In this document: piece by piece, positions 1 to 64,000 of the stretch
Numbering within the stretch: position 1 is the stretch's first letter
Layout of the letters: each line of letters begins with the position of its first letter
Assembly (NCBI GenBank): GCA_963675665.1
Contig: OY776510.1
Coordinates: forward strand, 864,001 to 928,000
Source of the DNA: Spirochaetia bacterium
GTDB lineage: Bacteria > Spirochaetota > Spirochaetia > UBA9216
Direction of reading: 5' to 3'
DNA: 64,000 nt
Notes under the pieces: model-generated
What the model saw: only the letters and a program-made list of their open reading frames with translations
The model's database searches: none
Told to the model about the DNA's origin: nothing
Made by a program: the position numbers and the translations under genes

Positions 1-390
1 GTTGCCTTCCTTGTGGTAAAGGTTGTATTCAGCCCAGGAAAATAACGGAGGATGTATACCCTCGGGATTATTGCTGCTTAAAACAGGCTTTCCGTCGGAT
101 TCACCGTATGCACAGCGTATTGCTCCGGTTTCTTCCTGTTTTGAATAGAATAAATCCATGGAAGGACAGGCCGGAAACTGGTTGTTGCTGTAGACAAGAA
201 AGAATGTTGCAAGTATTGATTCAAACTGATTTACAGAATCGTTTTCGGGGTAATTAAAATATGTTTTAGGAAATCCATTTTTAGAATTGCCGATTTTCCA
301 TGAATCCTGCAACCAGGCCCAAGTCTTTTCATACAGGTCCACGAAGTCCTGATCGTAGAAATGAACAGCAGGAAAACCTTTTTTTACCAA
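1..390 (-). CDS. Glycoside hydrolase (trehalase/MGH1-like), 5' part only; runs off window
   Basis: Hand translation from TTG at 390: MVKKGFPAVHFYDQDFVDLYEKTWAWLQDSWK..., GAGG RBS upstream; N-terminus resembles a spirochaete glycosidase family from memory; not in the ORF track. Confidence 0.6.
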   Translation of the reverse strand, partial: MVKKGFPAVHFYDQDFVDLYEKTWAWLQDSWKIGNSKNGFPKTYFNYPENDSVNQFESILATFFLVYSNNQFPACPSMDLFYSKQEETGAIRCAYGESDGKPVLSSNNPEGIHPPLFSWAEYNLYHKEGN

Positions 391-639
391 TATTAAAACC
401 TCTTTTAGCGTAGTCCTATTACTTTGTAATATGATTTATATAAAGAATAGATATACATTTATTATAATTTAATATCGACGATACTACAAGTCAATTAGAA
501 AAAAAGAGGAGTTAATAAATCGAGGGAATTTAAAAATATATAATCTTTAAATTCCTGATTTTTTTGTTTAATATCACGGCTTTGAAAAAATGATCTTTTA
601 AAAGCCTCGATTATTAATTTATTCTATGTAAAAATATAA

Positions 640-2499
640 TTGATGTCAATCATTAAAAAAAGCAGCGGAAACAGCTTTCTCCCGATTAATAAAACCGATA
701 TGGATCATCGGGGGTGGGAATCCTGCGAGTTTATAATCATAACGGGCGATGCCTATGTGGATCATCCGTCGTTCGGAGCGGCTATAATCGGGCGGCTTCT
801 TGAAAACGAGGGATACAGGACAGGAATTATCGCGCAGCCCGACTGGAAAACACCGGAGTCATTTACTGTACTCGGAAAGCCCGATTATGCTTTTCTGATC
901 ACCTCCGGAAACCTGGATTCAATGGTGAACCATTACAGTTCCATGAAAAGGCCAAGAAGGACCGATGCGTATTCCCCGGGAGGCAAAACGGGCCTTCGGC
1001 CGGATCGTGCACTGATTGCCTATACAGCCGCGGTAAAACAGGTCTGGAAGGGTGTTCCGGTTGTTCTCGGCGGGATAGAGGCTTCTCTGCGCAGGTTGAG
1101 CCATTATGATTACTGGAGCAACAAACTTCGTCGTTCCGTGCTGGTAGACTCGAAAGCGGATCTGCTGATTTACGGAATGGGGGAAAACCCGGTTGTAGAA
1201 ACCGCGCGCAGGCTGGCCGGAAACGAAGATATTAAATCCATAAGGGATATTCGGGGAACGGTATACCGGCTTACGGGGCGTGAAGCTGAAGACGGTGTTT
1301 CCGACACAGTCATGCTTCCTTCGTTTGCAGATTTAAATCTGAGGCCGGAACTTTTCGGCGACAGTTATGTTTTGCGCAGCAGCAACAACAACCCTTTCAC
1401 GGCCGGAGCCCTGGCCGAACCGACCGACGGCCAGCTTGTTGTCCAGAACCCGCCGGCATTTCCGCTGAGTGAATCTGAAATGGACCGGCTTTACAGCCTT
1501 CCGTACACAAGAACGGCTCATCCGGTATATTCCGGCGCCGGCGGAATTCCGGCATTGACCGAGGTTGAGTTCAGCATTACAGCAAACCGCGGATGTTACG
1601 GTTCATGCTCGTTTTGTTCGCTGGCCTTTCACCAGGGACGGGTAATCCAGGCGCGCAGCAGCGAGTCGATAATCGGAGAAGCACAGCAAATGACGCAATC
1701 ACCCGGATTCAAGGGGATAATCCATGACGTCGGCGGCCCAACGGCTAATTTCTATCATCCAGCATGTGAAAAACAGCGGACAAATGGGGGTTGTGCTGAT
1801 CGGGAGTGCCTCTTTCCCGAACCCTGCCCGAAAATTGATTCCGATCACCGAAATTACCTTGAGCTGCTGAGAAAACTGAGAAGTCTGCCCGGCGTTAAAA
1901 AGGTTTTTATACGTTCAGGACTCCGTTTCGATTACCTGATGTCGGCAGTTAATGCAGAAAAAAAAGCGGGCGGAAAAAAAATAACCGGCGGGACGGAATT
2001 TCTTGAAGAATTGTGCCGGCATCATGTAAGCGGCCAGTTAAAAACGGCGCCCGAACATGTTTCCGACAGGGTCCTTAAACTGATGAAAAAACCTTCGAAC
2101 AGGGTCTATCAGCAGTTTGTACAGGCTTTTGAGGACATGAACAGGAAGCTTAATAAAAAACAGTATATTATCCCTTATCTTATATCGGGACACCCCGGAT
2201 CGGATCTGAACGATGCAATAGAACTGGCGCTTTACCTGAAAAGACAGGGTTTTATTCCGGACCAGGTTCAGGATTTTTATCCGACGCCGGCAAGTCTTTC
2301 AACCTGTATCTACTTCACAGGAATCGATCCTTATACGAAAATAAAAGTATATTCTGCCAAAACACCGGAAGAAAAGGCCATGCAGCGGGCATTGCTTCAT
2401 TTTCATAAACATGAAAACAGAAATCTTGTAATCAGGGCATTGAAGAAAGCCGGTAGAATGGATCTGGTAGGAAACGGAAAAAACTGTCTGATCAGATAA
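640..2499 (+). CDS. YgiQ-family (UPF0313) radical SAM protein
   Basis: TGDAYVDHPSFG N-terminal motif, RGCYGSCSFC radical SAM motif, DVGGPTAN, QVQDFYPTP. Confidence 0.92.
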   Translation: MMSIIKKSSGNSFLPINKTDMDHRGWESCEFIIITGDAYVDHPSFGAAIIGRLLENEGYRTGIIAQPDWKTPESFTVLGKPDYAFLITSGNLDSMVNHYSSMKRPRRTDAYSPGGKTGLRPDRALIAYTAAVKQVWKGVPVVLGGIEASLRRLSHYDYWSNKLRRSVLVDSKADLLIYGMGENPVVETARRLAGNEDIKSIRDIRGTVYRLTGREAEDGVSDTVMLPSFADLNLRPELFGDSYVLRSSNNNPFTAGALAEPTDGQLVVQNPPAFPLSESEMDRLYSLPYTRTAHPVYSGAGGIPALTEVEFSITANRGCYGSCSFCSLAFHQGRVIQARSSESIIGEAQQMTQSPGFKGIIHDVGGPTANFYHPACEKQRTNGGCADRECLFPEPCPKIDSDHRNYLELLRKLRSLPGVKKVFIRSGLRFDYLMSAVNAEKKAGGKKITGGTEFLEELCRHHVSGQLKTAPEHVSDRVLKLMKKPSNRVYQQFVQAFEDMNRKLNKKQYIIPYLISGHPGSDLNDAIELALYLKRQGFIPDQVQDFYPTPASLSTCIYFTGIDPYTKIKVYSAKTPEEKAMQRALLHFHKHENRNLVIRALKKAGRMDLVGNGKNCLIR

Positions 2500-2542
2500 A
2501 TCCTTTACTGTATAAAATCATGCAATAGTATTATTATTAGGT

Positions 2543-4402
2543 ATGGAAATGCGAAAACAGCTCGGTTTTAAAGAAGTATTCTCGATATCATCCGGAGCAA
2601 TGATCAGCTCCGGTCTTTTTGTTCTTCCGTCGATTGTCTTTGCCGAAATAGGACCAGCTGTAATAGCAGCCTATTTTCTGGCGGCATTATTTGTAATACC
2701 GGCTATGTTCGCCAAGACGGAACTTGCTACAGCAATGCCCAAATCGGGCGGAGTATATTTCTACATCAACAGAAGCCTCGGCGCTCTGTTCGGGACGTTC
2801 GCGGGGTTTGCATCATGGTTTTCGCTGAGTCTGAAATCTGCTTTTGCCCTTGTCGGTATCGGCGTTTTTCTTGAACCGCTTATGCCGGTTTATTCGCCGA
2901 TGATGGTTAAATTCATCGCTGTGGGGTTTACCGTTTTTTTCACGGCGCTGAACATTCTCAGCGTGAAGGAAAGCAGCCGTTTTCAGGTTATTCTTGTTGT
3001 TGCACTGCTTGCCATTCTTGCTGTTTTTGTCTCGATTGGCGCTCCCAAAATAGATGTGCACAACCTGACTCCTTTTTATAATGGAAACGGCATACGCCGG
3101 TTCATAACCGCGATAGGAATGATTTTTATCTCTTACGGCGGGCTTACAAAAATAGCGTCGGTTGCGGAAGAGATCAAAAACCCCGTCAGAACAATAAAAA
3201 CCGGCATGTTTGCAGCCTATACAGTAGTCACCATCATGTACACGCTGGTTATTTTTATTGTAACCGGAGTTCTTCCGCATGAAGTTTTTACCGGGTCGCT
3301 GAGACCTATATCCGACGCGGCCATGACAATAGCAGGTTATCCGGGGTTTTATATTCTGTCGGTGGCGGCAATGCTGGCTTTTATTTCAACAGCCAATGCA
3401 GGCCTTATGGCTTCTTCGCGCAGCCCGCTTGCAATGAGCGGTGATAACCTTTTGCCCGGGTTTTTTGCAAAGCTGGATGTCAGGCGCGGAACCCCCTGGG
3501 TATCAATTCTGGTAACCAGCGTATTCATGATTACCTGTATTCTTTTGCTGGATATGAAAACCCTTGTCAAGGTTGCGTCGACAATGAAGCTGATTCTCTT
3601 TGCGCTTGTATGTCTTTCGGTGATCCTGATGCGTGAGAGTAAAATCGTTACCTATAAACCGGCATTCAGAATGCCGTTTTACCCGTTTCTGCCGATCGCA
3701 GGGATTTTAATCTATTCCGCGCTTATCTTCGAAATGGGCAGAATACCTCTGACTATAACCGGGCTCTTTTTTGTCGCGTCTATCGGCTGGTATTTTATAT
3801 ATGCAAGGTCAAGAAACAAAAAAGAGTCGGCGCTTGTCAAAATAGTTGAACGGATAACATCCAGCAGTATCAAATCTACAGGGTTGTCGGATGAACTCCG
3901 GGAGATCCTGATTGAGCGCGACGGTATTATCGAGGATCGTTTCGACAGAATAATCAAGGAAGCGCGTATTATTGATGTTGAAGAAGATATGAACATGGAC
4001 GGGCTGTTTTCGCTGCTTGCCGGAGAACTTTCCTGTCATGAAGGCTGCACGAATGATGATATTCTTTCCATGCTTTATGAACGCGAGAGCGAATCCACCA
4101 CTGTGATCAGCGACGGACTGGCAATTCCGCATATTGTTACAAGCGGAGAACATCAGTTTGAAATTGTAGTTGTGCGTTCAAAAAAGGGAATTATTTTCAA
4201 CGCCGCCGCAAATCCGGTCAGGGTTGTTTTCGCGCTGTCCGGCTCAAAGGATGAGCGCAATTTTCATCTTAAGGCGCTGATGGCAATAGCACAGATTGTT
4301 CAGTCGCCGGATTTTCTATCGAACTGGATGAAGGTAAAAACAATCGACGATTTACGCAACCTGATTCTTATGGCGGAAAGAGCCAGAAAAGGAATGGTAT
4401 AA
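2543..4402 (+). CDS. APC/amino acid permease with C-terminal PTS EIIA domain
   Basis: GAMISSGLFVLP TM1 motif, many TM segments, C-terminal ERESESTTVISDGLAIPH EIIA phospho-His motif. Confidence 0.88.
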   Translation: MEMRKQLGFKEVFSISSGAMISSGLFVLPSIVFAEIGPAVIAAYFLAALFVIPAMFAKTELATAMPKSGGVYFYINRSLGALFGTFAGFASWFSLSLKSAFALVGIGVFLEPLMPVYSPMMVKFIAVGFTVFFTALNILSVKESSRFQVILVVALLAILAVFVSIGAPKIDVHNLTPFYNGNGIRRFITAIGMIFISYGGLTKIASVAEEIKNPVRTIKTGMFAAYTVVTIMYTLVIFIVTGVLPHEVFTGSLRPISDAAMTIAGYPGFYILSVAAMLAFISTANAGLMASSRSPLAMSGDNLLPGFFAKLDVRRGTPWVSILVTSVFMITCILLLDMKTLVKVASTMKLILFALVCLSVILMRESKIVTYKPAFRMPFYPFLPIAGILIYSALIFEMGRIPLTITGLFFVASIGWYFIYARSRNKKESALVKIVERITSSSIKSTGLSDELREILIERDGIIEDRFDRIIKEARIIDVEEDMNMDGLFSLLAGELSCHEGCTNDDILSMLYERESESTTVISDGLAIPHIVTSGEHQFEIVVVRSKKGIIFNAAANPVRVVFALSGSKDERNFHLKALMAIAQIVQSPDFLSNWMKVKTIDDLRNLILMAERARKGMV

Positions 4403-4415
4403 GGTAAAAAAGTTA

Positions 4416-5756
4416 ATGAAATTGAACTCTATTTATCGTGATCTGTTCAGAGTCGCAGTTCCTGTTGCTTTGCACAACCTTGTTATCTCTTCCCTGTCAT
4501 TTGTTGATACGCTAATGATCGGGCAGCTTGGCGAGGTGGAAATTGCTTCGGTCGGAATAGGCAACCAGCTGTTTTTCCTGTTTACTCTGTTGCTGTTCGG
4601 TATCGGAAGCGCCAGCGGAGTGTTTGTCTCGCAGTACTGGGGCAAAAAGGATTTTCCTAATATCCGCATAACATCCGGGTTAAGCGTTACCCTGGGGCTG
4701 ATAGGAGCTCTGCCGTTTGCGCTGCTGTCTTTTGTGCTGCCGAAGCAGGTTGTGGGCATCTTTTCAACCGATGCTTCGGTTATTCCGCTCGGGGCCGAAT
4801 ATCTTAAAATTGTGTCGGTCAGTTACCTGTTTTCCGCCGTTACGATTACGATGGCGCAGGTACAGCGAAGCCTGGAAAGGGCTAACCTTCCGTTTTTTGT
4901 TTCAATCGCCGCTCTCGGACTAAACACCCTGTTGAATTACCTTTTCATCTTCGGCAAGGCGGGGTTTCCGGCATGGGGGGTCAGGGGTGTTGCCCTTGCA
5001 ACCACGATATCCCGGGCGGTGGAATGCTTTCTGCTGATAATGATTATTTACCGGAATAAAAAAAATCCTGCTGCAGGGAAGCTGCGGGAACTCACCGGGT
5101 TTTCATTTGAATTTTTCCGTAGATTTATGAAAACGGCGTCGCCGGTTATTATAAACGAGCTTTTCTGGGCCCTCGGCATGACAGTTTTCAAGATTGTTTA
5201 CGGCCGGATGGGAACGTCTGCGCTTGCATCGGTTAATATCGCAGAGGCCGTTATGAACCTGATGTTTGTGGCGCTTATAGGTTCTGCAACAGGCGCGTCG
5301 GTTCTTACGGGAAAAACGATAGGCGAAGGCCGTTATGATGAAGCAAAACGTAACGGGGCCAGGTTTATCAGGCTTGCAGTTATTGAAGGCCTGGTAATAG
5401 CGGCTGTCTGTATGGTTTTCTGCGGGCTTCTTCCGAAGGGTTTTAATGTGCCGGACGAACTTAAACAGTCGGCAACCGTTATAATAATTATCTTTGCGAT
5501 ATTTCTGCCGTTTAAATCTTTCAATCTGCATACGATTGTCGGTATTTTCAGGGGCGGCGGAGACACTCTTTATGCGGCGACAACCGAAATTATAGGGGTA
5601 TGGGGAGTGGGTGTTGTTCTTGCATGTATTACCGGGCTTTGGCTCGGGCTGCCGGTTCATCTTGTATATGGATTTGTAAGCCTTGAAGAGATTGTTAAAG
5701 CGGTAATAAATACTGTAAGGCTCAAATCAGGAAAATGGGTACACGATCTTACATGA
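4416..5756 (+). CDS. MATE family efflux transporter
   Basis: VDTLMIGQLG, SQYWGKKD, GIFRGGGDT motifs; hydrophobic profile. Confidence 0.92.
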   Translation: MKLNSIYRDLFRVAVPVALHNLVISSLSFVDTLMIGQLGEVEIASVGIGNQLFFLFTLLLFGIGSASGVFVSQYWGKKDFPNIRITSGLSVTLGLIGALPFALLSFVLPKQVVGIFSTDASVIPLGAEYLKIVSVSYLFSAVTITMAQVQRSLERANLPFFVSIAALGLNTLLNYLFIFGKAGFPAWGVRGVALATTISRAVECFLLIMIIYRNKKNPAAGKLRELTGFSFEFFRRFMKTASPVIINELFWALGMTVFKIVYGRMGTSALASVNIAEAVMNLMFVALIGSATGASVLTGKTIGEGRYDEAKRNGARFIRLAVIEGLVIAAVCMVFCGLLPKGFNVPDELKQSATVIIIIFAIFLPFKSFNLHTIVGIFRGGGDTLYAATTEIIGVWGVGVVLACITGLWLGLPVHLVYGFVSLEEIVKAVINTVRLKSGKWVHDLT

Positions 5757-5768
5757 ATATAGTATGAT

Positions 5769-6503
5769 ATGCGCATGATTAAATTACCAGTTTTAAACAC
5801 CAAAGACGAATATATTGTAAACCCCGGAAAAATTGTAGCTCTCGGTTTGAATTACCGTGATCATGTAAAAGAAAGCGTTTCAATCCTTGCCGGAGGATAC
5901 AAGCCCGAAGAACCGACAGAGCCGGTTATTTTTCCCAAGGCTGTATCTTCACTTGCGGGGCCAGGCGAACCGATAGTGATACCGGCTTTTCTTAAAGATT
6001 ACAGTTTCGACAGTTCTGAACGAAACGATTATGAAGCCGAGCTTGCATTTTTCATCAGTAAGGACTGCCGAAATGTTTCAGAGGCAGAGGCGATGGATTA
6101 CATCTTCGGGTTCACCTGTCTGAACGATGTCAGCCAGCGAAACCTGCAGACCGGCGATAAAAGCGGGTGGTACAGGGGCAAATCTCTGGATACATTCTGC
6201 CCGGTCGGTCCGGTTGTTGTACTTGCAAAAGACATAGGTGATCCTCAGAACCTGAATATAAAATGCAGGCTTAACGGAAATGTCGTTCAAAACGGGAATA
6301 CAAATCAGATGATTTTTTCCATTACCAGGATTGTATCAATCCTTTCTTCCTGGTTTACCCTGAAAAAAGGCGATCTGATAAGCACCGGAACGCCGAGCGG
6401 AGTAGGCCCTGTTAAAGACGGTGATGTAGTTGAAATAGAAATCGAGAATATCGGCATTCTGAAAAACCCGGTGATTGAAGAAAAGCCGCGGAGCGTGAAA
6501 TGA
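5769..6503 (+). CDS. Fumarylacetoacetate hydrolase family protein
   Basis: GLNYRDH, DYEAELA, NDVSQR, KSLDTFCPVGP, GDLISTGTPSGVG. Confidence 0.93.
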   Translation: MRMIKLPVLNTKDEYIVNPGKIVALGLNYRDHVKESVSILAGGYKPEEPTEPVIFPKAVSSLAGPGEPIVIPAFLKDYSFDSSERNDYEAELAFFISKDCRNVSEAEAMDYIFGFTCLNDVSQRNLQTGDKSGWYRGKSLDTFCPVGPVVVLAKDIGDPQNLNIKCRLNGNVVQNGNTNQMIFSITRIVSILSSWFTLKKGDLISTGTPSGVGPVKDGDVVEIEIENIGILKNPVIEEKPRSVK

Positions 6504-7774
6504 AATTTTCGAAGTTCGGCGAAAGATTTATAAACGATACCGGTATCAAGGATCTTGTTGATGATCTCGGCAAATATGCAGGCCTTGAAGGGACTTGCAT
6601 GCTCGGAGGTGGTAATCCGGCTCTTATTCCGGAAGTAAATGAAATCTGGCGCGGAAGGATGCGGGAAATCCTTGATAGCGGAGATCAGTTTCAGCGGATG
6701 CTGGGACTTTACGATACCTCAATCGGGAAAATCAAGTTTTTCGACGCTCTGGCGGAAATGTTGAACCGTGAGTACGGATGGCCGGTTACAGGAAAGAATG
6801 TCGCCGTCATAAACGGCAGCCAGACATCATGTTTTCTGCTGTACAATATGCTTTCCGGAGAGATGCCTGTGTTGCCGGGAGCTGCCCCGTCTGCAGGCAG
6901 GACAGGAAAGATCCTGTTGCCGCTTATGCCCGAATATATCGGATATGCAGATCAGACGATTGATCCGGCCGCCTTTGTTTCCTGCCGCCCGGGCATAAAC
7001 GAATATGAACCTAAAATGTTCAAATACCAGGTTGATTTTGATCGTATAGATATGACGGACGTAAACGCGATTGCAGCGTCCAGGCCGACAAATCCAACCG
7101 GAAACGTTCTGACTGATGCCGAAGTTTCCAGGCTGAGCGACATGGCTGCTGAAAATGGAATTCCCCTGCTTCTGGACAACGCTTACGGGCTGCCTTTTCC
7201 CGGAATTATCTTTGAAGACGTCAAACCGGTATGGAATGAAAATATTGTTCTCAGCATGAGCCTTTCCAAAATAGGAATGCCCGCGACCCGCACCGGAATA
7301 ATCGTGGCGAACGAAGAAATGATTGAAGCCCTGTCGGCAATGAGCGCCGTGGCCAGCCTTGCTCCGTCGGGGGTCGGCCAGGAGATTGTTCTGCCCATGC
7401 TGAACGACAGCAGTCTTCTTGATATCAGCCGTGATATTGTAATGCCGTTCTACCGCGGGAAATCACAGCAGACCATAGGTTACATCAAGGAGAGCTTCGG
7501 CAGCCGGTTCGATTATTCAATACATAAAAGTGAAGGCGCTATCTTTCTCTGGATATTGTTCAAGGATCTTGAAACAGGCTCGGTAGATCTGTATAACAGG
7601 CTGAAAAAACGCGGTGTAATTATTGTCCCTGGTGAATATTTCTTTTTCGGGCTTCCGGAATCAGATAAAGACTGGGAACACAGGCACCGTTGTATAAGGG
7701 TTAATTATTCACAGGATTTCGAAGAAGTTAAACGCGGTCTCGATATTATTGCTGAAGAAGCCGCCAAAGGATAA
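6500..7774 (+). CDS. avtA: Valine--pyruvate transaminase
   Basis: MLGGGNPA, PEYIGY, SRPTNPTGNV, DNAYG, SLSKIGMP, EGAIFLW. Confidence 0.9.
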   Translation: MKFSKFGERFINDTGIKDLVDDLGKYAGLEGTCMLGGGNPALIPEVNEIWRGRMREILDSGDQFQRMLGLYDTSIGKIKFFDALAEMLNREYGWPVTGKNVAVINGSQTSCFLLYNMLSGEMPVLPGAAPSAGRTGKILLPLMPEYIGYADQTIDPAAFVSCRPGINEYEPKMFKYQVDFDRIDMTDVNAIAASRPTNPTGNVLTDAEVSRLSDMAAENGIPLLLDNAYGLPFPGIIFEDVKPVWNENIVLSMSLSKIGMPATRTGIIVANEEMIEALSAMSAVASLAPSGVGQEIVLPMLNDSSLLDISRDIVMPFYRGKSQQTIGYIKESFGSRFDYSIHKSEGAIFLWILFKDLETGSVDLYNRLKKRGVIIVPGEYFFFGLPESDKDWEHRHRCIRVNYSQDFEEVKRGLDIIAEEAAKG

Positions 7775-7801
7775 CTGTTAAAAACTATCCGGGAGGAATA
7801 C

Positions 7802-10081
7802 ATGTCTGTAAAATTCGGTACATTCAAAGGTGTATTCGTACCGTCGACCGAGGCTATTCTCGGAACGGTGCTCTTTCTCCTGATGCCGCTGCTGACGGCG
7901 GATACGGGTCTAACTACAATGCTCGGAGTAGTTCTTCTGGCACACTCGGTTACCCTGGCTACAGCTTCGTCGCTGTCGGACTGCGCCACAAACCTGAATC
8001 GGATTGAAGGCGGCGGTCTTTATGCTCTTTCAAAACAGTCGCTGGGCAGCGCAATGGGAGGCTCTATCGGGGTCATGCTTTTTTTTGCGCAGGCTGCATC
8101 AATCGGTTTTTACTGTATAGGTTTTGCCGAACCGCTGCATGCGCTGATTGCTCCTTGGCTTTCAGGACGTTTTCAGCTGTTTACAGGCAGCGGACCTGAA
8201 GCCGTTCTGATGCAGAAACAGATTCTTGCAACATTTTTCATGCTGGTTTTTTTCATAATTGTAATGATCGGCGCCGATTTTACCCTGAAACTGCAAATTC
8301 TGATTTTATTTGTGCTTCTGGTTTCGGTTTTCACAATTTTTGCAGGCCCTGCAGTCGGGCTGGTCTATGAAGGCCGTGAGGTTTTCAGCGGAACTTTAAA
8401 TATGCATGGCGCCAGACCTCTTACAACAGCGATTTTCTTCCTCACTTTCACCCAGTTTTTTCCGGCTGTAACAGGCATCAGTTCGGGCATCGGAATGAGC
8501 GGCGATTTAAAAAATCCACGCAAAAGTATAGTAAAAGGGACCTTCAGTGCGATTACAATGACAATGGTATTTTACATAATCGCAACGGTAATTTTCTCAT
8601 TAATAGACCGGGACGTTCTTGTCACCGGGTATGATGACGGAATTCCCGTCGGGGTTATTCTTACCAAACTTTTCGGACTCGGCAGGGCTTTTCCCCATAA
8701 TGTTCCGGGACTGCTGATTCTTGCGGGCGTCTTGTTTGCAACATGTTCTTCTGCACTGAGCGTATTCATGACCGGGCCCAGAACGCTCCAGTTTCTTGCA
8801 CGCGACGGAATCCTTCCTCGTCCGCTTGGATTTTTACAAAAGGATTTTTCAGCTTCCGGTACGGAACCGCGTTATGCAATTATAGTGTCTTTTTTTATCG
8901 GGTTGATAATAATCTGGATGGGCAGCATAAACTTTGCATCAATGGTTGTCGGTATCCTTTTCCTTGTTGTTTACGGCTGGATTAACGGGGCCGCTTTTCT
9001 TGAACGTATAAGCAGGAATCCCGCATTCAGACCTACCTTTAAGGGGCATTGGCTTATTTCCGGTTATGGCCTTTTGGCCTGTATTCTGGCTATCTGCCTG
9101 TTTAACTGGAAAGTCGGCATAGCGATATTCCTCAGCCAGTATATCATGTTCAGACTGATCCTGAAATTCAAGACTAAAGGAAGACTTGAAGGTGTCTGGT
9201 GGGGAGTTATCTTCTCGAATATTACCCGGGGGCTTGCAAGGCTTAACAGAATAGTACAGGGAACCAGAAACTGGAGACCGGTACTCACTGCAATTGCTTT
9301 TCCTGAAAACTTTAACGAATGCAGTAACGTGATTGAAATTGCGGAACAGATAGCTTCCTACCAGGGTCTTGTAAGCTGTAACCTGATGGTTCCGAACGGT
9401 TATGACGAAAGCAGTGAGAAGCATGAACTTTTCAAGTCGTCAACGGTTCCTGTCTCTTATGTCAAAACGCCGAATATGACCGATTCAATAATTACGCTGC
9501 TTCAGGGCAGCAATGTCACCGGAATAGACAATAACACCATTCTGCTTGCTTACAGTAACAGAATAAATAATGTTAAGGTAATAAAAGCAGTTCTGGAATA
9601 TAAACAGAACCTCCTGCTGTATAAACCGGGAATTCCGGCCGCGGGAAGCATGAGGCTTGATATCTGGTGGCGCGGGGAGCGGAACGGTAATCTTATGGTA
9701 CTGCTTGCATTTATTATCAACCGCTATCTGCACGACCACAAGCTTGCGCCGTATAATATCAGGATAATACGAAAACTCGGAAAGGATCAGCCTGAAACAG
9801 AAGCACGGGATGAAATTTCGATGCTTCTGAAGCTTTCACGTATCGAAGGAGATATCGTGATACTTCCTTCGTCTGAGGAAAGTTTTCATAAAGTGTTGGA
9901 AGAGACTTCAAAAGGCGCTTCGCTTGTAATGCTGGGCCTTCCGGGAAATTATGAAAACAGAACCTCCGGCGTATTTAATCTGAATCAGATGTTTTTTGAT
10001 CGCGAGATAAAGAGTTATAAGGATATGCCTCCTATCCTCTTTATTAAAAGCTATATGGTAATGAACCTGTTCGAAGATTAA
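7802..10081 (+). CDS. SLC12/cation-chloride cotransporter-like permease
   Basis: KFGTFKGVFVPS, FFPAVTGI..G..MSGDLKNP, NWRP and LDIWW C-terminal domain motifs. Confidence 0.88.
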   Translation: MSVKFGTFKGVFVPSTEAILGTVLFLLMPLLTADTGLTTMLGVVLLAHSVTLATASSLSDCATNLNRIEGGGLYALSKQSLGSAMGGSIGVMLFFAQAASIGFYCIGFAEPLHALIAPWLSGRFQLFTGSGPEAVLMQKQILATFFMLVFFIIVMIGADFTLKLQILILFVLLVSVFTIFAGPAVGLVYEGREVFSGTLNMHGARPLTTAIFFLTFTQFFPAVTGISSGIGMSGDLKNPRKSIVKGTFSAITMTMVFYIIATVIFSLIDRDVLVTGYDDGIPVGVILTKLFGLGRAFPHNVPGLLILAGVLFATCSSALSVFMTGPRTLQFLARDGILPRPLGFLQKDFSASGTEPRYAIIVSFFIGLIIIWMGSINFASMVVGILFLVVYGWINGAAFLERISRNPAFRPTFKGHWLISGYGLLACILAICLFNWKVGIAIFLSQYIMFRLILKFKTKGRLEGVWWGVIFSNITRGLARLNRIVQGTRNWRPVLTAIAFPENFNECSNVIEIAEQIASYQGLVSCNLMVPNGYDESSEKHELFKSSTVPVSYVKTPNMTDSIITLLQGSNVTGIDNNTILLAYSNRINNVKVIKAVLEYKQNLLLYKPGIPAAGSMRLDIWWRGERNGNLMVLLAFIINRYLHDHKLAPYNIRIIRKLGKDQPETEARDEISMLLKLSRIEGDIVILPSSEESFHKVLEETSKGASLVMLGLPGNYENRTSGVFNLNQMFFDREIKSYKDMPPILFIKSYMVMNLFED

Positions 10082-10160
10082 ATCAGACTGGTATAAAATT
10101 AGGAAAATTAATTGTTTCATGTTAAAATCAGGATATATTCTCAATATGAGAGGAAAGATT

Positions 10161-10655
10161 ATGAAAAAAAGATTTATCTTACCGGGTATTTTACTTTTAA
10201 TATGTCTATCGGTTACCGGTTGCAGCTGGAGCCTGTACGGGCTGCTGTTAAATGATGAAGAGAAAGACATGATAGGTTTGTGGCGAGGCGAAAGCTGGGA
10301 CAGCGAGACCGATATTTCATATTACGACTTCAGAAAAAACGGCAGGGTCTATGTTACGGACTGGACCTGGGACCTTCAGACAACGAATAATTTTCTTGTG
10401 CCCAATTACTTTTCATATTCGGTAAACGACGGGATCCTGAAGCTGGATCAGTTTTTCGGTATTCTAAAATTTGAATTTGTTATGGTTGACGAATCAACGA
10501 CGGATATCGATGCTTATAATCTCCAGGTTTTGAGTGAGATGTCTGATTATGATCAGCTGGACGATCATAATTCGATTTATATTGAAAAAATAGACGACTA
10601 TTCCGACGAAGCCCGTGCCGTAAGGGAATATCTTGAGGAGTACGATTATGAATAA
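10161..10655 (+). CDS. Putative acidic lipoprotein
   Basis: MKKRFILPGILLLICLSVTGC lipobox after GAGG RBS; start moved from track's 10119. Confidence 0.65.
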   Translation: MKKRFILPGILLLICLSVTGCSWSLYGLLLNDEEKDMIGLWRGESWDSETDISYYDFRKNGRVYVTDWTWDLQTTNNFLVPNYFSYSVNDGILKLDQFFGILKFEFVMVDESTTDIDAYNLQVLSEMSDYDQLDDHNSIYIEKIDDYSDEARAVREYLEEYDYE

Positions 10656-11121
10656 AACAAGAATCCTGTTTTTTATTGTAATTATAATCGTTGTTGTTTT
10701 TTTCTCTTCATGCCGCTCGGACGGTCCGGACGGGGTCGATATAACCGGGGTTTGGCAGGGCACGGTATTCTCAAATGATGATGAGAATAACGCCGAAATT
10801 GTTGTTTTTGAGTTTCTTGACAACGGCGATGCGCGAATGGGAAACCCCGGCGACATCATCATTTATGATGAAACCTGGGCAGTAGAGTTCACGTGGTCTT
10901 TGGACGAGCGGTATCTAGAAATAACGGCATGGTTTGATCTTTACTACGCCGAGTACTATTATAATCTGATAGATGATAATACACTTGAGATAATTCTGAT
11001 ACAGCGGAATTTTTTCAATGATACATACGAAGAAATCAGGTGCGGCGACCGGATTGTTCTGATTAAAAATGAAACCGATACTTTTATGGATCTGGTAACC
11101 GCTGATGATTCGGAATTCTAA
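10648..11121 (+). CDS. Putative acidic lipoprotein
   Basis: MNKTRILFFIVIIIVVVFFSSC spirochaete-type lipobox; GAGGAG RBS; DITGVW lipocalin-like start. Confidence 0.65.
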   Translation: MNKTRILFFIVIIIVVVFFSSCRSDGPDGVDITGVWQGTVFSNDDENNAEIVVFEFLDNGDARMGNPGDIIIYDETWAVEFTWSLDERYLEITAWFDLYYAEYYYNLIDDNTLEIILIQRNFFNDTYEEIRCGDRIVLIKNETDTFMDLVTADDSEF

Positions 11122-11148
11122 TTAAATGAAAAACGGAGAAAAATATAA

Positions 11149-11700
11149 ATGAAAAAGGTTTTTATCCTGACAGTTGTTATTTTTTTGGTTGTTTCTTCTT
11201 CAGTATATTCTCAAACAGAAAAATACTACGAACAGGGAAGATTTGTTTTCGGCGGCAGCGGAAGCATGAGTATTTATACCGAAGCGGGAGATTCCTCAGG
11301 TGTGAGTATCTTCCTGTATCCTGAATTCGGTTATTTCCCGGTTAACAATCTTGAGCTTCTTATGGGGATGAACACCAGGTTCAGTTCAGGCAGCATGTTG
11401 CTTCAGCTGGATTCCGGAATAAAATATTTTCTCTCCGGAAGTAAATTTGTTCCCTATGCGGGAGCAAATGTTTCCTATACCGTGGCGGATGATTTTTACG
11501 GAGAAGAAGGGTTAATTAACCTGCAGGCTGTAACAGGGCTGGATTTCTTTATGATACAGCGGCTTGCATTTTATGTTGAACTGACGCCGTTAACATATTA
11601 TATGTATGACGGTTACTCTGATTTCGGGTCATATATCTACATGCGCTTCGGTTTTCATTTTTATGTGCCGGTAGGTCCTCTGGAATTTACAGGTTCCTGA
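11149..11700 (+). CDS. Putative outer-membrane beta-barrel protein
   Basis: Signal peptide, alternating aromatic beta-strand pattern (FGYF, GIKYF, PYAGA, RFGFHFY). Confidence 0.65.
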   Translation: MKKVFILTVVIFLVVSSSVYSQTEKYYEQGRFVFGGSGSMSIYTEAGDSSGVSIFLYPEFGYFPVNNLELLMGMNTRFSSGSMLLQLDSGIKYFLSGSKFVPYAGANVSYTVADDFYGEEGLINLQAVTGLDFFMIQRLAFYVELTPLTYYMYDGYSDFGSYIYMRFGFHFYVPVGPLEFTGS

Positions 11701-11707
11701 GCTGAAA

Positions 11708-12769
11708 TCAGCCGTTAAAATATTCCTCAAGCGTCAGGTGTTTCCCGAAGATTTCCTCCGCCAGTTTGGCTCCCACATAGCGCAGATGCCAGGGCTCGTA
11801 TGAGTACCCGGTAATATCTTCCTTTCCTTCGGGATAGCGTATTATAAAACCGAAGCGGTGGGCGTTTTCAGCTACCCAGAGGCCTTCCGAGGTCTTGCCG
11901 AAAGACTGTTCAAGCTGAAAATTAACGGCTTCACTGCTGATGTCCATAGCCAGCCCGGTCTGGTGTTCGCTTGTTCCGGGGCGGGCGCTGAACCGGGCGG
12001 CGTATTCTTCTCCGTGCTCACTGACATTGGCTTCATAAAGCATAACCTGTGTTTTATATGATCTGTATCCGCTTCGGGCCGACAGTTCAAAGCCCTGCTC
12101 AGCTTCGGCCGCAGCGAACATGCTTTCGAGTGCGTCCGACGCTGCCCGCCTGAGATGGTTGACTTCTTCAAAAACAAGGATTGTCGGAACATTGATTCGC
12201 ACCAGATCTGGGGGAATATATCCGGCGGGCATCCTGCGCTCTTTATTGACAAACACGTCATATGCGGCCGGGTCGGTGACTACGCCGTCGAAGTCAATCC
12301 GGGCGGCCGGGTTTTTTCTGACCCTGATTGCTGCATCAGTGCCGTAACCGGCCCAATTCATTTTAACCGATACGGATTCGCCCGATAAAAGCGATTCGCC
12401 GGCGCGTATAATTATTTTTGCCCGAATACCTTCCTTCGAGAGTTCCGGTTGCACTGAAAGCAGTTTGAATTCCGGGTTTGACAAGGTAATTTCCAGGTCG
12501 GCTGAACTGAATAATTTCAGGGTTTGCCGATCAGGGATAAGGGTGCTGCCGTCTGCAGTGTTTGCTGGTGATTTTGAATCCGAAAAAACAACTTCAAGAT
12601 TCATTTCGGCGGTTCTACCGGGCTGTACCGTGATGCCGGACGGCCCGACAACAAGATTTATCGTTTTTCCGTCAGAACAGGATATAAAAAGTATCGCTGA
12701 AATCAAAACAGCAAATATAAACGGGCCGGTATGCATTATTCTGTTTTTTCGGGTTAAACAGCGCATCAT
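11708..12769 (-). CDS. M15B D-Ala-D-Ala carboxypeptidase lipoprotein
   Basis: SGYRSY, SARPGTSEHQTGLAMD, YEPWHLRYVG; lipobox FISC. Confidence 0.92.
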   Translation of the reverse strand: MMRCLTRKNRIMHTGPFIFAVLISAILFISCSDGKTINLVVGPSGITVQPGRTAEMNLEVVFSDSKSPANTADGSTLIPDRQTLKLFSSADLEITLSNPEFKLLSVQPELSKEGIRAKIIIRAGESLLSGESVSVKMNWAGYGTDAAIRVRKNPAARIDFDGVVTDPAAYDVFVNKERRMPAGYIPPDLVRINVPTILVFEEVNHLRRAASDALESMFAAAEAEQGFELSARSGYRSYKTQVMLYEANVSEHGEEYAARFSARPGTSEHQTGLAMDISSEAVNFQLEQSFGKTSEGLWVAENAHRFGFIIRYPEGKEDITGYSYEPWHLRYVGAKLAEEIFGKHLTLEEYFNG

Positions 12770-14063
12770 TACAAAACTCCCAGATACAGCCGCGAAAGCA
12801 GAAACCCTGCGGCAAGAACAACAATTGCCGGCTTAACTATTCCCAGAAGGCTTTTTCCCAGGCCGACTTTAAAGTATTCGTTTGAAACAAGAATACACAC
12901 ATGTACCGGCGAAAGAAGCTGCCCTGCATGGCCGAAAGTATAAGCCAGGACCGTAGTTGATACAAGAAGGGCGAAGTCGGGATTCGGGCCGATAAGACTG
13001 ATAACAATCGGAAACGCCGCGCCTACCGTGCCTATAGCTATACCGGTAGATATTCCGCATACCAGCGGAATCAGCATTATCAGAAGATATGTTGATATTC
13101 CGGCCGCAGACAGTTCTCCTCTGAGGGCTTCCATCAGCAGTGTTCCGCCGGGCAGCCGGCCTTCAATGAATGCCCCGTAAACTCGTATCAGCGCTACAAG
13201 GACCACCATATTAAAATTACGTCCGGAAAAGAGTATTTTTTTCCATACTGCGGGCTTGAGGGGCTCATAATCTGCAGGTAGATAATTGACAATAGAATTC
13301 CGATGGTTATCGGAAGATACCGGGTAAATCTGCTTAAAGCGGGGAATAGCGGGCCCAAAACAGCGTATGAGCCCATAACAATGATGATAGGTGAAACCAG
13401 AAACAGAAAGTGTCCGAAAGATCTGCTCCTGCCGGATTTATCCGGTTCGATATCGTTCTCCGTTTTTCGAAGAAGAAAAAACCATGCGCCGAGAATCGAA
13501 AACAGCGAAACAGGGAGCATAAATACCATGAAAACAGGCACCGGTAAACCGGAAATCTCTATTGCAAGCAGAACTCCCGGATACAGCGGCCACCAGTATT
13601 CCCAGATATGCCTGAACCAATAGTTAATCCGGGATTTAAGCGACGGATCCATATGATCAAACGGATCGCAGCTGTCTACAAGCGGAGCTGAAAAAACTGC
13701 GCCTCCGGGCATGGGCAACAGACCGATAACAGCCGGAAGGATGGCCATAGACTTATTTCTTGAAAAGCGTCGCGTGATACTTGAAACCAGATCGTCCATA
13801 ATCCCGGTTTCTTTCATCTGGGCCGAAAGAAAAATAACAATCAGAACTACGATCATTAAAAAAATGTTATCGGTTTCGGAAAACCTGGTCCAGGCAATTG
13901 ATAATGCCCCGGTCAGACTGTGTCCTGACCATACAGCCAGAATCAGGGTACCGGCCAGGACACCGTATATCTGGTTGGAGATTAGTTTATTTATGATAAT
14001 AATGGCAGCCAGCGATGTAATAATTTTCAATATTGCAGGTGCGTTAAATATTGCCTCAAACAT
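12769..14063 (-). pseudogene. DUF401-family membrane protein split by a 1-nt frameshift near 13260
   Basis: GLLPMPGGAVFSAP and NYWFRHIWEYWWPLYPG in ORF 13194-14063, LLSPVHVC in ORF 12769-13209; adding one base near 13262 gives continuous ...LQIMxPLKPAVWKKILFSGRNFNMVVL. Confidence 0.75.
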
Positions 14064-14109
14064 AACGAAAATGTAGCAGGGTATGCTGATTTCTTCAATA
14101 GCCGGAGGT

Positions 14110-14129
14110 TTGTTAGGGTTGACTAATAA
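14110..14129. promoter_or_regulatory. Candidate metal-repressor (DtxR/MntR-like) operator upstream of feoA
   Basis: TTGTTAG-ggttga-CTAATAA imperfect palindrome between divergent DUF401 and feoAB. Confidence 0.5.
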
Positions 14130-14199
14130 TCAGAAAATTGTTAACTTATCTTAAGTTTTATTTGTTTTTTAGATTTTTTAAGGAGAGCCTTATTCAGGG

Positions 14200-14433
14200 A
14201 TGGTGGAAAAAATGAGTCTTTCTGAATTAAGACCGGGAACCAGGGCAATAGTAGAATCAATTTCCGGCGGAAAACATCTCCGACAAAAACTGGTGCACCT
14301 GGGTATGATTCCCGGATCCGAAGTCAAAGTGATTCGGGCAAACAGAATGGGTCCGATGGTTCTGAATATTCAGGGTTCCCAGATAATGATTGGGCAGGGG
14401 ATGGCCAGAAGAATATATGTCAGAGAAGCATGA
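14200..14433 (+). CDS. feoA: Ferrous iron transport protein A
   Basis: LSELRPG...KLVHLGMIPG...IGQGMARRI; precedes feoB. Confidence 0.92.
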   Translation: MVEKMSLSELRPGTRAIVESISGGKHLRQKLVHLGMIPGSEVKVIRANRMGPMVLNIQGSQIMIGQGMARRIYVREA

Positions 14434-16555
14434 TTTTATACTGGCTTTTACCGGAAATCCCAATAGCGGGAAGAGCACGCTCTTCAATGCCCTTACGGGC
14501 GCAAAACAGCAAATAGGAAACTGGCCGGGAGTAACCGTTGAACGGGTTGAAGGCCGGTACGATTATAATAACATTAAATATAATATAGTTGATCTCCCGG
14601 GAATATATTCTCTTTCACCGAACAGCGAAGATGAACGGGTTTCGAGGGATTATATCCTCAGCAACAGGGCCGATTTGGTTGTTAATATTATAGATGCATC
14701 CAACCTGTCCAGAAACCTCTTTCTGACGGCGCAATTAATTGAAATGCGGGTGCCGGTTGTTGTCGTATTGAACATGATGGATCTTGCTGTTTCGAACGGG
14801 CTTGAGATTGATATTGATCACCTGTCCGCCCATTTAAAATGTCCCGTAATAGGTGTCAGCGCCGTAAAACAGGGTGATATCGTTAAATTAAAACAGTTTT
14901 TGCACGAACAATGCAAACAGCCCGCAGTTTCGTCGGTCACGCTGAAATATCCGAACGAGATAGAGGATCTGGTTAAGCAGTGGCAGCAGAAACTATCAGA
15001 AAAATCTGTAGAGCTTGGTATTGATTCAAGGTGGCTTGCTTTAAGGCTTGTTGAAGAAGACAGCTGGGCGATGGATCTTGTCGGTAAAGAGGCTTTGATA
15101 GAGCAGGAAGAAATTGAAACCGGATTGGAGTCAATTAAAAAAATTCTTGCTGAAACACCGGACATGATAATTGCGGATTATGTATACGGCGCAGTTAACG
15201 GTGTTTGCCGAGAGGTTGTAAACCGCATTAAGGAAGTAAAGCCGATTGGCGACAGGATAGACGCATTCGTGATGCATCCTTTTTTCGGGGTGCCTGTCTT
15301 TTTTGCGGTAATGATGATTGTCTTTCTTGTTACAATCCAGGTCGGCAATATCTTTGTCGGATGGTTTGATACTGCGGCAGGATTTGTTTTTGTTGACGGA
15401 CTTCGTTCTCTTCTTGATGTCGCCGGGGCTCCTCCGATAATTTCTTTTATAATTGCCGACGGAATAGGCGCCGGGATACAGATGGTCATATCTTTTATTC
15501 CGTTTGTATTTTTCATGTTTCTGATGCTTTCGCTTCTTGAAGATTCCGGTTATATGGCCCGCGCAGCATTTGTTATGGATAAGTTTATGGGAAAACTTGG
15601 CCTGCCGGGTAAAGCTTTTGTTCCTATGATTGTAGGATTCGGCTGCTCCGTACCGGCCATACTGGCCACCAGAACGCTCGATAACCGCCGGGACAGGATG
15701 ATTACCATTTTTATGGTACCGATGATGTCTTGCGGGGCAAAGCTGCCTGTTTATGCGTTATTTGCCGCGGCTTTTTTTCATTCGCGTTCAGGGCCGGTTG
15801 TTTTTTCTCTTTATCTTACAGGTGTTATTGTTGCCGTTTTATCAGGACTTCTCGTTAAATTAACTTTATATCACGGAGAGCCGTCGCATCTGATAATGGA
15901 GCTGCCGAAGTATCATTTTCCGAGAGCAAAGCATATTCTGCTGCACACCTGGGCCCGGGTCAAGGATTTTATCAAACGTGCCGGTCAGGTTATTATAATT
16001 GCAGTTTTTATTCTTTCGATATTGTCTTCGTTCAGCTTCAGCAGCGGTTTCCGGCAGGACAATGTTGCAGGTTCAATTCTTGCTTCACTGGGAAAGATTC
16101 TGACGCCTGTTTTTACTCCGATGGGAATAACCCCGGAAAACTGGCCGGCAACCGTAGGACTTTTTACAGGCCTGTTTGCAAAAGAATCGGTTGCGGGTAC
16201 TCTCAACGCAATCTACAGCCAGCTTGATTCGGGCAACCCTTCTGCCGCGGTAGGTCTTCGTTCGCTTAAGTCGAGGTTTTCCCCGGCGGCGGCCTATGCA
16301 TACCTGCTGTTCATTTTGCTTTATATGCCCTGTGTGGCGGCTGTCGGCACAGCAATGAAAGAGATAAACGTCCGTTTCGGACTTCTTCAGGCGCTGTATC
16401 TGACTCTTGTCGCCTGGATCCTTTCAACTTTATTTTACCAGATTGCCGAAGGTCATAACGCCGTTTTCATTATCATCGCCGCCGCACTGGTGGCCGGTAT
16501 TATTCTGGCTTTTAAGATCATCGCCCGGTTTTTATACGCCGGAACGCGGGACTGA
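14417..16555 (+). CDS. feoB: Ferrous iron transport protein B
   Basis: GNPNSGKS, GNWPGVTVE, DLPGIYSL, LEDSGYMARAAF, GFGCSVPA; start set at ATG 14417. Confidence 0.96.
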   Translation: MSEKHDFILAFTGNPNSGKSTLFNALTGAKQQIGNWPGVTVERVEGRYDYNNIKYNIVDLPGIYSLSPNSEDERVSRDYILSNRADLVVNIIDASNLSRNLFLTAQLIEMRVPVVVVLNMMDLAVSNGLEIDIDHLSAHLKCPVIGVSAVKQGDIVKLKQFLHEQCKQPAVSSVTLKYPNEIEDLVKQWQQKLSEKSVELGIDSRWLALRLVEEDSWAMDLVGKEALIEQEEIETGLESIKKILAETPDMIIADYVYGAVNGVCREVVNRIKEVKPIGDRIDAFVMHPFFGVPVFFAVMMIVFLVTIQVGNIFVGWFDTAAGFVFVDGLRSLLDVAGAPPIISFIIADGIGAGIQMVISFIPFVFFMFLMLSLLEDSGYMARAAFVMDKFMGKLGLPGKAFVPMIVGFGCSVPAILATRTLDNRRDRMITIFMVPMMSCGAKLPVYALFAAAFFHSRSGPVVFSLYLTGVIVAVLSGLLVKLTLYHGEPSHLIMELPKYHFPRAKHILLHTWARVKDFIKRAGQVIIIAVFILSILSSFSFSSGFRQDNVAGSILASLGKILTPVFTPMGITPENWPATVGLFTGLFAKESVAGTLNAIYSQLDSGNPSAAVGLRSLKSRFSPAAAYAYLLFILLYMPCVAAVGTAMKEINVRFGLLQALYLTLVAWILSTLFYQIAEGHNAVFIIIAAALVAGIILAFKIIARFLYAGTRD

Positions 16556-16581
16556 GTAACAAGCTTACAAAAATTATTATG

Positions 16582-16610
16582 TTGTATTGACTCCCGTTAT
16601 GTTTTACAAT
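16582..16610 (+). promoter_or_regulatory. Sigma70-like promoter for deoD
   Basis: TTGTAT-17nt-TACAAT. Confidence 0.55.
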
Positions 16611-16650
16611 GAATGTTCTGTTACACTTGGTTAATAAAACGGAGGATTAA

Positions 16651-17361
16651 ATGAGTTTACACATTGCCGCTGAAAAGGGCGCAATTGCAGAAACAGTACT
16701 TATGCCCGGAGATCCGCTGAGAGCCAAATACGCAGCTGATAAATTTCTCGATAATGCGGTTTGTTACAATGAAGTCAGGGGAATGTACGGTTTTACCGGA
16801 ACATATAAAGGTAAAAGAGTTTCAATTCAGGGTTCCGGAATGGGACAGCCGTCGATGGGAATTTACTCATATGAATTGATGGCGGATTACAATGTGAAAA
16901 ATATAATGCGCATAGGTTCATGCGGTGCTGTACAGCCTGAAATAGAGCTGCGCGATATTGTTATTGCAATGTCGGCATCTACAAACGGCGGGAACAATAA
17001 GGGCATATTCAGAGGAATGGATTATGCGCCCTGCGCAGACGCGGATCTTTTTTTAACTGCAGTTAAAAAAGCGGGGCAGATGAAACTTAACATCAGGGCC
17101 GGAAATATCCTCTCGTCGGATAATTTCTATGATGATGATCCCGAGATCTGGAAGCTCTGGGCAAGGTTCGGAGTGCTTGCAATTGAGATGGAAGCCTCGA
17201 TGTTGTATACACTTGCCGCGAAAATGGGCGTAAAAGCCCTGGCTATTTGTACTGTAAGCGACAGTATTGTGAATCAGACTCTTCTGTCTGCCGAAGAAAG
17301 GGAAAAATCTTTTGATGAGATGATAACCCTGGCGCTTGAAACAGCGGCTGAACTCGGTTAA
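16651..17361 (+). CDS. deoD: Purine-nucleoside phosphorylase
   Basis: MPGDPLRAK, NEVRGMYGFTG, GSGMGQPS, IEMEAS. Confidence 0.96.
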   Translation: MSLHIAAEKGAIAETVLMPGDPLRAKYAADKFLDNAVCYNEVRGMYGFTGTYKGKRVSIQGSGMGQPSMGIYSYELMADYNVKNIMRIGSCGAVQPEIELRDIVIAMSASTNGGNNKGIFRGMDYAPCADADLFLTAVKKAGQMKLNIRAGNILSSDNFYDDDPEIWKLWARFGVLAIEMEASMLYTLAAKMGVKALAICTVSDSIVNQTLLSAEEREKSFDEMITLALETAAELG

Positions 17362-17381
17362 GAAGAGTATCGGAAAAAGTT

Positions 17382-17870
17382 TTGAATGTTGACAGCGAGC
17401 TGCAGAAAGCTCAGAATATCTATAAAGAAAATAAAAAACTCATTGAAAAGCTGAAACGGTGGAAGCGTAAAGATCTGGACAGTCTTTTTTTCGAAGCGCA
17501 CGAAGCCGTATTTGCTGATATAGACTGCCGGGAATGCGGAAACTGCTGTAAAAACCTCGGTCCGAAATTAAATAACCGCGATATTGAAAGACTTGGAAAA
17601 TTTATAAATATGAGGGCCGGAAAGGTCCGGAAAAACTATCTTGAAATAGATGAGGATAATGATTTTATCTTCCAGTCAATGCCTTGTCCGTTTTTACACG
17701 AAGGAAATTTCTGTTCGGTATATGAAGCGCGGCCGAGGGCCTGTGCTGAATACCCGCATACTGATTATCCGAATATGCAGAAGAGACTTAATCTGACCCT
17801 TAAAAACAGCCTGATTTGTCCCGGAGTGTACAGAATTCTAAACAGGATAAGAGCTGAAGTGATGGATTAA
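17382..17870 (+). CDS. YkgJ-family cysteine cluster protein
   Basis: CRECGNCC, PCPFL, CSVYEARPRACAEYP. Confidence 0.88.
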   Translation: MNVDSELQKAQNIYKENKKLIEKLKRWKRKDLDSLFFEAHEAVFADIDCRECGNCCKNLGPKLNNRDIERLGKFINMRAGKVRKNYLEIDEDNDFIFQSMPCPFLHEGNFCSVYEARPRACAEYPHTDYPNMQKRLNLTLKNSLICPGVYRILNRIRAEVMD

Positions 17871-17886
17871 ACCGGAGGCATTTCCG

Positions 17887-18813
17887 TTGGACAGCAAAAT
17901 CCGAAAGAGAAAAATTAAACACGCATCATGGGCCGGAATAGTCGGCAACGGCGTTCTTGCTGTAATCAAGATCTGGTTTGGAACTGTAGGCGGAAGCGCA
18001 GCCCTTGTAGGCGCCGGAATTGACACTGCGACCGATATCGTTTCATCAATAATTACGCTGCTGACTGCAAATATCGCCGATAAGCCGCCTGATCAGGAAC
18101 ACCCTTACGGCCACGGCCGGGCTGAAACAATCGCGGCGAGGATTCTATCGTTTATAATAATAACCGCCGGAATTCAACTTCTTTTCAATACCGCCGAATC
18201 ATTGATCCGCGGTTCCGAAAAAGCCCTTCCCGAAATGTTTGCCGTTTATATTTCCATTGTAGCAATTGCCGCAAAATTTGCGCTTTATATCTATAAAATG
18301 AAAATAGGAAAAGAAGTAAACAGCCAGATGGTAATAGCCGACGCCAGGAACATGAAGGCGGATATTGTATTGTCCGCATCGGTTTTGACGGGATTGTTGC
18401 TCACTTACGCGGTACAGCTTGCCGTGATAGATTCGATAATGGCTATCGGCGTTGCTGTATGGATAATCAGAAACGGCATCAGTATATTTATGGAATCCAA
18501 CGATGAATTAATGGAAGGCGCCGGGGATTCAAAGCTGTACGGACAGGTTTTCGGCTGTCTCAAAGAAGTTGACGGAATAAGCAACCCGCACCGGGTTCGA
18601 ATCAGAAAAATTAATACAATGTATGTTATTGATCTGGATATTGAGGTTGACGGCAGTCTGACTGTTTATGATGGGCATCTTCTTGCGATCCGGGCGGAAA
18701 AAGCGCTGAGAAAAGAGATTAAGAATCTTTATGATGTGATAGTGCATATAGAACCGGGCGGTAATTATGAAGATCAGGAGCGTTACGGTTTGACAGAGGA
18801 AAGCCTCGATTAG
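17887..18813 (+). CDS. Cation diffusion facilitator family transporter
   Basis: PPDQEHPYGHGRAE, six TM segments, DVIVHIEP. Confidence 0.92.
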   Translation: MDSKIRKRKIKHASWAGIVGNGVLAVIKIWFGTVGGSAALVGAGIDTATDIVSSIITLLTANIADKPPDQEHPYGHGRAETIAARILSFIIITAGIQLLFNTAESLIRGSEKALPEMFAVYISIVAIAAKFALYIYKMKIGKEVNSQMVIADARNMKADIVLSASVLTGLLLTYAVQLAVIDSIMAIGVAVWIIRNGISIFMESNDELMEGAGDSKLYGQVFGCLKEVDGISNPHRVRIRKINTMYVIDLDIEVDGSLTVYDGHLLAIRAEKALRKEIKNLYDVIVHIEPGGNYEDQERYGLTEESLD

Positions 18814-18869
18814 TATACTGCATTGGAATATGAATTTTTTAGTTGACCAAATATAACCGGGAGAAGGAT

Positions 18870-20525
18870 ATGGTTAAAGCCTTGAGAAAAAACCCTGAAA
18901 TGGAGAAAAGAAAAGGCCCCGTGCTGTTAGTGATTATGGACGGGGTCGGTTATGGACAGTATGAAGAAGGTGACGGTTTTAAAGCCGCCCACACGGAAAA
19001 TCTGGATGAACTTATGAAAGATTATCCGACGGTAAAGCTCAAGGCTCACGGAAAAGCCGTCGGTTTGCCTTCTGATGAGGATATGGGTAATTCGGAAGTT
19101 GGCCACAATGCAATAGGCTGCGGGCGTGTCTTTGCCCAGGGCGCAAAACTTGTGACCGAATCGATAAAAACCGGAGCAATGTTTTCAGGGAAGACGTGGA
19201 AGAAACTTACGGCAAATTGCGTAAAAGAAGACAGCGTAATACATTTCATCGGACTTTTGTCCGACGGCAATGTTCATTCCCATATCGATCATCTAAAACA
19301 AATGGTTATAAAAGCCAGGGAAGACGGTGTAAAAACAGTACGGATTCACGCGCTGCTGGACGGCCGGGATGTAGGCGAAACATCTGCGCTCGATTTTTTT
19401 GATCCGTTTGAAGAATTCTGCAAAGAACTCAGCGTCGACGGTTTTTCGGCAAGGATTGCAAGCGGCGGCGGTCGTATGGTCATAACCATGGACAGATACG
19501 GCGCTAACTGGGATATGGTCAGGCGCGGGTGGGAAACACATGTTCTCGGAGAAGGCCGCACTTTTAATACGCCGCATGAGGCTATCGAAACCCTCAGGGC
19601 AGAGACCGGAGCAATAGATCAGGACCTGCCCGCTTTTGTAATTGCTGAAGACGGTAAACCCGTCGGAATGATAAATGACGGCGATTCGGTTGTCTTCTTT
19701 AACTTCCGGGGAGATCGGGCTCTTGAAATCACAAAGGCTTTCGAAGCAGGGGATGATTTTTCCGAGTTTGACAGAAAAAGAATGCCGAAAGTCGAATATG
19801 CGGGAATGATGGAATACGACGGCGATTTGCATATACCTATGCAGTATCTCGTTTCTCCGCCGGCGATTGATCGCACGATGGGCGAATATCTCGCTGCAAC
19901 GGGAGTCAGGTCTTTTGCAATAAGCGAAACCCAGAAATACGGACATGTTACATATTTTTTCAACGGAAACAAACTTGGAAAATTCGATGAAAAGCTTGAA
20001 ACTTATGAGGAGATTCTTTCAGATGTAGTTCCGTTTGAGCAGCGACCTTGGATGAAATGTGCGGATATTACCGACAGGGTGCTTGAGGTAATAAAAACCG
20101 GAGAATATGATTTTATCAGAATGAATTTTCCCAACGGCGATATGGTGGGGCATACCGGTAATTACGAAGCTGTTATATGTTCAATGGAGGCGCTGGATCT
20201 CTGTTTAGGCAGAATCCGCAAAGCGGTAGAGGCTGCAGGCGGCGTAATGATTATCTCTGCAGATCACGGGAATTCGGATGATATGTATGAACATGACAAA
20301 AAGACCGGCGAAGTAAAGAGGCATCCGAACGGAAAACCGAAAGCAAAAACAGCACATTCTCTGAATCCTGTTCCATGCATCATTTACGATCCTGCCGGAA
20401 AAGGCGAATATAAACCGGAACTTCGGGAAGGTCTTGGAATAAGTTCGCTTGCCGCGACGGTTGTCGAATTTCTGGGATATGAAAAACCGGATGAATACGA
20501 TATCTCGGTTCTGCAATATAACTAA
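18870..20525 (+). CDS. gpmI: 2,3-bisphosphoglycerate-independent phosphoglycerate mutase
   Basis: MGNSEVGH, LLDGRDV, FNFRGDRA, ETQKYGHVTYFFNG, DMVGHTG, SADHGN; start set at ATG after AAGGA. Confidence 0.96.
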   Translation: MVKALRKNPEMEKRKGPVLLVIMDGVGYGQYEEGDGFKAAHTENLDELMKDYPTVKLKAHGKAVGLPSDEDMGNSEVGHNAIGCGRVFAQGAKLVTESIKTGAMFSGKTWKKLTANCVKEDSVIHFIGLLSDGNVHSHIDHLKQMVIKAREDGVKTVRIHALLDGRDVGETSALDFFDPFEEFCKELSVDGFSARIASGGGRMVITMDRYGANWDMVRRGWETHVLGEGRTFNTPHEAIETLRAETGAIDQDLPAFVIAEDGKPVGMINDGDSVVFFNFRGDRALEITKAFEAGDDFSEFDRKRMPKVEYAGMMEYDGDLHIPMQYLVSPPAIDRTMGEYLAATGVRSFAISETQKYGHVTYFFNGNKLGKFDEKLETYEEILSDVVPFEQRPWMKCADITDRVLEVIKTGEYDFIRMNFPNGDMVGHTGNYEAVICSMEALDLCLGRIRKAVEAAGGVMIISADHGNSDDMYEHDKKTGEVKRHPNGKPKAKTAHSLNPVPCIIYDPAGKGEYKPELREGLGISSLAATVVEFLGYEKPDEYDISVLQYN

Positions 20526-20532
20526 AACAGGA

Positions 20533-22056
20533 ATGAGTATGGATATAATAAAAGATCTTGAACCGGCGGTATTCTGGAAACATTTTTATAATATTACGCG
20601 TATTCCGCGCGAATCCGGAAATGAAGCGGGAATAAGACAATATACGGCAGATTTTGCCGAAGAACACAATCTTGAATACAGGATTGATGCCATCGGTAAT
20701 ATCATTATTAAACGACCGGCATCGCCTGGAAAGGAAGATCGCCCGTCTGTTGTTCTTCAGGGACACCTGGACATGGTCTGTGAAAAAAACCGGGATAAAG
20801 TACATGATTTCGAAAAGGATCCCATCGCGCTTGTAATTGAGAACGGGTGGCTTAAAGCGGACGGCACAACTCTCGGCGCCGACAACGGAGTTGCCATTGC
20901 GGCAGGTCTGGCCGTCCTGGAATCCGATGAGATTCTCGGCCCTGTTGAGGTTCTTCTTACCGTCGATGAGGAAACCGGGCTTACCGGCGCCCTTGAACTT
21001 GATCCGTCCATTGTTGATTCCAGAATACTCATTAACCTCGATTCGGAAGAAGACGGTATAGTCTATGTAGGCTGTGCGGGAGGAAAAAATACGGAAGGAT
21101 ATCTTCCGGTTGAATTCGAAACGGCGCCCGGGGGTTACGTTGTTTTTTCCGTCGTTCTGAAGGGCCTGAGGGGCGGACATTCCGGTACCGAGATTCACGC
21201 AGGACTGGGTAATTCGATCAAGCTTGGATCCCGGTTTTTATGGAATGCCGCTGAAAAATTCAATACAAAACTGGCTTATATGGAAGGCGGCGGTAAACAT
21301 AATGCGATACCAAGAGAATTTTTTGCATCGGTAATGGTTCGGGAAAGCGAAACAGAGGCATTTCTTGAATATGCCGCCGAATATGCCGGCATAATAAAAT
21401 CCGAATTCAAGATTACAGAACCCGGTTTGAGTTTTGAGGTTTTACCGCTGCAGAAGTCTGAAGGTGCTGATATCTTTGAACAGGGTCATGACGGTATGGT
21501 CTACACAGAAGAAACCCGGGAGCGTATTCTTGATATGATTTATTCAATACCTCACGGAATTCTTAAAATGAGCAAGGTACTTGATGATCTTGTTGAAACC
21601 TCGACAAACCTTGCCAGGGTAGAGCTGCTTAACAAAGGCAAGGGTATTGAAGGTTCAAATACGACAGGAGAAACAGAGTTTTTCGTGCTTAACTGTCACC
21701 GCTCCTCTGTTGATACCGAATGTGACGATGCTGCCGATATGGTCCGTTCATGCATCAGGGCTGCCGGAGGCAGGTATGAATTCAGGCATGAATACCCGGG
21801 CTGGGATCCTGATCCGGAATCAGCCATCCTGAAAACGGCAGAAAGGGCTTATAAGGAACTGTTTGGAAAAGCTCCGGAAATAAAAGCCATACATGCGGGG
21901 CTTGAGTGCGGTGTAATAGGAAAGAAATTCGATTCAATGGATATGATCTCATTCGGTCCGGAACTTATGGATGTTCACACGCCCGGAGAAAAAGTACAGA
22001 TAAAATCAGTTGAAAACGTCTGGAAATTCCTGATTGCATTGTTAAAAATGATATAA
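20533..22056 (+). CDS. pepD: Aminoacyl-histidine dipeptidase (M20C)
   Basis: QGHLDMVCEK, TTLGADNG, DEETGLTGA, NLDSEE, IHAGLECG. Confidence 0.93.
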   Translation: MSMDIIKDLEPAVFWKHFYNITRIPRESGNEAGIRQYTADFAEEHNLEYRIDAIGNIIIKRPASPGKEDRPSVVLQGHLDMVCEKNRDKVHDFEKDPIALVIENGWLKADGTTLGADNGVAIAAGLAVLESDEILGPVEVLLTVDEETGLTGALELDPSIVDSRILINLDSEEDGIVYVGCAGGKNTEGYLPVEFETAPGGYVVFSVVLKGLRGGHSGTEIHAGLGNSIKLGSRFLWNAAEKFNTKLAYMEGGGKHNAIPREFFASVMVRESETEAFLEYAAEYAGIIKSEFKITEPGLSFEVLPLQKSEGADIFEQGHDGMVYTEETRERILDMIYSIPHGILKMSKVLDDLVETSTNLARVELLNKGKGIEGSNTTGETEFFVLNCHRSSVDTECDDAADMVRSCIRAAGGRYEFRHEYPGWDPDPESAILKTAERAYKELFGKAPEIKAIHAGLECGVIGKKFDSMDMISFGPELMDVHTPGEKVQIKSVENVWKFLIALLKMI

Positions 22057-22074
22057 CGTTTCGGAGGAAATTTA

Positions 22075-22395
22075 ATGAAGCGAACCGGGGTATTGAAGAT
22101 ACTTCATGATACAGCATTTCCCATTAACAAACTTGTCATACATCCCAACACCGGTTTCGATTTGGGGTTTATGCAGATAAAGTATGTGGTGCAGATGTGT
22201 ATCAATACAACTATCGAGGACTTTAAAAACGGATGTTCCGAAGCCCTCTGTGATACGGACATTCTGCTTCTGAATGAATGCCGGGCCGATACGGTTGAAA
22301 TGGGACAAAAACTTTGGGAAAAAATCGGCCGGCCGGAACGTTGTCTTCTTGTTTATGATGAGGAAACAAACCGTTTATTTATAGCAACCAGATAA
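22075..22395 (+). CDS. Hypothetical protein
   Basis: Strong GGAGG RBS, fills the gap between pepD and fprA; no recognised motif. Confidence 0.7.
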   Translation: MKRTGVLKILHDTAFPINKLVIHPNTGFDLGFMQIKYVVQMCINTTIEDFKNGCSEALCDTDILLLNECRADTVEMGQKLWEKIGRPERCLLVYDEETNRLFIATR

Positions 22396-22398
22396 ATT

Positions 22399-23634
22399 TT
22401 ACTGCGGCGTCAGATCTTTTACTCTGCGAGCAAGTTTTTTTGCCTGTTCAACAGCCTTCAGGATTACATCCTCATCCGCACGGCCCTGCCATTCTACCGG
22501 TTCAATACATTCCCAATTAAGACCTTCCGTCATTTCTGTAAACTGCTTCTGGGCCCCCCCGGACCAGCCGTAAGAACCGAAGCGAAAAATGTTTCTGTTT
22601 TTAACATGGCTTCGATCAAAGATGTCCAGTACATGGGCCATGGGCGGAAACATCCTGTATTCGTATGTCGGCATGCCGAAAATCAATCCTGCAGATTTCC
22701 ATGCGTCCGCCAGGACAAATGAAACATGTTCCTGGGGAACACGGTGTACATTGATATTCACGCCTTCATTTTTAACAGCATCAATAACGGGTTGAACAAG
22801 TTTTTCGGTATTTCCGTACATGCTCGACCAGATTAATGTTATTTCCTTTTCTGCCGGACCGTTGTGATACGAGGCCAGTTTCCGGTATGTTTCAATTATT
22901 TTTTCGGGATTTTTCCGCCAGATTATTCCGTGGGAAGGAGCGATCACTTTTATATCAAGTCCGGAAAGCTTGTCTATGGCCTTCAGAACAAAACCGGAAA
23001 ATGTTGATACTATATTGGCGTAATAACGCAGGGTTTCCCATTCATAAAAAACTTTTTCTTCCGGCGTAAGCTGATCATCAAATATATGGTCTGTGACCCG
23101 GCCGAAAGAACCGAAAGCATCGCATGAAAAAAGAACGCCCGAGGACATTTCGTATGTGACCATTGTTTCCGGCCAGTGAACATTCGGTGCATCTATAAAG
23201 GAGAGGACTTTGCCGCCGCCGAGATCCAGGCTGTCTCCGGATTCTACCGGGAAAACATTCTCCTCAATCTTGTAAAAGGCCTTAATCAGCGGAACGGACT
23301 TTTTTGAGCAGTATATTTTAAGATCCGGGTTTTTCTGTTTCATTTCCGTAAGCCAACCGGTATGATCAGGTTCCATATGGTTCAGAACAAGATAATCGAT
23401 GTTTTCAATGCTGAACCCGGCATCCGTCAGCTGCTCGTTTACCTGTATTAATGCGTCGTCCCAGTCTTTTACCAGATCAATCAGGGCTGTTTTCTCGCCC
23501 TTCACCAGATACGAATTTATTGAGACGCCTTCCGGAATGGGCCATATCCCCTCAAACAGGTCTTTATTGCCGATATTTGCCGCTATCCGGTATACATTGT
23601 CTGCTATTTCCATTGCTTTCATAAGTATCTCCAC
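22399..23634 (-). CDS. fprA: FprA family A-type flavoprotein (flavodiiron protein)
   Basis: NHMEPDH, VHWPETM, FSCDAFGSF, APSHG, SMYGNTE, FGSYGWSGGA. Confidence 0.94.
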   Translation of the reverse strand: MEILMKAMEIADNVYRIAANIGNKDLFEGIWPIPEGVSINSYLVKGEKTALIDLVKDWDDALIQVNEQLTDAGFSIENIDYLVLNHMEPDHTGWLTEMKQKNPDLKIYCSKKSVPLIKAFYKIEENVFPVESGDSLDLGGGKVLSFIDAPNVHWPETMVTYEMSSGVLFSCDAFGSFGRVTDHIFDDQLTPEEKVFYEWETLRYYANIVSTFSGFVLKAIDKLSGLDIKVIAPSHGIIWRKNPEKIIETYRKLASYHNGPAEKEITLIWSSMYGNTEKLVQPVIDAVKNEGVNINVHRVPQEHVSFVLADAWKSAGLIFGMPTYEYRMFPPMAHVLDIFDRSHVKNRNIFRFGSYGWSGGAQKQFTEMTEGLNWECIEPVEWQGRADEDVILKAVEQAKKLARRVKDLTPQ

Positions 23635-23638
23635 AGTT

Positions 23639-24385
23639 TTAATTTTTAAAATAATTTACGCCGTTTTTTATTATATCAAGACCGAAACCGCGATCAACTT
23701 TTTTTCTTGTCCAGAGCGGATGATTTTCAGGATGAATGAAGGCTTCCGGATGAGGCATCAGTCCGAGAATCCGGCCTGTTTTATCGGTGATTCCGGCAAT
23801 GTTTTCAGCGGATCCGTTTGGGTTCCAGCCGGAGTATTTTAAAACGTCGAGATTGTTTTCTGTTATATAATTCATGATCTTTTCGTTTTCGGTAATAAAA
23901 CGGCCTTCTCCGTGTCTGATTGGGAGCTCGATTGAGTCGATATTCTTAAGCCAGGCACAACGCGAGTCCTTTTTAACTTCAAGCCTGACCCAGTCGTCGA
24001 TAAATGTTCCGCAGTCATTATGGACAAGAGTAACTTCCGGTTTCCAGGATCCGTTTATGTTCGGCAGAACTCCCATTTTTACAAGAACCTGAAAGCCGTT
24101 GCATATGCCGATAATCAGGTTGCCGTTATCCACAAATTTCTGAAGGCTGTCTTTAAGATGCTTTTTGAAAAGATGGGCAAAAACAAGGCCGGAGCCGAGG
24201 TGGTCGCCGAATGAAAAACCTCCGGGAAAGCCGAGAATCTGAAAGTCGTCCAGATGCGAAGGCTTTGCTATAAGATCGTTTATATGAAGGAGTTCAGTTT
24301 CGGATCCGGCCATGCTGAATGCGTCCGCAAGGTCCCGATCCGAATTAATTCCGAAGCCTGTAATAATGCAGGTTTTAATTTTCAT
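23639..24385 (-). CDS. purQ: FGAM synthase glutaminase subunit
   Basis: PGGFSFGDHL, GICNGFQ, RHGEG, GLMPHPE. Confidence 0.94.
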   Translation of the reverse strand: MKIKTCIITGFGINSDRDLADAFSMAGSETELLHINDLIAKPSHLDDFQILGFPGGFSFGDHLGSGLVFAHLFKKHLKDSLQKFVDNGNLIIGICNGFQVLVKMGVLPNINGSWKPEVTLVHNDCGTFIDDWVRLEVKKDSRCAWLKNIDSIELPIRHGEGRFITENEKIMNYITENNLDVLKYSGWNPNGSAENIAGITDKTGRILGLMPHPEAFIHPENHPLWTRKKVDRGFGLDIIKNGVNYFKN

Positions 24386-24393
24386 TCTTTCTC

Positions 24394-27300
24394 CTATTTA
24401 AAGCTCTTCCAGGCTTTTTCTATGCTGTTTATATCGGTTTCAAGGCATATTCTTCCGTTCCGGGTGAATGTCAACATATTCTTCTGCACCTCCGGGCCTC
24501 CTGTGACCCTGCCGGTTTCAGCCGTCCTGGTTCCCTTCATGATTTCTTCGAACCTTGTTTTGTCTGCGGACGAAACCGAAACAATAAAGCGCGACGGAGT
24601 TTCACTGAACAGCATTCGGGTTGTTTCAAAATCACCCCGGGAAACAGGAACATCATCAAGGTTTATTTCTGCGCCGAGCCTTCCGCCCAGGGCCGACTCT
24701 GCAGCAGCCGCCGCGAGGCCTCCGTCGGAGAGATCGTGGCAGGATTTAACAAGACCCTCCTGCATCGCTTTATGAAGTTTGCGGTACAGCTCAAGAGCCT
24801 CTCCGGTTTTTACAGACGGGCAGTCGCCGAGATTGAACAGGCTGTCGGAACGGTCGTCGCCGTTCTGCTGTGCCATAAGCTTTTCATAGAAGCTTCCGCC
24901 TAGTTCCTCACGGGTTTCCCCGAGAATATAGATTAAATCTCCGTCTTCCTTAAAATCGGAAGTGACGGCTCCGGTTACGTCACTTATTATTCCCATTTGC
25001 GAAATCAGCAAAGTCGGCCGAACCGGTATTTTTTTCCCGCCTATTTTTGACTCATTTTTCATGGAATCCTTTCCCGAGATAAGGGGCATTCCGTATGCTG
25101 TGCAGGCGTCCCTTAGGCCTTTGCAGGCGCGGACCAGCTGTGCCATACGGTATTCGCCGTCCGGGTTATCAGGGCTCTGAACAGGATCAGGCCAGCAGAA
25201 ATTGTCCAGTGCAGAGGTTCTTTCCGGGTCGCCGCCGACCGCGATGTGAGCCCTGTAGGCTTCGTCGACGCCGCACATTGCCATATCGTAAGCGTCCGCG
25301 TCTCCGAACCTGGGACAAACCCCGTGAGTTACGGTTACGCCCTTCCTGGAGTTTCTGACGGGCCGCAGTACCGCTCCGTCCGAAGGAGCGTCACTGTTGA
25401 CGCCGATGAAGGGTTTCATCACCGACTGGGCAAGAACCTCGTGGTCGTACTGTCTGATTAAACCCTCTTTTGATGCTATATTGGGTTCGGCAAGAAGCTT
25501 AAGAAGCATTTCGCTGTTTGCTTCAGCCGTATCGGAATACGATCCTTTCCCTGCTTTTTCCAGAGAAACAACCCCGGTGCGCGTTTTTTTCCATTCGGCT
25601 TTAAGCTGCATTTTCGGCAGTCCGTCGTGCAGAAATTCCAGCTCCAGTAGTCCGACCGGGCGGTTTTTATAACGGAGATCGATATAGCCGTCATCGGTGA
25701 ATTCTCCAATCTCGACGGCTTCAACCCCGCGTGCGGCGGCAAGCTGTTTAAACGCTTCAAGGGTATCGTCAGCGACTGCAAGGCTCATACGTTCCTGGCT
25801 TTCCGACACCAGGATTTCCCATGGGGCGAGGCCGCTGTATTTCAGCGGGCATTTATCAAGATCTATGCGGATTCCGTTGCTGAATTCGGCCATCTCGCCA
25901 AGCGACGACGAAAGACCTCCGGCGCCGTTGTCGGTGAGGCCGGCGTATAATCCTTTGTCCCGGGCTTCAATCAGGAAATCACTGAGTTTTTTCTGGGTTA
26001 TCGGATCTCCAATCTGTACTGCAGATGTCGGCGATTCTTCATCAAGCGCAAGCGATGAAAAGGTCGCGCCGTGGATTCCGTCTTTTCCTATACGCCCGCC
26101 GAGCATAACTGCTTTGTGTCCGGCTTCTATATGTTTGATCCAGGAACCTTCGCCGTCTATTTCAGCAGGAAGAATCCCTCCGGTCCCGCAGAAAACCAGC
26201 GGTTTTCCGGTATAGCTATCGTCGAACAGAAATCCTCCGCCGACTACAGGGATGCCCGACTGGTTTCCGCCGTCGACTATTCCGCGGTGAACGCCTTCCA
26301 TAATCTGTCGCGGATGAAGGAGCCCTTCCGGGATCTTTTCTTCGGGAGCTGTAACCTCTCCGAAGCACAGGTAGTTTGTGTTAAAAATAGGGCGGGCGCC
26401 CTTTCCCGTGCCGAGAATATCGCGGTTAACACCCACGATGCCAGTTATCGCGCCGCCGTACGGATCAAGAGCCGAAGGCGAATTATGAGTTTCAACCTTG
26501 AAACAAATCAGATTATCATCATCAAAAACAATCACGCCTGAATTATCGTGAAAAACGGAGCGCAGATAATCTTTTTCCTTGGATATCTCATCGGTTGTGT
26601 CGCGAATGTATTCTTTAAAAAGGGATCCGATTTTTTCAGTTGTTTGAGTATCTGTATCGGTATATACAACTGCCGCATTCAGAATTTTGTGTTTACAGTG
26701 CTCGGACCAGGTCTGGGCTATCATCTCGATTTCTACATCGGTTGCTTCGGCGCCGAGACCTGCTTTCAATCTTGATTTGGTAACCTTCCCGCTTGCATAA
26801 TATTTTTTTACTGCGTTCATTTCTTCAAGAGTCAGCGCAAGCAGTCTTTTTCGTGAAAAGGACAGAAGTTCCTTGTCCGACATTGAGGTAATATCGAATG
26901 TTTCGATATCTATACTGCTTTCTGCAACTTTTGCAGGGTAGATATCCGGAAAGCGTTTTCCTTCCGACCATTCCCCGGCGGAAATTATAACAGCCTGTTC
27001 GATAAGAGGATTATACAGGTGTTTTTTCAGGGCGGTCATCTCTGTTTCATTCAACAGGCCGCATTTTATTAATAGTTGTCTTGCCGTCTGTACTATGGTT
27101 TCTCCGGGAAGGGTTTGACCGACAGCGGCACCGATTGCTGTTCTGGCTGTTATTGCAGTAGGGTTTGTAACGCCTGTTTTATAGGAAATTTCAAACAGGT
27201 AGTCCCAGCTTTCCCTGTTAAGTTCCGCTGCAGGTTTTCCGAAGCTGACGCACTGCGCCACCGGGTCGGAAAATATCTCTTCCGCTGCAGATTCGTCAAT

Positions 27301-27438
27301 GCCGGTGAAATCGGTTATGTATATATCCGCTATAGAGATATTCTCTATTGAAGCGGAAACGGATGTTCTTAGACTTTCGACAAGCCTGTGTGATCTGCCG
27401 TCGAGTCCGGGGTCCTTGAAAAATACTTCCATTCTCAT
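24394..27438 (-). CDS. purL: FGAM synthase synthetase subunit with N-terminal PurS-like extension
   Basis: QTWSEHCKHK, VETHNSPS, DNGAGG, SESQERM, SGKDS, HDLSDGG. Confidence 0.94.
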   Translation of the reverse strand: MRMEVFFKDPGLDGRSHRLVESLRTSVSASIENISIADIYITDFTGIDESAAEEIFSDPVAQCVSFGKPAAELNRESWDYLFEISYKTGVTNPTAITARTAIGAAVGQTLPGETIVQTARQLLIKCGLLNETEMTALKKHLYNPLIEQAVIISAGEWSEGKRFPDIYPAKVAESSIDIETFDITSMSDKELLSFSRKRLLALTLEEMNAVKKYYASGKVTKSRLKAGLGAEATDVEIEMIAQTWSEHCKHKILNAAVVYTDTDTQTTEKIGSLFKEYIRDTTDEISKEKDYLRSVFHDNSGVIVFDDDNLICFKVETHNSPSALDPYGGAITGIVGVNRDILGTGKGARPIFNTNYLCFGEVTAPEEKIPEGLLHPRQIMEGVHRGIVDGGNQSGIPVVGGGFLFDDSYTGKPLVFCGTGGILPAEIDGEGSWIKHIEAGHKAVMLGGRIGKDGIHGATFSSLALDEESPTSAVQIGDPITQKKLSDFLIEARDKGLYAGLTDNGAGGLSSSLGEMAEFSNGIRIDLDKCPLKYSGLAPWEILVSESQERMSLAVADDTLEAFKQLAAARGVEAVEIGEFTDDGYIDLRYKNRPVGLLELEFLHDGLPKMQLKAEWKKTRTGVVSLEKAGKGSYSDTAEANSEMLLKLLAEPNIASKEGLIRQYDHEVLAQSVMKPFIGVNSDAPSDGAVLRPVRNSRKGVTVTHGVCPRFGDADAYDMAMCGVDEAYRAHIAVGGDPERTSALDNFCWPDPVQSPDNPDGEYRMAQLVRACKGLRDACTAYGMPLISGKDSMKNESKIGGKKIPVRPTLLISQMGIISDVTGAVTSDFKEDGDLIYILGETREELGGSFYEKLMAQQNGDDRSDSLFNLGDCPSVKTGEALELYRKLHKAMQEGLVKSCHDLSDGGLAAAAAESALGGRLGAEINLDDVPVSRGDFETTRMLFSETPSRFIVSVSSADKTRFEEIMKGTRTAETGRVTGGPEVQKNMLTFTRNGRICLETDINSIEKAWKSFK

Positions 27439-27583
27439 AATTGTTTCCTTATCCTATAGAAAATTTGTTATATTTTCAATCCGGGCCTGCATAATCCGAC
27501 ACATAGCTAATTTCTGATGATTGTATTAAATCTCCAAAAAAAGCAATCAAATATCTGGATTAATAAATGATTTTTAATTAAGC

Positions 27584-28069
27584 TTGACCGATGGTGACGT
27601 TGTGATTCAGAATTTTTGTAACGGGTCGGTAATTTGTAATCTTCAGAGTGTGGAAAAGTTCGATGCAATCCATGAGCTGTTATCGAAAGCTCCCGTTTTT
27701 AAAAATATTAGTAATCTTTCTTCTTTTGAACGGGTTGTGGTTGAGCGGGAAAAAAAGCTCTCTACGGGTTTGGGACACGGCGTTGCCTTTGCGCACGGCA
27801 AGACCGATGTGGTTGATACGCTGTATGTAGCGCTTGGGATTTCCCGGAAAGGTATTGAATACGAAGCCCTTGATAACAAACCGGTGCATCTTCTGTTTAT
27901 TGTTGCCAATCCGAAAAACGGTCATCATGAATATCTCCAGTTGATTTCGGCATTAAGCAGAATTCTTCGGGATAATGATTTCAGGAATAGGATTCTGATG
28001 CTCAATGATGAAAAAGAGATTGAACAGGAGTTTCGCATAGCGCTGGAACGGATAACCGTCAATTGTTAA
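27584..28069 (+). CDS. Stand-alone PTS EIIA (Ntr/Fru type)
   Basis: EREKKLSTGLGHGVAFAH, DNKPVHLLF. Confidence 0.88.
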   Translation: MTDGDVVIQNFCNGSVICNLQSVEKFDAIHELLSKAPVFKNISNLSSFERVVVEREKKLSTGLGHGVAFAHGKTDVVDTLYVALGISRKGIEYEALDNKPVHLLFIVANPKNGHHEYLQLISALSRILRDNDFRNRILMLNDEKEIEQEFRIALERITVNC

Positions 28070-28073
28070 CAGC

Positions 28074-28095
28074 AGTCCCAAACGGGGCTTTTTTT
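28074..28095 (+). terminator. Intrinsic terminator
   Basis: AGTCCC-aaac-GGGGCT hairpin then T run, between convergent genes. Confidence 0.6.
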
Positions 28096-28149
28096 GTTTT
28101 TGGAGATAATTCCTTAAAGATTATTCTTTTACAATCAGACTAAAATATT

Positions 28150-29406
28150 TTACACAAGTCCGGGAAAATCAAGAGTGGCAAAATAATCATTCGGCGTTTC
28201 TGCACGTCTGATCTGAACTACTGATCCGTCGGGTTCAAGCAGCAGTTCAGCGCTTCGTAATTTTCCGTTGTAGTTGAATCCCATTGCATAACCATGTGCT
28301 CCTGTATCATGGAACACAAGGACGTCTCCACGTTCGAGATGCGGCAGTTCCCTGTCAATTGCGAACTTGTCGTTGTTCTCACAGAGGGAACCTGTTACGT
28401 CAACCGGGCCTTCGACAGGTTTATTTTCCTTGCCTATCGGTGTGATATGATGATATGCCCCGTAAAGCGCAGGTCTCATCAGGTTGGCCATTGAGGCATC
28501 CATACCGATAAAAGTTTTATATGTCTCTTTTCTGTGAAGAACCTTTGATACCAGGTAACCGTATGGCCCCATAATCATTCTTCCGGATTCCATTACGATT
28601 CTCAGTGCCGAAAGGCTGTTTTTCTCAATTTTTTCTTTATAAAGAGCTTTTATTCCGGCAGAGACTTTTGCAAGATCTACGGGCTCTTCTTCCGGTTTGT
28701 ACGGAATACCTATACCGCCGCCGAGATTAACAAAATCAAAGGTAATACCAAGTTCCCTGTTCAAATCGAGAACAAGTTGAAAAAGAATATCGGCGGTTTC
28801 AACAAAATATTCCCAGTTAAGCTCATTTGAGGCCACCATTGTGTGAAGGCCGAAATGTTTAATGCCTTTTTCTTTTAATCTCCGGTATCCTTCAAAAAGC
28901 TGTTCACGTGTAAAACCGTATTTGGCCTCTTCCGGCTTGCCTATAATAACATTTCCTTCCTTCAGGGGGCCCGGGTTGTACCTGAAGCAGATTCCGTCGG
29001 GAATACCGGCTGCTTCTTCCAGATAATCGATATGACTGATATCATCGAGATTAATGATTACGTCAAGTTGCCTTGCTTTCAGATATTCTTCAGCCGGGGT
29101 GTCGTTTGACGAAAAGAAAATCTCGTTTCCTTTCAGTCCGACTGCATCGGCGAGCATCAGTTCAGGCAAAGACGAACAGTCAGCTCCCATTCCTTCTTCC
29201 CTGAGTATTTTCATAATATGCGGGTTCGGACAGGCTTTTACAGCAAAAAAGTTTTTAAATCCGCCCGGAACCCAGTTGAAGAGCTTATAGAGCTTTTTTG
29301 CATTTTCCCGTATCGCTTTTTCATCATAAATATGAAATGGTGTAGGGTATTTCTCAATAATCTTTTTAAGCTGCTCTTCTGAAAAGGGAAGCGTTTTAAT
29401 GCTCAT
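28150..29406 (-). CDS. lysA: Diaminopimelate decarboxylase
   Basis: PTPFHIYDE, FAVKACPN, NLGGGIG, ESGR, GSLCENND, TGAHGYAMGFNYNG. Confidence 0.94.
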   Translation of the reverse strand: MSIKTLPFSEEQLKKIIEKYPTPFHIYDEKAIRENAKKLYKLFNWVPGGFKNFFAVKACPNPHIMKILREEGMGADCSSLPELMLADAVGLKGNEIFFSSNDTPAEEYLKARQLDVIINLDDISHIDYLEEAAGIPDGICFRYNPGPLKEGNVIIGKPEEAKYGFTREQLFEGYRRLKEKGIKHFGLHTMVASNELNWEYFVETADILFQLVLDLNRELGITFDFVNLGGGIGIPYKPEEEPVDLAKVSAGIKALYKEKIEKNSLSALRIVMESGRMIMGPYGYLVSKVLHRKETYKTFIGMDASMANLMRPALYGAYHHITPIGKENKPVEGPVDVTGSLCENNDKFAIDRELPHLERGDVLVFHDTGAHGYAMGFNYNGKLRSAELLLEPDGSVVQIRRAETPNDYFATLDFPGLV

Positions 29407-29468
29407 TTGGATCTCCTATAAAAAGTCAACCACAAGCTAAAAATATAAGCTTATGATCTGGTCGGATA

Positions 29469-30581
29469 TCAACCGACCATTACAGCTTCCCATGCTGCTG
29501 CCTGCATTTCCCTGTATTCTTTTCTAAAAGCCATTTTCATCGGATCAAACGGCTCTCTGGTTTTTAAAATTGTATATACCAAAGTGCTCATCTTGCGGGC
29601 GGCAGCTATTACACTCTTACCCGAGCCTTTCTGCTTCTTCATCGCTGCATACTTCGTCATTATTCGGTACGTCCCGGTCTTCTTTTGCATACGAACCATT
29701 CCCATCACCATCTGTACGAAGGCTGTCCTCAGTTCTACAGGCCCACGCTTTGTTATATGTCCATGATGTATTGTCATATTTGAGTTCTGCACCCATGGCA
29801 CAAGCCCGGCGTTTGCTGCATATTTCTTCGCACTATCATATCTGCCGATATCGTCTGTATAGGCTCTTACTGTTGCTGCTGTTATTAGACCCACGCCTGG
29901 TATTGTCTGCAGAAGCTCAACATCTTCATCGTCCTCCACAAGCTCAGCCAAAACCTTTTCAAGCTGCTTGACTTGCGATGCCTGATTATCTATCATATCC
30001 AGTAACGGTATTACCGTTTTGGCAGCGCTTCCGTAAAAGTCGTGGTCCTCGAGACCGTTCAGGATTCGCTGCCTTTCTTTTTTACTCTGCAGCTGTCCGC
30101 GTTTGGTCTCTATTCCATAACCAAGTAATAAGCCATGCACCTGGTTCTTTAACGACACAACAGATTTTACCAGTATCGACCTGGATTTCAGCACCCTTCG
30201 AATATCCTCACTCTCTTGGGAACATAATATCGATTCAGGCAGCATGTCTTTCTCAAGAAACTCCGCCAGGGTGCGTGCATCATGTTTGTCTGTCTTTTTT
30301 ACAGATTCATTCACTACCTTGAATTTCAAAGTATTCACTACAACCACTTCGACTCCAGCCTTTAACAGTTTATTGCGGAAATAACGGGCATTCCCGGTTG
30401 TTTCCACCGCTGCTCTCAACTCATATTCCTCTTCACAATATTCATCCAGCATTTTCAGAAATGCTCCATAACCATTTCCGCTGGTCGGATACATTCCCAA
30501 TTGATCAATTTTTCGGTCTTCACTTAAAAGGCATACTGTAAACTGCGTTTTGTGAAGATCCACGCCAATACTCATCTTCAT
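29469..30581 (-). CDS. IS110-family transposase/recombinase
   Basis: RuvC-like DEDD (GVDLHK, AVETTGN, KTDKHDA), LQTIPGVG, GLVPWVQNS catalytic Ser, GHITKRG. Confidence 0.96.
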   Translation of the reverse strand: MKMSIGVDLHKTQFTVCLLSEDRKIDQLGMYPTSGNGYGAFLKMLDEYCEEEYELRAAVETTGNARYFRNKLLKAGVEVVVVNTLKFKVVNESVKKTDKHDARTLAEFLEKDMLPESILCSQESEDIRRVLKSRSILVKSVVSLKNQVHGLLLGYGIETKRGQLQSKKERQRILNGLEDHDFYGSAAKTVIPLLDMIDNQASQVKQLEKVLAELVEDDEDVELLQTIPGVGLITAATVRAYTDDIGRYDSAKKYAANAGLVPWVQNSNMTIHHGHITKRGPVELRTAFVQMVMGMVRMQKKTGTYRIMTKYAAMKKQKGSGKSVIAAARKMSTLVYTILKTREPFDPMKMAFRKEYREMQAAAWEAVMVG

Positions 30582-30589
30582 GTTCTATC

Positions 30590-30780
30590 TCCAATAGTTT
30601 GAAGCAGTGCCTATACGGTGAATTGTTCCATTCTCCTATCCGGTCTCGCAGACCATTGAATGTTTCGGTTACGGCTCTTCAATCTCCTAAACGGTCTCGC
30701 GGACCAGTAAAAATGTCGAACAGTAACCTTACTGCCTCAATTAAAGTTAAGGCAGTATATCAATTCACCAGCTCATGAAG
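30590..30780 (-). ncRNA. Predicted bridge/seek RNA of the IS110 element
   Basis: Non-coding region upstream of transposase; closing stem 30617-30625/30761-30769, hairpin 30730-30757, two GGTC-GACC hairpins each flanked by the AGGAG core; ends approximate. Confidence 0.75.
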
Positions 30781-30794
30781 ACTTTTTATCATTC

Positions 30795-30942
30795 CTCCTA
30801 TAAAAAGTTCCCGCATGGATGCGGGTTTTAAGAGGTGAGGTTGTAAAGCTAAACTGCGTTTGCAGTTTAAACTGCGTTGCAGTTTTTGTTTTACAACTTC
30901 AAAATGATAAAATTGCATGGAAGCAATTTTATCATTCCTCCT
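30795..30942 (-). mobile_element. Non-autonomous mini-element with the same ends as the adjacent IS110
   Basis: CTCCTATAAAAAGT (30795-30808) equals 29413-29426; TTTTATCATTCCTCCT (30927-30942) equals 30784-30799; interior is all short palindromes, no ORF. Confidence 0.75.
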
Positions 30943-31004
30943 GAAATTATTTACGGCCCGCTTTTTAAAAGCCGTTATACATGAGTATTTATGTTAATGA
31001 CCGG

Positions 31005-31916
31005 TTAGGTCAATACCTTTACTTTGTTCTTTTTAAGCACCAGTGAGCCCTCGGGGCCTCCGGCGTCCTGTGCTACCGCGGCGCATTTTATTCTAAAAAG
31101 AAACCATGTCGGCGGCAGGTTTTCTCCCGACAGGGCTTCATAGTTTCCCTGTCCTTTCGAGATAATAATATCGGCCGAATTGAGTCTTGTAATAAAACCT
31201 GGATCACATTCCGATAAAACGGTTCCCGCTGTTGCCGCACCGGAACTGATTGTTTCAACTAATTTGTCTATGCCCACTGTTCTGGTGTCTTCCAACAGCG
31301 CGTCATTGAGCGCCGGTCCGCCGCGGACAACGAAAGTAATCTTTTTATCGGGAAAATCGGTAAGCAGGGTTTCAATGAAAATCCGGTCGAAGACAATCTC
31401 GCCGGCGTTGTCTCCGAGATAAATGATATTTTCAGCCTGTTTCAAATCAATGTGGAAATCCTCGAGCATGAAAAGCCCGTCATTGAAATCGTCTCCGTTT
31501 TCTATATGCTGAAAAAGCGGCTGGTCAAGAATTTCTTCAAGCGCTTCATTTAAATCAAGTGAAACCTTTGCTCCGAAGTCAATCAGGTTGCCTGCAATTG
31601 CAAGTGCAAGCGCTTCTGCAAACGGGTTATCAGCCTCTGTGACGCGTTTTTTCAGCTGCGGATACAGCTTCATTGCCGCTTCATTACTTGCGACCTTTAT
31701 TTTTTTATACGGATCGGCGATTCCTGTAGCTTCCTTAATCTTTACGGTAAGATAGGCGGCCATTTCGGGCGGGGTTACAGCGTCGGCAAGATCAGCAAGA
31801 TTTTCCAGCAGTTTATGAAATTCAATGCTTAATTCTTCTTCACCGATGCCGCACATGCGGCTGATCTGAAGATACTGTTTAAGCAGGCATACTACACAAT
31901 CAGGTTTGGCTATCAT
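31005..31916 (-). CDS. DUF89/ARMT1-like damage-control phosphatase
   Basis: DPYKKIK, AIAGNLIDFG, GDNAGEIVFD, LNDA, SKGQGNYE. Confidence 0.92.
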   Translation of the reverse strand: MIAKPDCVVCLLKQYLQISRMCGIGEEELSIEFHKLLENLADLADAVTPPEMAAYLTVKIKEATGIADPYKKIKVASNEAAMKLYPQLKKRVTEADNPFAEALALAIAGNLIDFGAKVSLDLNEALEEILDQPLFQHIENGDDFNDGLFMLEDFHIDLKQAENIIYLGDNAGEIVFDRIFIETLLTDFPDKKITFVVRGGPALNDALLEDTRTVGIDKLVETISSGAATAGTVLSECDPGFITRLNSADIIISKGQGNYEALSGENLPPTWFLFRIKCAAVAQDAGGPEGSLVLKKNKVKVLT

Positions 31917-31991
31917 AATGAGGCAATCTTAACAAAAAGAACTGATTAATGCAATATTGCCTACAATGCGCTTATAGTTTAATCTTGAAGC

Positions 31992-32738
31992 ATGATTATT
32001 ATACCTGCAATAGATTTGATAGACGGAAAATGTGTAAGACTGACAAAGGGTGATTACGGAACTTCAAGAATTTATAATGATGATCCTCTGGAAACAGCAA
32101 AAATGTTTGAAGCTTCCGGGGCAAAACGTATTCATATTGTCGATCTGGATGCCGCCCGGGGGGACGGAAACAACAGGTCCGTAATAAAAAAAATTAGGGC
32201 AAACGTATCGTGCATCATTGAAACCGGCGGAGGAATACGTACTACGGATGACGTCAGAGAGCTTGTTGACTGCGGAATAACACGTATGATTGCCGGAACT
32301 GTTCTGGTAAAAAAACCGGATTTGGTTGCCGGATGGATAGCAGAATTCGGTCGGTACTTCATCGCCGGGATTGATTCTCTTGACGGTGAAGTAAAAGTTT
32401 CCGGCTGGGAAAAAGGGTCCGGGCTTAAAGATGCCGATCTTGCAAAAGCCTGCTCGGAAATGGGGATAATCAGTATCGTCTTTACAAATATAGCCAGAGA
32501 CGGAATGCTCAGCGGCCCGGATTTGGAGAATACAATTAGAATAGCAACCCGGTCGGGCCTGCCGGTAATACTTTCAGGGGGAATAAGTTCGGCGGAAGAT
32601 ATCAGGAGTGTGACGGAAAAAGGCAGGGACAGCGGAATTGCCGGCATTATTACAGGCAAAGCGATATACGAAGGCCGGATAGATATAAAATCAGTGATTA
32701 CAGAATATCAGAGTGAAACCGGGAATACGGAGTGGTAA
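31992..32738 (+). CDS. hisA: ProFAR isomerase
   Basis: IIPAIDLIDGKCVRLTKGDY, HIVDLDAA, GGGIRT, TNIARDGMLSGPD. Confidence 0.95.
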   Translation: MIIIPAIDLIDGKCVRLTKGDYGTSRIYNDDPLETAKMFEASGAKRIHIVDLDAARGDGNNRSVIKKIRANVSCIIETGGGIRTTDDVRELVDCGITRMIAGTVLVKKPDLVAGWIAEFGRYFIAGIDSLDGEVKVSGWEKGSGLKDADLAKACSEMGIISIVFTNIARDGMLSGPDLENTIRIATRSGLPVILSGGISSAEDIRSVTEKGRDSGIAGIITGKAIYEGRIDIKSVITEYQSETGNTEW

Positions 32739-32739
32739 A

Positions 32740-33288
32740 ATGAGCAGCGGGATCAAGCCCTTTATAGTATTGAATGCCTCTGGTGGTGTTGAGACGGTAC
32801 TTCAGACTAATGACAAAGGATATAAAAAAAGCATAGAGAACAGCCTGATCTGGGCTGTAAATTCCGAAACGGAACGCCTGCTGCCGGAAGACCGGTTAGG
32901 CCGGGCCGGCGGGTTCCGGGAAAGACCCGGATGGTATGAGGCTGTAATTGCGGCGGATACTGATGGCGAAAGAGCAGAGCAGGACGAAAGAAAGCCTGCA
33001 GGCGGCGGCATTACAGATGGTAAATCAATAATTGAACGGCTTTATAATGTAATTGAGAAACGTAAAAAAGAAATGCCCGAGGGATCTTATACGACCCATC
33101 TGTTCAATTCGGGGGTATCAAAGATAAAGAAAAAAACGGGAGAGGAAGCAATAGAACTGCTTCTGGCTGAAGAACGGGGCGAAATTATCTATGAAGCGGC
33201 GGATCTTCTGTATCATCTGCTGGTTTTTCTTGCTGCCGTCGAAATCAAACCCGAAGATATTTTTAAAGAACTTGAGAGCAGGGAATAA
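32740..33288 (+). CDS. hisE: Phosphoribosyl-ATP diphosphatase with degenerate HisI-like N-terminus
   Basis: PEGSYTTHLF, KKTGEEAIE, EAADLLYHL; N-terminus lacks DCDxD and CH motifs. Confidence 0.88.
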   Translation: MSSGIKPFIVLNASGGVETVLQTNDKGYKKSIENSLIWAVNSETERLLPEDRLGRAGGFRERPGWYEAVIAADTDGERAEQDERKPAGGGITDGKSIIERLYNVIEKRKKEMPEGSYTTHLFNSGVSKIKKKTGEEAIELLLAEERGEIIYEAADLLYHLLVFLAAVEIKPEDIFKELESRE

Positions 33289-33320
33289 ATTCTGCTATAA
33301 TACAGGCGGAGGAATGAAAA

Positions 33321-33773
33321 ATGAGTAAAAAGGCTAAAATCAGCCTGCAGGAAATTACAGAAGACAGTTTGTCCGATATTCTTTCTCTTGAAGTTGCTGA
33401 AGAACAGAGACATCTTCTTACCAGCAACGCAAAATCAATTGCACAGGCCCATTTCTCAAGATTTTCCTGGATGAGGGCCATCTATGCCGATAACACAGCT
33501 GTAGGTTTCATACTTCTGTATCTGGATCCGGATACTCCCCATTATGAAATATGGAGATTTATGATAGACAAGGACTATCAGGGTTTGGGTTATGCCCGTG
33601 AAGCTATGGAGATGGTGATTGATTTTCTGAATAATCTTCCGGACTGCAACGAAATTTATCTTTGTTACGTTCCTGAAAAAGGAAATGCATCATGGTTTTT
33701 TAAGAGCCTCGGGTTTGTAGATACCGGCGAATTTCACGGTAATGAAAAGGAAATGAAACTGGAGCTTCTTTAA
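33321..33773 (+). CDS. GNAT N-acetyltransferase (spermidine acetyltransferase-like)
   Basis: IWRFMIDKDYQGLGYA, FKSLGFVDTGE. Confidence 0.88.
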   Translation: MSKKAKISLQEITEDSLSDILSLEVAEEQRHLLTSNAKSIAQAHFSRFSWMRAIYADNTAVGFILLYLDPDTPHYEIWRFMIDKDYQGLGYAREAMEMVIDFLNNLPDCNEIYLCYVPEKGNASWFFKSLGFVDTGEFHGNEKEMKLELL

Positions 33774-33774
33774 A

Positions 33775-34257
33775 TTGAAGTTTCTTACCCTTTTTCGTCA
33801 TTCTTCAGCTGTCCATGATTCTTCATATCGGGATTTTGATCGTCCGCTGAGGGAGAAGGGCGTTGAAAAGACGCGACGCACAACCGAACTTATTATTAAA
33901 GCAGATGTGAAACCTGATTTTCTGATATCAAGTCCCGCGGCAAGAGCGCTTGAGACCGCAGAATTGTTTGCTTCGTTCTCAGGATACGGGTTTACTCCGG
34001 ACAGCATTCAGCTGGATGAAAGGTTGTATCTCCCGTCGCCGGGAGATATTCTGGATTGCGTCAGGAATCTCGATGACTGTTATTCGGATGTTTTTCTTTT
34101 TTCTCATAATAACGGAATCAGCTGGGCCGCACAGGAATTCTGCAATGATCCGGGGATAATCATGCCTACGGGCGCAGCGGTCAGAATAAGCTTCAATAAG
34201 GATTCATGGTTTGATATAATCTTCGGCAGCGGAATAAAGACCGGCTTTTTCCCCTGA
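33775..34257 (+). CDS. SixA-like histidine phosphatase
   Basis: LFRHS, DFDRPL, SSPAARALETA, SHN. Confidence 0.85.
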   Translation: MKFLTLFRHSSAVHDSSYRDFDRPLREKGVEKTRRTTELIIKADVKPDFLISSPAARALETAELFASFSGYGFTPDSIQLDERLYLPSPGDILDCVRNLDDCYSDVFLFSHNNGISWAAQEFCNDPGIIMPTGAAVRISFNKDSWFDIIFGSGIKTGFFP

Positions 34258-35193
34258 GTCAGCATCCGCATCAGGTTTTCCGCAGGATTCGACGGAGCCT
34301 TCCCGCGCCAGATCTATTTCGAGGTCCGGATATGCCGATGCTTCATTTTTCCGGTAACCCTCCAGGAGATTTTCCAGTTCTGTGTCGGAACGTTCCATGG
34401 CATGGTGAAAGAACAGCAGTTTTTTAACTTTGTTTTCGCCCGCAGTTTTAATAGCCCTTTCAAATGATGTATGGCCCCAGCCCCTGTATTTGGACATCAG
34501 ATCCGCTTCGGTGTACTGGCTGTCATGAACAAGGATATCAGACCCGGCAAGAAAATTGCCAATTTCTTCATTTGCCTCTTCAGCAGCAATTCTGCCTTCG
34601 GTAGCGGCAAATTCATCATATGACGGATCCTCCGGATTTTCGGGAAACAGGTTGAAAAAGGGTTCAGTGTCATAGGCGGTGCTTACAACGGCGCCGTTAT
34701 GTTCAAAACGGTATCCGAGCGTCAGAATCGGGTGGTTCAGATAATGTGTAGAAATTTTTAGATCACCTGATATAAATTCCGTTTGCTGTAAATGATGATA
34801 ATTCATTTTGGCGCTTAATTCGGAATGCTTAACCGGAAAATACCTGTATGAAAACTGGTCCGATATAATCTTCTCAAGTCCTTCTTCTTCATAAGTCACC
34901 GGACCGTAAATGTCGATTTTAAACCCAGGAATGTAAATCGGGGTGAAATAAGGAAGCCCCATTATGTGATCCGAATGTGTATGCGTAAGAAAAATCCTGA
35001 TCTGTTTCGGGCAGTTGCCTGATTTCATAAGATGATTGCCCAGCAGCCTTATGCCTGACCCGGCGTCAATTATAATCAATTCATCGTCTTTTCCATAACG
35101 AAGTTCAAGGCAGGCGGTATTTCCGCCGATTCTGACCGTATCAGGGCCGGGACAGGGTGTAGAACCGCGAACGCCCCAGAATTTAACTTTCAT
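34204..35193 (-). CDS. MBL-fold metallo-hydrolase
   Basis: MKVKFWGVRGS, GGNTAC, DAGSGI, THTHSDHIMGLP, GWGHTS; start set at ATG 35193. Confidence 0.92.
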   Translation of the reverse strand: MKVKFWGVRGSTPCPGPDTVRIGGNTACLELRYGKDDELIIIDAGSGIRLLGNHLMKSGNCPKQIRIFLTHTHSDHIMGLPYFTPIYIPGFKIDIYGPVTYEEEGLEKIISDQFSYRYFPVKHSELSAKMNYHHLQQTEFISGDLKISTHYLNHPILTLGYRFEHNGAVVSTAYDTEPFFNLFPENPEDPSYDEFAATEGRIAAEEANEEIGNFLAGSDILVHDSQYTEADLMSKYRGWGHTSFERAIKTAGENKVKKLLFFHHAMERSDTELENLLEGYRKNEASAYPDLEIDLAREGSVESCGKPDADADSGEKAGLYSAAEDYIKP

Positions 35194-35194
35194 T

Positions 35195-36052
35195 TCATCC
35201 TCCGGAAATTTTAAGGAATACACGGGCTTTTTCAATCTCTTCTTTGAAAACCGGGCTCATTGCTTCAAGATCTTCAAAACCTACGCCAAGCGCCTCATAT
35301 ATCCCGGCGGCGGGTTCTTCGGGGTATCTGTTTCCGGCAAAACCCCGTTCCAGGTATAACGACATGTAATCTGCTACAGCAACTGCATATACAAGCTGTT
35401 TGTTGTCACCTTTATATTCGGAAGTGGCGTGATGATAAGCCAGCGCATCCCTTATTCCGCCTTCGATTTTCCAGTGATCGGCGACAAGCGAGCCGACCGC
35501 CTGGTGGTCAAAACCGAAAAGTGATTCTTCAACCCGGTTTAAAGCAGTTTTATTCCTGTCCGAATTCGAGATGGCTGCAAGGTATTCCTGCGGATAACAA
35601 TTTGTAAACGGTATTTTGCCGATATCATGGAGCAGCCCGGCAATAAAGAATTCTTCATGCTGTTTGGGATCAATCCCTATTTTAACAGCTATCTTTTTCG
35701 CTATTACCCCGGCGCAGAGGGAATGTTCCCAAAAACCGTCCATATTCAGGATGTCGTTGCTTTTGCCTGCGGAGATACTGCCGAGAACAGCGGTACTTAA
35801 AGCAAGATTTTTTACCGTATTCAGGCCGAGCAGAATAATGGCCCTGACGAGGGATGTTATCTTGTTAGGCCGTCCGTAATATGCGGAATTGATAAGCTGC
35901 ATAACTTTTCCCATAATAACAGGATCAAGACCGACAACCTTATTAAGATCAGCCGGCGACGTAGCCGGATCATCACAGATCTCCATAACCCTGGTAACCG
36001 TAGTCGGCAGACTGGGCATTCTGTCAATAAACTTTTCAATCGTCTTTATCAT
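35195..36052 (-). CDS. HDOD domain protein
   Basis: MPSLP, DPVIMGKVMQLINSAYYG, FWEHS, AGLLHDIGK, GFDHQAVG. Confidence 0.92.
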   Translation of the reverse strand: MIKTIEKFIDRMPSLPTTVTRVMEICDDPATSPADLNKVVGLDPVIMGKVMQLINSAYYGRPNKITSLVRAIILLGLNTVKNLALSTAVLGSISAGKSNDILNMDGFWEHSLCAGVIAKKIAVKIGIDPKQHEEFFIAGLLHDIGKIPFTNCYPQEYLAAISNSDRNKTALNRVEESLFGFDHQAVGSLVADHWKIEGGIRDALAYHHATSEYKGDNKQLVYAVAVADYMSLYLERGFAGNRYPEEPAAGIYEALGVGFEDLEAMSPVFKEEIEKARVFLKISGG

Positions 36053-38432
36053 CCGGCTCTTCCTTTTTATAATCATCTAGCTTGTTGAGAATATTTTTCA
36101 GTCTGTCGCTCAGCGAATCGGCGATTCTGGAATCGGGAAGGGCCCTGGTCAGACCTGTCATGAAATTCAGGGTATTACCAATACGGTTGTTTGTCAATTT
36201 TACTTTCTGAACATCTGTTTTATTCGGAGCGGTTTCTTCCCTGCTGCTCTGAATGCGTGCGATAAGTCCGGGATCCCCGGCCATCTTGGCCTTTAGTGCT
36301 GCAAGTTTGAGTCTCATATCGCTTGATCGGTATTCGTCAAGCTTGTCCGAAGGCAGATATTTTGTCAGATTATCGAGATATCCGAAGATATTGTTTTCTT
36401 CTTCTACCGGTTCTTCCCGGGGTTCAACGTTTACAATTTCCTGCTCTTCCTCAATGTCCGGCTCCGGTTCGGGCTCCGGTTCGGGCTCCGGTTCGGGCGG
36501 AGGAGGTGCCTTCTGGATAACAATCGGCGGAGTTTCCAGTTTAATTGTCAGCGGACTGTTGAAATTCAACGGCATTGCCGGCTGCGGAGGAGGGGCCGGT
36601 TTTGATGAATCTACGGCCGGAGCCCCCGAAGGTGCTGCAGGTGCAGGCAAAGATTCAATTTCCTCGATTTTTTCAATTTCTTCCGGTTCCGGTTCTTCAT
36701 CCTCTTCCGGCGGCGGGATAAACTCATCCTCATCGGTTATGGTAAGTTCTTCTTCTTCTTCATCAAAAAGGATGACGGGATCAATTCCTCCGACATCAAG
36801 AATGGGTACGTATTCTCCGGCTATGTCCTGAAGCCCGTCAAGCATAAAACTTGCTTCTTCATGCTGCTGAATTGGCTCCATTGTTCTGGCAAGGGCTTTC
36901 AGATTTCTGTTCCAGCTGCTTCCGTATTCCCGGGCATACTGAACAGCCATTTCATCATAAAATTTCAGGTTTTCATTTAGTTCTTCAAGATCAAAATCCG
37001 TTTGGTCCTCATTGCCGGATGCGGCCAGTTTTTCAGCTGCCTGCAGCGCCTTTTCAGTTAATCCGGCTTCTTTTGCGGTTTCAGCAAACATCTGCAGGAG
37101 CTTGATGTCCTCAGGGGCCGCCGCAGAAAGTTTTTCAAGAATCGTTGCAGCTTTCCGGAAATTTTTATTTTCAATGTAAAGTTCAGCAAGCAAAAGTGCC
37201 GGCGCAAAATCTTCCGGACTGTTTTTATAGATGTATTCGCATTCTGTAATGGCTCCGTCTGTTTTGTTCAGCGACTTTAAAAGAAGTGCGAGCTGCAGTC
37301 TTGCATCATGAGCATCAGGATCAATATTAAGCCCTTTTCTGTATGTGTTTAAGGCCCGGTCCTTTTTTCCGCTGAGACTGAATTGTCTTGCCATTGCAAA
37401 CCATGCCCGGCTTTCATTTTGATTGCGGTCCAGGATATACCTGATAATAGAAAATGCCTCGTTATATTTTCCGGTTTCAAGCAGGATATTGCCAAGAAGA
37501 AGCCGCAGTTCCATGTTGTCGGGATCATTTTCCTGGTGTTCCCGCAGAAGTTTCTCCGCGGCAGGCAGGTTCTTAAGCGAATAATAAACTGCTGAAAGAT
37601 TAACAGCGGCCGGGGTGTAAAAAGGGTTGTCGGTAAGCAGTTCAGAAAAAATAATCTCTGCCTTGTCAGTGTCGCCGAGGTCGAAAGCAATTTCACCGGT
37701 TCTGCATTTTGCTTCAGGCGAACCGGGAGAAAGGTCAAGGACCTTTTGGTACAGACGCGATGCCTCGTCGGGATCTTTTTTCTGTAAAAGATCTCCAAGG
37801 TTTAAAAGACAATCTTCCCAACCGGGATTTATTTTTAATGCAGTCCTGTATTCCTTTTCGGCTTTTTTATCTTCCCCTCTTTTACGGTAAATGTTAGCCA
37901 GATTGAAATGAAGGCCGGGATTGTTCTCATCGATGGAAAGTCCCTGTGTCAGGATTTTTTCGGCCTCTTTATTTTTTCCGGCTTCGGACAAAAGAAGGGC
38001 AAGGTTGTTATATGTGGGAATAAAATCAGGTTTTTTCTCTATTGCCAGTCGGTAAATCTGTTCTGCCCTGGAAAGCTCTCCAAGCTGACGGTGAATGTTT
38101 CCGATATTATAGATTATATCCGCCCGGTCTCCGGCAAGCCTGTAGGCCTTCTGTGCGGTGTTAAGCGCTGTTTTCAATTTTCCGCGTTTCTGGTAAACAA
38201 GCGCAGAATCAATCAGGGTATCTACATTTTCAGGATCCTTCTGCAGCATGGTTTCAAAGACCTTTTGCGCGCTCTGAAGTTTTCCTTCCCGTACAAAAAT
38301 ACTGCCGAGAAGCAACTGACCGGAGGTGTTGTCCGGTTCTTTTTTTAATAATTTCATACACAGGCTTTCCGCCTGGCCCAAATCTCCGGTGAGAAGTGCG
38401 TATCGTGATCGGCTTAACAGGTCTTTGCTCAT
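36036..38432 (-). CDS. Tetratricopeptide repeat protein with acidic Pro/Glu-rich linker
   Basis: Multiple TPR units (YNIGNIH, YNNLALL, HFNLANIY), then PEPEPE and poly-Glu tracts. Confidence 0.88.
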   Translation of the reverse strand: MSKDLLSRSRYALLTGDLGQAESLCMKLLKKEPDNTSGQLLLGSIFVREGKLQSAQKVFETMLQKDPENVDTLIDSALVYQKRGKLKTALNTAQKAYRLAGDRADIIYNIGNIHRQLGELSRAEQIYRLAIEKKPDFIPTYNNLALLLSEAGKNKEAEKILTQGLSIDENNPGLHFNLANIYRKRGEDKKAEKEYRTALKINPGWEDCLLNLGDLLQKKDPDEASRLYQKVLDLSPGSPEAKCRTGEIAFDLGDTDKAEIIFSELLTDNPFYTPAAVNLSAVYYSLKNLPAAEKLLREHQENDPDNMELRLLLGNILLETGKYNEAFSIIRYILDRNQNESRAWFAMARQFSLSGKKDRALNTYRKGLNIDPDAHDARLQLALLLKSLNKTDGAITECEYIYKNSPEDFAPALLLAELYIENKNFRKAATILEKLSAAAPEDIKLLQMFAETAKEAGLTEKALQAAEKLAASGNEDQTDFDLEELNENLKFYDEMAVQYAREYGSSWNRNLKALARTMEPIQQHEEASFMLDGLQDIAGEYVPILDVGGIDPVILFDEEEEELTITDEDEFIPPPEEDEEPEPEEIEKIEEIESLPAPAAPSGAPAVDSSKPAPPPQPAMPLNFNSPLTIKLETPPIVIQKAPPPPEPEPEPEPEPEPDIEEEQEIVNVEPREEPVEEENNIFGYLDNLTKYLPSDKLDEYRSSDMRLKLAALKAKMAGDPGLIARIQSSREETAPNKTDVQKVKLTNNRIGNTLNFMTGLTRALPDSRIADSLSDRLKNILNKLDDYKKEEPDDKDD
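36460..36498. repeat. 12-bp coding tandem repeat (GGCTCCGGTTCG)x3
   Basis: Three exact units encoding PEPE in the TPR protein. Confidence 0.85.
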
Positions 38433-38434
38433 TA

Positions 38435-39925
38435 TTATTCCCTGATTATTGCTGAAGGTCTTACACTGACTTCCCTTGAGAATATGCTTTCATGGGGTTC
38501 TTCAGCGTTGTCATATGAAGTTACAGTAAAATAGTATAATATGCCGTTTTTAAGTCCGTCAATTTCTATCGAAAGCGTTTTTCCCGCGTCAACAGGAGAC
38601 TCTCCGGCGGCAGCATCTTTCCCGAAGTAAATACCGGGTTTTGTTCCGTAATAAATACGGTAACCGGCAACATCAACGTCGGTGACGGAACTCCAGTTCA
38701 GAACAGCCTTGCCGTTTCCGGCTTTTGCAGAGAGATATGCCGGCGGCAGGGGCGGCAGGTTCTTCTCATAATTGATAGTCATACTTTTAAGCAGCGGCGA
38801 ATTAATTCCGGTTCCGTCCGGATACAGTTCAGCCATAATCTGGATGTATTTACCTTTTTCATCAGGTGATAGAATTTCTCCCGGTTCAAGCTGTTTCCAT
38901 TGCGGGTATTCGGCATCGGGATGGAAATATCTGTTTGATAGCCTGTAGAAGAAATGAATTTGGGTTTTTCCGGCATAAGTATAATCAGCATCAAGTTTCA
39001 GGAACCTTGAATCGGAATAATCAAGATCTATTATATCTGAAATGACAGTTCCGCTGTTCATGCTGAACCGGTTTAAATCCGGGCTGCTGAACTCGCCGGT
39101 TATCCTGAGTTCGTCAAGATAGCCTGTGTATCCCCGGCCGACCATGAAACGTGACGGTTTTGCCGCGCCGATAAGAGACGAATAAATTTCAGCCTGTTCC
39201 TTTCCTGTAGGAGTTGTATAAACCATGTCTTCCGGAACACCATCGATAAGATATTCCAGAAGTCCGATTGAACTGTCATAACGCAGCATGTGGTGATGCC
39301 ATCGCTTTGGAATAAGCGAACGAGATGATGTAAGGGTAAATTTTGTTTCACCCAGTTGCGGAGTCAGAAAAATATTAATGAAATCCCAAAACATATTTCG
39401 ATCGGAAATACCGCATAGAATCTCCTGCTGATATGTTTTACCCTGTGCAGATACGGCCCCCGTCCATTGAATAATGTGTTCTCCCTCTGAGAGTCTGGAA
39501 GGATTCAGCCAGAATTCAATACAAAAATCGGTGAGTTTCCCGCTTCCGGCAGCAAAAAGAGCAGTATCTGAAGGAATCAATTCAAGAAATGTATTATCTC
39601 CGGGAAAAACAGCAGACGCTTCTCCTTTACGCTTGATTTCATCAGAAAGCCGGACGCCCTGGTTCTGTTTGATTTTGTATAATCCTCCCTCATCGAAGAT
39701 GCTGCCGTTAAAATGAAACAGCATTTCTGTATCGGGTGTAACAGGGTATTCGTTGTCGGCCAGCTGAATTTCAGCACTGCCTGATTCTGTATTCAGACGG
39801 CTGTTCATCATGCTGATGCCGGACCAGCCGTCTTCACCGCCCAGAACGATCTCTTCGGAGAACAGCGGTTCCAGCAGTGAAAAAAATAATGAAATGATCA
39901 GAATATAAAAATTTATTTTACGCAT
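38435..39925 (-). CDS. Secreted LamG-like jellyroll + fibronectin type III protein
   Basis: Signal peptide; IEFWLNP, WHH, YTGYLDELRI (LamG); LNW..GYRIYYG..GLKNGILYYFTVTSYD (FN3). Confidence 0.82.
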   Translation of the reverse strand: MRKINFYILIISLFFSLLEPLFSEEIVLGGEDGWSGISMMNSRLNTESGSAEIQLADNEYPVTPDTEMLFHFNGSIFDEGGLYKIKQNQGVRLSDEIKRKGEASAVFPGDNTFLELIPSDTALFAAGSGKLTDFCIEFWLNPSRLSEGEHIIQWTGAVSAQGKTYQQEILCGISDRNMFWDFINIFLTPQLGETKFTLTSSRSLIPKRWHHHMLRYDSSIGLLEYLIDGVPEDMVYTTPTGKEQAEIYSSLIGAAKPSRFMVGRGYTGYLDELRITGEFSSPDLNRFSMNSGTVISDIIDLDYSDSRFLKLDADYTYAGKTQIHFFYRLSNRYFHPDAEYPQWKQLEPGEILSPDEKGKYIQIMAELYPDGTGINSPLLKSMTINYEKNLPPLPPAYLSAKAGNGKAVLNWSSVTDVDVAGYRIYYGTKPGIYFGKDAAAGESPVDAGKTLSIEIDGLKNGILYYFTVTSYDNAEEPHESIFSREVSVRPSAIIRE

Positions 39926-40001
39926 AACTTCTTATTAATAATCGGATATTAATCTGTTTTTCAAAATTGTTTATTTTTAAAATTGGCTTTATATTAGGTT
40001 A

Positions 40002-41789
40002 ATGGACAAACTGAAAGAAGCCGTTTCCGAATTTCCGGAATCATCAGGCGTATATCTGATGAAAGATAAAACCGGGAAAATCATATATGTCGGAAAAGCC
40101 GTTAATCTGAAAAAAAGAGTAGGATCCTATTTTTTGAAAAATCGTGATCCGAAAACTTCAGTTCTTGTTTCAAAAATCTGCGAGATTGAAACGATTATAA
40201 CTGAATCAGAATATGAAGCGCTTCTTCTTGAGAACATACTGATAAAAAAATGGAATCCGAGATACAACATAAGGCTTAAAGACGGAAAAAGCTATCCTGT
40301 TGTCCGGGTAACAAATGAAGAGTTTCCAAGGGTGTTTAAAACCAGAAGAATTATCCGTGACGGGTCCAGGTATTTCGGTCCTTTCCCGTCGGCCGGGCTG
40401 TTATCGATTTATCTTGAAACAATTGAAAAGATGTTTCTGCTTCGGAAATGCAGGGGTGTTCTGAAGAAACGTGAAAACCCATGTCTTTATTACCATATAG
40501 GACGTTGCTCCGGGCCCTGCGTAGGCAGGATAACAGCTGAAGATTATGAAAAGATAATAAAAAAGGTGGAAGAGCTTCTCTCTGGTGATAATGAAAGTTT
40601 ATTAAAATGGCTGAAAGAAAATATGATGGAAGCCTCGGAATCCCGGGAATATGAGAAAGCGGCGGAATTCAGGGATGCATATCTGGCCGCGGAAGGGTTG
40701 ATAGATGAGTTTAATCAGAAAATTGTGGATTTCAACGAGTTGAGACGCGATTTTATAGCATTTTCATCTTTTGAGAATCTCTATACTTTTGCAGTCTTCC
40801 AGATGCGGGAAGGACGTCTTATCGGCCGGGATCTTTACCGAACGGAATTCGGAGCCTCGGATGAAGAAGCTCTCGAGCAGTTTTTTATTCAGTATTATTC
40901 CGAACAGCAGGAACTGCCCAATGAGATATATTTTTCCAGGCTGATAAGGCTGGAACTGATTAAAAATTTTTTCAGGAATGAGAAAAAAGCCGCTCCACAG
41001 TTGATTTACCCGGAGGAAGGCCAGAACAGATCCATTTTAAAAATGGCGGAAGAGAACGCGTTTCAGGATATTATGAAGCGAAAACGGCATGTAAAGAATG
41101 AAGAAGGCCTGAGGGCGTTAAAGGATGTTCTCGGTCTCAGTGTAATGCCCCGCAGAATCGAGGGCTTCGATATTGCACAACTGAACGGCAAATACCCGGC
41201 GGCATCGCTTGTTTCTTTCAAAGACGGAGTTCCGGATCGCAGGAATTACAGGCATTATCATATAAAAACTCTTGACGGCCGGATAGATGATTTCGCTTCA
41301 GTCAGGGAAGCCGTGACCAGGCGCTACACAAGGCTTTTAAATGAAAATCAGCCGATGCCCGATCTTATCCTTATAGACGGAGGGGCCGGCCAGGTCAGTG
41401 CCGCGAAAGGCGTTTTAACAGCCCTCGGTCTGGATTATATCCCCCTTGCCGGCCTTGCGAAACGCGATGAAGAAATATATCTCAGCGGCAGCAGCCGGCC
41501 GATTAACCTTCCCGAAGGAGATCCGGCGCTTCAGGTTCTGCAGTATGTACGCGATGAAACCCACCGGTTTGCAACAGGATTCAATAAAAAGATGCGGCAA
41601 AAAGACAGCCGGTTCTCTTTGCTTGAAAGTGTGCCGGGAATCGGCCCGGCTAAAAGCAGGCATTTGATTCGGAAATTCGGTTCTATTGAAGAGATGAAAA
41701 AGCAGGATATAGACAGCCTGCGTAAAGCTGCCGGATTAACCGAAGCTGCCGCTAAAGCCCTCATTGAAGAACTCGGGCACAGAAGCTGA
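40002..41789 (+). CDS. uvrC: Excinuclease ABC subunit C
   Basis: GVYLM..IYVGKA GIY-YIG, RIEGFDIA, LIDGGAGQ, RDETHRFA, HhH PGIGP. Confidence 0.97.
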   Translation: MDKLKEAVSEFPESSGVYLMKDKTGKIIYVGKAVNLKKRVGSYFLKNRDPKTSVLVSKICEIETIITESEYEALLLENILIKKWNPRYNIRLKDGKSYPVVRVTNEEFPRVFKTRRIIRDGSRYFGPFPSAGLLSIYLETIEKMFLLRKCRGVLKKRENPCLYYHIGRCSGPCVGRITAEDYEKIIKKVEELLSGDNESLLKWLKENMMEASESREYEKAAEFRDAYLAAEGLIDEFNQKIVDFNELRRDFIAFSSFENLYTFAVFQMREGRLIGRDLYRTEFGASDEEALEQFFIQYYSEQQELPNEIYFSRLIRLELIKNFFRNEKKAAPQLIYPEEGQNRSILKMAEENAFQDIMKRKRHVKNEEGLRALKDVLGLSVMPRRIEGFDIAQLNGKYPAASLVSFKDGVPDRRNYRHYHIKTLDGRIDDFASVREAVTRRYTRLLNENQPMPDLILIDGGAGQVSAAKGVLTALGLDYIPLAGLAKRDEEIYLSGSSRPINLPEGDPALQVLQYVRDETHRFATGFNKKMRQKDSRFSLLESVPGIGPAKSRHLIRKFGSIEEMKKQDIDSLRKAAGLTEAAAKALIEELGHRS

Positions 41790-41821
41790 TAAAAAGAATA
41801 ATAAAAATTAATCGAAAAAAA

Positions 41822-41850
41822 TTGACTTCCGGCAAATTATGTACTAAATT
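41822..41850 (+). promoter_or_regulatory. Sigma70-like promoter for the intergenic RNA
   Basis: TTGACT-17nt-TAAATT. Confidence 0.65.
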
Positions 41851-41856
41851 TATAAC

Positions 41857-42065
41857 AGATGAGGTAAACAAGCCGAGAGGCTTCCAAACTTGAATAAGGA
41901 GGAGCAGATGACTCCACCTAAAGGTAATCGCCGGTGCTGAGCCGGCGGAGAGAAACAAATATCAAAAAGGGTCTGTAATAGCCCCTATAAATCAGTGAGG
42001 ATTCAGTTGCCGCTTAGGGCGTCACTGAATTTTCTAAAGCCGGTAATCAGTCCGGCTTTTTTTTT
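41857..42065 (+). ncRNA. Candidate structured small RNA of unknown family
   Basis: Own promoter and terminator, five short hairpins with A-rich linkers, no long ORF on this strand. Confidence 0.55.
42036..42065 (+). terminator. Intrinsic terminator
   Basis: AAAGCCGG-taatcagt-CCGGCTTT followed by T run. Confidence 0.85.
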
Positions 42066-42101
42066 GCCCAATTCGCTTTAACGTACTATAATAAAGCTGA
42101 A

Positions 42102-43190
42102 ATGAAAACGAAAAGAATAATTAGAAAAGCATTTACAGTCTTCTGTACTGCGGTAATATTCAGCGGCTATGTCTTCGCTGAAGAGTTGACTGTAGTAACT
42201 GTTAATTCGTGGTCCGCAATGAATCACAGCGGATTTCTGAGATGTGATGAGTATGAAGAAGAAACAGTCCGCGGTTTCCGTCAGGAAGTTCTGACAACCG
42301 GGCTGAAAGAACTTGAAGCCGATGTTATAATTTTAAACGGAATAAACCCGGCGGAAAGCTTTGCCGCAGAGACAGCGCTTGAGCTAGGCATGAATGCGGA
42401 TGTCTGGGTATCCCGCAGCGGCATCAGGTTCGGTCCCGTCAGTCTTCCCTTAAACCTGAAGGAGGGCGACGCCATACTTTCGGCCGAAAAACTTGCAAGC
42501 GAACCTGCAGGCAGAATGTCTCTCAACAGCACGCTTTCTACAGGAGCAGTTACGCTGTTTGCACGGGACGGGGTGCAGGTTTTCGGACGGAAAATCGATA
42601 TAACGGCTGAAGGCGAATCAACGGCGGGCGGTGTTTATATTTTTTCCGCAGTCTGGAATGAATCACTGTTCAATGATGAAAACAGCCTGCGCAGACTGAC
42701 GGACGCTTATCTTTCCGGTGAAATAAATGCTGATGATTATATGCTTCTTGTAAAGGATGCTGTTGAGGGCGCCGAAACAAGGCTGGTCCAGGCCGGGCGG
42801 ACATTATCTTTCATAAACAGTATTGCAGGTGCCGGGCCTGTAATTGTGGCCGGAAGTTTCAACGCGCTGCCGGACAGTCCTGAAATAAAGGTACTTAAAG
42901 ATGCGGGTTTCATTGATGTTTTTGAACGCGCCGGCAAGGGGCCGGGTTATACCATAGATGTACAGAAGAACTCCAATTATCAAAAATTACGGCAGGCGGC
43001 CGAAGACAATGGAGACCCTGCCGGCATAGCCCTGGATATTATGTCCGGCAAATACCGTACCGATTATATAATGATCCGGGGCGCGGGATTGAAACCCCTG
43101 TCGGCCGGAATAGTTCTGGACAAGCCTGTATACGGAGTGTATCCGTCCAACCGGTTCGGGGTTTCAGCGGTAATTGATATTTCTGACTAG
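42102..43190 (+). CDS. Exported endonuclease/exonuclease/phosphatase-family protein (divergent)
   Basis: Signal peptide; TVNSW, AGSFNALPDS, GFIDVF, RTDYI, PSNRFGV echo EEP motifs with substitutions. Confidence 0.7.
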   Translation: MKTKRIIRKAFTVFCTAVIFSGYVFAEELTVVTVNSWSAMNHSGFLRCDEYEEETVRGFRQEVLTTGLKELEADVIILNGINPAESFAAETALELGMNADVWVSRSGIRFGPVSLPLNLKEGDAILSAEKLASEPAGRMSLNSTLSTGAVTLFARDGVQVFGRKIDITAEGESTAGGVYIFSAVWNESLFNDENSLRRLTDAYLSGEINADDYMLLVKDAVEGAETRLVQAGRTLSFINSIAGAGPVIVAGSFNALPDSPEIKVLKDAGFIDVFERAGKGPGYTIDVQKNSNYQKLRQAAEDNGDPAGIALDIMSGKYRTDYIMIRGAGLKPLSAGIVLDKPVYGVYPSNRFGVSAVIDISD

Positions 43191-44170
43191 GGTAAAGGCG
43201 CGGCAGCGCCTTTCTTTTCGATTATTGAATAAAGATACATCTGGGCGGTAATTTCCCGCTGTTCCTGCCTTGCCGTTCTTAGTTTAATATCGTAATCGGC
43301 GGTAAGACTGATGATGTCCCGGAGGTTTTCTTCCGTGTAGTGTTTTAGCGCGTCCGAATATACCGCCTGCGCTTTTTTACCCCTGATATTGTTTTTATAA
43401 CAGGCGGTCTGAAATGACTCTCCCCTGTCCAGTTCTGCGGCAATGCTCTGGAGATTTCTCAGCTGCCAAAGCAGCCCGCCGAGCAGCTGCACTGTACTGG
43501 TTTCGCTGCCGAGCATGATCTTCTGAAGAATCTCCACGGCGCCGCCAAGATCGGCAGCTGCAATTTTATTGAAAAGTGAGAAAACATTTTCTTCTTTTCC
43601 ATGATAGAAAAAGTTTTCAATATCCGCCTTGGAGATAAGCGCACCTTCACCAAAAAAGACGGCCAGCTTTTCGCATTCCTTTTTCATGTCTGTCGTATTG
43701 TTTTCAATCAGGGTCAGCAGCATTTCAATAGCGTCAGATTCAATTTCCATTTTTCGGTTTCTGAAAAATCCCGACAGCCAGCCTTTTTTTTGCCCTTCGA
43801 ACATTTCCCAGAAGATTTTCTGGTTCTGTTTGGGAATAATTTTGGACAGGCTGTTTTTCAGCGATGTTTCATCAGATAAAAATACTATTACAGTGTTATC
43901 CGATGGCGAGGACAAGTATGATTTAAATTCATCCACTTCCGCTTTTTTAAAAAGATCAGCCTGGCCGATTATTATCAGCTTCCAGGCGGAAAACAGCGAG
44001 CCGTTTTTGATAAGCGAAAGAATATCTGAAACACTGCTCTCAAACGGATAAAACCGGTGCTGCTCCGGTTCTTCGCCGAACTGTTCGATGAGTCTGTTCT
44101 TCATTTGTTTCAGGAAAATTGTCCGTTCCCCTGTTTCGGGGCCTGCAAGAAGCCAGGCGGTATCAGTCAT
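43187..44170 (-). CDS. holA: DNA polymerase III delta subunit
   Basis: LLAGPE, SLFS, ECEKL, EENVFSLF. Confidence 0.85.
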   Translation of the reverse strand: MTDTAWLLAGPETGERTIFLKQMKNRLIEQFGEEPEQHRFYPFESSVSDILSLIKNGSLFSAWKLIIIGQADLFKKAEVDEFKSYLSSPSDNTVIVFLSDETSLKNSLSKIIPKQNQKIFWEMFEGQKKGWLSGFFRNRKMEIESDAIEMLLTLIENNTTDMKKECEKLAVFFGEGALISKADIENFFYHGKEENVFSLFNKIAAADLGGAVEILQKIMLGSETSTVQLLGGLLWQLRNLQSIAAELDRGESFQTACYKNNIRGKKAQAVYSDALKHYTEENLRDIISLTADYDIKLRTARQEQREITAQMYLYSIIEKKGAAAPLP

Positions 44171-44771
44171 AGTCCCTTACAATGCATTTGAGTTTTCCAA
44201 GAACCTTGACGTTCTGTGTGTAAATCGGGGGATAAACGGGGTTTTCAGCTTTAAGCTTGATTCTGTTTTTTTCCCTGTAGAAACGTTTCAGGGTATACGC
44301 TTCATCGTTTATCATTGCGACTACAATATCGCCGTTTTCGGCTGTATTGCGGTGATTAAAAATGGCAACATCGCCGTCCAGGATACCAACATCCTGCATG
44401 CTGTCCCCGGCAACATGCAGCGCAAAAAACTGGCCTGTGCCGAGCCGTGAAGCGGGCATTTTCAGCATGCCGTCAAAATTTTCTTCGGCAAATAAAGGTT
44501 TACCGGCAGCCACCTTTCCAAGGATTGGAATTTGAATTGTTTCCTGTTCATGGGAGTTTTTCCGGTCGATAATCTCAATTGTTCTGGACCGGTTTCCGTC
44601 GCATTTAATTCTTCCCTTTTTCTCTAAAGCCTTGATATGGTCATATGCGCCCTTAACAGAAATATTGAAAGAAGATGCCATTTCACGGATTGTCGGCGGA
44701 TAATTGTGCTTGTCGATAAAACTCTTGATATAACTTAATGTTTCTTCCTGGCGTTTTGTCAGTTCTTTCAT
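44163..44771 (-). CDS. lexA: SOS repressor
   Basis: LTKRQ, YPPTIRE, GKVAAG cleavage site, GDSM, TLKRF. Confidence 0.95.
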   Translation of the reverse strand: MKELTKRQEETLSYIKSFIDKHNYPPTIREMASSFNISVKGAYDHIKALEKKGRIKCDGNRSRTIEIIDRKNSHEQETIQIPILGKVAAGKPLFAEENFDGMLKMPASRLGTGQFFALHVAGDSMQDVGILDGDVAIFNHRNTAENGDIVVAMINDEAYTLKRFYREKNRIKLKAENPVYPPIYTQNVKVLGKLKCIVRDYD

Positions 44772-46141
44772 TTCTTAATCTCAATATCGAATTTTTTTAT
44801 CTTTCCGTGCAGATTGCTCGGATAGATACCCAGACTTTGTGCCGCCCTGGTTATGTTATAGTCGTTCTCCTCAAGTTTGTGCAGCAGAAGTCGGCGTTCA
44901 AACTCATCACGAGCGTCAGTCAGTTTCATGTCGCTGAAATGATCGATCAGGGGATTGCTCTTCCGAACCTGACCGTCATTGTTTGAGCCAAGGTACCCGG
45001 ATGCTGTTTCGGCACTAATAATTTCCTCTTCTGACATTATTGTAACACGTTCTATAAAGTTTTTCAGCTCCCTGACGTTTCCCGGCCACCTGTATTCCAC
45101 TAAAAGTGCAATTGCTTCAAGGGAAAATGCCGAAGCGGCAATATTTTCCCGTTTTTTCATCTGTTCAAAAAAATAATCTATGAGCAGTGGGATGTCTTCT
45201 TTTCTTTCGTTTAACGGCGGGACATGTATGGGTACAACATTTAGTCGGAAAAAAAGATCTTCACGAAAATTTCCGTCGGCGATTTCGCGTTTAATATCCT
45301 TGTTTGTTGCGGCAATAATTCTGACGTCTATAGTCTGGGTTTCTTCACTGCCGACCTTTTCGAAGCGCATTTCCTGGATAACACGCAGGACCTTTGCCTG
45401 TGCTGAAAGCGACATATCAGCTACTTCGTCAAGAAACAGAGTGCCCCCGTCGGCGATTTCAAATTTTCCCTTTCTGTTTGTAAGGGCCCCGGTAAACGAG
45501 CCTTTTTCGTGGCCGAAAAGTTCGCTTTCAATCAGCGTGTCGGGGATGGCGGCGCAATTGACCTCAACAAACGGTTTTGCGCTGCGTTGGGATTTTCGGT
45601 GGATATCACGGGCAACCAGTTCCTTGCCTGTTCCGTTGTCCCCCGTAATCAGTATTTTGGCATCCGACGCCGCACTCTGGTTAATTGTCTGTTTGATTAA
45701 TTGAATCTGCTCGCTCTCGCCGATCATTTTCTCTTCCGGCAGAACAGACGATTTTAATTGTTTGTTTTCAGTTTTAAGAGCGTTCATTGCAATGGCATTC
45801 CTGGCCAGCGTCAGGATCTTGTCGAGAGAGAGGGGTTTTTCGAGAAAATCGAAAGCGCCCAGCTTAACAGCTTTGACTGCAAGGTCGATATTTGCATGTC
45901 CCGAAATGATAATCACTTCGATTTCGGGATATTCTTCCTTAATCGTTTTCAGTACATCAATACCGCCTATGTTCGGCAGCCAGACGTCGAGAACAACGAG
46001 GTGTATGATTTCGGACTTCAGAATTTCCAGTCCGTGAATACCGTCTCCGGCATCAAAGACACTGTAACTTTCGTCCTCAAAAATATCTCTCAGTACTGTT
46101 CTTATTCCGGGCTCGTCGTCAATGACAAGAATATTAGCCAA
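44768..46141 (-). CDS. Sigma54-dependent response regulator (NtrX/NtrC-like)
   Basis: REC domain, GDNGTGKE, ESELFGHEKGSFTGA, FREDLFFRL, C-terminal HTH. Confidence 0.94.
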   Translation of the reverse strand: MANILVIDDEPGIRTVLRDIFEDESYSVFDAGDGIHGLEILKSEIIHLVVLDVWLPNIGGIDVLKTIKEEYPEIEVIIISGHANIDLAVKAVKLGAFDFLEKPLSLDKILTLARNAIAMNALKTENKQLKSSVLPEEKMIGESEQIQLIKQTINQSAASDAKILITGDNGTGKELVARDIHRKSQRSAKPFVEVNCAAIPDTLIESELFGHEKGSFTGALTNRKGKFEIADGGTLFLDEVADMSLSAQAKVLRVIQEMRFEKVGSEETQTIDVRIIAATNKDIKREIADGNFREDLFFRLNVVPIHVPPLNERKEDIPLLIDYFFEQMKKRENIAASAFSLEAIALLVEYRWPGNVRELKNFIERVTIMSEEEIISAETASGYLGSNNDGQVRKSNPLIDHFSDMKLTDARDEFERRLLLHKLEENDYNITRAAQSLGIYPSNLHGKIKKFDIEIKK

Positions 46142-47912
46142 ACTTTTTCTCCATCGGAAGATCTATATAAAAGGTTGTTCCATGCCCTCTGTCTGATTCG
46201 AACCAGATTTGTCCTTTATGATCAAAGATAATCCGTTCGACAATGGGAAGTCCAAGTCCGGTTCCTTCATTCTTGGTTGTAAAATAAGGGTTAAATACCT
46301 GATCCTGCTTTTCAGGTTCGATTCCGGATCCGTTATCCTGAACTCTTATTCTACAGTAACTTGAATTCCCTTTTCTGACAAGATCGGTTTGAATAGAAAT
46401 TTTACCGTCCTCAGGTGTAATTGCCTCGCAACTGTTTTTTACCAGATTTATAAAAACCTGTTTCATCTGCTTGGGATCAACATTAAGGATAATTTCAGTC
46501 TCCGGCGAATTGAAATTAAATTTCAACCCTGGATATGAGGTCCGGTAGGTGTCGATTATTTCCTGTATCAGCCCGGTAATCTCTACCGGTTCGGGAGAAG
46601 GCGCCGGTAGGCGTGAAAAATCCCTGAATTCTTTCAGAAGGTTGTCAAGGCTGTTAACTTCCTGAATAATCCCCTGAATGGCCGGTTCCAGGATCTGCCC
46701 GATATTCTCGGGGTTGTTTTTGAATCTTTTAAGAATCCTCTCTGCCGACAGCTTTATCGGCGTGAGCGGGTTTCTGAGTTCATGCGCAAGCTGTCGCGCT
46801 ATTTCCTGCCATGCTGTTATTTTCTCGGTCTGCAGAATTTTTTTTCGTGAGTTTTCCAGTTCTCCCATCATTCTGTTAAAGGAATTTGTCAGATTTGACA
46901 GTTCGTCTCCTGAGCGGGTAAGAATCCTGTATGTAAAATCTCCTTCGGAAACACTTCGGGTTGCAGCCTCAAGGCTTACGATTGGTCTGATTACCTCGTC
47001 GCTCAACAGAAACGAGATCAGAATGGAAATTAATATCAGTGGAATTGTAAAAAAGGTATAAAAGATATAAAGTAAAAGAGTAAATTCCTGCTGGTTTCGC
47101 TGATAGGTAAGAAAGACTTCACGGGCGTCCGTCAGCTTGCGTGCCGTGTCGTCAAGGTTTTGCGGTAAAATAGAACTGATTACAACCGAATAAGTTCGGC
47201 TTCCGGTCTCGTAGATCTGCAGATATCGCAGCAGTCCGGTCCCTTCACGGTCCTCTCGCGGTAAAAGGCCGCCTGCGCCGCCTAGTGTCGGCGGTTCTTT
47301 CAGTTCCGCTTCCGACAGCCCGTTGAAAAAGGTTGATTTTCCGGCTTCGTCGAAAATCTGGATTGAATCTATTCCGGGATTTGCATTATATATGTTTGTC
47401 CACATGCGCTGCGGAAAGCGTTCAAGATCTGCAAGCATGCGATCAAACACCGGGCCTTCAGCAAAGTCTACAAGTGTTTCTATTTTATCATTATAGTATG
47501 CAAGCGAGAGATTCAGTCCGCCGTTTATTGCCGAACCGATTTCCGGAGAAAACCATGTGTTTACTGCAGTATTTACGAATTTCATTGATACAAGGGTTTG
47601 AGGAATTGAAGTCAGTATAACAATCAGCGAAAAATACAATAACAGATGTGTTTTGAATCGTGCGCCGGGGCTGTGATTTCTCCGGTCGATGACAAGTTTT
47701 CGAACGTTGATTAAAACATAGACAAGCAGCGCCAGCGGAAGAATAAATGCTGCCGGAATTAGTATCAGGTTAAGATTCCGATCTCCTGAAGGCATATTGA
47801 TAAGAACTTCGCCCGAAAGGTAATAAATGAGTACAACCAGCAGAATATAAATCAAAAAAACGGATATTATTCCGGAGCGGGAAGCTCCCGCTTTTTTGCT
47901 GTTAATTGCCAT
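46134..47912 (-). CDS. Membrane sensor histidine kinase (NtrY-like)
   Basis: TM helices, HAMP, AWQEIARQLAHELRNPLTPI, GTGLGL. Confidence 0.92.
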   Translation of the reverse strand: MAINSKKAGASRSGIISVFLIYILLVVLIYYLSGEVLINMPSGDRNLNLILIPAAFILPLALLVYVLINVRKLVIDRRNHSPGARFKTHLLLYFSLIVILTSIPQTLVSMKFVNTAVNTWFSPEIGSAINGGLNLSLAYYNDKIETLVDFAEGPVFDRMLADLERFPQRMWTNIYNANPGIDSIQIFDEAGKSTFFNGLSEAELKEPPTLGGAGGLLPREDREGTGLLRYLQIYETGSRTYSVVISSILPQNLDDTARKLTDAREVFLTYQRNQQEFTLLLYIFYTFFTIPLILISILISFLLSDEVIRPIVSLEAATRSVSEGDFTYRILTRSGDELSNLTNSFNRMMGELENSRKKILQTEKITAWQEIARQLAHELRNPLTPIKLSAERILKRFKNNPENIGQILEPAIQGIIQEVNSLDNLLKEFRDFSRLPAPSPEPVEITGLIQEIIDTYRTSYPGLKFNFNSPETEIILNVDPKQMKQVFINLVKNSCEAITPEDGKISIQTDLVRKGNSSYCRIRVQDNGSGIEPEKQDQVFNPYFTTKNEGTGLGLPIVERIIFDHKGQIWFESDRGHGTTFYIDLPMEKKFG

Positions 47913-48423
47913 AGCTAACCCAGGCGGTCTGCGTTTTTTCCGAGATCAGAAAGGGATCAAGCAAGGCAAGGGGAGGGGGTCTTCTGATAAGATCGGTTTC
48001 CGCTTTTGCCTGTATATAAAAATCACCTGAAATGACTTCGGAAGGAAGCGTTGTCATGCAGGAAAAAAACGCTTCTTTAAATAAATCGGTATTGTCATAG
48101 ATATTTTCAGTTCCGCCGCTTTGTATATAATAACGGTTTGTAAGGAAATCTTTTCCGGCTTTTTTTGTTATTGTAAATGAAGAATTGTCTGCTTTTAGCG
48201 GATTTTCAGCATGCTTTGATTTACGTATTCTGAATGAATAGACTATTTCCGAACGGTAACCTTCCTCAATAACCTGAAAGAACGGATCCGAATCGATATC
48301 CGTAATGGTAATGATAATAGTCGGTTCAGGTTGTTCGGCGTTTATGCTGATGTCGAGCTCTGCAGCATATAATGCTGTTGAAACGAGCAGTATTATAAAT
48401 ACAGGGAGCAGAAATTTTCCCGT
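47902..48423 (-). CDS. Exported protein (DUF4390-like position and size), apparent ACG start; missed by ORF track
   Basis: 173-codon open frame (M/T)GKFLLPVFIILLVSTALYA...AWVSYGN*, GAGGAGG 7 nt upstream of ACG, overlaps the kinase start. Confidence 0.7.
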   Translation of the reverse strand, partial: TGKFLLPVFIILLVSTALYAAELDISINAEQPEPTIIITITDIDSDPFFQVIEEGYRSEIVYSFRIRKSKHAENPLKADNSSFTITKKAGKDFLTNRYYIQSGGTENIYDNTDLFKEAFFSCMTTLPSEVISGDFYIQAKAETDLIRRPPPLALLDPFLISEKTQTAWVSYGN

Positions 48424-48425
48424 AT

Positions 48426-48692
48426 CTATTCCTCCTCAAACCGGTTTTCAAAAAGCTTAACAATGGCCTCAAGAGCTTCTGTTTCATCAGGGCCGTCGGT
48501 TTTTATATTAATTACGGAATTGTATCCGGCCCCCAAAGTAATAATGCCCATTATTGACTTGGCATTTATACTGTTTTTATCTTTTTCCAGAAAAATATCA
48601 CATTCAAATTCGTTAGCGGTCTGAACTATTAAAGCGGCAGGCCGGGCGTGTATACCGGCTCTGTTTTTTATGGTTACGTCCTGTGTCTGCAT
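48426..48692 (-). CDS. ptsH: Phosphocarrier protein HPr
   Basis: GIHARPA, NAKSIMG. Confidence 0.95.
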   Translation of the reverse strand: MQTQDVTIKNRAGIHARPAALIVQTANEFECDIFLEKDKNSINAKSIMGIITLGAGYNSVINIKTDGPDETEALEAIVKLFENRFEEE

Positions 48693-48711
48693 TCTGTTCC
48701 TCTGTGCTGTT

Positions 48712-49701
48712 CTATTTCAAATTGTTTTTATCATAATAAGCTGCACGGGCGTTCTGTCCCTCGAGCCATTTTAATACATTTTGATTAAATTCCCTCGCCG
48801 AAAAATATCCGAGTTTTTTAAGCCTTTCATTCATTGCGGCTGTTTCTATTATGACCGGAATATTGCGGCCGGGTTTTATCGGAAGGGTTACAACCGGCAG
48901 CCCTACGCCAAGATATTCAATTGTTGCTGTGCTTGATCCGAGCCGGTCGTATAGTTTTGCGGAATCCCATTCCTCAAGTTCAACGACAAGCTGGACCTGT
49001 TTGCTGTCCCGGATTGCTCCGACGCCGAACAGGTGGCTGATATTTATAATGCCGAGCCCCCGAATTTCCATATGATGACCGGCAATATCGTTTACGCCCT
49101 TGCCTATTATTAGGTTGCCGTTTACACAGCTTAATTCAACCGCATCGTCGGCAATAAGCCGGTGTCCTCTTTCAATCAGTTCCAGGGCCGTTTCGCTTTT
49201 TCCGATTCCGCTGGCACCCTTTATCAGAATTCCTATGCCGAAAACCTCTACAAAGGTAGCATGAACAATCTGTTTTTCGGCAAATACCGTGTTCAGGGCA
49301 CGTATTAATCGTCTTGAAAACTCACTGGAACTAAGGTTTGTTATAAGGACGGGAACACCTGCTTCTTCGGCGAGATCAATAAATTCCTGTTCCGGCTGAA
49401 GGTTTGTAGTGAAAGCGCAGCAGGGAATTTTATATTCAAAAAACTTTCGTAAAATGTCGATTTTCTTATCCGATACAAGTTTTTTTACATAGGCGGTTTC
49501 TCCCTTGCCGAAAACCTGTATTCGGTTATATTGAAATCCGTCAAAAAAGCCTGACAGGGTCAGACCGGGACGGTTGAGATCCTGCTCCAGAATGGGAGAG
49601 GCCAGTCCCGATCTGCCGCAAAGGCATTTAAGATTTAGTTCGTTATGTTCTTTCAGATCCAAATCGAGGAGATCCAAAACTGTAAAAACATTCTCTGCCA
49701 T
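48712..49701 (-). CDS. hprK: HPr kinase/phosphorylase
   Basis: GASGIGKSETALEL, HRLIADD, EIRGLGII, PGRNI. Confidence 0.96.
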   Translation of the reverse strand: MAENVFTVLDLLDLDLKEHNELNLKCLCGRSGLASPILEQDLNRPGLTLSGFFDGFQYNRIQVFGKGETAYVKKLVSDKKIDILRKFFEYKIPCCAFTTNLQPEQEFIDLAEEAGVPVLITNLSSSEFSRRLIRALNTVFAEKQIVHATFVEVFGIGILIKGASGIGKSETALELIERGHRLIADDAVELSCVNGNLIIGKGVNDIAGHHMEIRGLGIINISHLFGVGAIRDSKQVQLVVELEEWDSAKLYDRLGSSTATIEYLGVGLPVVTLPIKPGRNIPVIIETAAMNERLKKLGYFSAREFNQNVLKWLEGQNARAAYYDKNNLK

Positions 49702-49704
49702 ATT

Positions 49705-49995
49705 TTAATGTTCCTGAATCCTTTCTTTTTCTTTTGCGATTTTATTATCGAGTTTATTGAAAAGATTGTCTATACCCTTGAATAAATCAAAAGTGTCTAC
49801 TTTCAAATGGGAGGATTTTGCCCATTTAAAATTCATAGTTGCTTCAATAACGTAACCGTTCTTATCGTGTGCAATAGTAATTAGCAGGTCAACAATGTGT
49901 TCATCTGCATAACCTAGCCTTTTAAGCTTCTTTTCTACATGTTCTTTTGTGTTGTCGCTGATGTCGTAATGTACGCCCCGAATGTCTACGTTCAT
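49705..49995 (-). CDS. hpf: Ribosome hibernation promoting factor (short HPF/RaiA)
   Basis: 96 aa sigma54-modulation-type protein directly after rpoN. Confidence 0.85.
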   Translation of the reverse strand: MNVDIRGVHYDISDNTKEHVEKKLKRLGYADEHIVDLLITIAHDKNGYVIEATMNFKWAKSSHLKVDTFDLFKGIDNLFNKLDNKIAKEKERIQEH

Positions 49996-50061
49996 AGAAA
50001 CCTCCGTATAATATCGAATACGGTATCGATTTGGATTTAATACCGTATAAGGTTTAACCCT

Positions 50062-51450
50062 TCACCTTGTGTATGAGGAATCAATATTCAGTTCATTCCT
50101 GTATTTTGCTACAGTTCGCCTGGCAATACTAATTCCCTTCTGTTTAAGCAGATCAGATATTTTCTGATCGGACAATCTTTTTTCTCCTGAATATTCCTCA
50201 ATTATCTCCTTAATAATTTCCTTTACGCCGCCTTTTGAAAAACTTGTTCCCCCGGTGCCTGTACCGGAAACCGAATTGGAGAAAAAATATTTCAGCGGCA
50301 GAATGCCCCATTCTGTCTGTATGTATTTGGCGTTGGATATTCTCGAAACAGTTGTTTCGTGAACAGAAACAGTTTCGGCAATATCTTTCAGCGTCAGCGG
50401 CGCAAGATATTTCGGCCCTTTCAGGAAAAAATTTCGCTGAAAATCGATGATTGCAGATGATATCTTCAGAAGAGTTTCATTGCGCTGATTAACGCTCCTG
50501 ATAAACCACTTTGCTTCCTGAATATTGGCTTTAACGAACTGGCTGGCTTCTTTATACTCGTTGTTTTTATCGTTATTCAATTCCTGAAAGAATGCGTTTA
50601 AACCGAGGACCGGTATTTCTTCGTCATTCAGAATTATGATGAATTCGCCTTCTTTTTGTTCAACCATTAGATCCGGAATAACATATTTAACTTCATCTGT
50701 GGCAAACTCCCGCCCCGGAAATGGCGTATACCTCTTAAGCAGGGAAATAAGCTCCTGAAGCTCTTCCGGCTCTATTTTCATGGCTTTTGCTATTTCTTTG
50801 GTTTTGTTCTTTTCAAGCAGAGACAGGTAATTCTGTACAAGTTCGAACAGATGTTCCGGCGCGTCAGGATCAAGTTCTATCTGAACAAGAAGCGATTCTT
50901 TATAGTCTGAAGTACAGGTTCCGACCGGCTCAAAGGTCTGAATAAGTTTGATCATCCTTTTCAGAACAGGAAATTCTTCTTTTTTCACCAGTTTTTCCGG
51001 CGACTCTATATGAAAACCGTTGTTATCCAGGTTGTGGATCAACAGCTCTCCGATTTCGCGTTCGCGTTCAGGTATCTTCTGAACAGCCAGCTGCCAGACC
51101 AGGTTGTCCTGAAGTGATTCAGGACGGGAAAGTGTTCCTTCAATGAATTTCTGTTTTGAATCTGAAGCTTCAGTATCAACTCTTCCCGATGTTGTGTTGA
51201 AACCGGGATCCGAACTGTTTTCGAAGTACTCTATCTGGTCTTCGTTGCTTACCTGTTTGCTCTCGGCCTCTTCAAGAGATAATGTCGGTTTTTCAGAAAC
51301 AATTTCAAGGGCAGGGTTCTTTTCAAGTTCTTCCTGAATTCTTGTGTTCAGTTCCTGAATCGGCATAGCCATCAGTTGAATTGACTGGTACATCTGAGGG
51401 CTTAATTTTAATTTCTGTTCCTGTATAATTACAGGCTTTTGATACTGCAA
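50062..51450 (-). CDS. rpoN: RNA polymerase sigma-54 factor
   Basis: HETTVSR, LKYFFS, RpoN box ARRTVAKYR. Confidence 0.97.
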   Translation of the reverse strand: MQYQKPVIIQEQKLKLSPQMYQSIQLMAMPIQELNTRIQEELEKNPALEIVSEKPTLSLEEAESKQVSNEDQIEYFENSSDPGFNTTSGRVDTEASDSKQKFIEGTLSRPESLQDNLVWQLAVQKIPEREREIGELLIHNLDNNGFHIESPEKLVKKEEFPVLKRMIKLIQTFEPVGTCTSDYKESLLVQIELDPDAPEHLFELVQNYLSLLEKNKTKEIAKAMKIEPEELQELISLLKRYTPFPGREFATDEVKYVIPDLMVEQKEGEFIIILNDEEIPVLGLNAFFQELNNDKNNEYKEASQFVKANIQEAKWFIRSVNQRNETLLKISSAIIDFQRNFFLKGPKYLAPLTLKDIAETVSVHETTVSRISNAKYIQTEWGILPLKYFFSNSVSGTGTGGTSFSKGGVKEIIKEIIEEYSGEKRLSDQKISDLLKQKGISIARRTVAKYRNELNIDSSYTR

Positions 51451-51493
51451 CCGAACCTCCGAAGTTGATACAATCTAGTATGTGCCTACTATT

Positions 51494-51522
51494 AATATGA
51501 TTTAGCCGGAGTGATTTGTCAA
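51494..51522 (-). promoter_or_regulatory. Internal sigma70-like promoter upstream of rpoN
   Basis: TTGACA-17nt-CATATT on minus strand. Confidence 0.55.
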
Positions 51523-51535
51523 GGAAGATCAGAGT

Positions 51536-52297
51536 TTACATCCGGAAGTCTTCGCCGAGATAGATTTTTCGGGCTGTTTCGTTGGCAAGAAGTTCTTCCC
51601 GGTTGCCGGACACCATTATTTCTCCAAGATTGATAATATTGGCCCTTTCGGTAATTTCAAGCGTATCGCGGACATTGTGATCGGTAATCAATACGCCGAT
51701 ATCCATTGCCGAAAGATCTTCTATAATGCGCTTGATTTCGTAGACAGCTATAGGGTCAATACCTGCAAAGGGTTCGTCCAGAAGAAGAAACCGCGGTTCA
51801 ATTGCAAGGGCCCGGGCTATTTCTGTCCTTCGTCGTTCTCCGCCGGATAATGTAAAGGCTTTCTGTTTTCGTATTTTAATAATTCCCAGCTGTTCAAGCA
51901 GAAACTCAAGCCTTTCCTGTTTTTCGGCCTTCGGGATATCTTTTCTGGTTTCAAGAATGGACCAGATGTTGTCTTCAACGGAAAGTTTTCTGAATACCGA
52001 CGCTTCCTGCGGAAGATATGAAATTCCTTTTCGGGCACGCTTGAACATCGGATCATGGGTTATATCGTGTTCATCGAGCAGGATCTTGCCTTCGGTAGCT
52101 TTAATGAATCCTACAATCATGTAGAATACGGTAGTTTTTCCGGCGCCGTTCGGACCGAGCAGCCCGACTATTTCTCCTTTTTTCATCGAGAAACTGACAT
52201 CCAGAACAGCAATCTTTTTTCCGAATGTTTTTTTAAGTCCCTCGACCCTCAGGATTGATTTACTGTTCTTCTTCTGATGTAATTGATCCGCTGACAT
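51536..52297 (-). CDS. lptB: LPS export ABC transporter ATPase
   Basis: GPNGAGKTT, YLPQEASVFRKL, LSGGERRR, DEPFAGIDP, TDHNVRDTL. Confidence 0.95.
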   Translation of the reverse strand: MSADQLHQKKNSKSILRVEGLKKTFGKKIAVLDVSFSMKKGEIVGLLGPNGAGKTTVFYMIVGFIKATEGKILLDEHDITHDPMFKRARKGISYLPQEASVFRKLSVEDNIWSILETRKDIPKAEKQERLEFLLEQLGIIKIRKQKAFTLSGGERRRTEIARALAIEPRFLLLDEPFAGIDPIAVYEIKRIIEDLSAMDIGVLITDHNVRDTLEITERANIINLGEIMVSGNREELLANETARKIYLGEDFRM

Positions 52298-52937
52298 TTC
52301 CTTCCAGTTTTATTTCGTCCGTATCAAGATTAATAATTATTCTGGACGCTTCATATTTATCGCCTTTCCAGTATACACGGGGCATGCCTGTAAGCTCAAG
52401 AATATTCTCTTTTCGATCGTATCCCGCATATTCTGATCGGCACGACATTGTTTCCCCGTCCGAGATCTTCAATATTCTGACTCCGATCTGAAGAATGGTA
52501 AACTCTTCCTTGCTTTTATCCTCTATAAATCCGCTCTTTGTGATCAGTTCATTTTTACGATCTTCCATTTCGGAATACCCGTCTACAATTATCAGTTCAG
52601 TTTCACGGTTATATTCAAGGTTCTGGCACACCAGGGTTGTATCGTTTTCCTGATCGAGAACCGTTATATTTCCGCTGCAAACGGCCAGCACAAAGTCTTC
52701 TCCGTAAATATCTATTTTGTCTGCATGGATTTCCCTGTTGTCGGTGATTATTACTGCGTTTCCCTGAAGGACGGTGTGTTCCTTTCCTTTTGCAAGGATT
52801 GCTTCGGTTCGATCCGCAGAGAATGAAAACGTATCTTTTTCCGTTTCAGCCGGCTCTGGTTCCGCCTCCTGGGAGAAACAGGATATTGAAAAACAGAATA
52901 TCAGCATGACTGTAATAAAAAGGATTTTTTTATTCAT
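52260..52937 (-). CDS. lptA: LptA/OstA-like periplasmic protein
   Basis: Signal peptide, beta-jellyroll repeats, position between lptC and lptB. Confidence 0.75.
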   Translation of the reverse strand: MNKKILFITVMLIFCFSISCFSQEAEPEPAETEKDTFSFSADRTEAILAKGKEHTVLQGNAVIITDNREIHADKIDIYGEDFVLAVCSGNITVLDQENDTTLVCQNLEYNRETELIIVDGYSEMEDRKNELITKSGFIEDKSKEEFTILQIGVRILKISDGETMSCRSEYAGYDRKENILELTGMPRVYWKGDKYEASRIIINLDTDEIKLEGNVSGSITSEEEQ

Positions 52938-53490
52938 TTACCCAGGTCCCTGTCACCTGGCTTTCAAACCTGATTGACTTTGTTTTGCTGTCGGCAAAAA
53001 AGCCCTTGCCGGCGATTTCGGACCCGCTGGATTCAACAATTTTTATACTGTCATCCGGTTTCCCGGACAGGGTGGCGTTTTCATTGTCCCAAAAAAGGTA
53101 TTCTCCTTCAAGCGAAGCTTCCTCCCGCCGGGAATAAAAGTCGAGGTTTCCCCATAGTTCGACGCTTTCCGTTTCATTAAACATTTTGGCATTATCAGCT
53201 TTTCCGTCGGTAACTACAGCGCCGTCTTCGTCATATTCCTGAAAATGAACACTCTGAAAAACTGTTTCTTTTCTTTTTCCGTATGTAAGCGATTTATCTG
53301 CTTTTATATAGAAAGTGGGAACAGTATCTTTAACCATAACCTGTGAAAAATTGTTTAATATTGTGTCGGGTATTTCTTCATCAAGATCTTCAGCCATCAT
53401 TGATTCTTCATAGTTAAACTGACAACCGGTGAGAAAAAATGCTGATAAGACAACAAGAATAATGAACAGTATCAATTTTTCAGCTTGCAT
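52930..53490 (-). CDS. lptC: LptC-like periplasmic lipoprotein
   Basis: Start at ATG 53490, lipobox LTGC, GEYLFWD and IAGKGF segments, operon position. Confidence 0.75.
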   Translation of the reverse strand: MQAEKLILFIILVVLSAFFLTGCQFNYEESMMAEDLDEEIPDTILNNFSQVMVKDTVPTFYIKADKSLTYGKRKETVFQSVHFQEYDEDGAVVTDGKADNAKMFNETESVELWGNLDFYSRREEASLEGEYLFWDNENATLSGKPDDSIKIVESSGSEIAGKGFFADSKTKSIRFESQVTGTWVNE

Positions 53491-53580
53491 TATATGATTA
53501 TCGAGAAAATAGCTGAAAAAATCAATATTATAAACAAGTTGACATAGGAAACTCTCCACACTAAACTTAAAATACAGAAG

Positions 53581-54411
53581 GTGACAAGGCAAAAAATGAC
53601 GCGGTTTTTAAACGAAAAAGATTTCAACGATTTTAAAACTATGATATATGATGCCAGCGGCATTTATTTTTCCGATTCCAATGCTACAATTCTTGAAAGC
53701 AGGCTGAAGGATCGTCTTAGAAAAATGAATATAGAAACGCCTGCAGAATATTACCGATATATCAAACAGAATGAAGGAGAACTTAAGGTACTTCTTGATT
53801 CGGTAACAACGAACTTGACAAGGTTTTTCAGGAATACTGCCCATTTTCAGACATTTGAAAACCATGTAATTCCTGATCTTGTCGAGTACAAGAAAAAAAA
53901 CGGCGAAAAAACCATTAAACTGTGGAGCGCCGGCTGTTCAACCGGAGAAGAACCTTATTCTCTTGCAATGGTGATGAAAGAACTGCTTCCGCCGGACATC
54001 AGGTATGAAATAACCGCGTCGGATCTGAGTCTCCAATCGCTGATGACAGCCAAGGAAGGCTATTATGCCGATAACAGGATGAACGGCGTTCCGGAAAAAT
54101 ACCTTTCAAAGTATTTTGAAAAAAAGGACGGCGGTTATCGTGTAGTTGATGAAATTCGCAACAGCGTCAGGTTTGATTATCATAATCTTAAGTACGACAG
54201 CGGACAGAGTAACCTGGATATGGTTTTCTGTCGAAATGTTATAATATATTTTGATGAGGCAGCACAACAGGCTGTTATTGATAAATTCTGGAAATCAATG
54301 AATAATCATTCATATCTGTTTATTGGTCATTCCGAGTCTCTTTTCGGGATGAAAACTGAATTCGAATTTCTGAAAACAGACTGGGCATGTCTGTACAGAA
54401 AATTCAGATAA
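53581..54411 (+). CDS. cheR: Chemotaxis methyltransferase
   Basis: TTNLTRFFR, WSAGCSTGEEPYS, FCRNVIIYFD, IGHSESL. Confidence 0.96.
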   Translation: MTRQKMTRFLNEKDFNDFKTMIYDASGIYFSDSNATILESRLKDRLRKMNIETPAEYYRYIKQNEGELKVLLDSVTTNLTRFFRNTAHFQTFENHVIPDLVEYKKKNGEKTIKLWSAGCSTGEEPYSLAMVMKELLPPDIRYEITASDLSLQSLMTAKEGYYADNRMNGVPEKYLSKYFEKKDGGYRVVDEIRNSVRFDYHNLKYDSGQSNLDMVFCRNVIIYFDEAAQQAVIDKFWKSMNNHSYLFIGHSESLFGMKTEFEFLKTDWACLYRKFR

Positions 54412-54483
54412 TGGGACCCCAAAAACTGCAGTTTTTAGAGGTCCCCATAAAACAAAGGACAGGGTTTAGGGCTGGAGGATTGT

Positions 54484-55644
54484 TTGAACGCGAACGATAT
54501 ATCTGTACTTGTATGTGATGATTCCGCTTTGATGAGAAACCTGATCGGTCGCATTGTTGATAATGCCGAAGGGTTAAGTCTTGCCGGGAAGGCCATGAAC
54601 GGCAAATTTGCCCTTGAAAAAATCCCAAGACTTAATCCCGATATAATTGTTCTCGATCTTGAAATGCCGGAAATGAACGGCATTGAATTTCTTAAGGAAC
54701 GCAAGAGACGGAATATTGATATTCCGGTTGTTATACTATCGTCGGTAGCAAAAAAAGGCGCGGAAGTTACAATGGAAGCTTTATCACTCGGAGCATCCGA
54801 CTTTATAATGAAACCTTCCGACACGAACACGCTTAACCTGGATGAAATAGCAAATTCCATTGTAAAAACCCTTCTGGCTTACGGTAAAAAGCATCGCGGA
54901 GAAGGCTGGTCTCCGCCGCCGGCTGTTGTTTCGCAGGAAAAATCGAAAAAACCGACGGATCCGCAGAAAATAGCTGATGATTTTGTGGCTAAAACGATAA
55001 TTAAAACACCCGAAACCAGAAAAAATGATTATGCAAAGGTAAATACGGCGCGCGTTGAAACCGACAGGGTTGAAGCCGTTGTTATCGGAATTTCAACCGG
55101 AGGCCCCAATGCACTGCGGGAGGTTTTCCGGGATATTGATAAAAATCTCAAAGTTCCCGTCCTTGTTGTTCAGCATATGCCTGCCGGTTTTACCGAAGAA
55201 TTTGCCAGAAGCCTTGACCGGATTTGCCCGCTTGAGGTTAAGGAAGCCGCGGACGGAGATATTCTCAAGCCGGGAAGAATACTTATCGCCCCCGGAAATG
55301 CGCACCTTCGGATTGAAAAGAAGCGGCTGGCTGCAGTAGCAAGGTTGGATGAATCAGAACTTGTAAACGGACATCGCCCGTCGGCTGATGTTCTGTTTTC
55401 ATCAACAGCGGAGTCTTACGGCGGAAATGTTCTGGCGGTTATTATGACCGGAATGGGAAAGGACGGAGCCCGCGAAATCGGGACCCTGTATAACAAGGGG
55501 GCCGTAACAATAGGGCAGGATGAAGAAAGCTGTATCGTTTACGGTATGCCACGGGCTGCTTATGATGCCGGATTTATTCAGTATCAGCTGCCGCTTAAGG
55601 AAATAGCATCTAAAATATCGGAGATTGTCAGGGAAAAAAGCTGA
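54484..55644 (+). CDS. cheB: Chemotaxis response regulator methylesterase
   Basis: REC domain, GISTGGP, VQHMP, HRPSADVLF, MTGMGKDG. Confidence 0.96.
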   Translation: MNANDISVLVCDDSALMRNLIGRIVDNAEGLSLAGKAMNGKFALEKIPRLNPDIIVLDLEMPEMNGIEFLKERKRRNIDIPVVILSSVAKKGAEVTMEALSLGASDFIMKPSDTNTLNLDEIANSIVKTLLAYGKKHRGEGWSPPPAVVSQEKSKKPTDPQKIADDFVAKTIIKTPETRKNDYAKVNTARVETDRVEAVVIGISTGGPNALREVFRDIDKNLKVPVLVVQHMPAGFTEEFARSLDRICPLEVKEAADGDILKPGRILIAPGNAHLRIEKKRLAAVARLDESELVNGHRPSADVLFSSTAESYGGNVLAVIMTGMGKDGAREIGTLYNKGAVTIGQDEESCIVYGMPRAAYDAGFIQYQLPLKEIASKISEIVREKS

Positions 55645-55646
55645 TC

Positions 55647-56057
55647 TCAGCTGAATTTGCGGGTAATCTCGGGCATTCCCTTTTTTCCGGCTTTCCGGCT
55701 GGTGATAAAGTTAATTCCAAAGCCGGCGGCAATTCCTGCAAGTCCGGAAAGAACCTGTATTCCCTCGCCGGCGGACTCCAAAATAAACCTGATTCCGAAG
55801 AAAAAAACGAAAAACAGAAGCAGCGGAAAGATCATTACCATAAACGCCGCGCCGATGGTTTTCCCCGTCGGCAGAAAAACCTCAACTTTACTGCCCGGTT
55901 CAAGTTCGTATCCTTTTATGTTCACGGCCTCAAAGGTTTTATCGTTAACCCCGCCGCAGAAACCGTGGGCCGCGCATGACTGGCAGCTTTCACTGTCGCC
56001 GCAGGCCAGAGTAACTACATCATTATTAATTCTGATCACCGTTGCTTTCTCGAGCAT
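55647..56057 (-). CDS. RseC family protein
   Basis: SCQSCAAHGFC plus two C-terminal TM helices; start set at ATG 56057. Confidence 0.8.
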   Translation of the reverse strand: MLEKATVIRINNDVVTLACGDSESCQSCAAHGFCGGVNDKTFEAVNIKGYELEPGSKVEVFLPTGKTIGAAFMVMIFPLLLFFVFFFGIRFILESAGEGIQVLSGLAGIAAGFGINFITSRKAGKKGMPEITRKFS

Positions 56058-56868
56058 CGGGAACCTCCCTGCATTCTTTTCGTATGCGTTTGATTGATTC
56101 GGCATTACCGTCGTTGTTGAAATCGATAATAACGCCCTGCAGCTCAATGTTTTTCCATGCTTCCCGTGAGCGTTCGGGCACCTGGGTAATGAATTTTTCG
56201 ATTTCGACCGCCGGATCAAGACCGCCGACTGATTCCAGGCTGCCGGTCCGTCCGGTATCACAGATTATGGCGGTTCCGTTTGGCAGAACCTGTTCGTCTG
56301 CCGACTGGGCTTTTGTATGCGAGCCCACAACCGCCGAGACCTTTCCGTCCATCAGTCTGAACATGGTATATTTTTCCGCAGTTGTCGCCGCATGAAAATC
56401 CATTATGACAATGTCTGCCTCCGCCTTCAGTCTGGACGCCAGTTCCGGCGCGTAAGTGAACGGATTGCTCAGGTGGGTCCGCGGAAACCCGGATTGGCCG
56501 AGCATGGTAAAGACGCCTATCTTTTTATCTCCGCAATCGTAAACCCTCCAGCCCCGGCCGGGATTTCCCGGGGGATAATTTGCCGACCTGAGAATATACG
56601 GAGCTTTTACGATATGTTCAACAATGTCTTTTTTGTAATAGCCTTTCTCTCCGAGCGTCTGGCAGTCGATGCCGAGTTTTCTCATATAGACGGAATGGTT
56701 TTTTCCTATTCCGAAACCGCCGGTAACACCTTCGGTATTAGCTATTACAAAATCGATATTCTCTTCTTTCTTTAATTCCGGAAGAAGTTTTTTAATGCAG
56801 AAGACGCCGGCCTTTCCGACGACTTCTCCTATGCACAAGACTCTTGTATTGCTGGCGCTATTGCTCAT
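56026..56868 (-). CDS. YmdB/TIGR00282 family metallophosphoesterase
   Basis: GEVVGKAG, ANYP..NPGRG, DFHAATTAEK, GSHTK, DTGRTG; several metal ligands altered. Confidence 0.88.
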   Translation of the reverse strand: MSNSASNTRVLCIGEVVGKAGVFCIKKLLPELKKEENIDFVIANTEGVTGGFGIGKNHSVYMRKLGIDCQTLGEKGYYKKDIVEHIVKAPYILRSANYPPGNPGRGWRVYDCGDKKIGVFTMLGQSGFPRTHLSNPFTYAPELASRLKAEADIVIMDFHAATTAEKYTMFRLMDGKVSAVVGSHTKAQSADEQVLPNGTAIICDTGRTGSLESVGGLDPAVEIEKFITQVPERSREAWKNIELQGVIIDFNNDGNAESIKRIRKECREVPDARESNGDQN

Positions 56869-56911
56869 GAATATAAGATACAGAAAAGAGGAATAAAAGG
56901 AAAGCCTACCG

Positions 56912-57265
56912 TTAGAAGCTTTGAATAATCTCCCCGTCGTCGGAATTTAAATCAAGACTTATAAACATAAGATGATAATAGCAGGCTGAAAGCGTAATGT
57001 TGCCGCGAATTTTTCCCCTGTATTCCTTTTTCAGATCAGCCAGCAGTTTCTTATAATCCTCGCCGACATTGACCTTGTCTACGAAATTAAAATCTATGAT
57101 TACATTATCAGGACCGGATTTATCCAGCCGCAGGGAGCGTTTTTTTCCGTTATCTTCAAGATTATAATTCAGAAGGCGTTTCATGACTGAATCCGGACGG
57201 AGCATTTCCCTGATAAATATCTTCTTTTCTATGCGGAGTTCTCCGCCGCTGATTGAAAAATCCAA
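56912..57265 (-). CDS. Hypothetical protein, third gene of AAA/vWA operon
   Basis: TTG start 3 nt after the vWA gene stop; no recognised motif. Confidence 0.65.
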   Translation of the reverse strand: MDFSISGGELRIEKKIFIREMLRPDSVMKRLLNYNLEDNGKKRSLRLDKSGPDNVIIDFNFVDKVNVGEDYKKLLADLKKEYRGKIRGNITLSACYYHLMFISLDLNSDDGEIIQSF

Positions 57266-57268
57266 AAC

Positions 57269-58399
57269 TTATCCCTTAAACTGAACCGAATCGCCGAACG
57301 GCGGCGCTTTTTCCGGTTTTCGGGTCAGAATCCAAAGAACCTTTTGTTTTACAGACTCAGGCATTATCCCGTCGCCGTCGGTGAATACCAGGACAAGCCT
57401 CGCCGCCATACTGTCGGCAAGTCCGAACACCGGTCTGAAGTCGGTTCCGCCCTTCTTTACCCGGTCTTTTACCCTTAGAAATTTCTCAAGCGGCACCGGC
57501 CGGGTGCAGTCCGTATCGAAGCGGATCACCTGAATATCAGACTTGACTGCCCTCTTTAAAATCATCAGCTCTTTATAAAATTTCATTACGTCTTCATCAT
57601 TTATTGAGCTGCTTTCATCTATTGCAACAAGGGCCTCAATGCTTTTCCGTCGTTTTGTTCCCGGCAGATCGTCAAAACGTCTGGAAACCCTTTTTACTGT
57701 TTTGTGAATCTGCATCCTGCCCTTGCCCGAAATAAACTGTTTGAGAATACTGCGCCAGTTGACCTCTACCGAGGCATAGAGACCTTTCATGATTCCCTGA
57801 AGCGAACCGGGGATTTCCCCTTCCTGCGCTGCCTGGCGGGTAATTTCTTCCAGGCTGCATTCAACTGCGCTCTGATTAATCTCCGAAAGATCGGTATCCT
57901 CGTCGATTTTAACCGCTATTTCCCGTTCGTCCGGAAAGCGCAGCATCATTTTTTCATCCGTATATGAAAGCGGCAACGATTCCGGCGGGGCAGCCTCAAG
58001 AAGCGCGTCATAGTAGTATTCAGCGCTTCTCCCCGGCTCGAATTTGAAGGCAAGCAGCCGTGAAGCCTTCTCAACAGTAAGCGACTCTGCCGGCAGCATC
58101 TCCGGAATTATATGCTCGTTTGCAGCCAGGTCTCCCGCCATTGCCCAAACCTGCCTGTTTCGGCCGCCGCGCCGGAACGGGTGAAGCAGAATCAGATGCA
58201 GAAGTTCATGCAGAACAGCCCCGAATGCGTGATCCTCGCTCAATGATTCAAGCCATTCGGGGTTATAAACAAGCTGGATTACCGGTCCTATAACCATCTT
58301 TATCTGTTCAACCTCGGCGCTTTGAACGGTCTTTATGGTCGACAGAATATAGCCGAAAAAGGGTTTGCGCAGAAGCAGGTTCAGGATAATTTTATTCAT
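57269..58399 (-). CDS. DUF2201-type metallopeptidase + vWA-like protein
   Basis: LHELLH HExxH, IDESSS MIDAS-like, GGTDFRPVF, FTDGDG. Confidence 0.88.
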   Translation of the reverse strand: MNKIILNLLLRKPFFGYILSTIKTVQSAEVEQIKMVIGPVIQLVYNPEWLESLSEDHAFGAVLHELLHLILLHPFRRGGRNRQVWAMAGDLAANEHIIPEMLPAESLTVEKASRLLAFKFEPGRSAEYYYDALLEAAPPESLPLSYTDEKMMLRFPDEREIAVKIDEDTDLSEINQSAVECSLEEITRQAAQEGEIPGSLQGIMKGLYASVEVNWRSILKQFISGKGRMQIHKTVKRVSRRFDDLPGTKRRKSIEALVAIDESSSINDEDVMKFYKELMILKRAVKSDIQVIRFDTDCTRPVPLEKFLRVKDRVKKGGTDFRPVFGLADSMAARLVLVFTDGDGIMPESVKQKVLWILTRKPEKAPPFGDSVQFKG

Positions 58400-59472
58400 G
58401 TTGCAATAAAATCCACAATATTGTCGGCGACCTTGTCGAATACCGGCAGGTTGCAGGACAGGTAATCAAAATCTTCCGGGCGTTTTGTTACGAAATATTT
58501 GAAAAACATAATTGCAAACTCTTCAGGAAGAAATTCAATCAGGCTGTTAAGGTTGCCCATGTGAATTTCATTAAGCTGAAGAACCCCTACTATGTTTTTA
58601 ATAACAAGATTAAGAATATCTATCCGGTTTTTCTCAAGCAGGACCGCGAAAAAATCCTTCTGGCCTTTAAAATTTTCAAGGGTCTGCAGTGCTCCGGGGA
58701 CCGTTACATCGTTTGTTGCAAGCCACCCGAAAAAAGAGGCCGTTGCTTCAGGCCCTACAACCCCCGCAATAAGCAGTTCAAGCAGATGTCCTTCAAGCTC
58801 GCAGCTGTTCATTATATTCTGAACCTTGGTCCAGCCGCGCGGAGTAGGGTGTTTTGCAAGCGGATCGGATTCGGAGGTTTCCCTGGTTATCAGCAGCATA
58901 TCCGGGTTTGCATTCAGGTACCCGAGAACCTTGTCGTTGCTTCCGGTTTCTATCGAGTAATCGGTATAGTCTTCCATGTTTGCTGTTATCTCAAGCGAAA
59001 TAAAACGATCAATCAGGGCGTCGTCAAGTGCGTTTACGGTATAGTTGAGGTTGTCCGGGTTCATTGTCACGCCGATTTTCCAGCCCGGCGCAAGCGAATG
59101 GTTGTTTATACGGCCTTCAAGAAGAAGCGGGTACAGCACCGATACAGTGTCGCTGGGCACACGGTTTATTTCTTCAAAAACCAGAAGCCCGCGTTCCTGA
59201 AAGAGGCCCGCTTCAATCGCCCTGTTTGTAGGCAGAAACTGCGGGGCGAGATAGCGGGTAATTCCGGAATCGCTCTGTTTGTCGGGCAGGCCCATGAAAT
59301 CGGGACCTTCAAGCGCCGCGGCATATAAAGCCATATAGCCGATACCCAGTTCGTCGGCGCACTGCCTGTATGCAGAGGTTTTTCCGACCCCGCGTTCGCT
59401 GATCAACGCCGTAACTTCCGAAGTGTTTTGATAAAGTTCTTTAATACAGTGTTTTGCTTCGCTTATACGCAT
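58396..59472 (-). CDS. MoxR-like AAA+ ATPase
   Basis: SERGVGKTS Walker A, FEEINR Walker B, MNP, LDDALIDRF, TPRGW. Confidence 0.88.
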   Translation of the reverse strand: MRISEAKHCIKELYQNTSEVTALISERGVGKTSAYRQCADELGIGYMALYAAALEGPDFMGLPDKQSDSGITRYLAPQFLPTNRAIEAGLFQERGLLVFEEINRVPSDTVSVLYPLLLEGRINNHSLAPGWKIGVTMNPDNLNYTVNALDDALIDRFISLEITANMEDYTDYSIETGSNDKVLGYLNANPDMLLITRETSESDPLAKHPTPRGWTKVQNIMNSCELEGHLLELLIAGVVGPEATASFFGWLATNDVTVPGALQTLENFKGQKDFFAVLLEKNRIDILNLVIKNIVGVLQLNEIHMGNLNSLIEFLPEEFAIMFFKYFVTKRPEDFDYLSCNLPVFDKVADNIVDFIAT

Positions 59473-59607
59473 GGATCTACTCCTGAATCTTTCTAATAAG
59501 ATAAATATTTATCTATAAAAACCTAACATATAAACTGACAAAAGTAAAGGAGTCTCTTTTAAAACTTTCCCGTTTCTGTAATTGCATTTATTAAAATTGG
59601 CTCTGTG

Positions 59608-59808
59608 TTATTTCAGGTTTTTTTGAATTGAACCGTCGGGAAGCATGTTGTCGGGATGGTATTCGCCGCGGGCATCCATCTGCTTCCGGATACAATCCGG
59701 GTTGTTTATCCAGCAGTATTCGCTGACCCAATGCTCCTCAAGTTTGCCGGCATCGTAGAATCGCTTCATCGGGCAGATGCTGTACCAGTAACAGACCTTT
59801 TTTACCAT
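59608..59808 (-). CDS. Small Cys-rich protein
   Basis: CYWYSICP...YC......CIR...PDNMLPDG, four Cys in 66 aa; TAGAAT 5 nt before ATG. Confidence 0.7.
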   Translation of the reverse strand: MVKKVCYWYSICPMKRFYDAGKLEEHWVSEYCWINNPDCIRKQMDARGEYHPDNMLPDGSIQKNLK

Positions 59809-59833
59809 GGTTTATTCTATCATATTAAGAATA

Positions 59834-60026
59834 CGGGCGTCTCCCCCGGGCAGGACTCCGTCGGAGGCCCGCCCGGGGGCCGGGTCTTGCGGGGGTACCG
59901 CAGAAATTGTCAGGCTCCTGACAATTTCCGCCGCCTGCGGCGCCCCTCCACCCCCTGACGCGGACGACTAAAGTCGTTTGAACCGGTAAACCGGTTCTTT
60001 TGGAGTTTTGCTTCGCAAAACATCCG
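59834..60026. repeat. GC-rich multi-hairpin REP/MITE-like element
   Basis: IR pairs 59843-59851/59871-59879 and 59903-59914/59917-59928, plus CGCCGC-GCGGCG, GAACCGG-CCGGTTC, GTTTTGcttcgCAAAAC. Confidence 0.6.
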
Positions 60027-60073
60027 GAAGCATAATGGTTTTATCCGTGTTTTAATTTAACATTTTTAATATA

Positions 60074-60102
60074 TTGACAAGCAGCATCCGGTTATGTAAT
60101 AT
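60074..60102 (+). promoter_or_regulatory. Sigma70 promoter of tRNA-Leu
   Basis: TTGACA-17nt-TAATAT. Confidence 0.8.
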
Positions 60103-60113
60103 AGCTCCACAGT

Positions 60114-60197
60114 GCCCAGGTGGTGAAATTGGTAGACACGCTAGGTTCAGGGTCTAGTGTCCGTGCGGATGTGCTGGTTCGAGTCCAGTTCTGGGCA
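60114..60197 (+). tRNA. tRNA-Leu(CAG)
   Basis: GCCCAGG/TCTGGGC acceptor stem, anticodon loop TTCAGGG, long variable arm, GGTTCGAGTCC T arm; CCA not encoded. Confidence 0.95.
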
Positions 60198-60360
60198 AAA
60201 AAAGACAAGCTTGCAATGCGGGCTTGTCTTTTTTTGTATCAGGAAGAACTGGCGAGATCCGTAGGAGCGGCGCGAAAACCTGGAGCGCAAATCGACAGGA
60301 CGTCGATTTAGTGACGAAGGCGGCCTGGAAGGAGCAAACAGGAAGTTTGCGACAGGAAGG

Positions 60361-60380
60361 CGAGTCCAGTTCTGGGCAAA
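60361..60380 (+). repeat. 20-bp duplication of the tRNA-Leu 3' end
   Basis: CGAGTCCAGTTCTGGGCAAA identical to 60180-60199. Confidence 0.9.
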
Positions 60381-60714
60381 TATAAACTCTTATGGGGTAA
60401 GAGATTAGGACGATTTCAGATGAAATCGTCTTTTTTTATTTAGGCGTCATTTTGGGACTGACGCCAGTATTGACTGCGAAGCAGCACCGCAGGTACGCCA
60501 ATTGAAATGTGATTACTCGGATTGAATGGGGTAAAGTTGCGCCATTACAGTGCTCTTATATTAGGTAATCTTTAATTCGGTTATAAAGGATTTCGCCATT
60601 GCCGCGTCCTTCCTCATGGGTAGATAGGCATAAAAAGTTGATACTATCATCTTTAAGTTTTTGAAAAACAATCCCGTCCATTATTTTTTTACACCCTTAA
60701 GCACTTGATCGATA

Positions 60715-61728
60715 TTAATGATGGTGTAAATCCGATAATACCGGCAGTTTCCTGATATTACCGGAACATTTTTCTATTTCTGCATCGGGGATCTTGTCTA
60801 TTCCTTGGTGCATTCTTTGATTATTGTAATAGCAAACAAATTCTGAGACGATTTTCTTGATCTGTTTCTCCGAGAATAGAAGGAAATGATCCAGAGCCTC
60901 TCGCCTGATTGTTCCTACCAGCCGTTCGACATGAGAATTCATATTCGGAGCAGCGGTACTGATGTTAACACCCTCAATATCATACCAGCTGTAATCAATG
61001 GAGGTAAATTGAGGTGTATTATCAAATATCAGTGTTTTGGGTTCATCGTTGTCATAAGTGAAATCTATTATTTGCTGTCGTACAAGCACCCTACTTGGAT
61101 TCTCTGTAAGACTCCATTTCACGATTTTCCTTGATTCCAGCTCTATTATTAGTAGAAGATATAGCCTCTTTCCCAAGAGTGTATCAATCGTCATAAAATC
61201 CATTGCGAATAAGGAATCCCAGTTCAGTTTGAGGAACTATTTCCAGGAACCATTCGGGTGAATCAACCCTTGCTTCCTGAAAGTGCTGATAATTCTGTTC
61301 ACAGTGGTGTAATGAATATCAATATTGATTTTCTTTAGTTCGTTAGCAATCTTTTTGCAACCCCAGAGATAGTTTTCCTGTTTCATCTCAAGAATCAGAT
61401 TTTTGATGTCCCTGGTAACAGGTCTTCTTCCGGGCGCTTTATGCTTGAAACTCCAGTAATTTTTAATGAACTTTCGTTGCCAACTCAGAAGAGTTTGAGG
61501 CTTTACTATTGTCAGATGATTCATTGCTCTTGCTGATCGAGCTATAATCAGTGCAAGACAGAACTTATCGCTTTTCCGGAAAAGCAGCTTCTTGTTCTTC
61601 AGATTGAGATGTCGCTTATAAATCTCATTTTCCTTTTTGAGGAGCAGCATTGTGAAGATGATATTCTTTCTTTTGCGGAATATGGTATTGAATATAGAAG
61701 CAAGTAGAGAGCATAAGAAGTTGAACAT
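60715..61728 (-). pseudogene. Integrase-core (rve) domain transposase with internal stop
   Basis: Two track ORFs are in one frame separated by TAG at 61237-61239; WGCKKI, AMDF, MNSHVERLVGTIRREALD, YYNNQRMHQG. Confidence 0.85.
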
Positions 61729-61975
61729 GATTTGAATATATCCAGGGTTTGTAATGAGGTAAATTTACCATATTAAAACAGGTTTCAGTGCCCGGAAAAA
61801 AAAATAACCTAAGAGGTTTTAATGTAGAAAAATTTCCATATTATCCTAAAAAGCCACAGGACGGGTGTTGAATATCGATGTAAGTAGAGAGTATAGGAAG
61901 CTGGACATGATTTTATTTTATCTAGGATTTGTAATGTGGTAAATTTACCAGATTAAAACATCTTTCTGTACCTGT
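61684..61975. repeat. Degenerate ~110-bp direct repeat of the transposase promoter/5' end
   Basis: ~61684-61790 aligns by eye with ~61864-61975; both have GGTAAATTTACC palindrome and -35/-10/ATG. Confidence 0.75.
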
Positions 61976-62033
61976 ATAAGAAAAACTAACCCACGACTTT
62001 TGGCGTTAATTTATTGTCAGTACGAGCATAAAA

Positions 62034-62363
62034 TTAATTCAATTCTTTGATTTTATGAATAATTTCAGGAATTGTTTTTGTTACTGTAATCCAGACTATT
62101 TCAGGATCAACAACGTCATATCCATGAATTAATCTATCTCTCATTCCTGCCATAGCTTTCCAGGGGATTTCTGGGTTAGTATCTCTCAGGCTATCGGGAA
62201 GACGTTTTGTGGCTTCTCCAATTACTTCAAGACAACGAATTACCGCAAATTGTGTTTTATCATCTGTCTTGAATGATTGTAAAGTCTGGTCTTTTATGAA
62301 ATCCTGAGAAAGTTCCATGGATTTCACAATATCATTCAAATAATCCGAGAATTCTTCTTTCAT
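62034..62363 (-). CDS. HEPN (DUF86/HepT-like) ribonuclease toxin
   Basis: LEVIGEA, IPWKAMAGMRDRLIHGY (R-X4-H-X-Y). Confidence 0.92.
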   Translation of the reverse strand: MKEEFSDYLNDIVKSMELSQDFIKDQTLQSFKTDDKTQFAVIRCLEVIGEATKRLPDSLRDTNPEIPWKAMAGMRDRLIHGYDVVDPEIVWITVTKTIPEIIHKIKELN

Positions 62364-62656
62364 ATATACTGAACCTCTCGGAGAATGTGAGCTCCAATGG
62401 CAGGTTTTAAATCGGACTTAATTACTAAATCTACTTTTGTGTCCAATTCTTCAGAAAGCTGATTCTCTATCTCCAGCAACTCCAAGAGCCCTATAGTCGA
62501 AGGTCTTTTTATGTCTATCAGAATATCAATATCGCTTTTTGATGTTGCAGATCCTTTAATATAAGAACCGAAGATTCCGATCTCTAATATCCCATATTTT
62601 TCAAGTTGAGGTTTTTTGTGTGATAGATATGTTTTTATATCTGAAACATCTTTCAT
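62360..62656 (-). CDS. Minimal nucleotidyltransferase (MntA-like) antitoxin
   Basis: IFGSY...SDIDIL, KVDLV; 4-nt overlap with HEPN gene. Confidence 0.92.
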   Translation of the reverse strand: MKDVSDIKTYLSHKKPQLEKYGILEIGIFGSYIKGSATSKSDIDILIDIKRPSTIGLLELLEIENQLSEELDTKVDLVIKSDLKPAIGAHILREVQYI

Positions 62657-62859
62657 CTTTCTTTAACCTGCTATTAGAATAATATAGATCGGAAAAAAAA
62701 GGAATAACAAAAACCGCTATCGAATTTATCGACTATCGACGCCGATACCGACGCCTTTATTAGATAAACCCAGAAGGCTTATATGAAAAACTTACCACAT
62801 AAGCTCTTCTTATGCTGCTAAATACAGCACTATATGAACTACATAAGGACACAGACTGA

Positions 62860-62958
62860 GTTCAGGGTCTAGTGTCCGTGCGGACAACGTTAAACCCTAT
62901 TGTCTAACCCTAAAAGTTGCACCGAAGGTATGTGCTGGTTCGAGTCCTGTTCTGGGCA
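62860..62958 (+). repeat. attR-like 3' half of tRNA-Leu interrupted by 46 nt
   Basis: 62860-62884 matches anticodon loop through variable arm; 62931-62958 matches T arm and acceptor with one mismatch. Confidence 0.88.
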
Positions 62959-63211
62959 TCTTAACTCCTTACAATGTAAGGAGTTGTTTTTTTATAAAAA
63001 CAGTGGTTTTTTAAAAGCTGGTTTTTATGCAAAAAAGTGCCTCAGAATAAAACTTCAGAATTCCCACTAATTGTATAGATGCAAATAATTAGGGGGAAAC
63101 ATGAAAAGTCTATATTGTTTAAAAAAACGAAAGCCTCAAACTGTCTGGTATTATAAGCTGCAGCACGTCCCGAAGTTTAATTCCGTCGATACAGATTTTA
63201 TGCACTGCTTT

Positions 63212-64000
63212 GAAATAGTGATGATGGATGCCTCCCAAAACAGATTCTTTCTGAATATTCCCGGTGGTTGAGATAATCTCTCCTGCCGGAATTCGTCCAA
63301 GTCCTTGATGCGGACGTTTTTCATTATAATAGGAAACATATTTCCTGATGATATTCCGAACTTGCTTCTCTGAAAAAAGCAAGAAGTGGTCCAAGGCCTC
63401 TCATCTGATACTGCCGATGACTCTTTTGGTATAGGCGATCATATTCGGAGCTGAGGTGCAGATATTAACTCACTTGATGTTGTACCAGCTGTATTCAATG
63501 GAGGTAAACTGAAGTGCATTATCTAAGATTAAAGTTTTATCCCCCGGAGTATCTTCTGTAAACAGCTCAATCCGTTTCTTGACAAACTCTCGACAAGGGT
63601 TCTCAGTTAAATCATACCGGATTATCCTTCTGGATTTTAGTTCAAGGATGATGAACAAGTAGAATCGTTTACTAAATAAAGTGTTAATCATGGCAAAGTC
63701 CATGCCGTATAAAGAATCCCAGTGGGTTTTCAGGAACCGAAGCCAGCTACCATTGGATTGAATCATTCCTTGCTTTCTAAAGGTCTGAATAATTTTATTT
63801 ACTGACGTATGATGAATATTGATGTTCAATTTCTTAAGCTCATCGGAGATTCTTCTGCATCCCCATAATGGATTGTCAGTTTTCATTTCCCGAATCAGCT
63901 TCTTGAGTTTGGCAGGTACTGGTTTCCACCCCCGTTTCTTGTGCTTAAAAGTCCATCGTTTTTTGATAAATCGGCTCTGCCATTTAAGGAGAGTTTCCGG
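63212..64000 (-). pseudogene. Second integrase-core (rve) transposase remnant, 5' end outside window
   Basis: Paralog of 60715-61728 (WGCRRI, GMDF, YYNEKRPHQG, GIHHHY) with two in-frame TGA stops near 63470 and 63402; 3' end approximate. Confidence 0.82.

Follow-up and report, generated by a model that had tools for sequence, protein, structure and literature searches.

IS621 has a repetitive extragenic palindromic (REP) sequence as its natural target. IS900 lies opposite in orientation to its target gene; the hed open reading frame (ORF) on its complementary strand uses host signals, and it is not known to bring a replacement Shine–Dalgarno (SD) sequence. That elements of the IS110 family find their targets through a guide RNA is established (Durrant 2024, PMC11208160; Siddiquee 2024, PMC11187229). 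As described in the former account, IS621 combines a DEDD recombinase with a non-coding RNA in the long left end upstream of the gene. That RNA consists of a 5′ stem-loop, a target-binding module and then a donor-binding module, each module having one top-strand and one bottom-strand arm. A junction promoter takes its −35 from the right end and its −10 from the left end, and insertion is site specific, with no target duplication past the shared core. In IS1111 elements with seekRNAs (ISEc11, ISPa11 and ISKpn4), the top-strand complement stands 5′ of the bottom-strand match and the transposase gene precedes the non-coding region (PMC11187229); rare relatives with an upstream non-coding region, such as ISMtsp17, are described in the same source. 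IS1111 subterminal inverted repeats measure 7–17 bp (Durrant, PMC11208160). IS900, from Mycobacterium avium subsp. paratuberculosis, is an IS110-family element that targets translation initiation signals (Doran 1997, cited in PMC8141618).

The element analyzed here lies in a 64,000-nucleotide stretch of a Spirochaetia genome (contig OY776510.1; hereafter the window), in which its sequence was read directly (Table 1). The 15 genomic copies are near-identical, with one C/T position as the sole difference, and the transposase frames are open in all of them; the element has therefore been active recently. The transposase matches the Pfam families DEDD_Tnp_IS110 (PF01548; 9.3e-18, residues 5–155) and Transposase_20 (PF02371; 1.4e-17, residues 222–303), and over its full length the NCBIfam model NF033542, ‘IS110 family RNA-guided transposase’, at 216.8 bits (cut-off 140). 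This agrees with the initial annotation of the locus, which had proposed an RNA-guided IS110-family transposase with a two-module guide RNA upstream. PDB matches, to the transposases of ISCro4 and IS621, are confined to the C-terminal domain, the only part in which the IS621 protein aligns.

The left-end non-coding region comprises 213 nt, and the right end extends ~56 nt past the stop codon. The two ends, GAATG… and …AGGAG, are not terminal inverted repeats; the same 10-mer, ATAAAAAGTC, stands 5 nt from the left tip and in reverse complement 5 nt from the right tip. The circle junction predicted earlier, ATAGGAG|GAATG, is correct by sequence, since the element begins GAATG at 30794 and ends ATAGGAG at 29413. 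Within the left end, TG-A-TAAAAA could serve as the extended −10 of a promoter spanning the junction. Beyond the AG within AGGAG, donor and targets have nothing in common, and there is no target-site duplication past this short core. Contig depth over the IS was ~14–22 times that of its flanks in four sequencing runs, which fits ~15 copies. Neither the right-end/left-end circle junction nor an empty site was found among the contigs of these runs; two contig joints, one that skips 1329 (with 6 foreign letters and 20-nt sides) and one that goes back 161, were judged to be repeat artefacts.

Table 1. Features of the insertion sequence and its surroundings, in window coordinates
Feature	Position	Strand	Basis
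Complete insertion sequence	29413–30794	−	15 genome copies, each 1382 bp
Transposase/recombinase, 370 aa	29469–30581	−	Pfam and NCBIfam matches
Left end GAATG, then 10-bp subterminal inverted repeat ATAAAAAGTC	30780–30794	−	Read directly
Right end TTGACTTTTTATAGGAG: candidate −35 TTGACT, subterminal repeat GACTTTTTAT, replacement SD AGGAG	29413–29429	−	Identical in 15/15 copies and nearly all relatives
Putative bridge/seek RNA core, closed by helix GGTGAATTG (30769–30761)/CAATTCACC (30625–30617)	30617–30769	−	Helix 1 covariation
5′ stem-loop ACTGCCT…AGGCAGT	30731–30756	−	Minimum-free-energy fold; present in relatives, length-variable
Module A, predicted target-binding loop, inside stem GGTTAC (30728–30723)/GTAACC (30672–30667)	30667–30728	−	Helix 2 covariation
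Module A 5′ arm ACATTTTTACT, predicted right-target guide	30706–30716	−	Arm/flank complementarity, single register
Module A 3′ arm TTTAGGAGAT, predicted left-target guide	30682–30691	−	Identity to flank −7 to −1, so pairs with bottom strand
Module B 5′ arm CATTC, complementary to the left-end terminal pentamer GAATG	30658–30662	−	Covariation in relatives
Module B 3′ arm ATAGGAG, identical to the terminal heptamer of the right end	30633–30639	−	Sequence identity
Right flank: spacer ATCCAA and ATG of the diaminopimelate-decarboxylase-like gene (lysA)	29404–29412	−	Domains of adjoining ORF
143-nt non-autonomous (MITE-like) repeat with IS-like ends	30795–30937	−	Lies between ancestral SD and IS
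Ancestral lysA SD AGGAG	30938–30942	−	Uninterrupted in related lysA loci

Collection of all copies and alignment of their flanks, as had been proposed, placed every insertion between an SD and an ATG. The left flank ends in AGGAG in 15 of 15 copies; the ATG of the right flank follows at 6 nt in 12 copies, at 5 nt in two and at 7 nt in one; and the transposase is always oriented like the downstream gene. When the flanks are rejoined, a plain SD–spacer–ATG results. TATAGGAG is re-supplied by the right end of the element and, because this end reads TTGACTTTTTATAGGAG, the downstream gene again has AGGAG upstream at the original distance. Presence of the motif is not enough to explain this placement. 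The background set consisted of the 531 unoccupied [AT]TAGGAG sites in the genome, counted as SD-like if a start codon with an open frame of 80 codons or more lay 3–11 nt downstream. By this definition 134 sites (25%) are SD-like, and the 6-nt spacing occurs in 32% of those 134, compared with 12 of 15 occupied sites (binomial p 1.9e-4). Relative to 273 unoccupied AGGAG-N6-ATG sites, the 12 occupied 6-nt sites are enriched in T at −6 (10/12 versus 0.17; p 1e-6) and likewise at −8, −9 and −10. Positional enrichment in the right flank of these 12 sites is weak (best p 0.019–0.05, uncorrected).

The copy in the window precedes an ORF (28150–29406) with Orn/DAP/Arg decarboxylase domains. Its left flank is the end of the 143-nt repeat, not the lysA SD. 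This repeat starts with GAATGATAAAATTGC and ends with ACTTTTTATAGGAG, and its family is represented by 49 blastn HSPs in the genome. An uninterrupted AGGAG-N5-8-ATG is present in seven of seven lysA loci of same-genus or same-family genomes; the repeat and the IS are therefore derived insertions. The site TTCAGGAG-ATCCAA-ATG, earlier reconstructed as the lysA target, is on sequence comparison the ancestral site of the repeat-plus-IS composite, but not the immediate target of this IS copy, which adjoins the repeat. The purQ-side site ATAGGAGAAAGAATG, offered as a near match, is present as the reverse complement of window positions 24383–24397, and every motif listed in the initial annotation is found at its position when the minus strand is read.

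The 213-nt region folds at −64.2 kcal/mol, compared with −45.6 ± 4.2 in shuffled sequences (z −4.45; 0 of 200 shuffles as good). An alignment of this left end with the same region of 26 relatives (27 sequences), folded with RNAalifold, yielded four helices: a long-range closing helix, the module A stem and two hairpins. Together these comprise 26 pairs, with 96.4% of cells paired, as against 20–44% when the partners are slid by 1–3 columns. The covariation score (0.331 versus 0.196) was reached by none of 500 shuffles, and both sides change in 11 of the 26 pairs. In helix 1, pair 41–198 is AU in 12 sequences and GC in 11, and pair 40–199 is GC in 19 and AU in five; in helix 2, pair 90–148 is CG in 11 and UA in nine; and two pairs of hairpin helix 3 are split GC 20/AU 5 and UA 19/CG 7. 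Several pairs are G–U, among them 110–125 (UG in 26 of 27 sequences), which can be reconciled only with an RNA of the same strand as the transposase. The two modules have the same plan, with two arms around a hairpin: module A begins with ACATTTTT at 30716 and contains GGTC-CGCGA-GACC (30705–30693), and module B contains GGTC-TGCGA-GACC (30654–30642). A search of window positions 29300–31100 against Rfam gave 12 matches (E up to 10), none at gathering score and none within 30582–30794; the best, TD-2 (35.2 bits versus 48.7 for gathering), falls in the neighboring repeat, outside the guide region, and was rejected. The left-end non-coding region thus likely encodes a bridge/seek RNA of ~150–190 nt with two homologous guide modules.

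In layout, the element has traits of both described groups. It shares with IS621, as portrayed in PMC11208160, the DEDD recombinase, the placement of the RNA ahead of the gene in a long left end, the succession of 5′ stem-loop, target-binding and donor-binding modules, the pairing of one top-strand with one bottom-strand arm in each module, a junction promoter (here proposed from its motifs) with −35 in the right end and −10 in the left, and site-specific insertion without target duplication past the shared core. The order of the guides, however, is reversed: the 5′ arms are complementary to the right halves, and the 3′ arms (TTTAGGAG and ATAGGAG) share their sense with the left halves. This is the IS1111 order, with the top-strand complement first, as in ISEc11, ISPa11 and ISKpn4 (PMC11187229), and not that of IS621, a detail on which the initial annotation was wrong. 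Whereas both IS621 guides span the core dinucleotide, the top-strand arm here begins ~3 nt past the junction; in place of a simple internal loop, the donor arms form the junction strands of a multi-helix loop; and the subterminal inverted repeat measures 10 bp rather than 2–3 bp. Repeat length and the placement of donor-binding bases in a multi-loop are again as in IS1111. The element differs from IS1111, as characterized in the same sources, in that its non-coding region, with the guide modules at 30633–30716, lies upstream of the transposase gene, in the size of its transposase (370 aa versus 330–350 aa) and in the C-terminal motif GLVPWVQNSN, which has N after the S where GL-P----S(T)G has G. 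The rare IS1111 relatives with an upstream region provide a precedent for such a mixture. Thus, the element joins IS110 traits (upstream RNA, long left end) with IS1111 traits (guide order, 10-bp subterminal repeat, multi-helix donor arms).

The identification of module B as donor guide is supported by relatives: for each of six different left-end pentamers, an arm complementary at all five bases occurs on the 5′ side of the module. The left end/arm pairs are GAATG/CATTC (56 distinct sites), GCATG/CATGC (two) and GCACG/CGTGC, GAGTG/CACTC, GTATG/CATAC and GAACG/CGTTC (one each); at seven sites only 3 or 4 of the five bases match, and three further rows were mis-parsed. The 3′ arm and the right end, TTTTTATAGGAG, are both invariant in relatives, and on the right-end side of the donor the match is one of sequence identity. 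Pairing of CATTC with GAATG inside module B was considered and rejected, because the middle base of the internal GA-N-TG is free to vary while the left end is fixed, and changes in the arm follow the left end without compensation within the module.

For the SD side of the target, 109 of 158 loci could be parsed (49 were lost to parsing), representing 72 distinct sites and 31 arm variants. At positions −7, −6, −5 and −4 the module A 3′ arm has the same base as the left flank in fractions of 0.80, 0.88, 0.86 and 0.93, compared with 0.28, 0.45, 0.48 and 0.77 when arms are shuffled, and the identity sum was equaled in none of 5000 shuffles; position −8 shows no signal. In one relative genome with 11 copies the guide is TACAGGAG and the flanks are mostly TACAGGAG, and in another with nine copies the guide is CAAAGGAG and the flanks are AAAGGAG. 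The test of guide/target covariation called for at the outset thus finds 31 3′ arm variants tracking their flanks, and strongly supports the proposed role of this arm as the predicted SD-side guide.

On the start-codon side, the 5′ arm of the window copy has CAT (30715–30713) opposite the start codon and TTTT opposite spacer positions +3 to +6, with ACT as an unpaired linker. A covariation matrix of 5′ arm against right flank, anchored at the insertion point (59 sites, 23 families), gave no clear diagonal. With the ATG as anchor, a modest signal appeared (p 0.0096), confined to the expected register (z −1.5 to 1.3 at the other shifts). The signal emerged only after ATG anchoring, the addition of 80 metagenome loci (the best 80 of at least 325 relatives) and the testing of single registers. 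Complementarity of the 5′ arm to the right flank then reaches z 8.8 over arm shuffles for all 108 sites and 61 arms (0/5000), z 4.9 for the 96 SD-type sites alone (0/5000) and z 3.0 for the 12 retargeted sites, whose arms are not of the AGGAG type (p 0.0026). The single-register test, which for SD-type elements used only the four variable bases 3′ of CAT, peaks at z 4.0 (85 sites, 43 arms; 0/2000; next best register, z 2.5), and ten retargeted sites favor the same register (z 2.5, 7/2000; next best, z 1.6). The complementarity and register tests exclude L114, L117, L181 and the first extraction of L167, four loci whose arms had been extracted wrongly. Arm shuffles control only in part for base composition and element relatedness; the single-register result speaks against a pure base-composition effect. 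In the favored register the hairpin-adjacent base stands opposite the last left-flank base, three linker bases are unpaired and the arm spans +3 to +9, which places CAT at +7 to +9, facing an ATG that follows AGGAG at 6 nt, the modal spacing.

CAT is at the expected place in 100 of 102 AGGAG-type loci as parsed, the two exceptions being parsing errors that do contain CAT, and in 0 of 19 elements with a non-AGGAG arm. Counted by distinct arm, all 49 of the SD-type group contain it and none of the 12 in the retargeted group does. The tally by locus leaves 22 of 143 loci unparsed; among nine of these that were inspected, five have CAT, one is decayed with CGT, one is retargeted and lacks CAT, and two have no readable module A. 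The idea that CAT serves as a ‘handshake’ with the left end of the element was rejected, as relatives with the left end GCACG keep CAT in module A. These data support, less directly than on the SD side, a reading of the start-codon side by the module A 5′ arm. The earlier view of module A as specifying a translation start holds in substance: CAT is found in every readable SD-type arm, opposite +7 to +9, but the spacing had been misjudged. The predicted target TTTAGGAG-AAAAATG, with the ATG 4 nt past AGGAG, is off by two from the optimum AGGAG-N6-ATG because the 3-nt linker beside the hairpin is unpaired; pairing of the arm from +1 onward finds no backing in the corresponding cells (8,+1), (7,+2), (6,+3) and (5,+4), with z 0.5, 0.9, −0.6 and −0.4.

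For the start-codon side, the retargeted relatives proved decisive. Among the best 80 of at least 325 relatives in the metagenome scan, ~20 have non-AGGAG 3′ arms (CACGGAG, CACAGAG, CGCAGAG, CACAAAG, AGGGGAG and TAGGGAG), and the genome scan added TTGAGAG. Their left flanks match their own 3′ arms, their right flanks are short tandem repeats with no ATG nearby, and the center of each 5′ arm is complementary to its own right flank, for example CTGTG opposite CACAG and TTCCC opposite GGGAA. Donor module and ends are unchanged. With the same donor module and new target arms, these relatives constitute a natural reprogramming series that defines guide positions and register without experiment.

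On this evidence the element is probably an active IS110-family IS whose guide RNA reads the translation-initiation region, so that it lands between SD and ATG and its own SD takes the place of the one displaced. In the proposed cycle, excision would join the ends and create a promoter across the junction, with TTGACT from the right end, 17 nt, and TG-A-TAAAAA from the left end; the RNA would then be made and bound by the recombinase. Module B would bind the joined ends, its ATAGGAG having the same sense as the tip of the right end and its CATTC being complementary to the left-end GAATG. The 3′ arm of module A would read −7 to −1 (NNNAGGAG) on the bottom strand, and the 5′ arm +3 to +9 on the top strand, comprising four spacer bases and the ATG, with +1 and +2 opposite the unpaired 3-nt linker. 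Recombination would take place at the 3′ edge of AGGAG. As AG is the sole dinucleotide common to the donor and every target seen, retargeted ones included, it is likely the core. The element would thereby come to lie in a 5′ untranslated region, sense to the gene, where its right end TTTTTATAGGAG would restore the SD at the same distance from the ATG; it could be transcribed from the host promoter, and the host gene may stay expressed by read-through.

A simpler account, which we regard as unlikely, is that reading is limited to the SD side: essentially all the specificity would come from the 3′ arm (NNNAGGAG), an ATG would follow because the majority of AGGAG sites that tolerate insertion are genuine ribosome-binding sites, insertions elsewhere would be purged and CAT would be a structural feature. 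The ATG spacing at relatives' sites, from 3 to 10 nt, fits this account; among 47 such sites the ATG follows at 6 nt in 19, 7 nt in nine, 5 nt in seven and 8 nt in five, and lies elsewhere or is absent in seven. This broader distribution makes CAT:ATG pairing a preference and not a requirement. Against SD-only reading, 12 of 15 own-genome copies have the 6-nt spacing expected in 32% of SD-like sites under the same selection regime. Also compatible with SD-only reading is the weak positional enrichment in the own-genome right flank. Against such a reading, the arm bases that vary among SD-type elements covary with the spacer in a single register. A structural role for CAT is suggested by RNAalifold, which pairs its CA with an invariant UG across the loop (C101–G137 and A102–U136), so that the conservation of CAT could in part be structural. 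Retargeted relatives, however, keep the UG partner and lose CAT, which argues against a structural need for it, while the centers of their 5′ arms remain complementary to their own right flanks. Distant Lentisphaeria relatives (33–35% identity) likewise sit at AGGAG…ATG sites with AAT in place of CAT, as would be expected if the SD alone were read.

It is far less probable still that the two modules are repeated protein-binding sites in left-end DNA, contacted directly by the transposase and not through an RNA. Their subterminal position does recall the transposase-binding sites of other IS families, but binding to DNA would not call for four helices kept by compensatory changes, nor for G–U pairs that are valid on one strand only, and a DNA-binding site has no reason to covary with external target sequence, as the arms do. 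In addition, the protein family has been shown experimentally, in the work described in PMC11208160 and PMC11187229, to use such RNAs. Reading of both SD and start-codon sides by a guide RNA therefore remains the preferred explanation.

The targets of this element, SD and start codon, set it apart from IS621 with its REP sequence. It resembles IS900 as an IS110-family element inserting at translation-initiation signals, and differs from it in that it is sense to the gene and carries a replacement SD. In the literature searched, no guide RNA is tied to the specificity of IS900, and no paper describes a bridge or seek RNA with the SD or start codon as its target; the string ‘ribosom’ is absent from a 2026 review (PMC13604230). 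The supplements of Durrant (six of seven files, one of them in part) contain none of the end strings of the element and no ‘Shine’, and the clade may already be catalogued. Bridge RNAs and the targeting of translation signals are each already known, and no new principle is involved here.

More tentatively, and with rather more doubt than confidence, the findings may be extended to a widespread bridge-RNA clade (in Spirochaetota, Desulfobacterota, Lentisphaerota and others) that uses SD and ATG, of all short signals in bacterial genomes the most universal, as a landing pad; with sense insertion and a replacement SD, its members would ride on host transcription at low host cost. Such a clade may also mobilize short derivatives, stacked in tandem in 5′ untranslated regions, each bringing a terminator-like hairpin and an SD. 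If this is true, the clade would be a genome-wide rewriter of translation-initiation regions. Apart from this extension, the element on the preferred explanation is a natural example of a bridge/seek RNA in which both target guides fit a functional signal instead of some arbitrary repeat, which also explains the spread of one element family across distant phyla. It offers a sequence-level account of why, as long observed, translation-initiation signals are the insertion sites of some IS110-family elements. The mixed IS110/IS1111 layout bears on the divergence of both groups. Finally, elements and miniature derivatives at gene starts will disturb start-site annotation and may alter the expression of downstream genes.

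The insertion site of the IS110-family element (the IS) lies between an AGGAG Shine–Dalgarno (SD) sequence and ATG, and the element's right end re-supplies the SD. Two loci of IS relatives look like the outcome of repeated use of a site rebuilt in this way: at L059, ~60–120 nt past the transposase stop, the right end's final 29 nt occur as a tandem duplication (...GACTTTTTATAGGAG twice), and in the right flank of L148 a second left end begins after 8 nt. Summed contig word depth over window 29250–31050 in sequencing runs X1–X4 placed the IS at ~14–22 times its flanks (227 versus 10.4, 375 versus 27.5 and 163 versus 10.3), an excess that fits ~15 copies in the sequenced populations. Within the window, the RBS of the gene called purQ in the initial annotation, which had singled it out as a near match to the target, is indeed a near-optimal site with 5-nt spacing (TTTAAATAGGAG-AAAGA-ATG), and it is unoccupied.

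Locations of the insertion-related features and of the loci of IS relatives
Feature	Location	Strand	Remarks
Near-match RBS (purQ)	window 24383–24397	-	
Repeat family, window copy	window 30795–30937	-	family ~110–150 nt, non-autonomous, IS-like ends
Repeat family, other locations	G000:C1:1652323–1652896; G000:C1:2973058–2973371		
Terminator-like hairpin in repeat	window 30810–30825	-	
TD-2 match	window 30847–30940	+	
Retargeted relatives	L148, L151, L153, L157, L160, L161, L164–L167, L173, L174, L176, L179, L180, L182, L183, L185, L189; L085		
Distant family	L092–L109		33–35% protein identity; one Lentisphaeria chromosome and related MAGs

One subgroup of relatives (52–57% protein identity) has been naturally retargeted to short tandem repeats, for example CACGGAG, CACAGAG, CGCAGAG and GGGGAG; in these, both arms of the target-binding module are altered and the donor module is intact. 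The distant Lentisphaeria family has ends that differ from those of the main clade (ATGGTATGATAAATAG... to ...TTTTATCATAGGAG), and its insertion sites are flanked by AAAGGAG on one side and by ATG 5–9 nt away on the other, its target module having the 3′ arm GAAAGGAG and AAT at the position of the main clade's CAT.

The ends of the short repeat family are those of the IS (GAATGATAAAA... to ...TTTTTATAGGAG), and its 5′ hairpin consists of the subterminal repeat and its inverse. The 13 repeat 3′ ends found by blastn are followed by ATG 5–9 nt downstream in ten cases, by TTG at 6 nt in one and by the IS itself in two. Some members are arranged in tandem arrays, as expected if the target is rebuilt at each insertion, and the family is probably mobilized in trans by the IS. 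A match to the TD-2 RNA motif of Rfam lies on the window copy, on the strand opposite to that of the repeat; it is weak, its 35.2 bits (E 0.0047) falling short of the gathering score of 48.7, and in another spirochaete TD-2 might represent a miniature element related to this repeat. Directly 5′ of the rebuilt SD, the window copy carries a terminator-like hairpin (CCCGCATCCATGCGGG then AACTTTTTAT), which could insulate the downstream gene against transcription arriving from upstream.

Follow-up and report, generated by a model that had tools for sequence, protein, structure and literature searches.

Read along its minus strand, the lysA locus of the window, a 64,000-nucleotide stretch of a Spirochaetia bacterium (contig OY776510.1, positions 864,001 to 928,000), runs from an ARMT1-like gene through a promoter-like site, an orphan AGGAG, a unit of palindromic DNA, a second AGGAG and an IS110-family insertion sequence (IS) to the AGGAG-N6-ATG that opens lysA (Table 1). 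The orthologues of lysA are 81-87% identical in all five congeners examined. The promoter-like TTGACC-18-AATACT is probably the native lysA promoter, as read from its sequence, and three of the four syntenic congeners (G003, G004 and G005) likewise have a TTGACC box in the lysA leader. The CT core of the IS is best placed within the CTCCT of the lysA Shine-Dalgarno (SD) sequence.

Table 1. Features of the lysA locus (window coordinates; a dot marks features given no strand)
Feature	Position	Strand	Basis
lysA-type diaminopimelate/ornithine decarboxylase gene, 418 aa	28150..29406	-	Pfam Orn_Arg_deC_N and Orn_DAP_Arg_deC
Working lysA SD (AGGAG, 6 nt before ATG), first CTCCT copy	29413..29417	-	AGGAG-N6-ATG opens the 418-aa ORF
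IS110-family insertion sequence, 1377 bp between CTCCT copies	29418..30794	-	One of 15 copies
DEDD recombinase gene, 370 aa	29469..30581	-	Pfam DEDD_Tnp_IS110 64.9 bits, Transposase_20 64.3 bits, both above cut-offs
Non-coding left end encoding the bridge RNA	30582..30794	-	Fold z -4.9; two paralogous loop modules; kept in IS relatives
Donor-binding loop	30629..30667	-	Arm AUAGGAG complements + 30633-30639; arm CAUUC complements + 30658-30662
Target-binding loop	30680..30718	-	Arm UUUAGGAG complements + 30684-30691; arm CAUUUUUACU complements 30706-30715
Middle CTCCT, joint of IS left end and unit	30795..30799	-	Sequence; IS-free allele joins 29412 to 30795
Unit of three-hairpin repeat family (TD-2 type), 5′ leader of lysA	30800..30937	-	Genome searches and TD-2 score
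Hairpin 1, CCCGCAT-GG-ATGCGGG	30810..30825	.	Fold
Hairpin 2, long stem with two AAACTGCnnnGCAGTTT inner hairpins	30836..30901	.	Fold
Hairpin 3, perfect 14-bp stem, loop ATGGAA	30903..30936	.	Repeat search (I2) and fold
Distal CTCCT, orphan AGGAG	30938..30942	-	About 41 nt after the promoter-like site
Promoter-like site TTGACC-18-AATACT	30984..31013	-	Consensus scan
ARMT1-like (DUF89) phosphatase gene, upstream neighbour	31005..31916	-	ORF and Pfam; syntenic in 4/5 congeners

The DNA between the second and third CTCCT had been described in an earlier note as a transposase-less mini-element with a palindromic interior, sharing both ends with the IS, and the observations behind that description are borne out by sequence reading and a repeat search. 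The three CTCCT copies are where they had been placed. At the right end, the 14 bp CTCCTATAAAAAGT are identical at 29413-29426 and 30795-30808 (repeat family D6); at the left end, the 16 bp TTTTATCATTCCTCCT are identical at 30784-30799 and 30927-30942 (inside repeat D2). A 143-base repeat thus stands beside the IS with ends that match both of its ends, CTCCT included, and the string 30784-30808 at their joint equals the circle-junction, or donor, sequence of the IS. The interior folds into three predicted strong hairpins: the short palindrome of hairpin 1, two AAACTGC..GCAGTTT hairpins enclosed by a GTTGTAAA/TTTACAAC stem, and the perfect inverted repeat AATGATAAAATTGC/GCAATTTTATCATT (30903-30916 and 30923-30936), whose outer arm is the part common to the unit and the IS left end. 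Against shuffled sequences, the folding energy of a 156-nt stretch gives z-scores of -9.2 on the plus and -8.6 on the minus strand, and none of 200 shuffles equalled it on either. Hairpin 1 looks terminator-like because AACTTTTTAT comes after it on the gene strand, and a consensus scan of that strand found no promoter inside the unit. No gene lies in the segment, the overlapping ORFs in the ORF list (41 and 52 aa) being chance ones, and in the repeat search the bridge-RNA loop modules (D1) were confined to the IS, as the earlier note had held for both.

That note had proposed looking for further copies, and the segment does turn out to be multi-copy. A genome search with its 138 nt returned 36 matches, four of them full length (100, 87, 91 and 89% identity) and all four with the same expanded form of hairpin 2; one full-length match likewise directly adjoins an IS copy. 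Iterated nhmmer profiles recovered 33 left-end and 55 right-end modules (E ≤ 0.05), and the family amounts to about 50 units in this genome, 75-181 bp long. In plus orientation, a unit opens at its gene end with CTCCT-ATAAAAAnTT, followed by hairpin 1 (of the CCGCATGGATGCGG type), continues through a variable middle, GAAGTTTG..CAAACTTC, which corresponds to hairpin 2, and ends distally in AAAATGATAAAA-nnnn-CAYGGA-nnnn-TTTTATCATTC-CTCC. CTCC is present at both unit ends, and most units bear an orphan AGGAG distally. Start codons of ORFs of at least 60 aa directly adjoin 22 of the left-end modules; four further modules abut an IS and six another unit, and one is misaligned; 32 of the 33 thereby stand at a gene start directly, via an IS or via another unit. 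The distal unit end GGAGGAATGATAAAA has 15 nt in common with the IS left end plus the core. The sharing of ends is not due to chance, and it is a property of the whole repeat family, not of this copy alone.

The units are old and dispersed. Their pairwise identity has a median of 65%, the best dispersed pair reaches 91.9%, and all pairs at or above 94% lie inside tandem arrays, of which one holds five units (genome positions 1652333-1652895) and another three (2973058-2973370); pairwise comparison within the genome found no recent, near-identical dispersed units above 92%. At this overall identity of 65%, 605 of 650 hairpin-3 pairs (93%) are nonetheless Watson-Crick. Mismatches of the G-T and A-C kinds are equally frequent (8 versus 9 in hairpin 3, 18 versus 14 in hairpin 1), and hence give no sign that one RNA strand is under selection; G-U pairs in whole-unit folds number 76 and 87 for the two strands. 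As a best guess, the hairpins act either as a palindrome at the DNA level or as a hairpin of the leader by which transcription is terminated or insulated immediately ahead of the SD. Dispersed extragenic palindromes that form tandem clusters and have stems perfect on both strands are familiar from the REP/BIME elements, which are associated with RAYT (Y1) transposases, and the present units resemble these in their dispersal, their tandem clusters and their well-paired stems. A search for PF01797 (Y1_Tnp) gave no match in the present genome (G000), G004 and the TD-2-rich G048 and G075; G003 holds a single broken copy. A REP/RAYT-type system was rejected, there being no intact Y1 transposase in these five genomes.

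TD-2 is also the Rfam family to which the units are related. Against the TD-2 model (RF03162), the window copy scores 35.2 bits (E 0.0067, 30847-30940, plus strand) and does not reach the gathering score of 48.7, owing to its expanded hairpin 2, which is misregistered onto hairpin 1 of the model. Nine sibling units in 20 loci pass the gathering score with 49.2-62.6 bits, and the genome has 27 TD-2 matches at E ≤ 0.001. The window copy and the score-passing units have in common a three-hairpin architecture with conserved loops (nhmmer modules and fold). The family is accordingly assigned to the TD-2 type, an assignment we regard as settled at the level of sequence comparison, and the window copy is classed as a divergent relative tied to it by homology. 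TD-1 and TD-2 were put forward in 2007 as candidate structured RNAs, in that report known only from Treponema denticola and with their function left open (Weinberg et al. 2007, PMC1950547); that report has TD-1 mostly on the 5′ side of genes, with a partial overlap between it and the reverse complement of TD-2, and states that TD-2 lacks the 5′ regulatory configuration (PMC1950547). Shared with TD-2 are a hairpin 1 with a CCGCCAUGGAUGGCGG-like sequence, a hairpin 2 of the form GAGUUU..AAACUC, and a long A/U-rich hairpin 3 with an ACGGAU-like loop, together with multiple copies and covarying stems. The present family differs in belonging to another family of the class, not to T. denticola, and in its placement, flanked by CTCC(T) and at an SD in 32 of 33 left-end modules.

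Within a set of 151 genomes of the class, TD-2 matches are confined to the window's own family and one other genus. All five congeners have them (3, 4, 3, 12 and 19 matches), as does one sister-genus genome; none was found in G012 or G028, two relatives with fragments or copies of this IS. Ten units read from relatives show the same architecture, eight with GGAATGAT distally and seven with TAT-AGGAG at the gene end, as judged by eye. In the other genus, four complete genomes of 2.7-2.8 Mb hold from 19 to at least 25 TD-2 matches each, and not one of the four has an IS110 domain. Unlike the units of the present genome, the seven read from that genus have neither CTCC ends nor an SD position, which implies that these two features accompany the likeness to the IS.

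That distribution bears on a first account of the shared ends, mere convergence, which would make the unit an element of the leader, or a terminator, with no relation to the IS; the ends would then be alike because both have an ideal SD context (AGGAG with an A/T-rich run) and a hairpin arm rich in A. The other-genus units already have, without any IS, a hairpin 3 with a ATGAAAAAT/ATTTTTCAT stem, CTCCTATAAAA occurs 54 times in the present genome, including at SDs without units, and hairpin 1 with its U-run scores terminator-like on the gene strand. However, an identity of 15 nt at a fixed place beside AGGAG is improbable by chance, the orphan distal AGGAG of most units has no role in such a model, and the balanced G-T and A-C mismatches do not point to an RNA strand. 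Convergence on its own is therefore an improbable account.

The order in which the unit and the IS arrived at lysA could be read from public data. Assembled contigs of four public sequencing runs were compared with 28900-31400, and a 347-nt contig from a marine metagenome of another study runs from 29194-29412 straight on into 30795-30922, each part having two mismatches. Precisely the IS is left out while the unit is retained, which reveals a near-identical strain with an IS-free allele: the unit was there first and the IS came second. This order is established, and it reverses one claim of the earlier note, that the mini-element was inserted in tandem with the IS; it was the IS that landed beside a resident unit. 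No joint skipping the unit (30800-30942) was seen in the contigs of the four runs, although contigs drop rare variants, so that a rare excision of the unit would escape notice. A separate scan of metagenome contigs with the LysA N-terminus found no strain-level allele (best match 75% identity). Two runs (X8 and X10) contain a joint from 29432 to 30762 with six extra letters, possibly spurious, its shorter side being 20 nt with one mismatch; this joint is absent from the assembled genome.

The unit, in turn, is an insertion as well. It is absent from the lysA leader of all four syntenic congeners, where the leader consists of an ordinary promoter and SD (in the fifth, G001, the lysA locus is not syntenic), and the distal AGGAG of the window lies 41 nt after the promoter-like -10 box, approximately at the SD position of those relatives. 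Together, the absence in congeners and the distal AGGAG at the expected native SD place imply that the unit was inserted into the lysA SD. The comparison is one of leaders as wholes, as the unit junctions at lysA cannot be aligned with unit-free loci of other species. On this phylogenetic reading, the unit is placed as having been gained at the lysA SD after the split from the congeners and before the arrival of the IS. A single-copy sequence that is also present at lysA in relatives had been named in advance as evidence against a mobile mini-element; the segment is multi-copy and missing from lysA in the four syntenic congeners, and this objection does not apply cleanly.

With the family and the IS-free allele in hand, it is scarcely credible that the segment is the remnant of a second, tandem IS copy after internal deletion. 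Both ends are indeed common to the segment and the IS, and the recombinase gene has a 12-nt word, TAAACTGCGTTT (at 30539), that recurs in hairpin 2 (at 30850, and again as a 92% copy at 30868). But this word (repeat D3) is the only similarity between the two interiors, that of the segment instead has its homologues in TD-2 and in about 50 other units, and in the metagenome allele the unit occupies the site without any IS. A simple internal deletion of the IS, which the earlier note had likewise doubted, is ruled out by the family homology, the TD-2 scores and the IS-free allele.

The IS itself is highly site-specific. It unites a DEDD and a Transposase_20 domain, a left-end RNA with two loops, site-specific insertion and a repeated core, all as expected of an IS110 element, and has a right end of 51 bp. 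The 5.15-Mb genome contains 15 copies, each matching over all 1377 bases and listed at 100% identity; eight have bit scores of 2484 and seven of 2480. Every one of the 15 is flanked by CTCCT and lies 5-7 nt before the ATG of an ORF (93-662 aa) that runs in the same direction as the recombinase gene, an arrangement that establishes SD targeting. The left-end flank reads TAT-AGGAG in nine copies, TTT-AGGAG in three and otherwise in three. By sequence reading, a promoter-like TTGACT-17-TAAAAA spans the joined IS ends.

The same habit extends far beyond this genome. A scan of species-representative genomes found 80 loci encoding relatives of the recombinase; flanks were read for 45 of them (52-79% identity), and the genomes bear the labels Oceanispirochaeta, Syntrophales, Desulfobacterales, Gracilibacteria, Dehalococcoidales, Dysgonomonadaceae, Marispirochaeta, Alkalispirochaeta, Treponema and Leptospira. 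SD-type insertion was seen in relatives from Spirochaetota, Desulfobacterota, Gracilibacteria and Bacteroidota metagenome-assembled genomes (MAGs) and from a Leptospira. Nearly all readable ends among the 45 loci, judged by eye, begin on the left with AGGAG-GAATGATAAAAAG, in which GCACG, GCATG or GTATG may replace GAATG, and close on the right with ..TTGACTTTTTAT-AGGAG, a short spacer and the start codon. Since the same ends recur in relatives of several phyla, they are ancestral to the IS lineage and were not acquired from local repeats. In five other genomes with IS relatives, a search for mini-elements with TD-2 gave no match, and the left-end 15-mer occurs there in small numbers, near the fetched IS copies (for example, nine for nine in the Syntrophales MAG).

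The basis of this specificity can be read from the guides of the bridge RNA. The left end holds two paralogous modules, each composed of a small GGUC..GACC hairpin followed by G-NNN-AGGAG-AWUG. In the first, the two or three nucleotides before AGGAG covary with the left-end flank across IS relatives: the arm is UAC in the Oceanispirochaeta MAG, with flanks ending in AC at eight of ten sites; CAA in the Syntrophales MAG, with AA at eight of nine; UUA in Marispirochaeta, with TA at five of five; and UCG in G028, with a flank ending in G. Three copies from Desulfobacterota MAGs (L108, L109 and L137) pair an arm CAA with a flank CAA, and in the present genome the arm UUU goes with flanks ending in T at 13 of 15 sites. 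A metagenome variant departs from the window at precisely these guide letters (30689 and 30690). As for the second module, its arm (G/A)AUAGGAG in the relatives read equals the right-end TATAGGAG, and the 5′ arm CAUUC gives way to CGUGC, CAUGC or CAUAC where the left end reads GCACG, GCATG or GTATG, with L114 and L136 as exceptions. The first arm thus follows the target flank and the second the IS ends, which identifies the modules as the target-binding and donor-binding loops, and this assignment is firm. Read in the same way, the donor site comes to about TATAGGAG-GAATG, and the window unit contains both of its halves.

Much of this conforms to IS621, which is reported to combine a DEDD recombinase with a non-coding left-end RNA; the two internal loops of that RNA bear core-containing guide arms that covary with target and donor (PMC11208160). 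The present lineage differs in keeping AGGAG constant in both loops, with only two or three adjacent nucleotides varying, such that its target class is the SD; in addition, the arm with the sense of the left-flank and AGGAG strand lies 3′ of the small hairpin here, while the guide described for IS621 lies on the 5′ side (PMC11208160), and the arms thus appear mirrored. With the SD core constant in both guide loops, each insertion lands a short way upstream of a start codon, follows the direction of the gene and leaves an intact SD. In mechanistic terms, a bridge RNA in which AGGAG is fixed in both loops would direct integration to SDs in the direction of the downstream gene. Literature searches returned no title on an IS110 programmed for the SD, and a candidate preprint yielded nothing on it, with the proviso that supplements of bridge-RNA papers may list such targets; as far as these searches reach, such a lineage appears to be new.

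How then did the unit and the IS come to meet? One account, to which we give an even chance, is that the unit serves as a landing pad for the IS and is not its current passenger. The unit would be a resident one, from an old family of three-hairpin palindromic repeats that are dispersed and, in this genus, sit inside SD sites with AGGAG on either side. Two guide arms, UUU-AGGAG of the target loop and AUAGGAG of the donor loop, fit the gene end of the unit (TTTTTAT-AGGAG), whereby the IS would be expected to land at the unit-SD junction, and a landing there would repeat the core and produce the tandem appearance. Congruent with this account, the IS-free lysA allele already has the unit, and in six of the 15 IS copies a unit lies on the left-end side, touching the IS with its gene-proximal end. 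A report on IS621 attributes its off-target insertion to half-matches to the donor arm (10.64898/2026.08.31.748434). The age of the family, set against IS copies listed at 100% identity, also favours a resident receiving a newcomer, as do the persistence of like-ended units in genomes that yielded no IS110 and the spread of TD-2 in another genus without IS110. Targeting alone, however, leaves the sharing of ends unexplained, the 15-nt distal match above all, given that the IS left end is conserved in repeat-free relatives from several phyla. Moreover, the units themselves bear the insertion signature of the IS (AGGAG on both sides, the same orientation, SD position), a signature that the other-genus TD-2 units are without.

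The loci of the units are also species-specific, which a purely resident repeat does not readily explain. None of four orthologous loci in this genome carries the unit of a congener, and one further, weak ortholog match (38% identity) is likewise without one; one unit is common to G001 and G008 at an orthologous gene. Something, then, moves the units, and that a rare excision would not be visible in contigs tempers the negative result at lysA. The alternative that follows is tentative and somewhat less probable: the units of this clade may be non-autonomous elements moved, now or formerly, by SD-targeting IS110 recombinases, with a TD-2 core and acquired donor ends, the present IS being only the latest visit of an autonomous partner. 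On paper, the recombinase with its bridge RNA could excise a unit that has two correctly placed donor half-sites (TATAGGAG and AGGAG-GAATG) and insert it anew, and the excised circle would carry the joint ..CATTC-CT-CCTATAAAA.. of that unit. Both half-sites are in register and exact in 12 of 50 units, the window unit included. Not only the string 30784-30808 but also the unit-unit junctions of the three-unit array equal the IS circle junction. The common SD signature and orientation of units and IS, the gain of the unit at lysA in this lineage only, and the contrast between IS ends ancestral across phyla and other-genus TD-2 units without such ends all point the same way.

Experiments and precedents from other IS110 systems make such traffic credible. 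For IS621, whose bridge-RNA guides include the core, a 22-bp donor is reported to suffice with the bridge RNA supplied in trans (PMC11208160). Excision is reported to require recognition by the donor arm only (10.64898/2026.08.31.748434), and ends-only mini-IS constructs are described as moving when transposase and RNA are supplied (PMC11187229). A natural precedent is MITEPpu9 (ssr9), a transposase-less module beside ISPpu9, an IS110 element of Pseudomonas putida, with flanks that resemble the left as well as the right region of the IS; as reported, it stands in tandem with the IS in some copies and solo elsewhere, mobilisation in trans has been proposed, and minicircles were observed (PMC12288879). 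ISPpu9 inserts in REP sequences, and IS110 elements that prefer repeated palindromes, ISPpu10 among them, are described in the literature. The present unit is likewise a short transposase-less module with IS-like ends, in places in tandem with an IS. It differs in that the targets are SDs rather than REP sequences, that minicircles were seen there whereas the unit is so far a matter of sequence, and that its family, judged against the MITEPpu9 account, is far larger (about 50 units), is older than the burst of the IS and persists where no IS110 was found.

That last difference counts against a passenger role. Within the window's own family, PF01548 was found in this genome, G004 and G009, and weakly in G008, the IS110 of G004 being a distant one (22% identity to the window recombinase); it was not found in G001, G002, G003, G005, G006, G007 and G010. 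Units with the same ends are nevertheless present in the four congeners, out of five, that gave no match to the domain (3 TD-2 matches in G001, 4 in G002, 3 in G003 and 19 in G005) and in G006; the five unit-bearing, PF01548-negative genomes are drafts, 81-100% complete, from which IS contigs may be lost, although G003 is 100% complete in 50 contigs. No dispersed copies exceed 92% identity, yet 15 IS copies are listed at 100%, and the 93% Watson-Crick stems are unlike those of decaying MITE copies. One or both exact half-sites are missing in 38 of the 50 units, the left-end type being exact in 17 and the right-end type in 20. The five-unit array was amplified with a junction unfit for the donor loop, and multi-copy TD-2 in four complete IS110-free genomes indicates that another route of spreading exists.

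Taken together, the earlier interpretation is partly supported. A transposase-less element whose ends coincide with the donor half-sites of the IS, and which is inserted in the lysA SD, stands; a private mini-IS does not, the element being one of about 50 units of an old TD-2-type family. Mobilisation of the unit in trans by the IS recombinase is plausible as a reading of the sequence, in that the unit combines the two donor half-sites with an origin by insertion into the lysA SD. The unit is at least a landing pad for the IS and possibly also its passenger. The TD-2 motif, the preference of IS110 elements for repeated palindromes and MITE-like modules linked to IS110 are all known already; the link between TD-2-type repeats and an IS110 lineage via donor half-sites appears to be new as far as literature searches reach.

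The SD-programmed IS110 lineage is of interest in its own right. If the passenger account is wrong, the locus is an ordinary case of an IS110 that prefers a repeated palindrome; if it is true, natural units would reveal how short a donor the enzyme can work with, which would matter for engineering. In its widest form, to which we assign some but not the greater part of our confidence, the TD-2/TD-1 units of this clade may be SD-inserting non-autonomous mobile elements moved by a cross-phylum, AGGAG-programmed IS110 lineage, that is, natural minimal donors (about 25 bp around the core) that would have reshaped the 5′ leaders of some 50 genes in this genome. TD-type units with donor half-sites in ribosome-binding sites thus provide a concrete and testable idea of how TD-1 and TD-2 may have spread.

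The first IS, the 1377-bp IS110-family element upstream of lysA, and its relatives consistently insert at the Shine-Dalgarno sequence of a gene. In the genome, 15 of 15 copies lie at an AGGAG located 5-7 nt upstream of a start codon and are co-directional with the gene, and the same insertion site and gene orientation were found, by eye, in the relatives read, which come from metagenome-assembled genomes of several phyla. The gene downstream of such an insertion retains its Shine-Dalgarno sequence.

Coordinates of the first IS and of the tandem arrays of three-hairpin units
Feature	Coordinates	Remarks
IS110 copy with flanking CTCCT	window 29413-30799	14 further genome copies; related loci L084-L138
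Tandem array, five units	genome 1652333-1652895	
Tandem array, three units	genome 2973058-2973370	

Contigs assembled from X1, a public marine metagenome run, contain a variant of this IS at a depth of ~75 that departs from the window at 30682, 30689 and 30690 (+ strand, CTCCTAAA to CTCCTTTA). These changes are exactly the target-guide letters of the bridge RNA; the variant is a case of target-loop reprogramming in nature.

In this lineage the two IS ends contain, just inside their termini, sequences that are inverted repeats of each other over 10-20 bp (sub-terminal inverted repeats), namely ATAAAAAG..GTCAACCGGGAG / CTCCCGGTTGAC..TTTTTAT, as exemplified by the related loci L112, L131 and L132. 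Joining of the ends therefore creates a long palindrome that has AGGAGGAATG in its loop. In six of the three-hairpin units, hairpin 3, with its stem GATAAAAAGTC/GACTTTTTATC, resembles this palindrome of joined ends. A different joint, from window 29432 to 30762, connects the right-end region of the IS to the interior of its left end in contigs from two further runs (X8, depth 7.9; X10, depth 5.1). Its left-end breakpoint lies 33 nt inside, six other letters intervene at the junction, and the shorter side spans just 20 nt with one mismatch; this joined form was absent from the assembled genome.

A second IS110-family element, present in seven copies (genome 554254-5031834) and encoding a 387-aa recombinase 23% identical to that of the first, targets another hairpin, ..GGGTT|ATTAG... 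One copy, at about 2621700-2622800, sits within an extended hairpin 3 of a unit, and the gene-proximal end of that unit is occupied by the first IS. The 12-nt word TAAACTGCGTTT of the first IS recombinase gene (30539-30550) recurs in the two inner hairpins of hairpin 2 in the unit upstream of lysA, at 30850-30861 and 30868-30879, against a roughly estimated chance expectation of ~0.01 in the stretch concerned.

Within the five-unit array, identity between units reaches 99%, and the junction ..CATAAATCCTCCTGAAATAATT.. is mismatched to the IS donor loop; array growth is therefore possible without the first IS recombinase. In two different genera, represented by a congener (L049 in G001) and a genome of the window's own family (L050 in G008), a unit lies 5′ of the same gene, whose protein begins MAL(K/T)DYTKEIERCSACSYCKW. 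The unit flanks are similar on both sides, which makes at least one unit both old and stable, unless the entire region was transferred.
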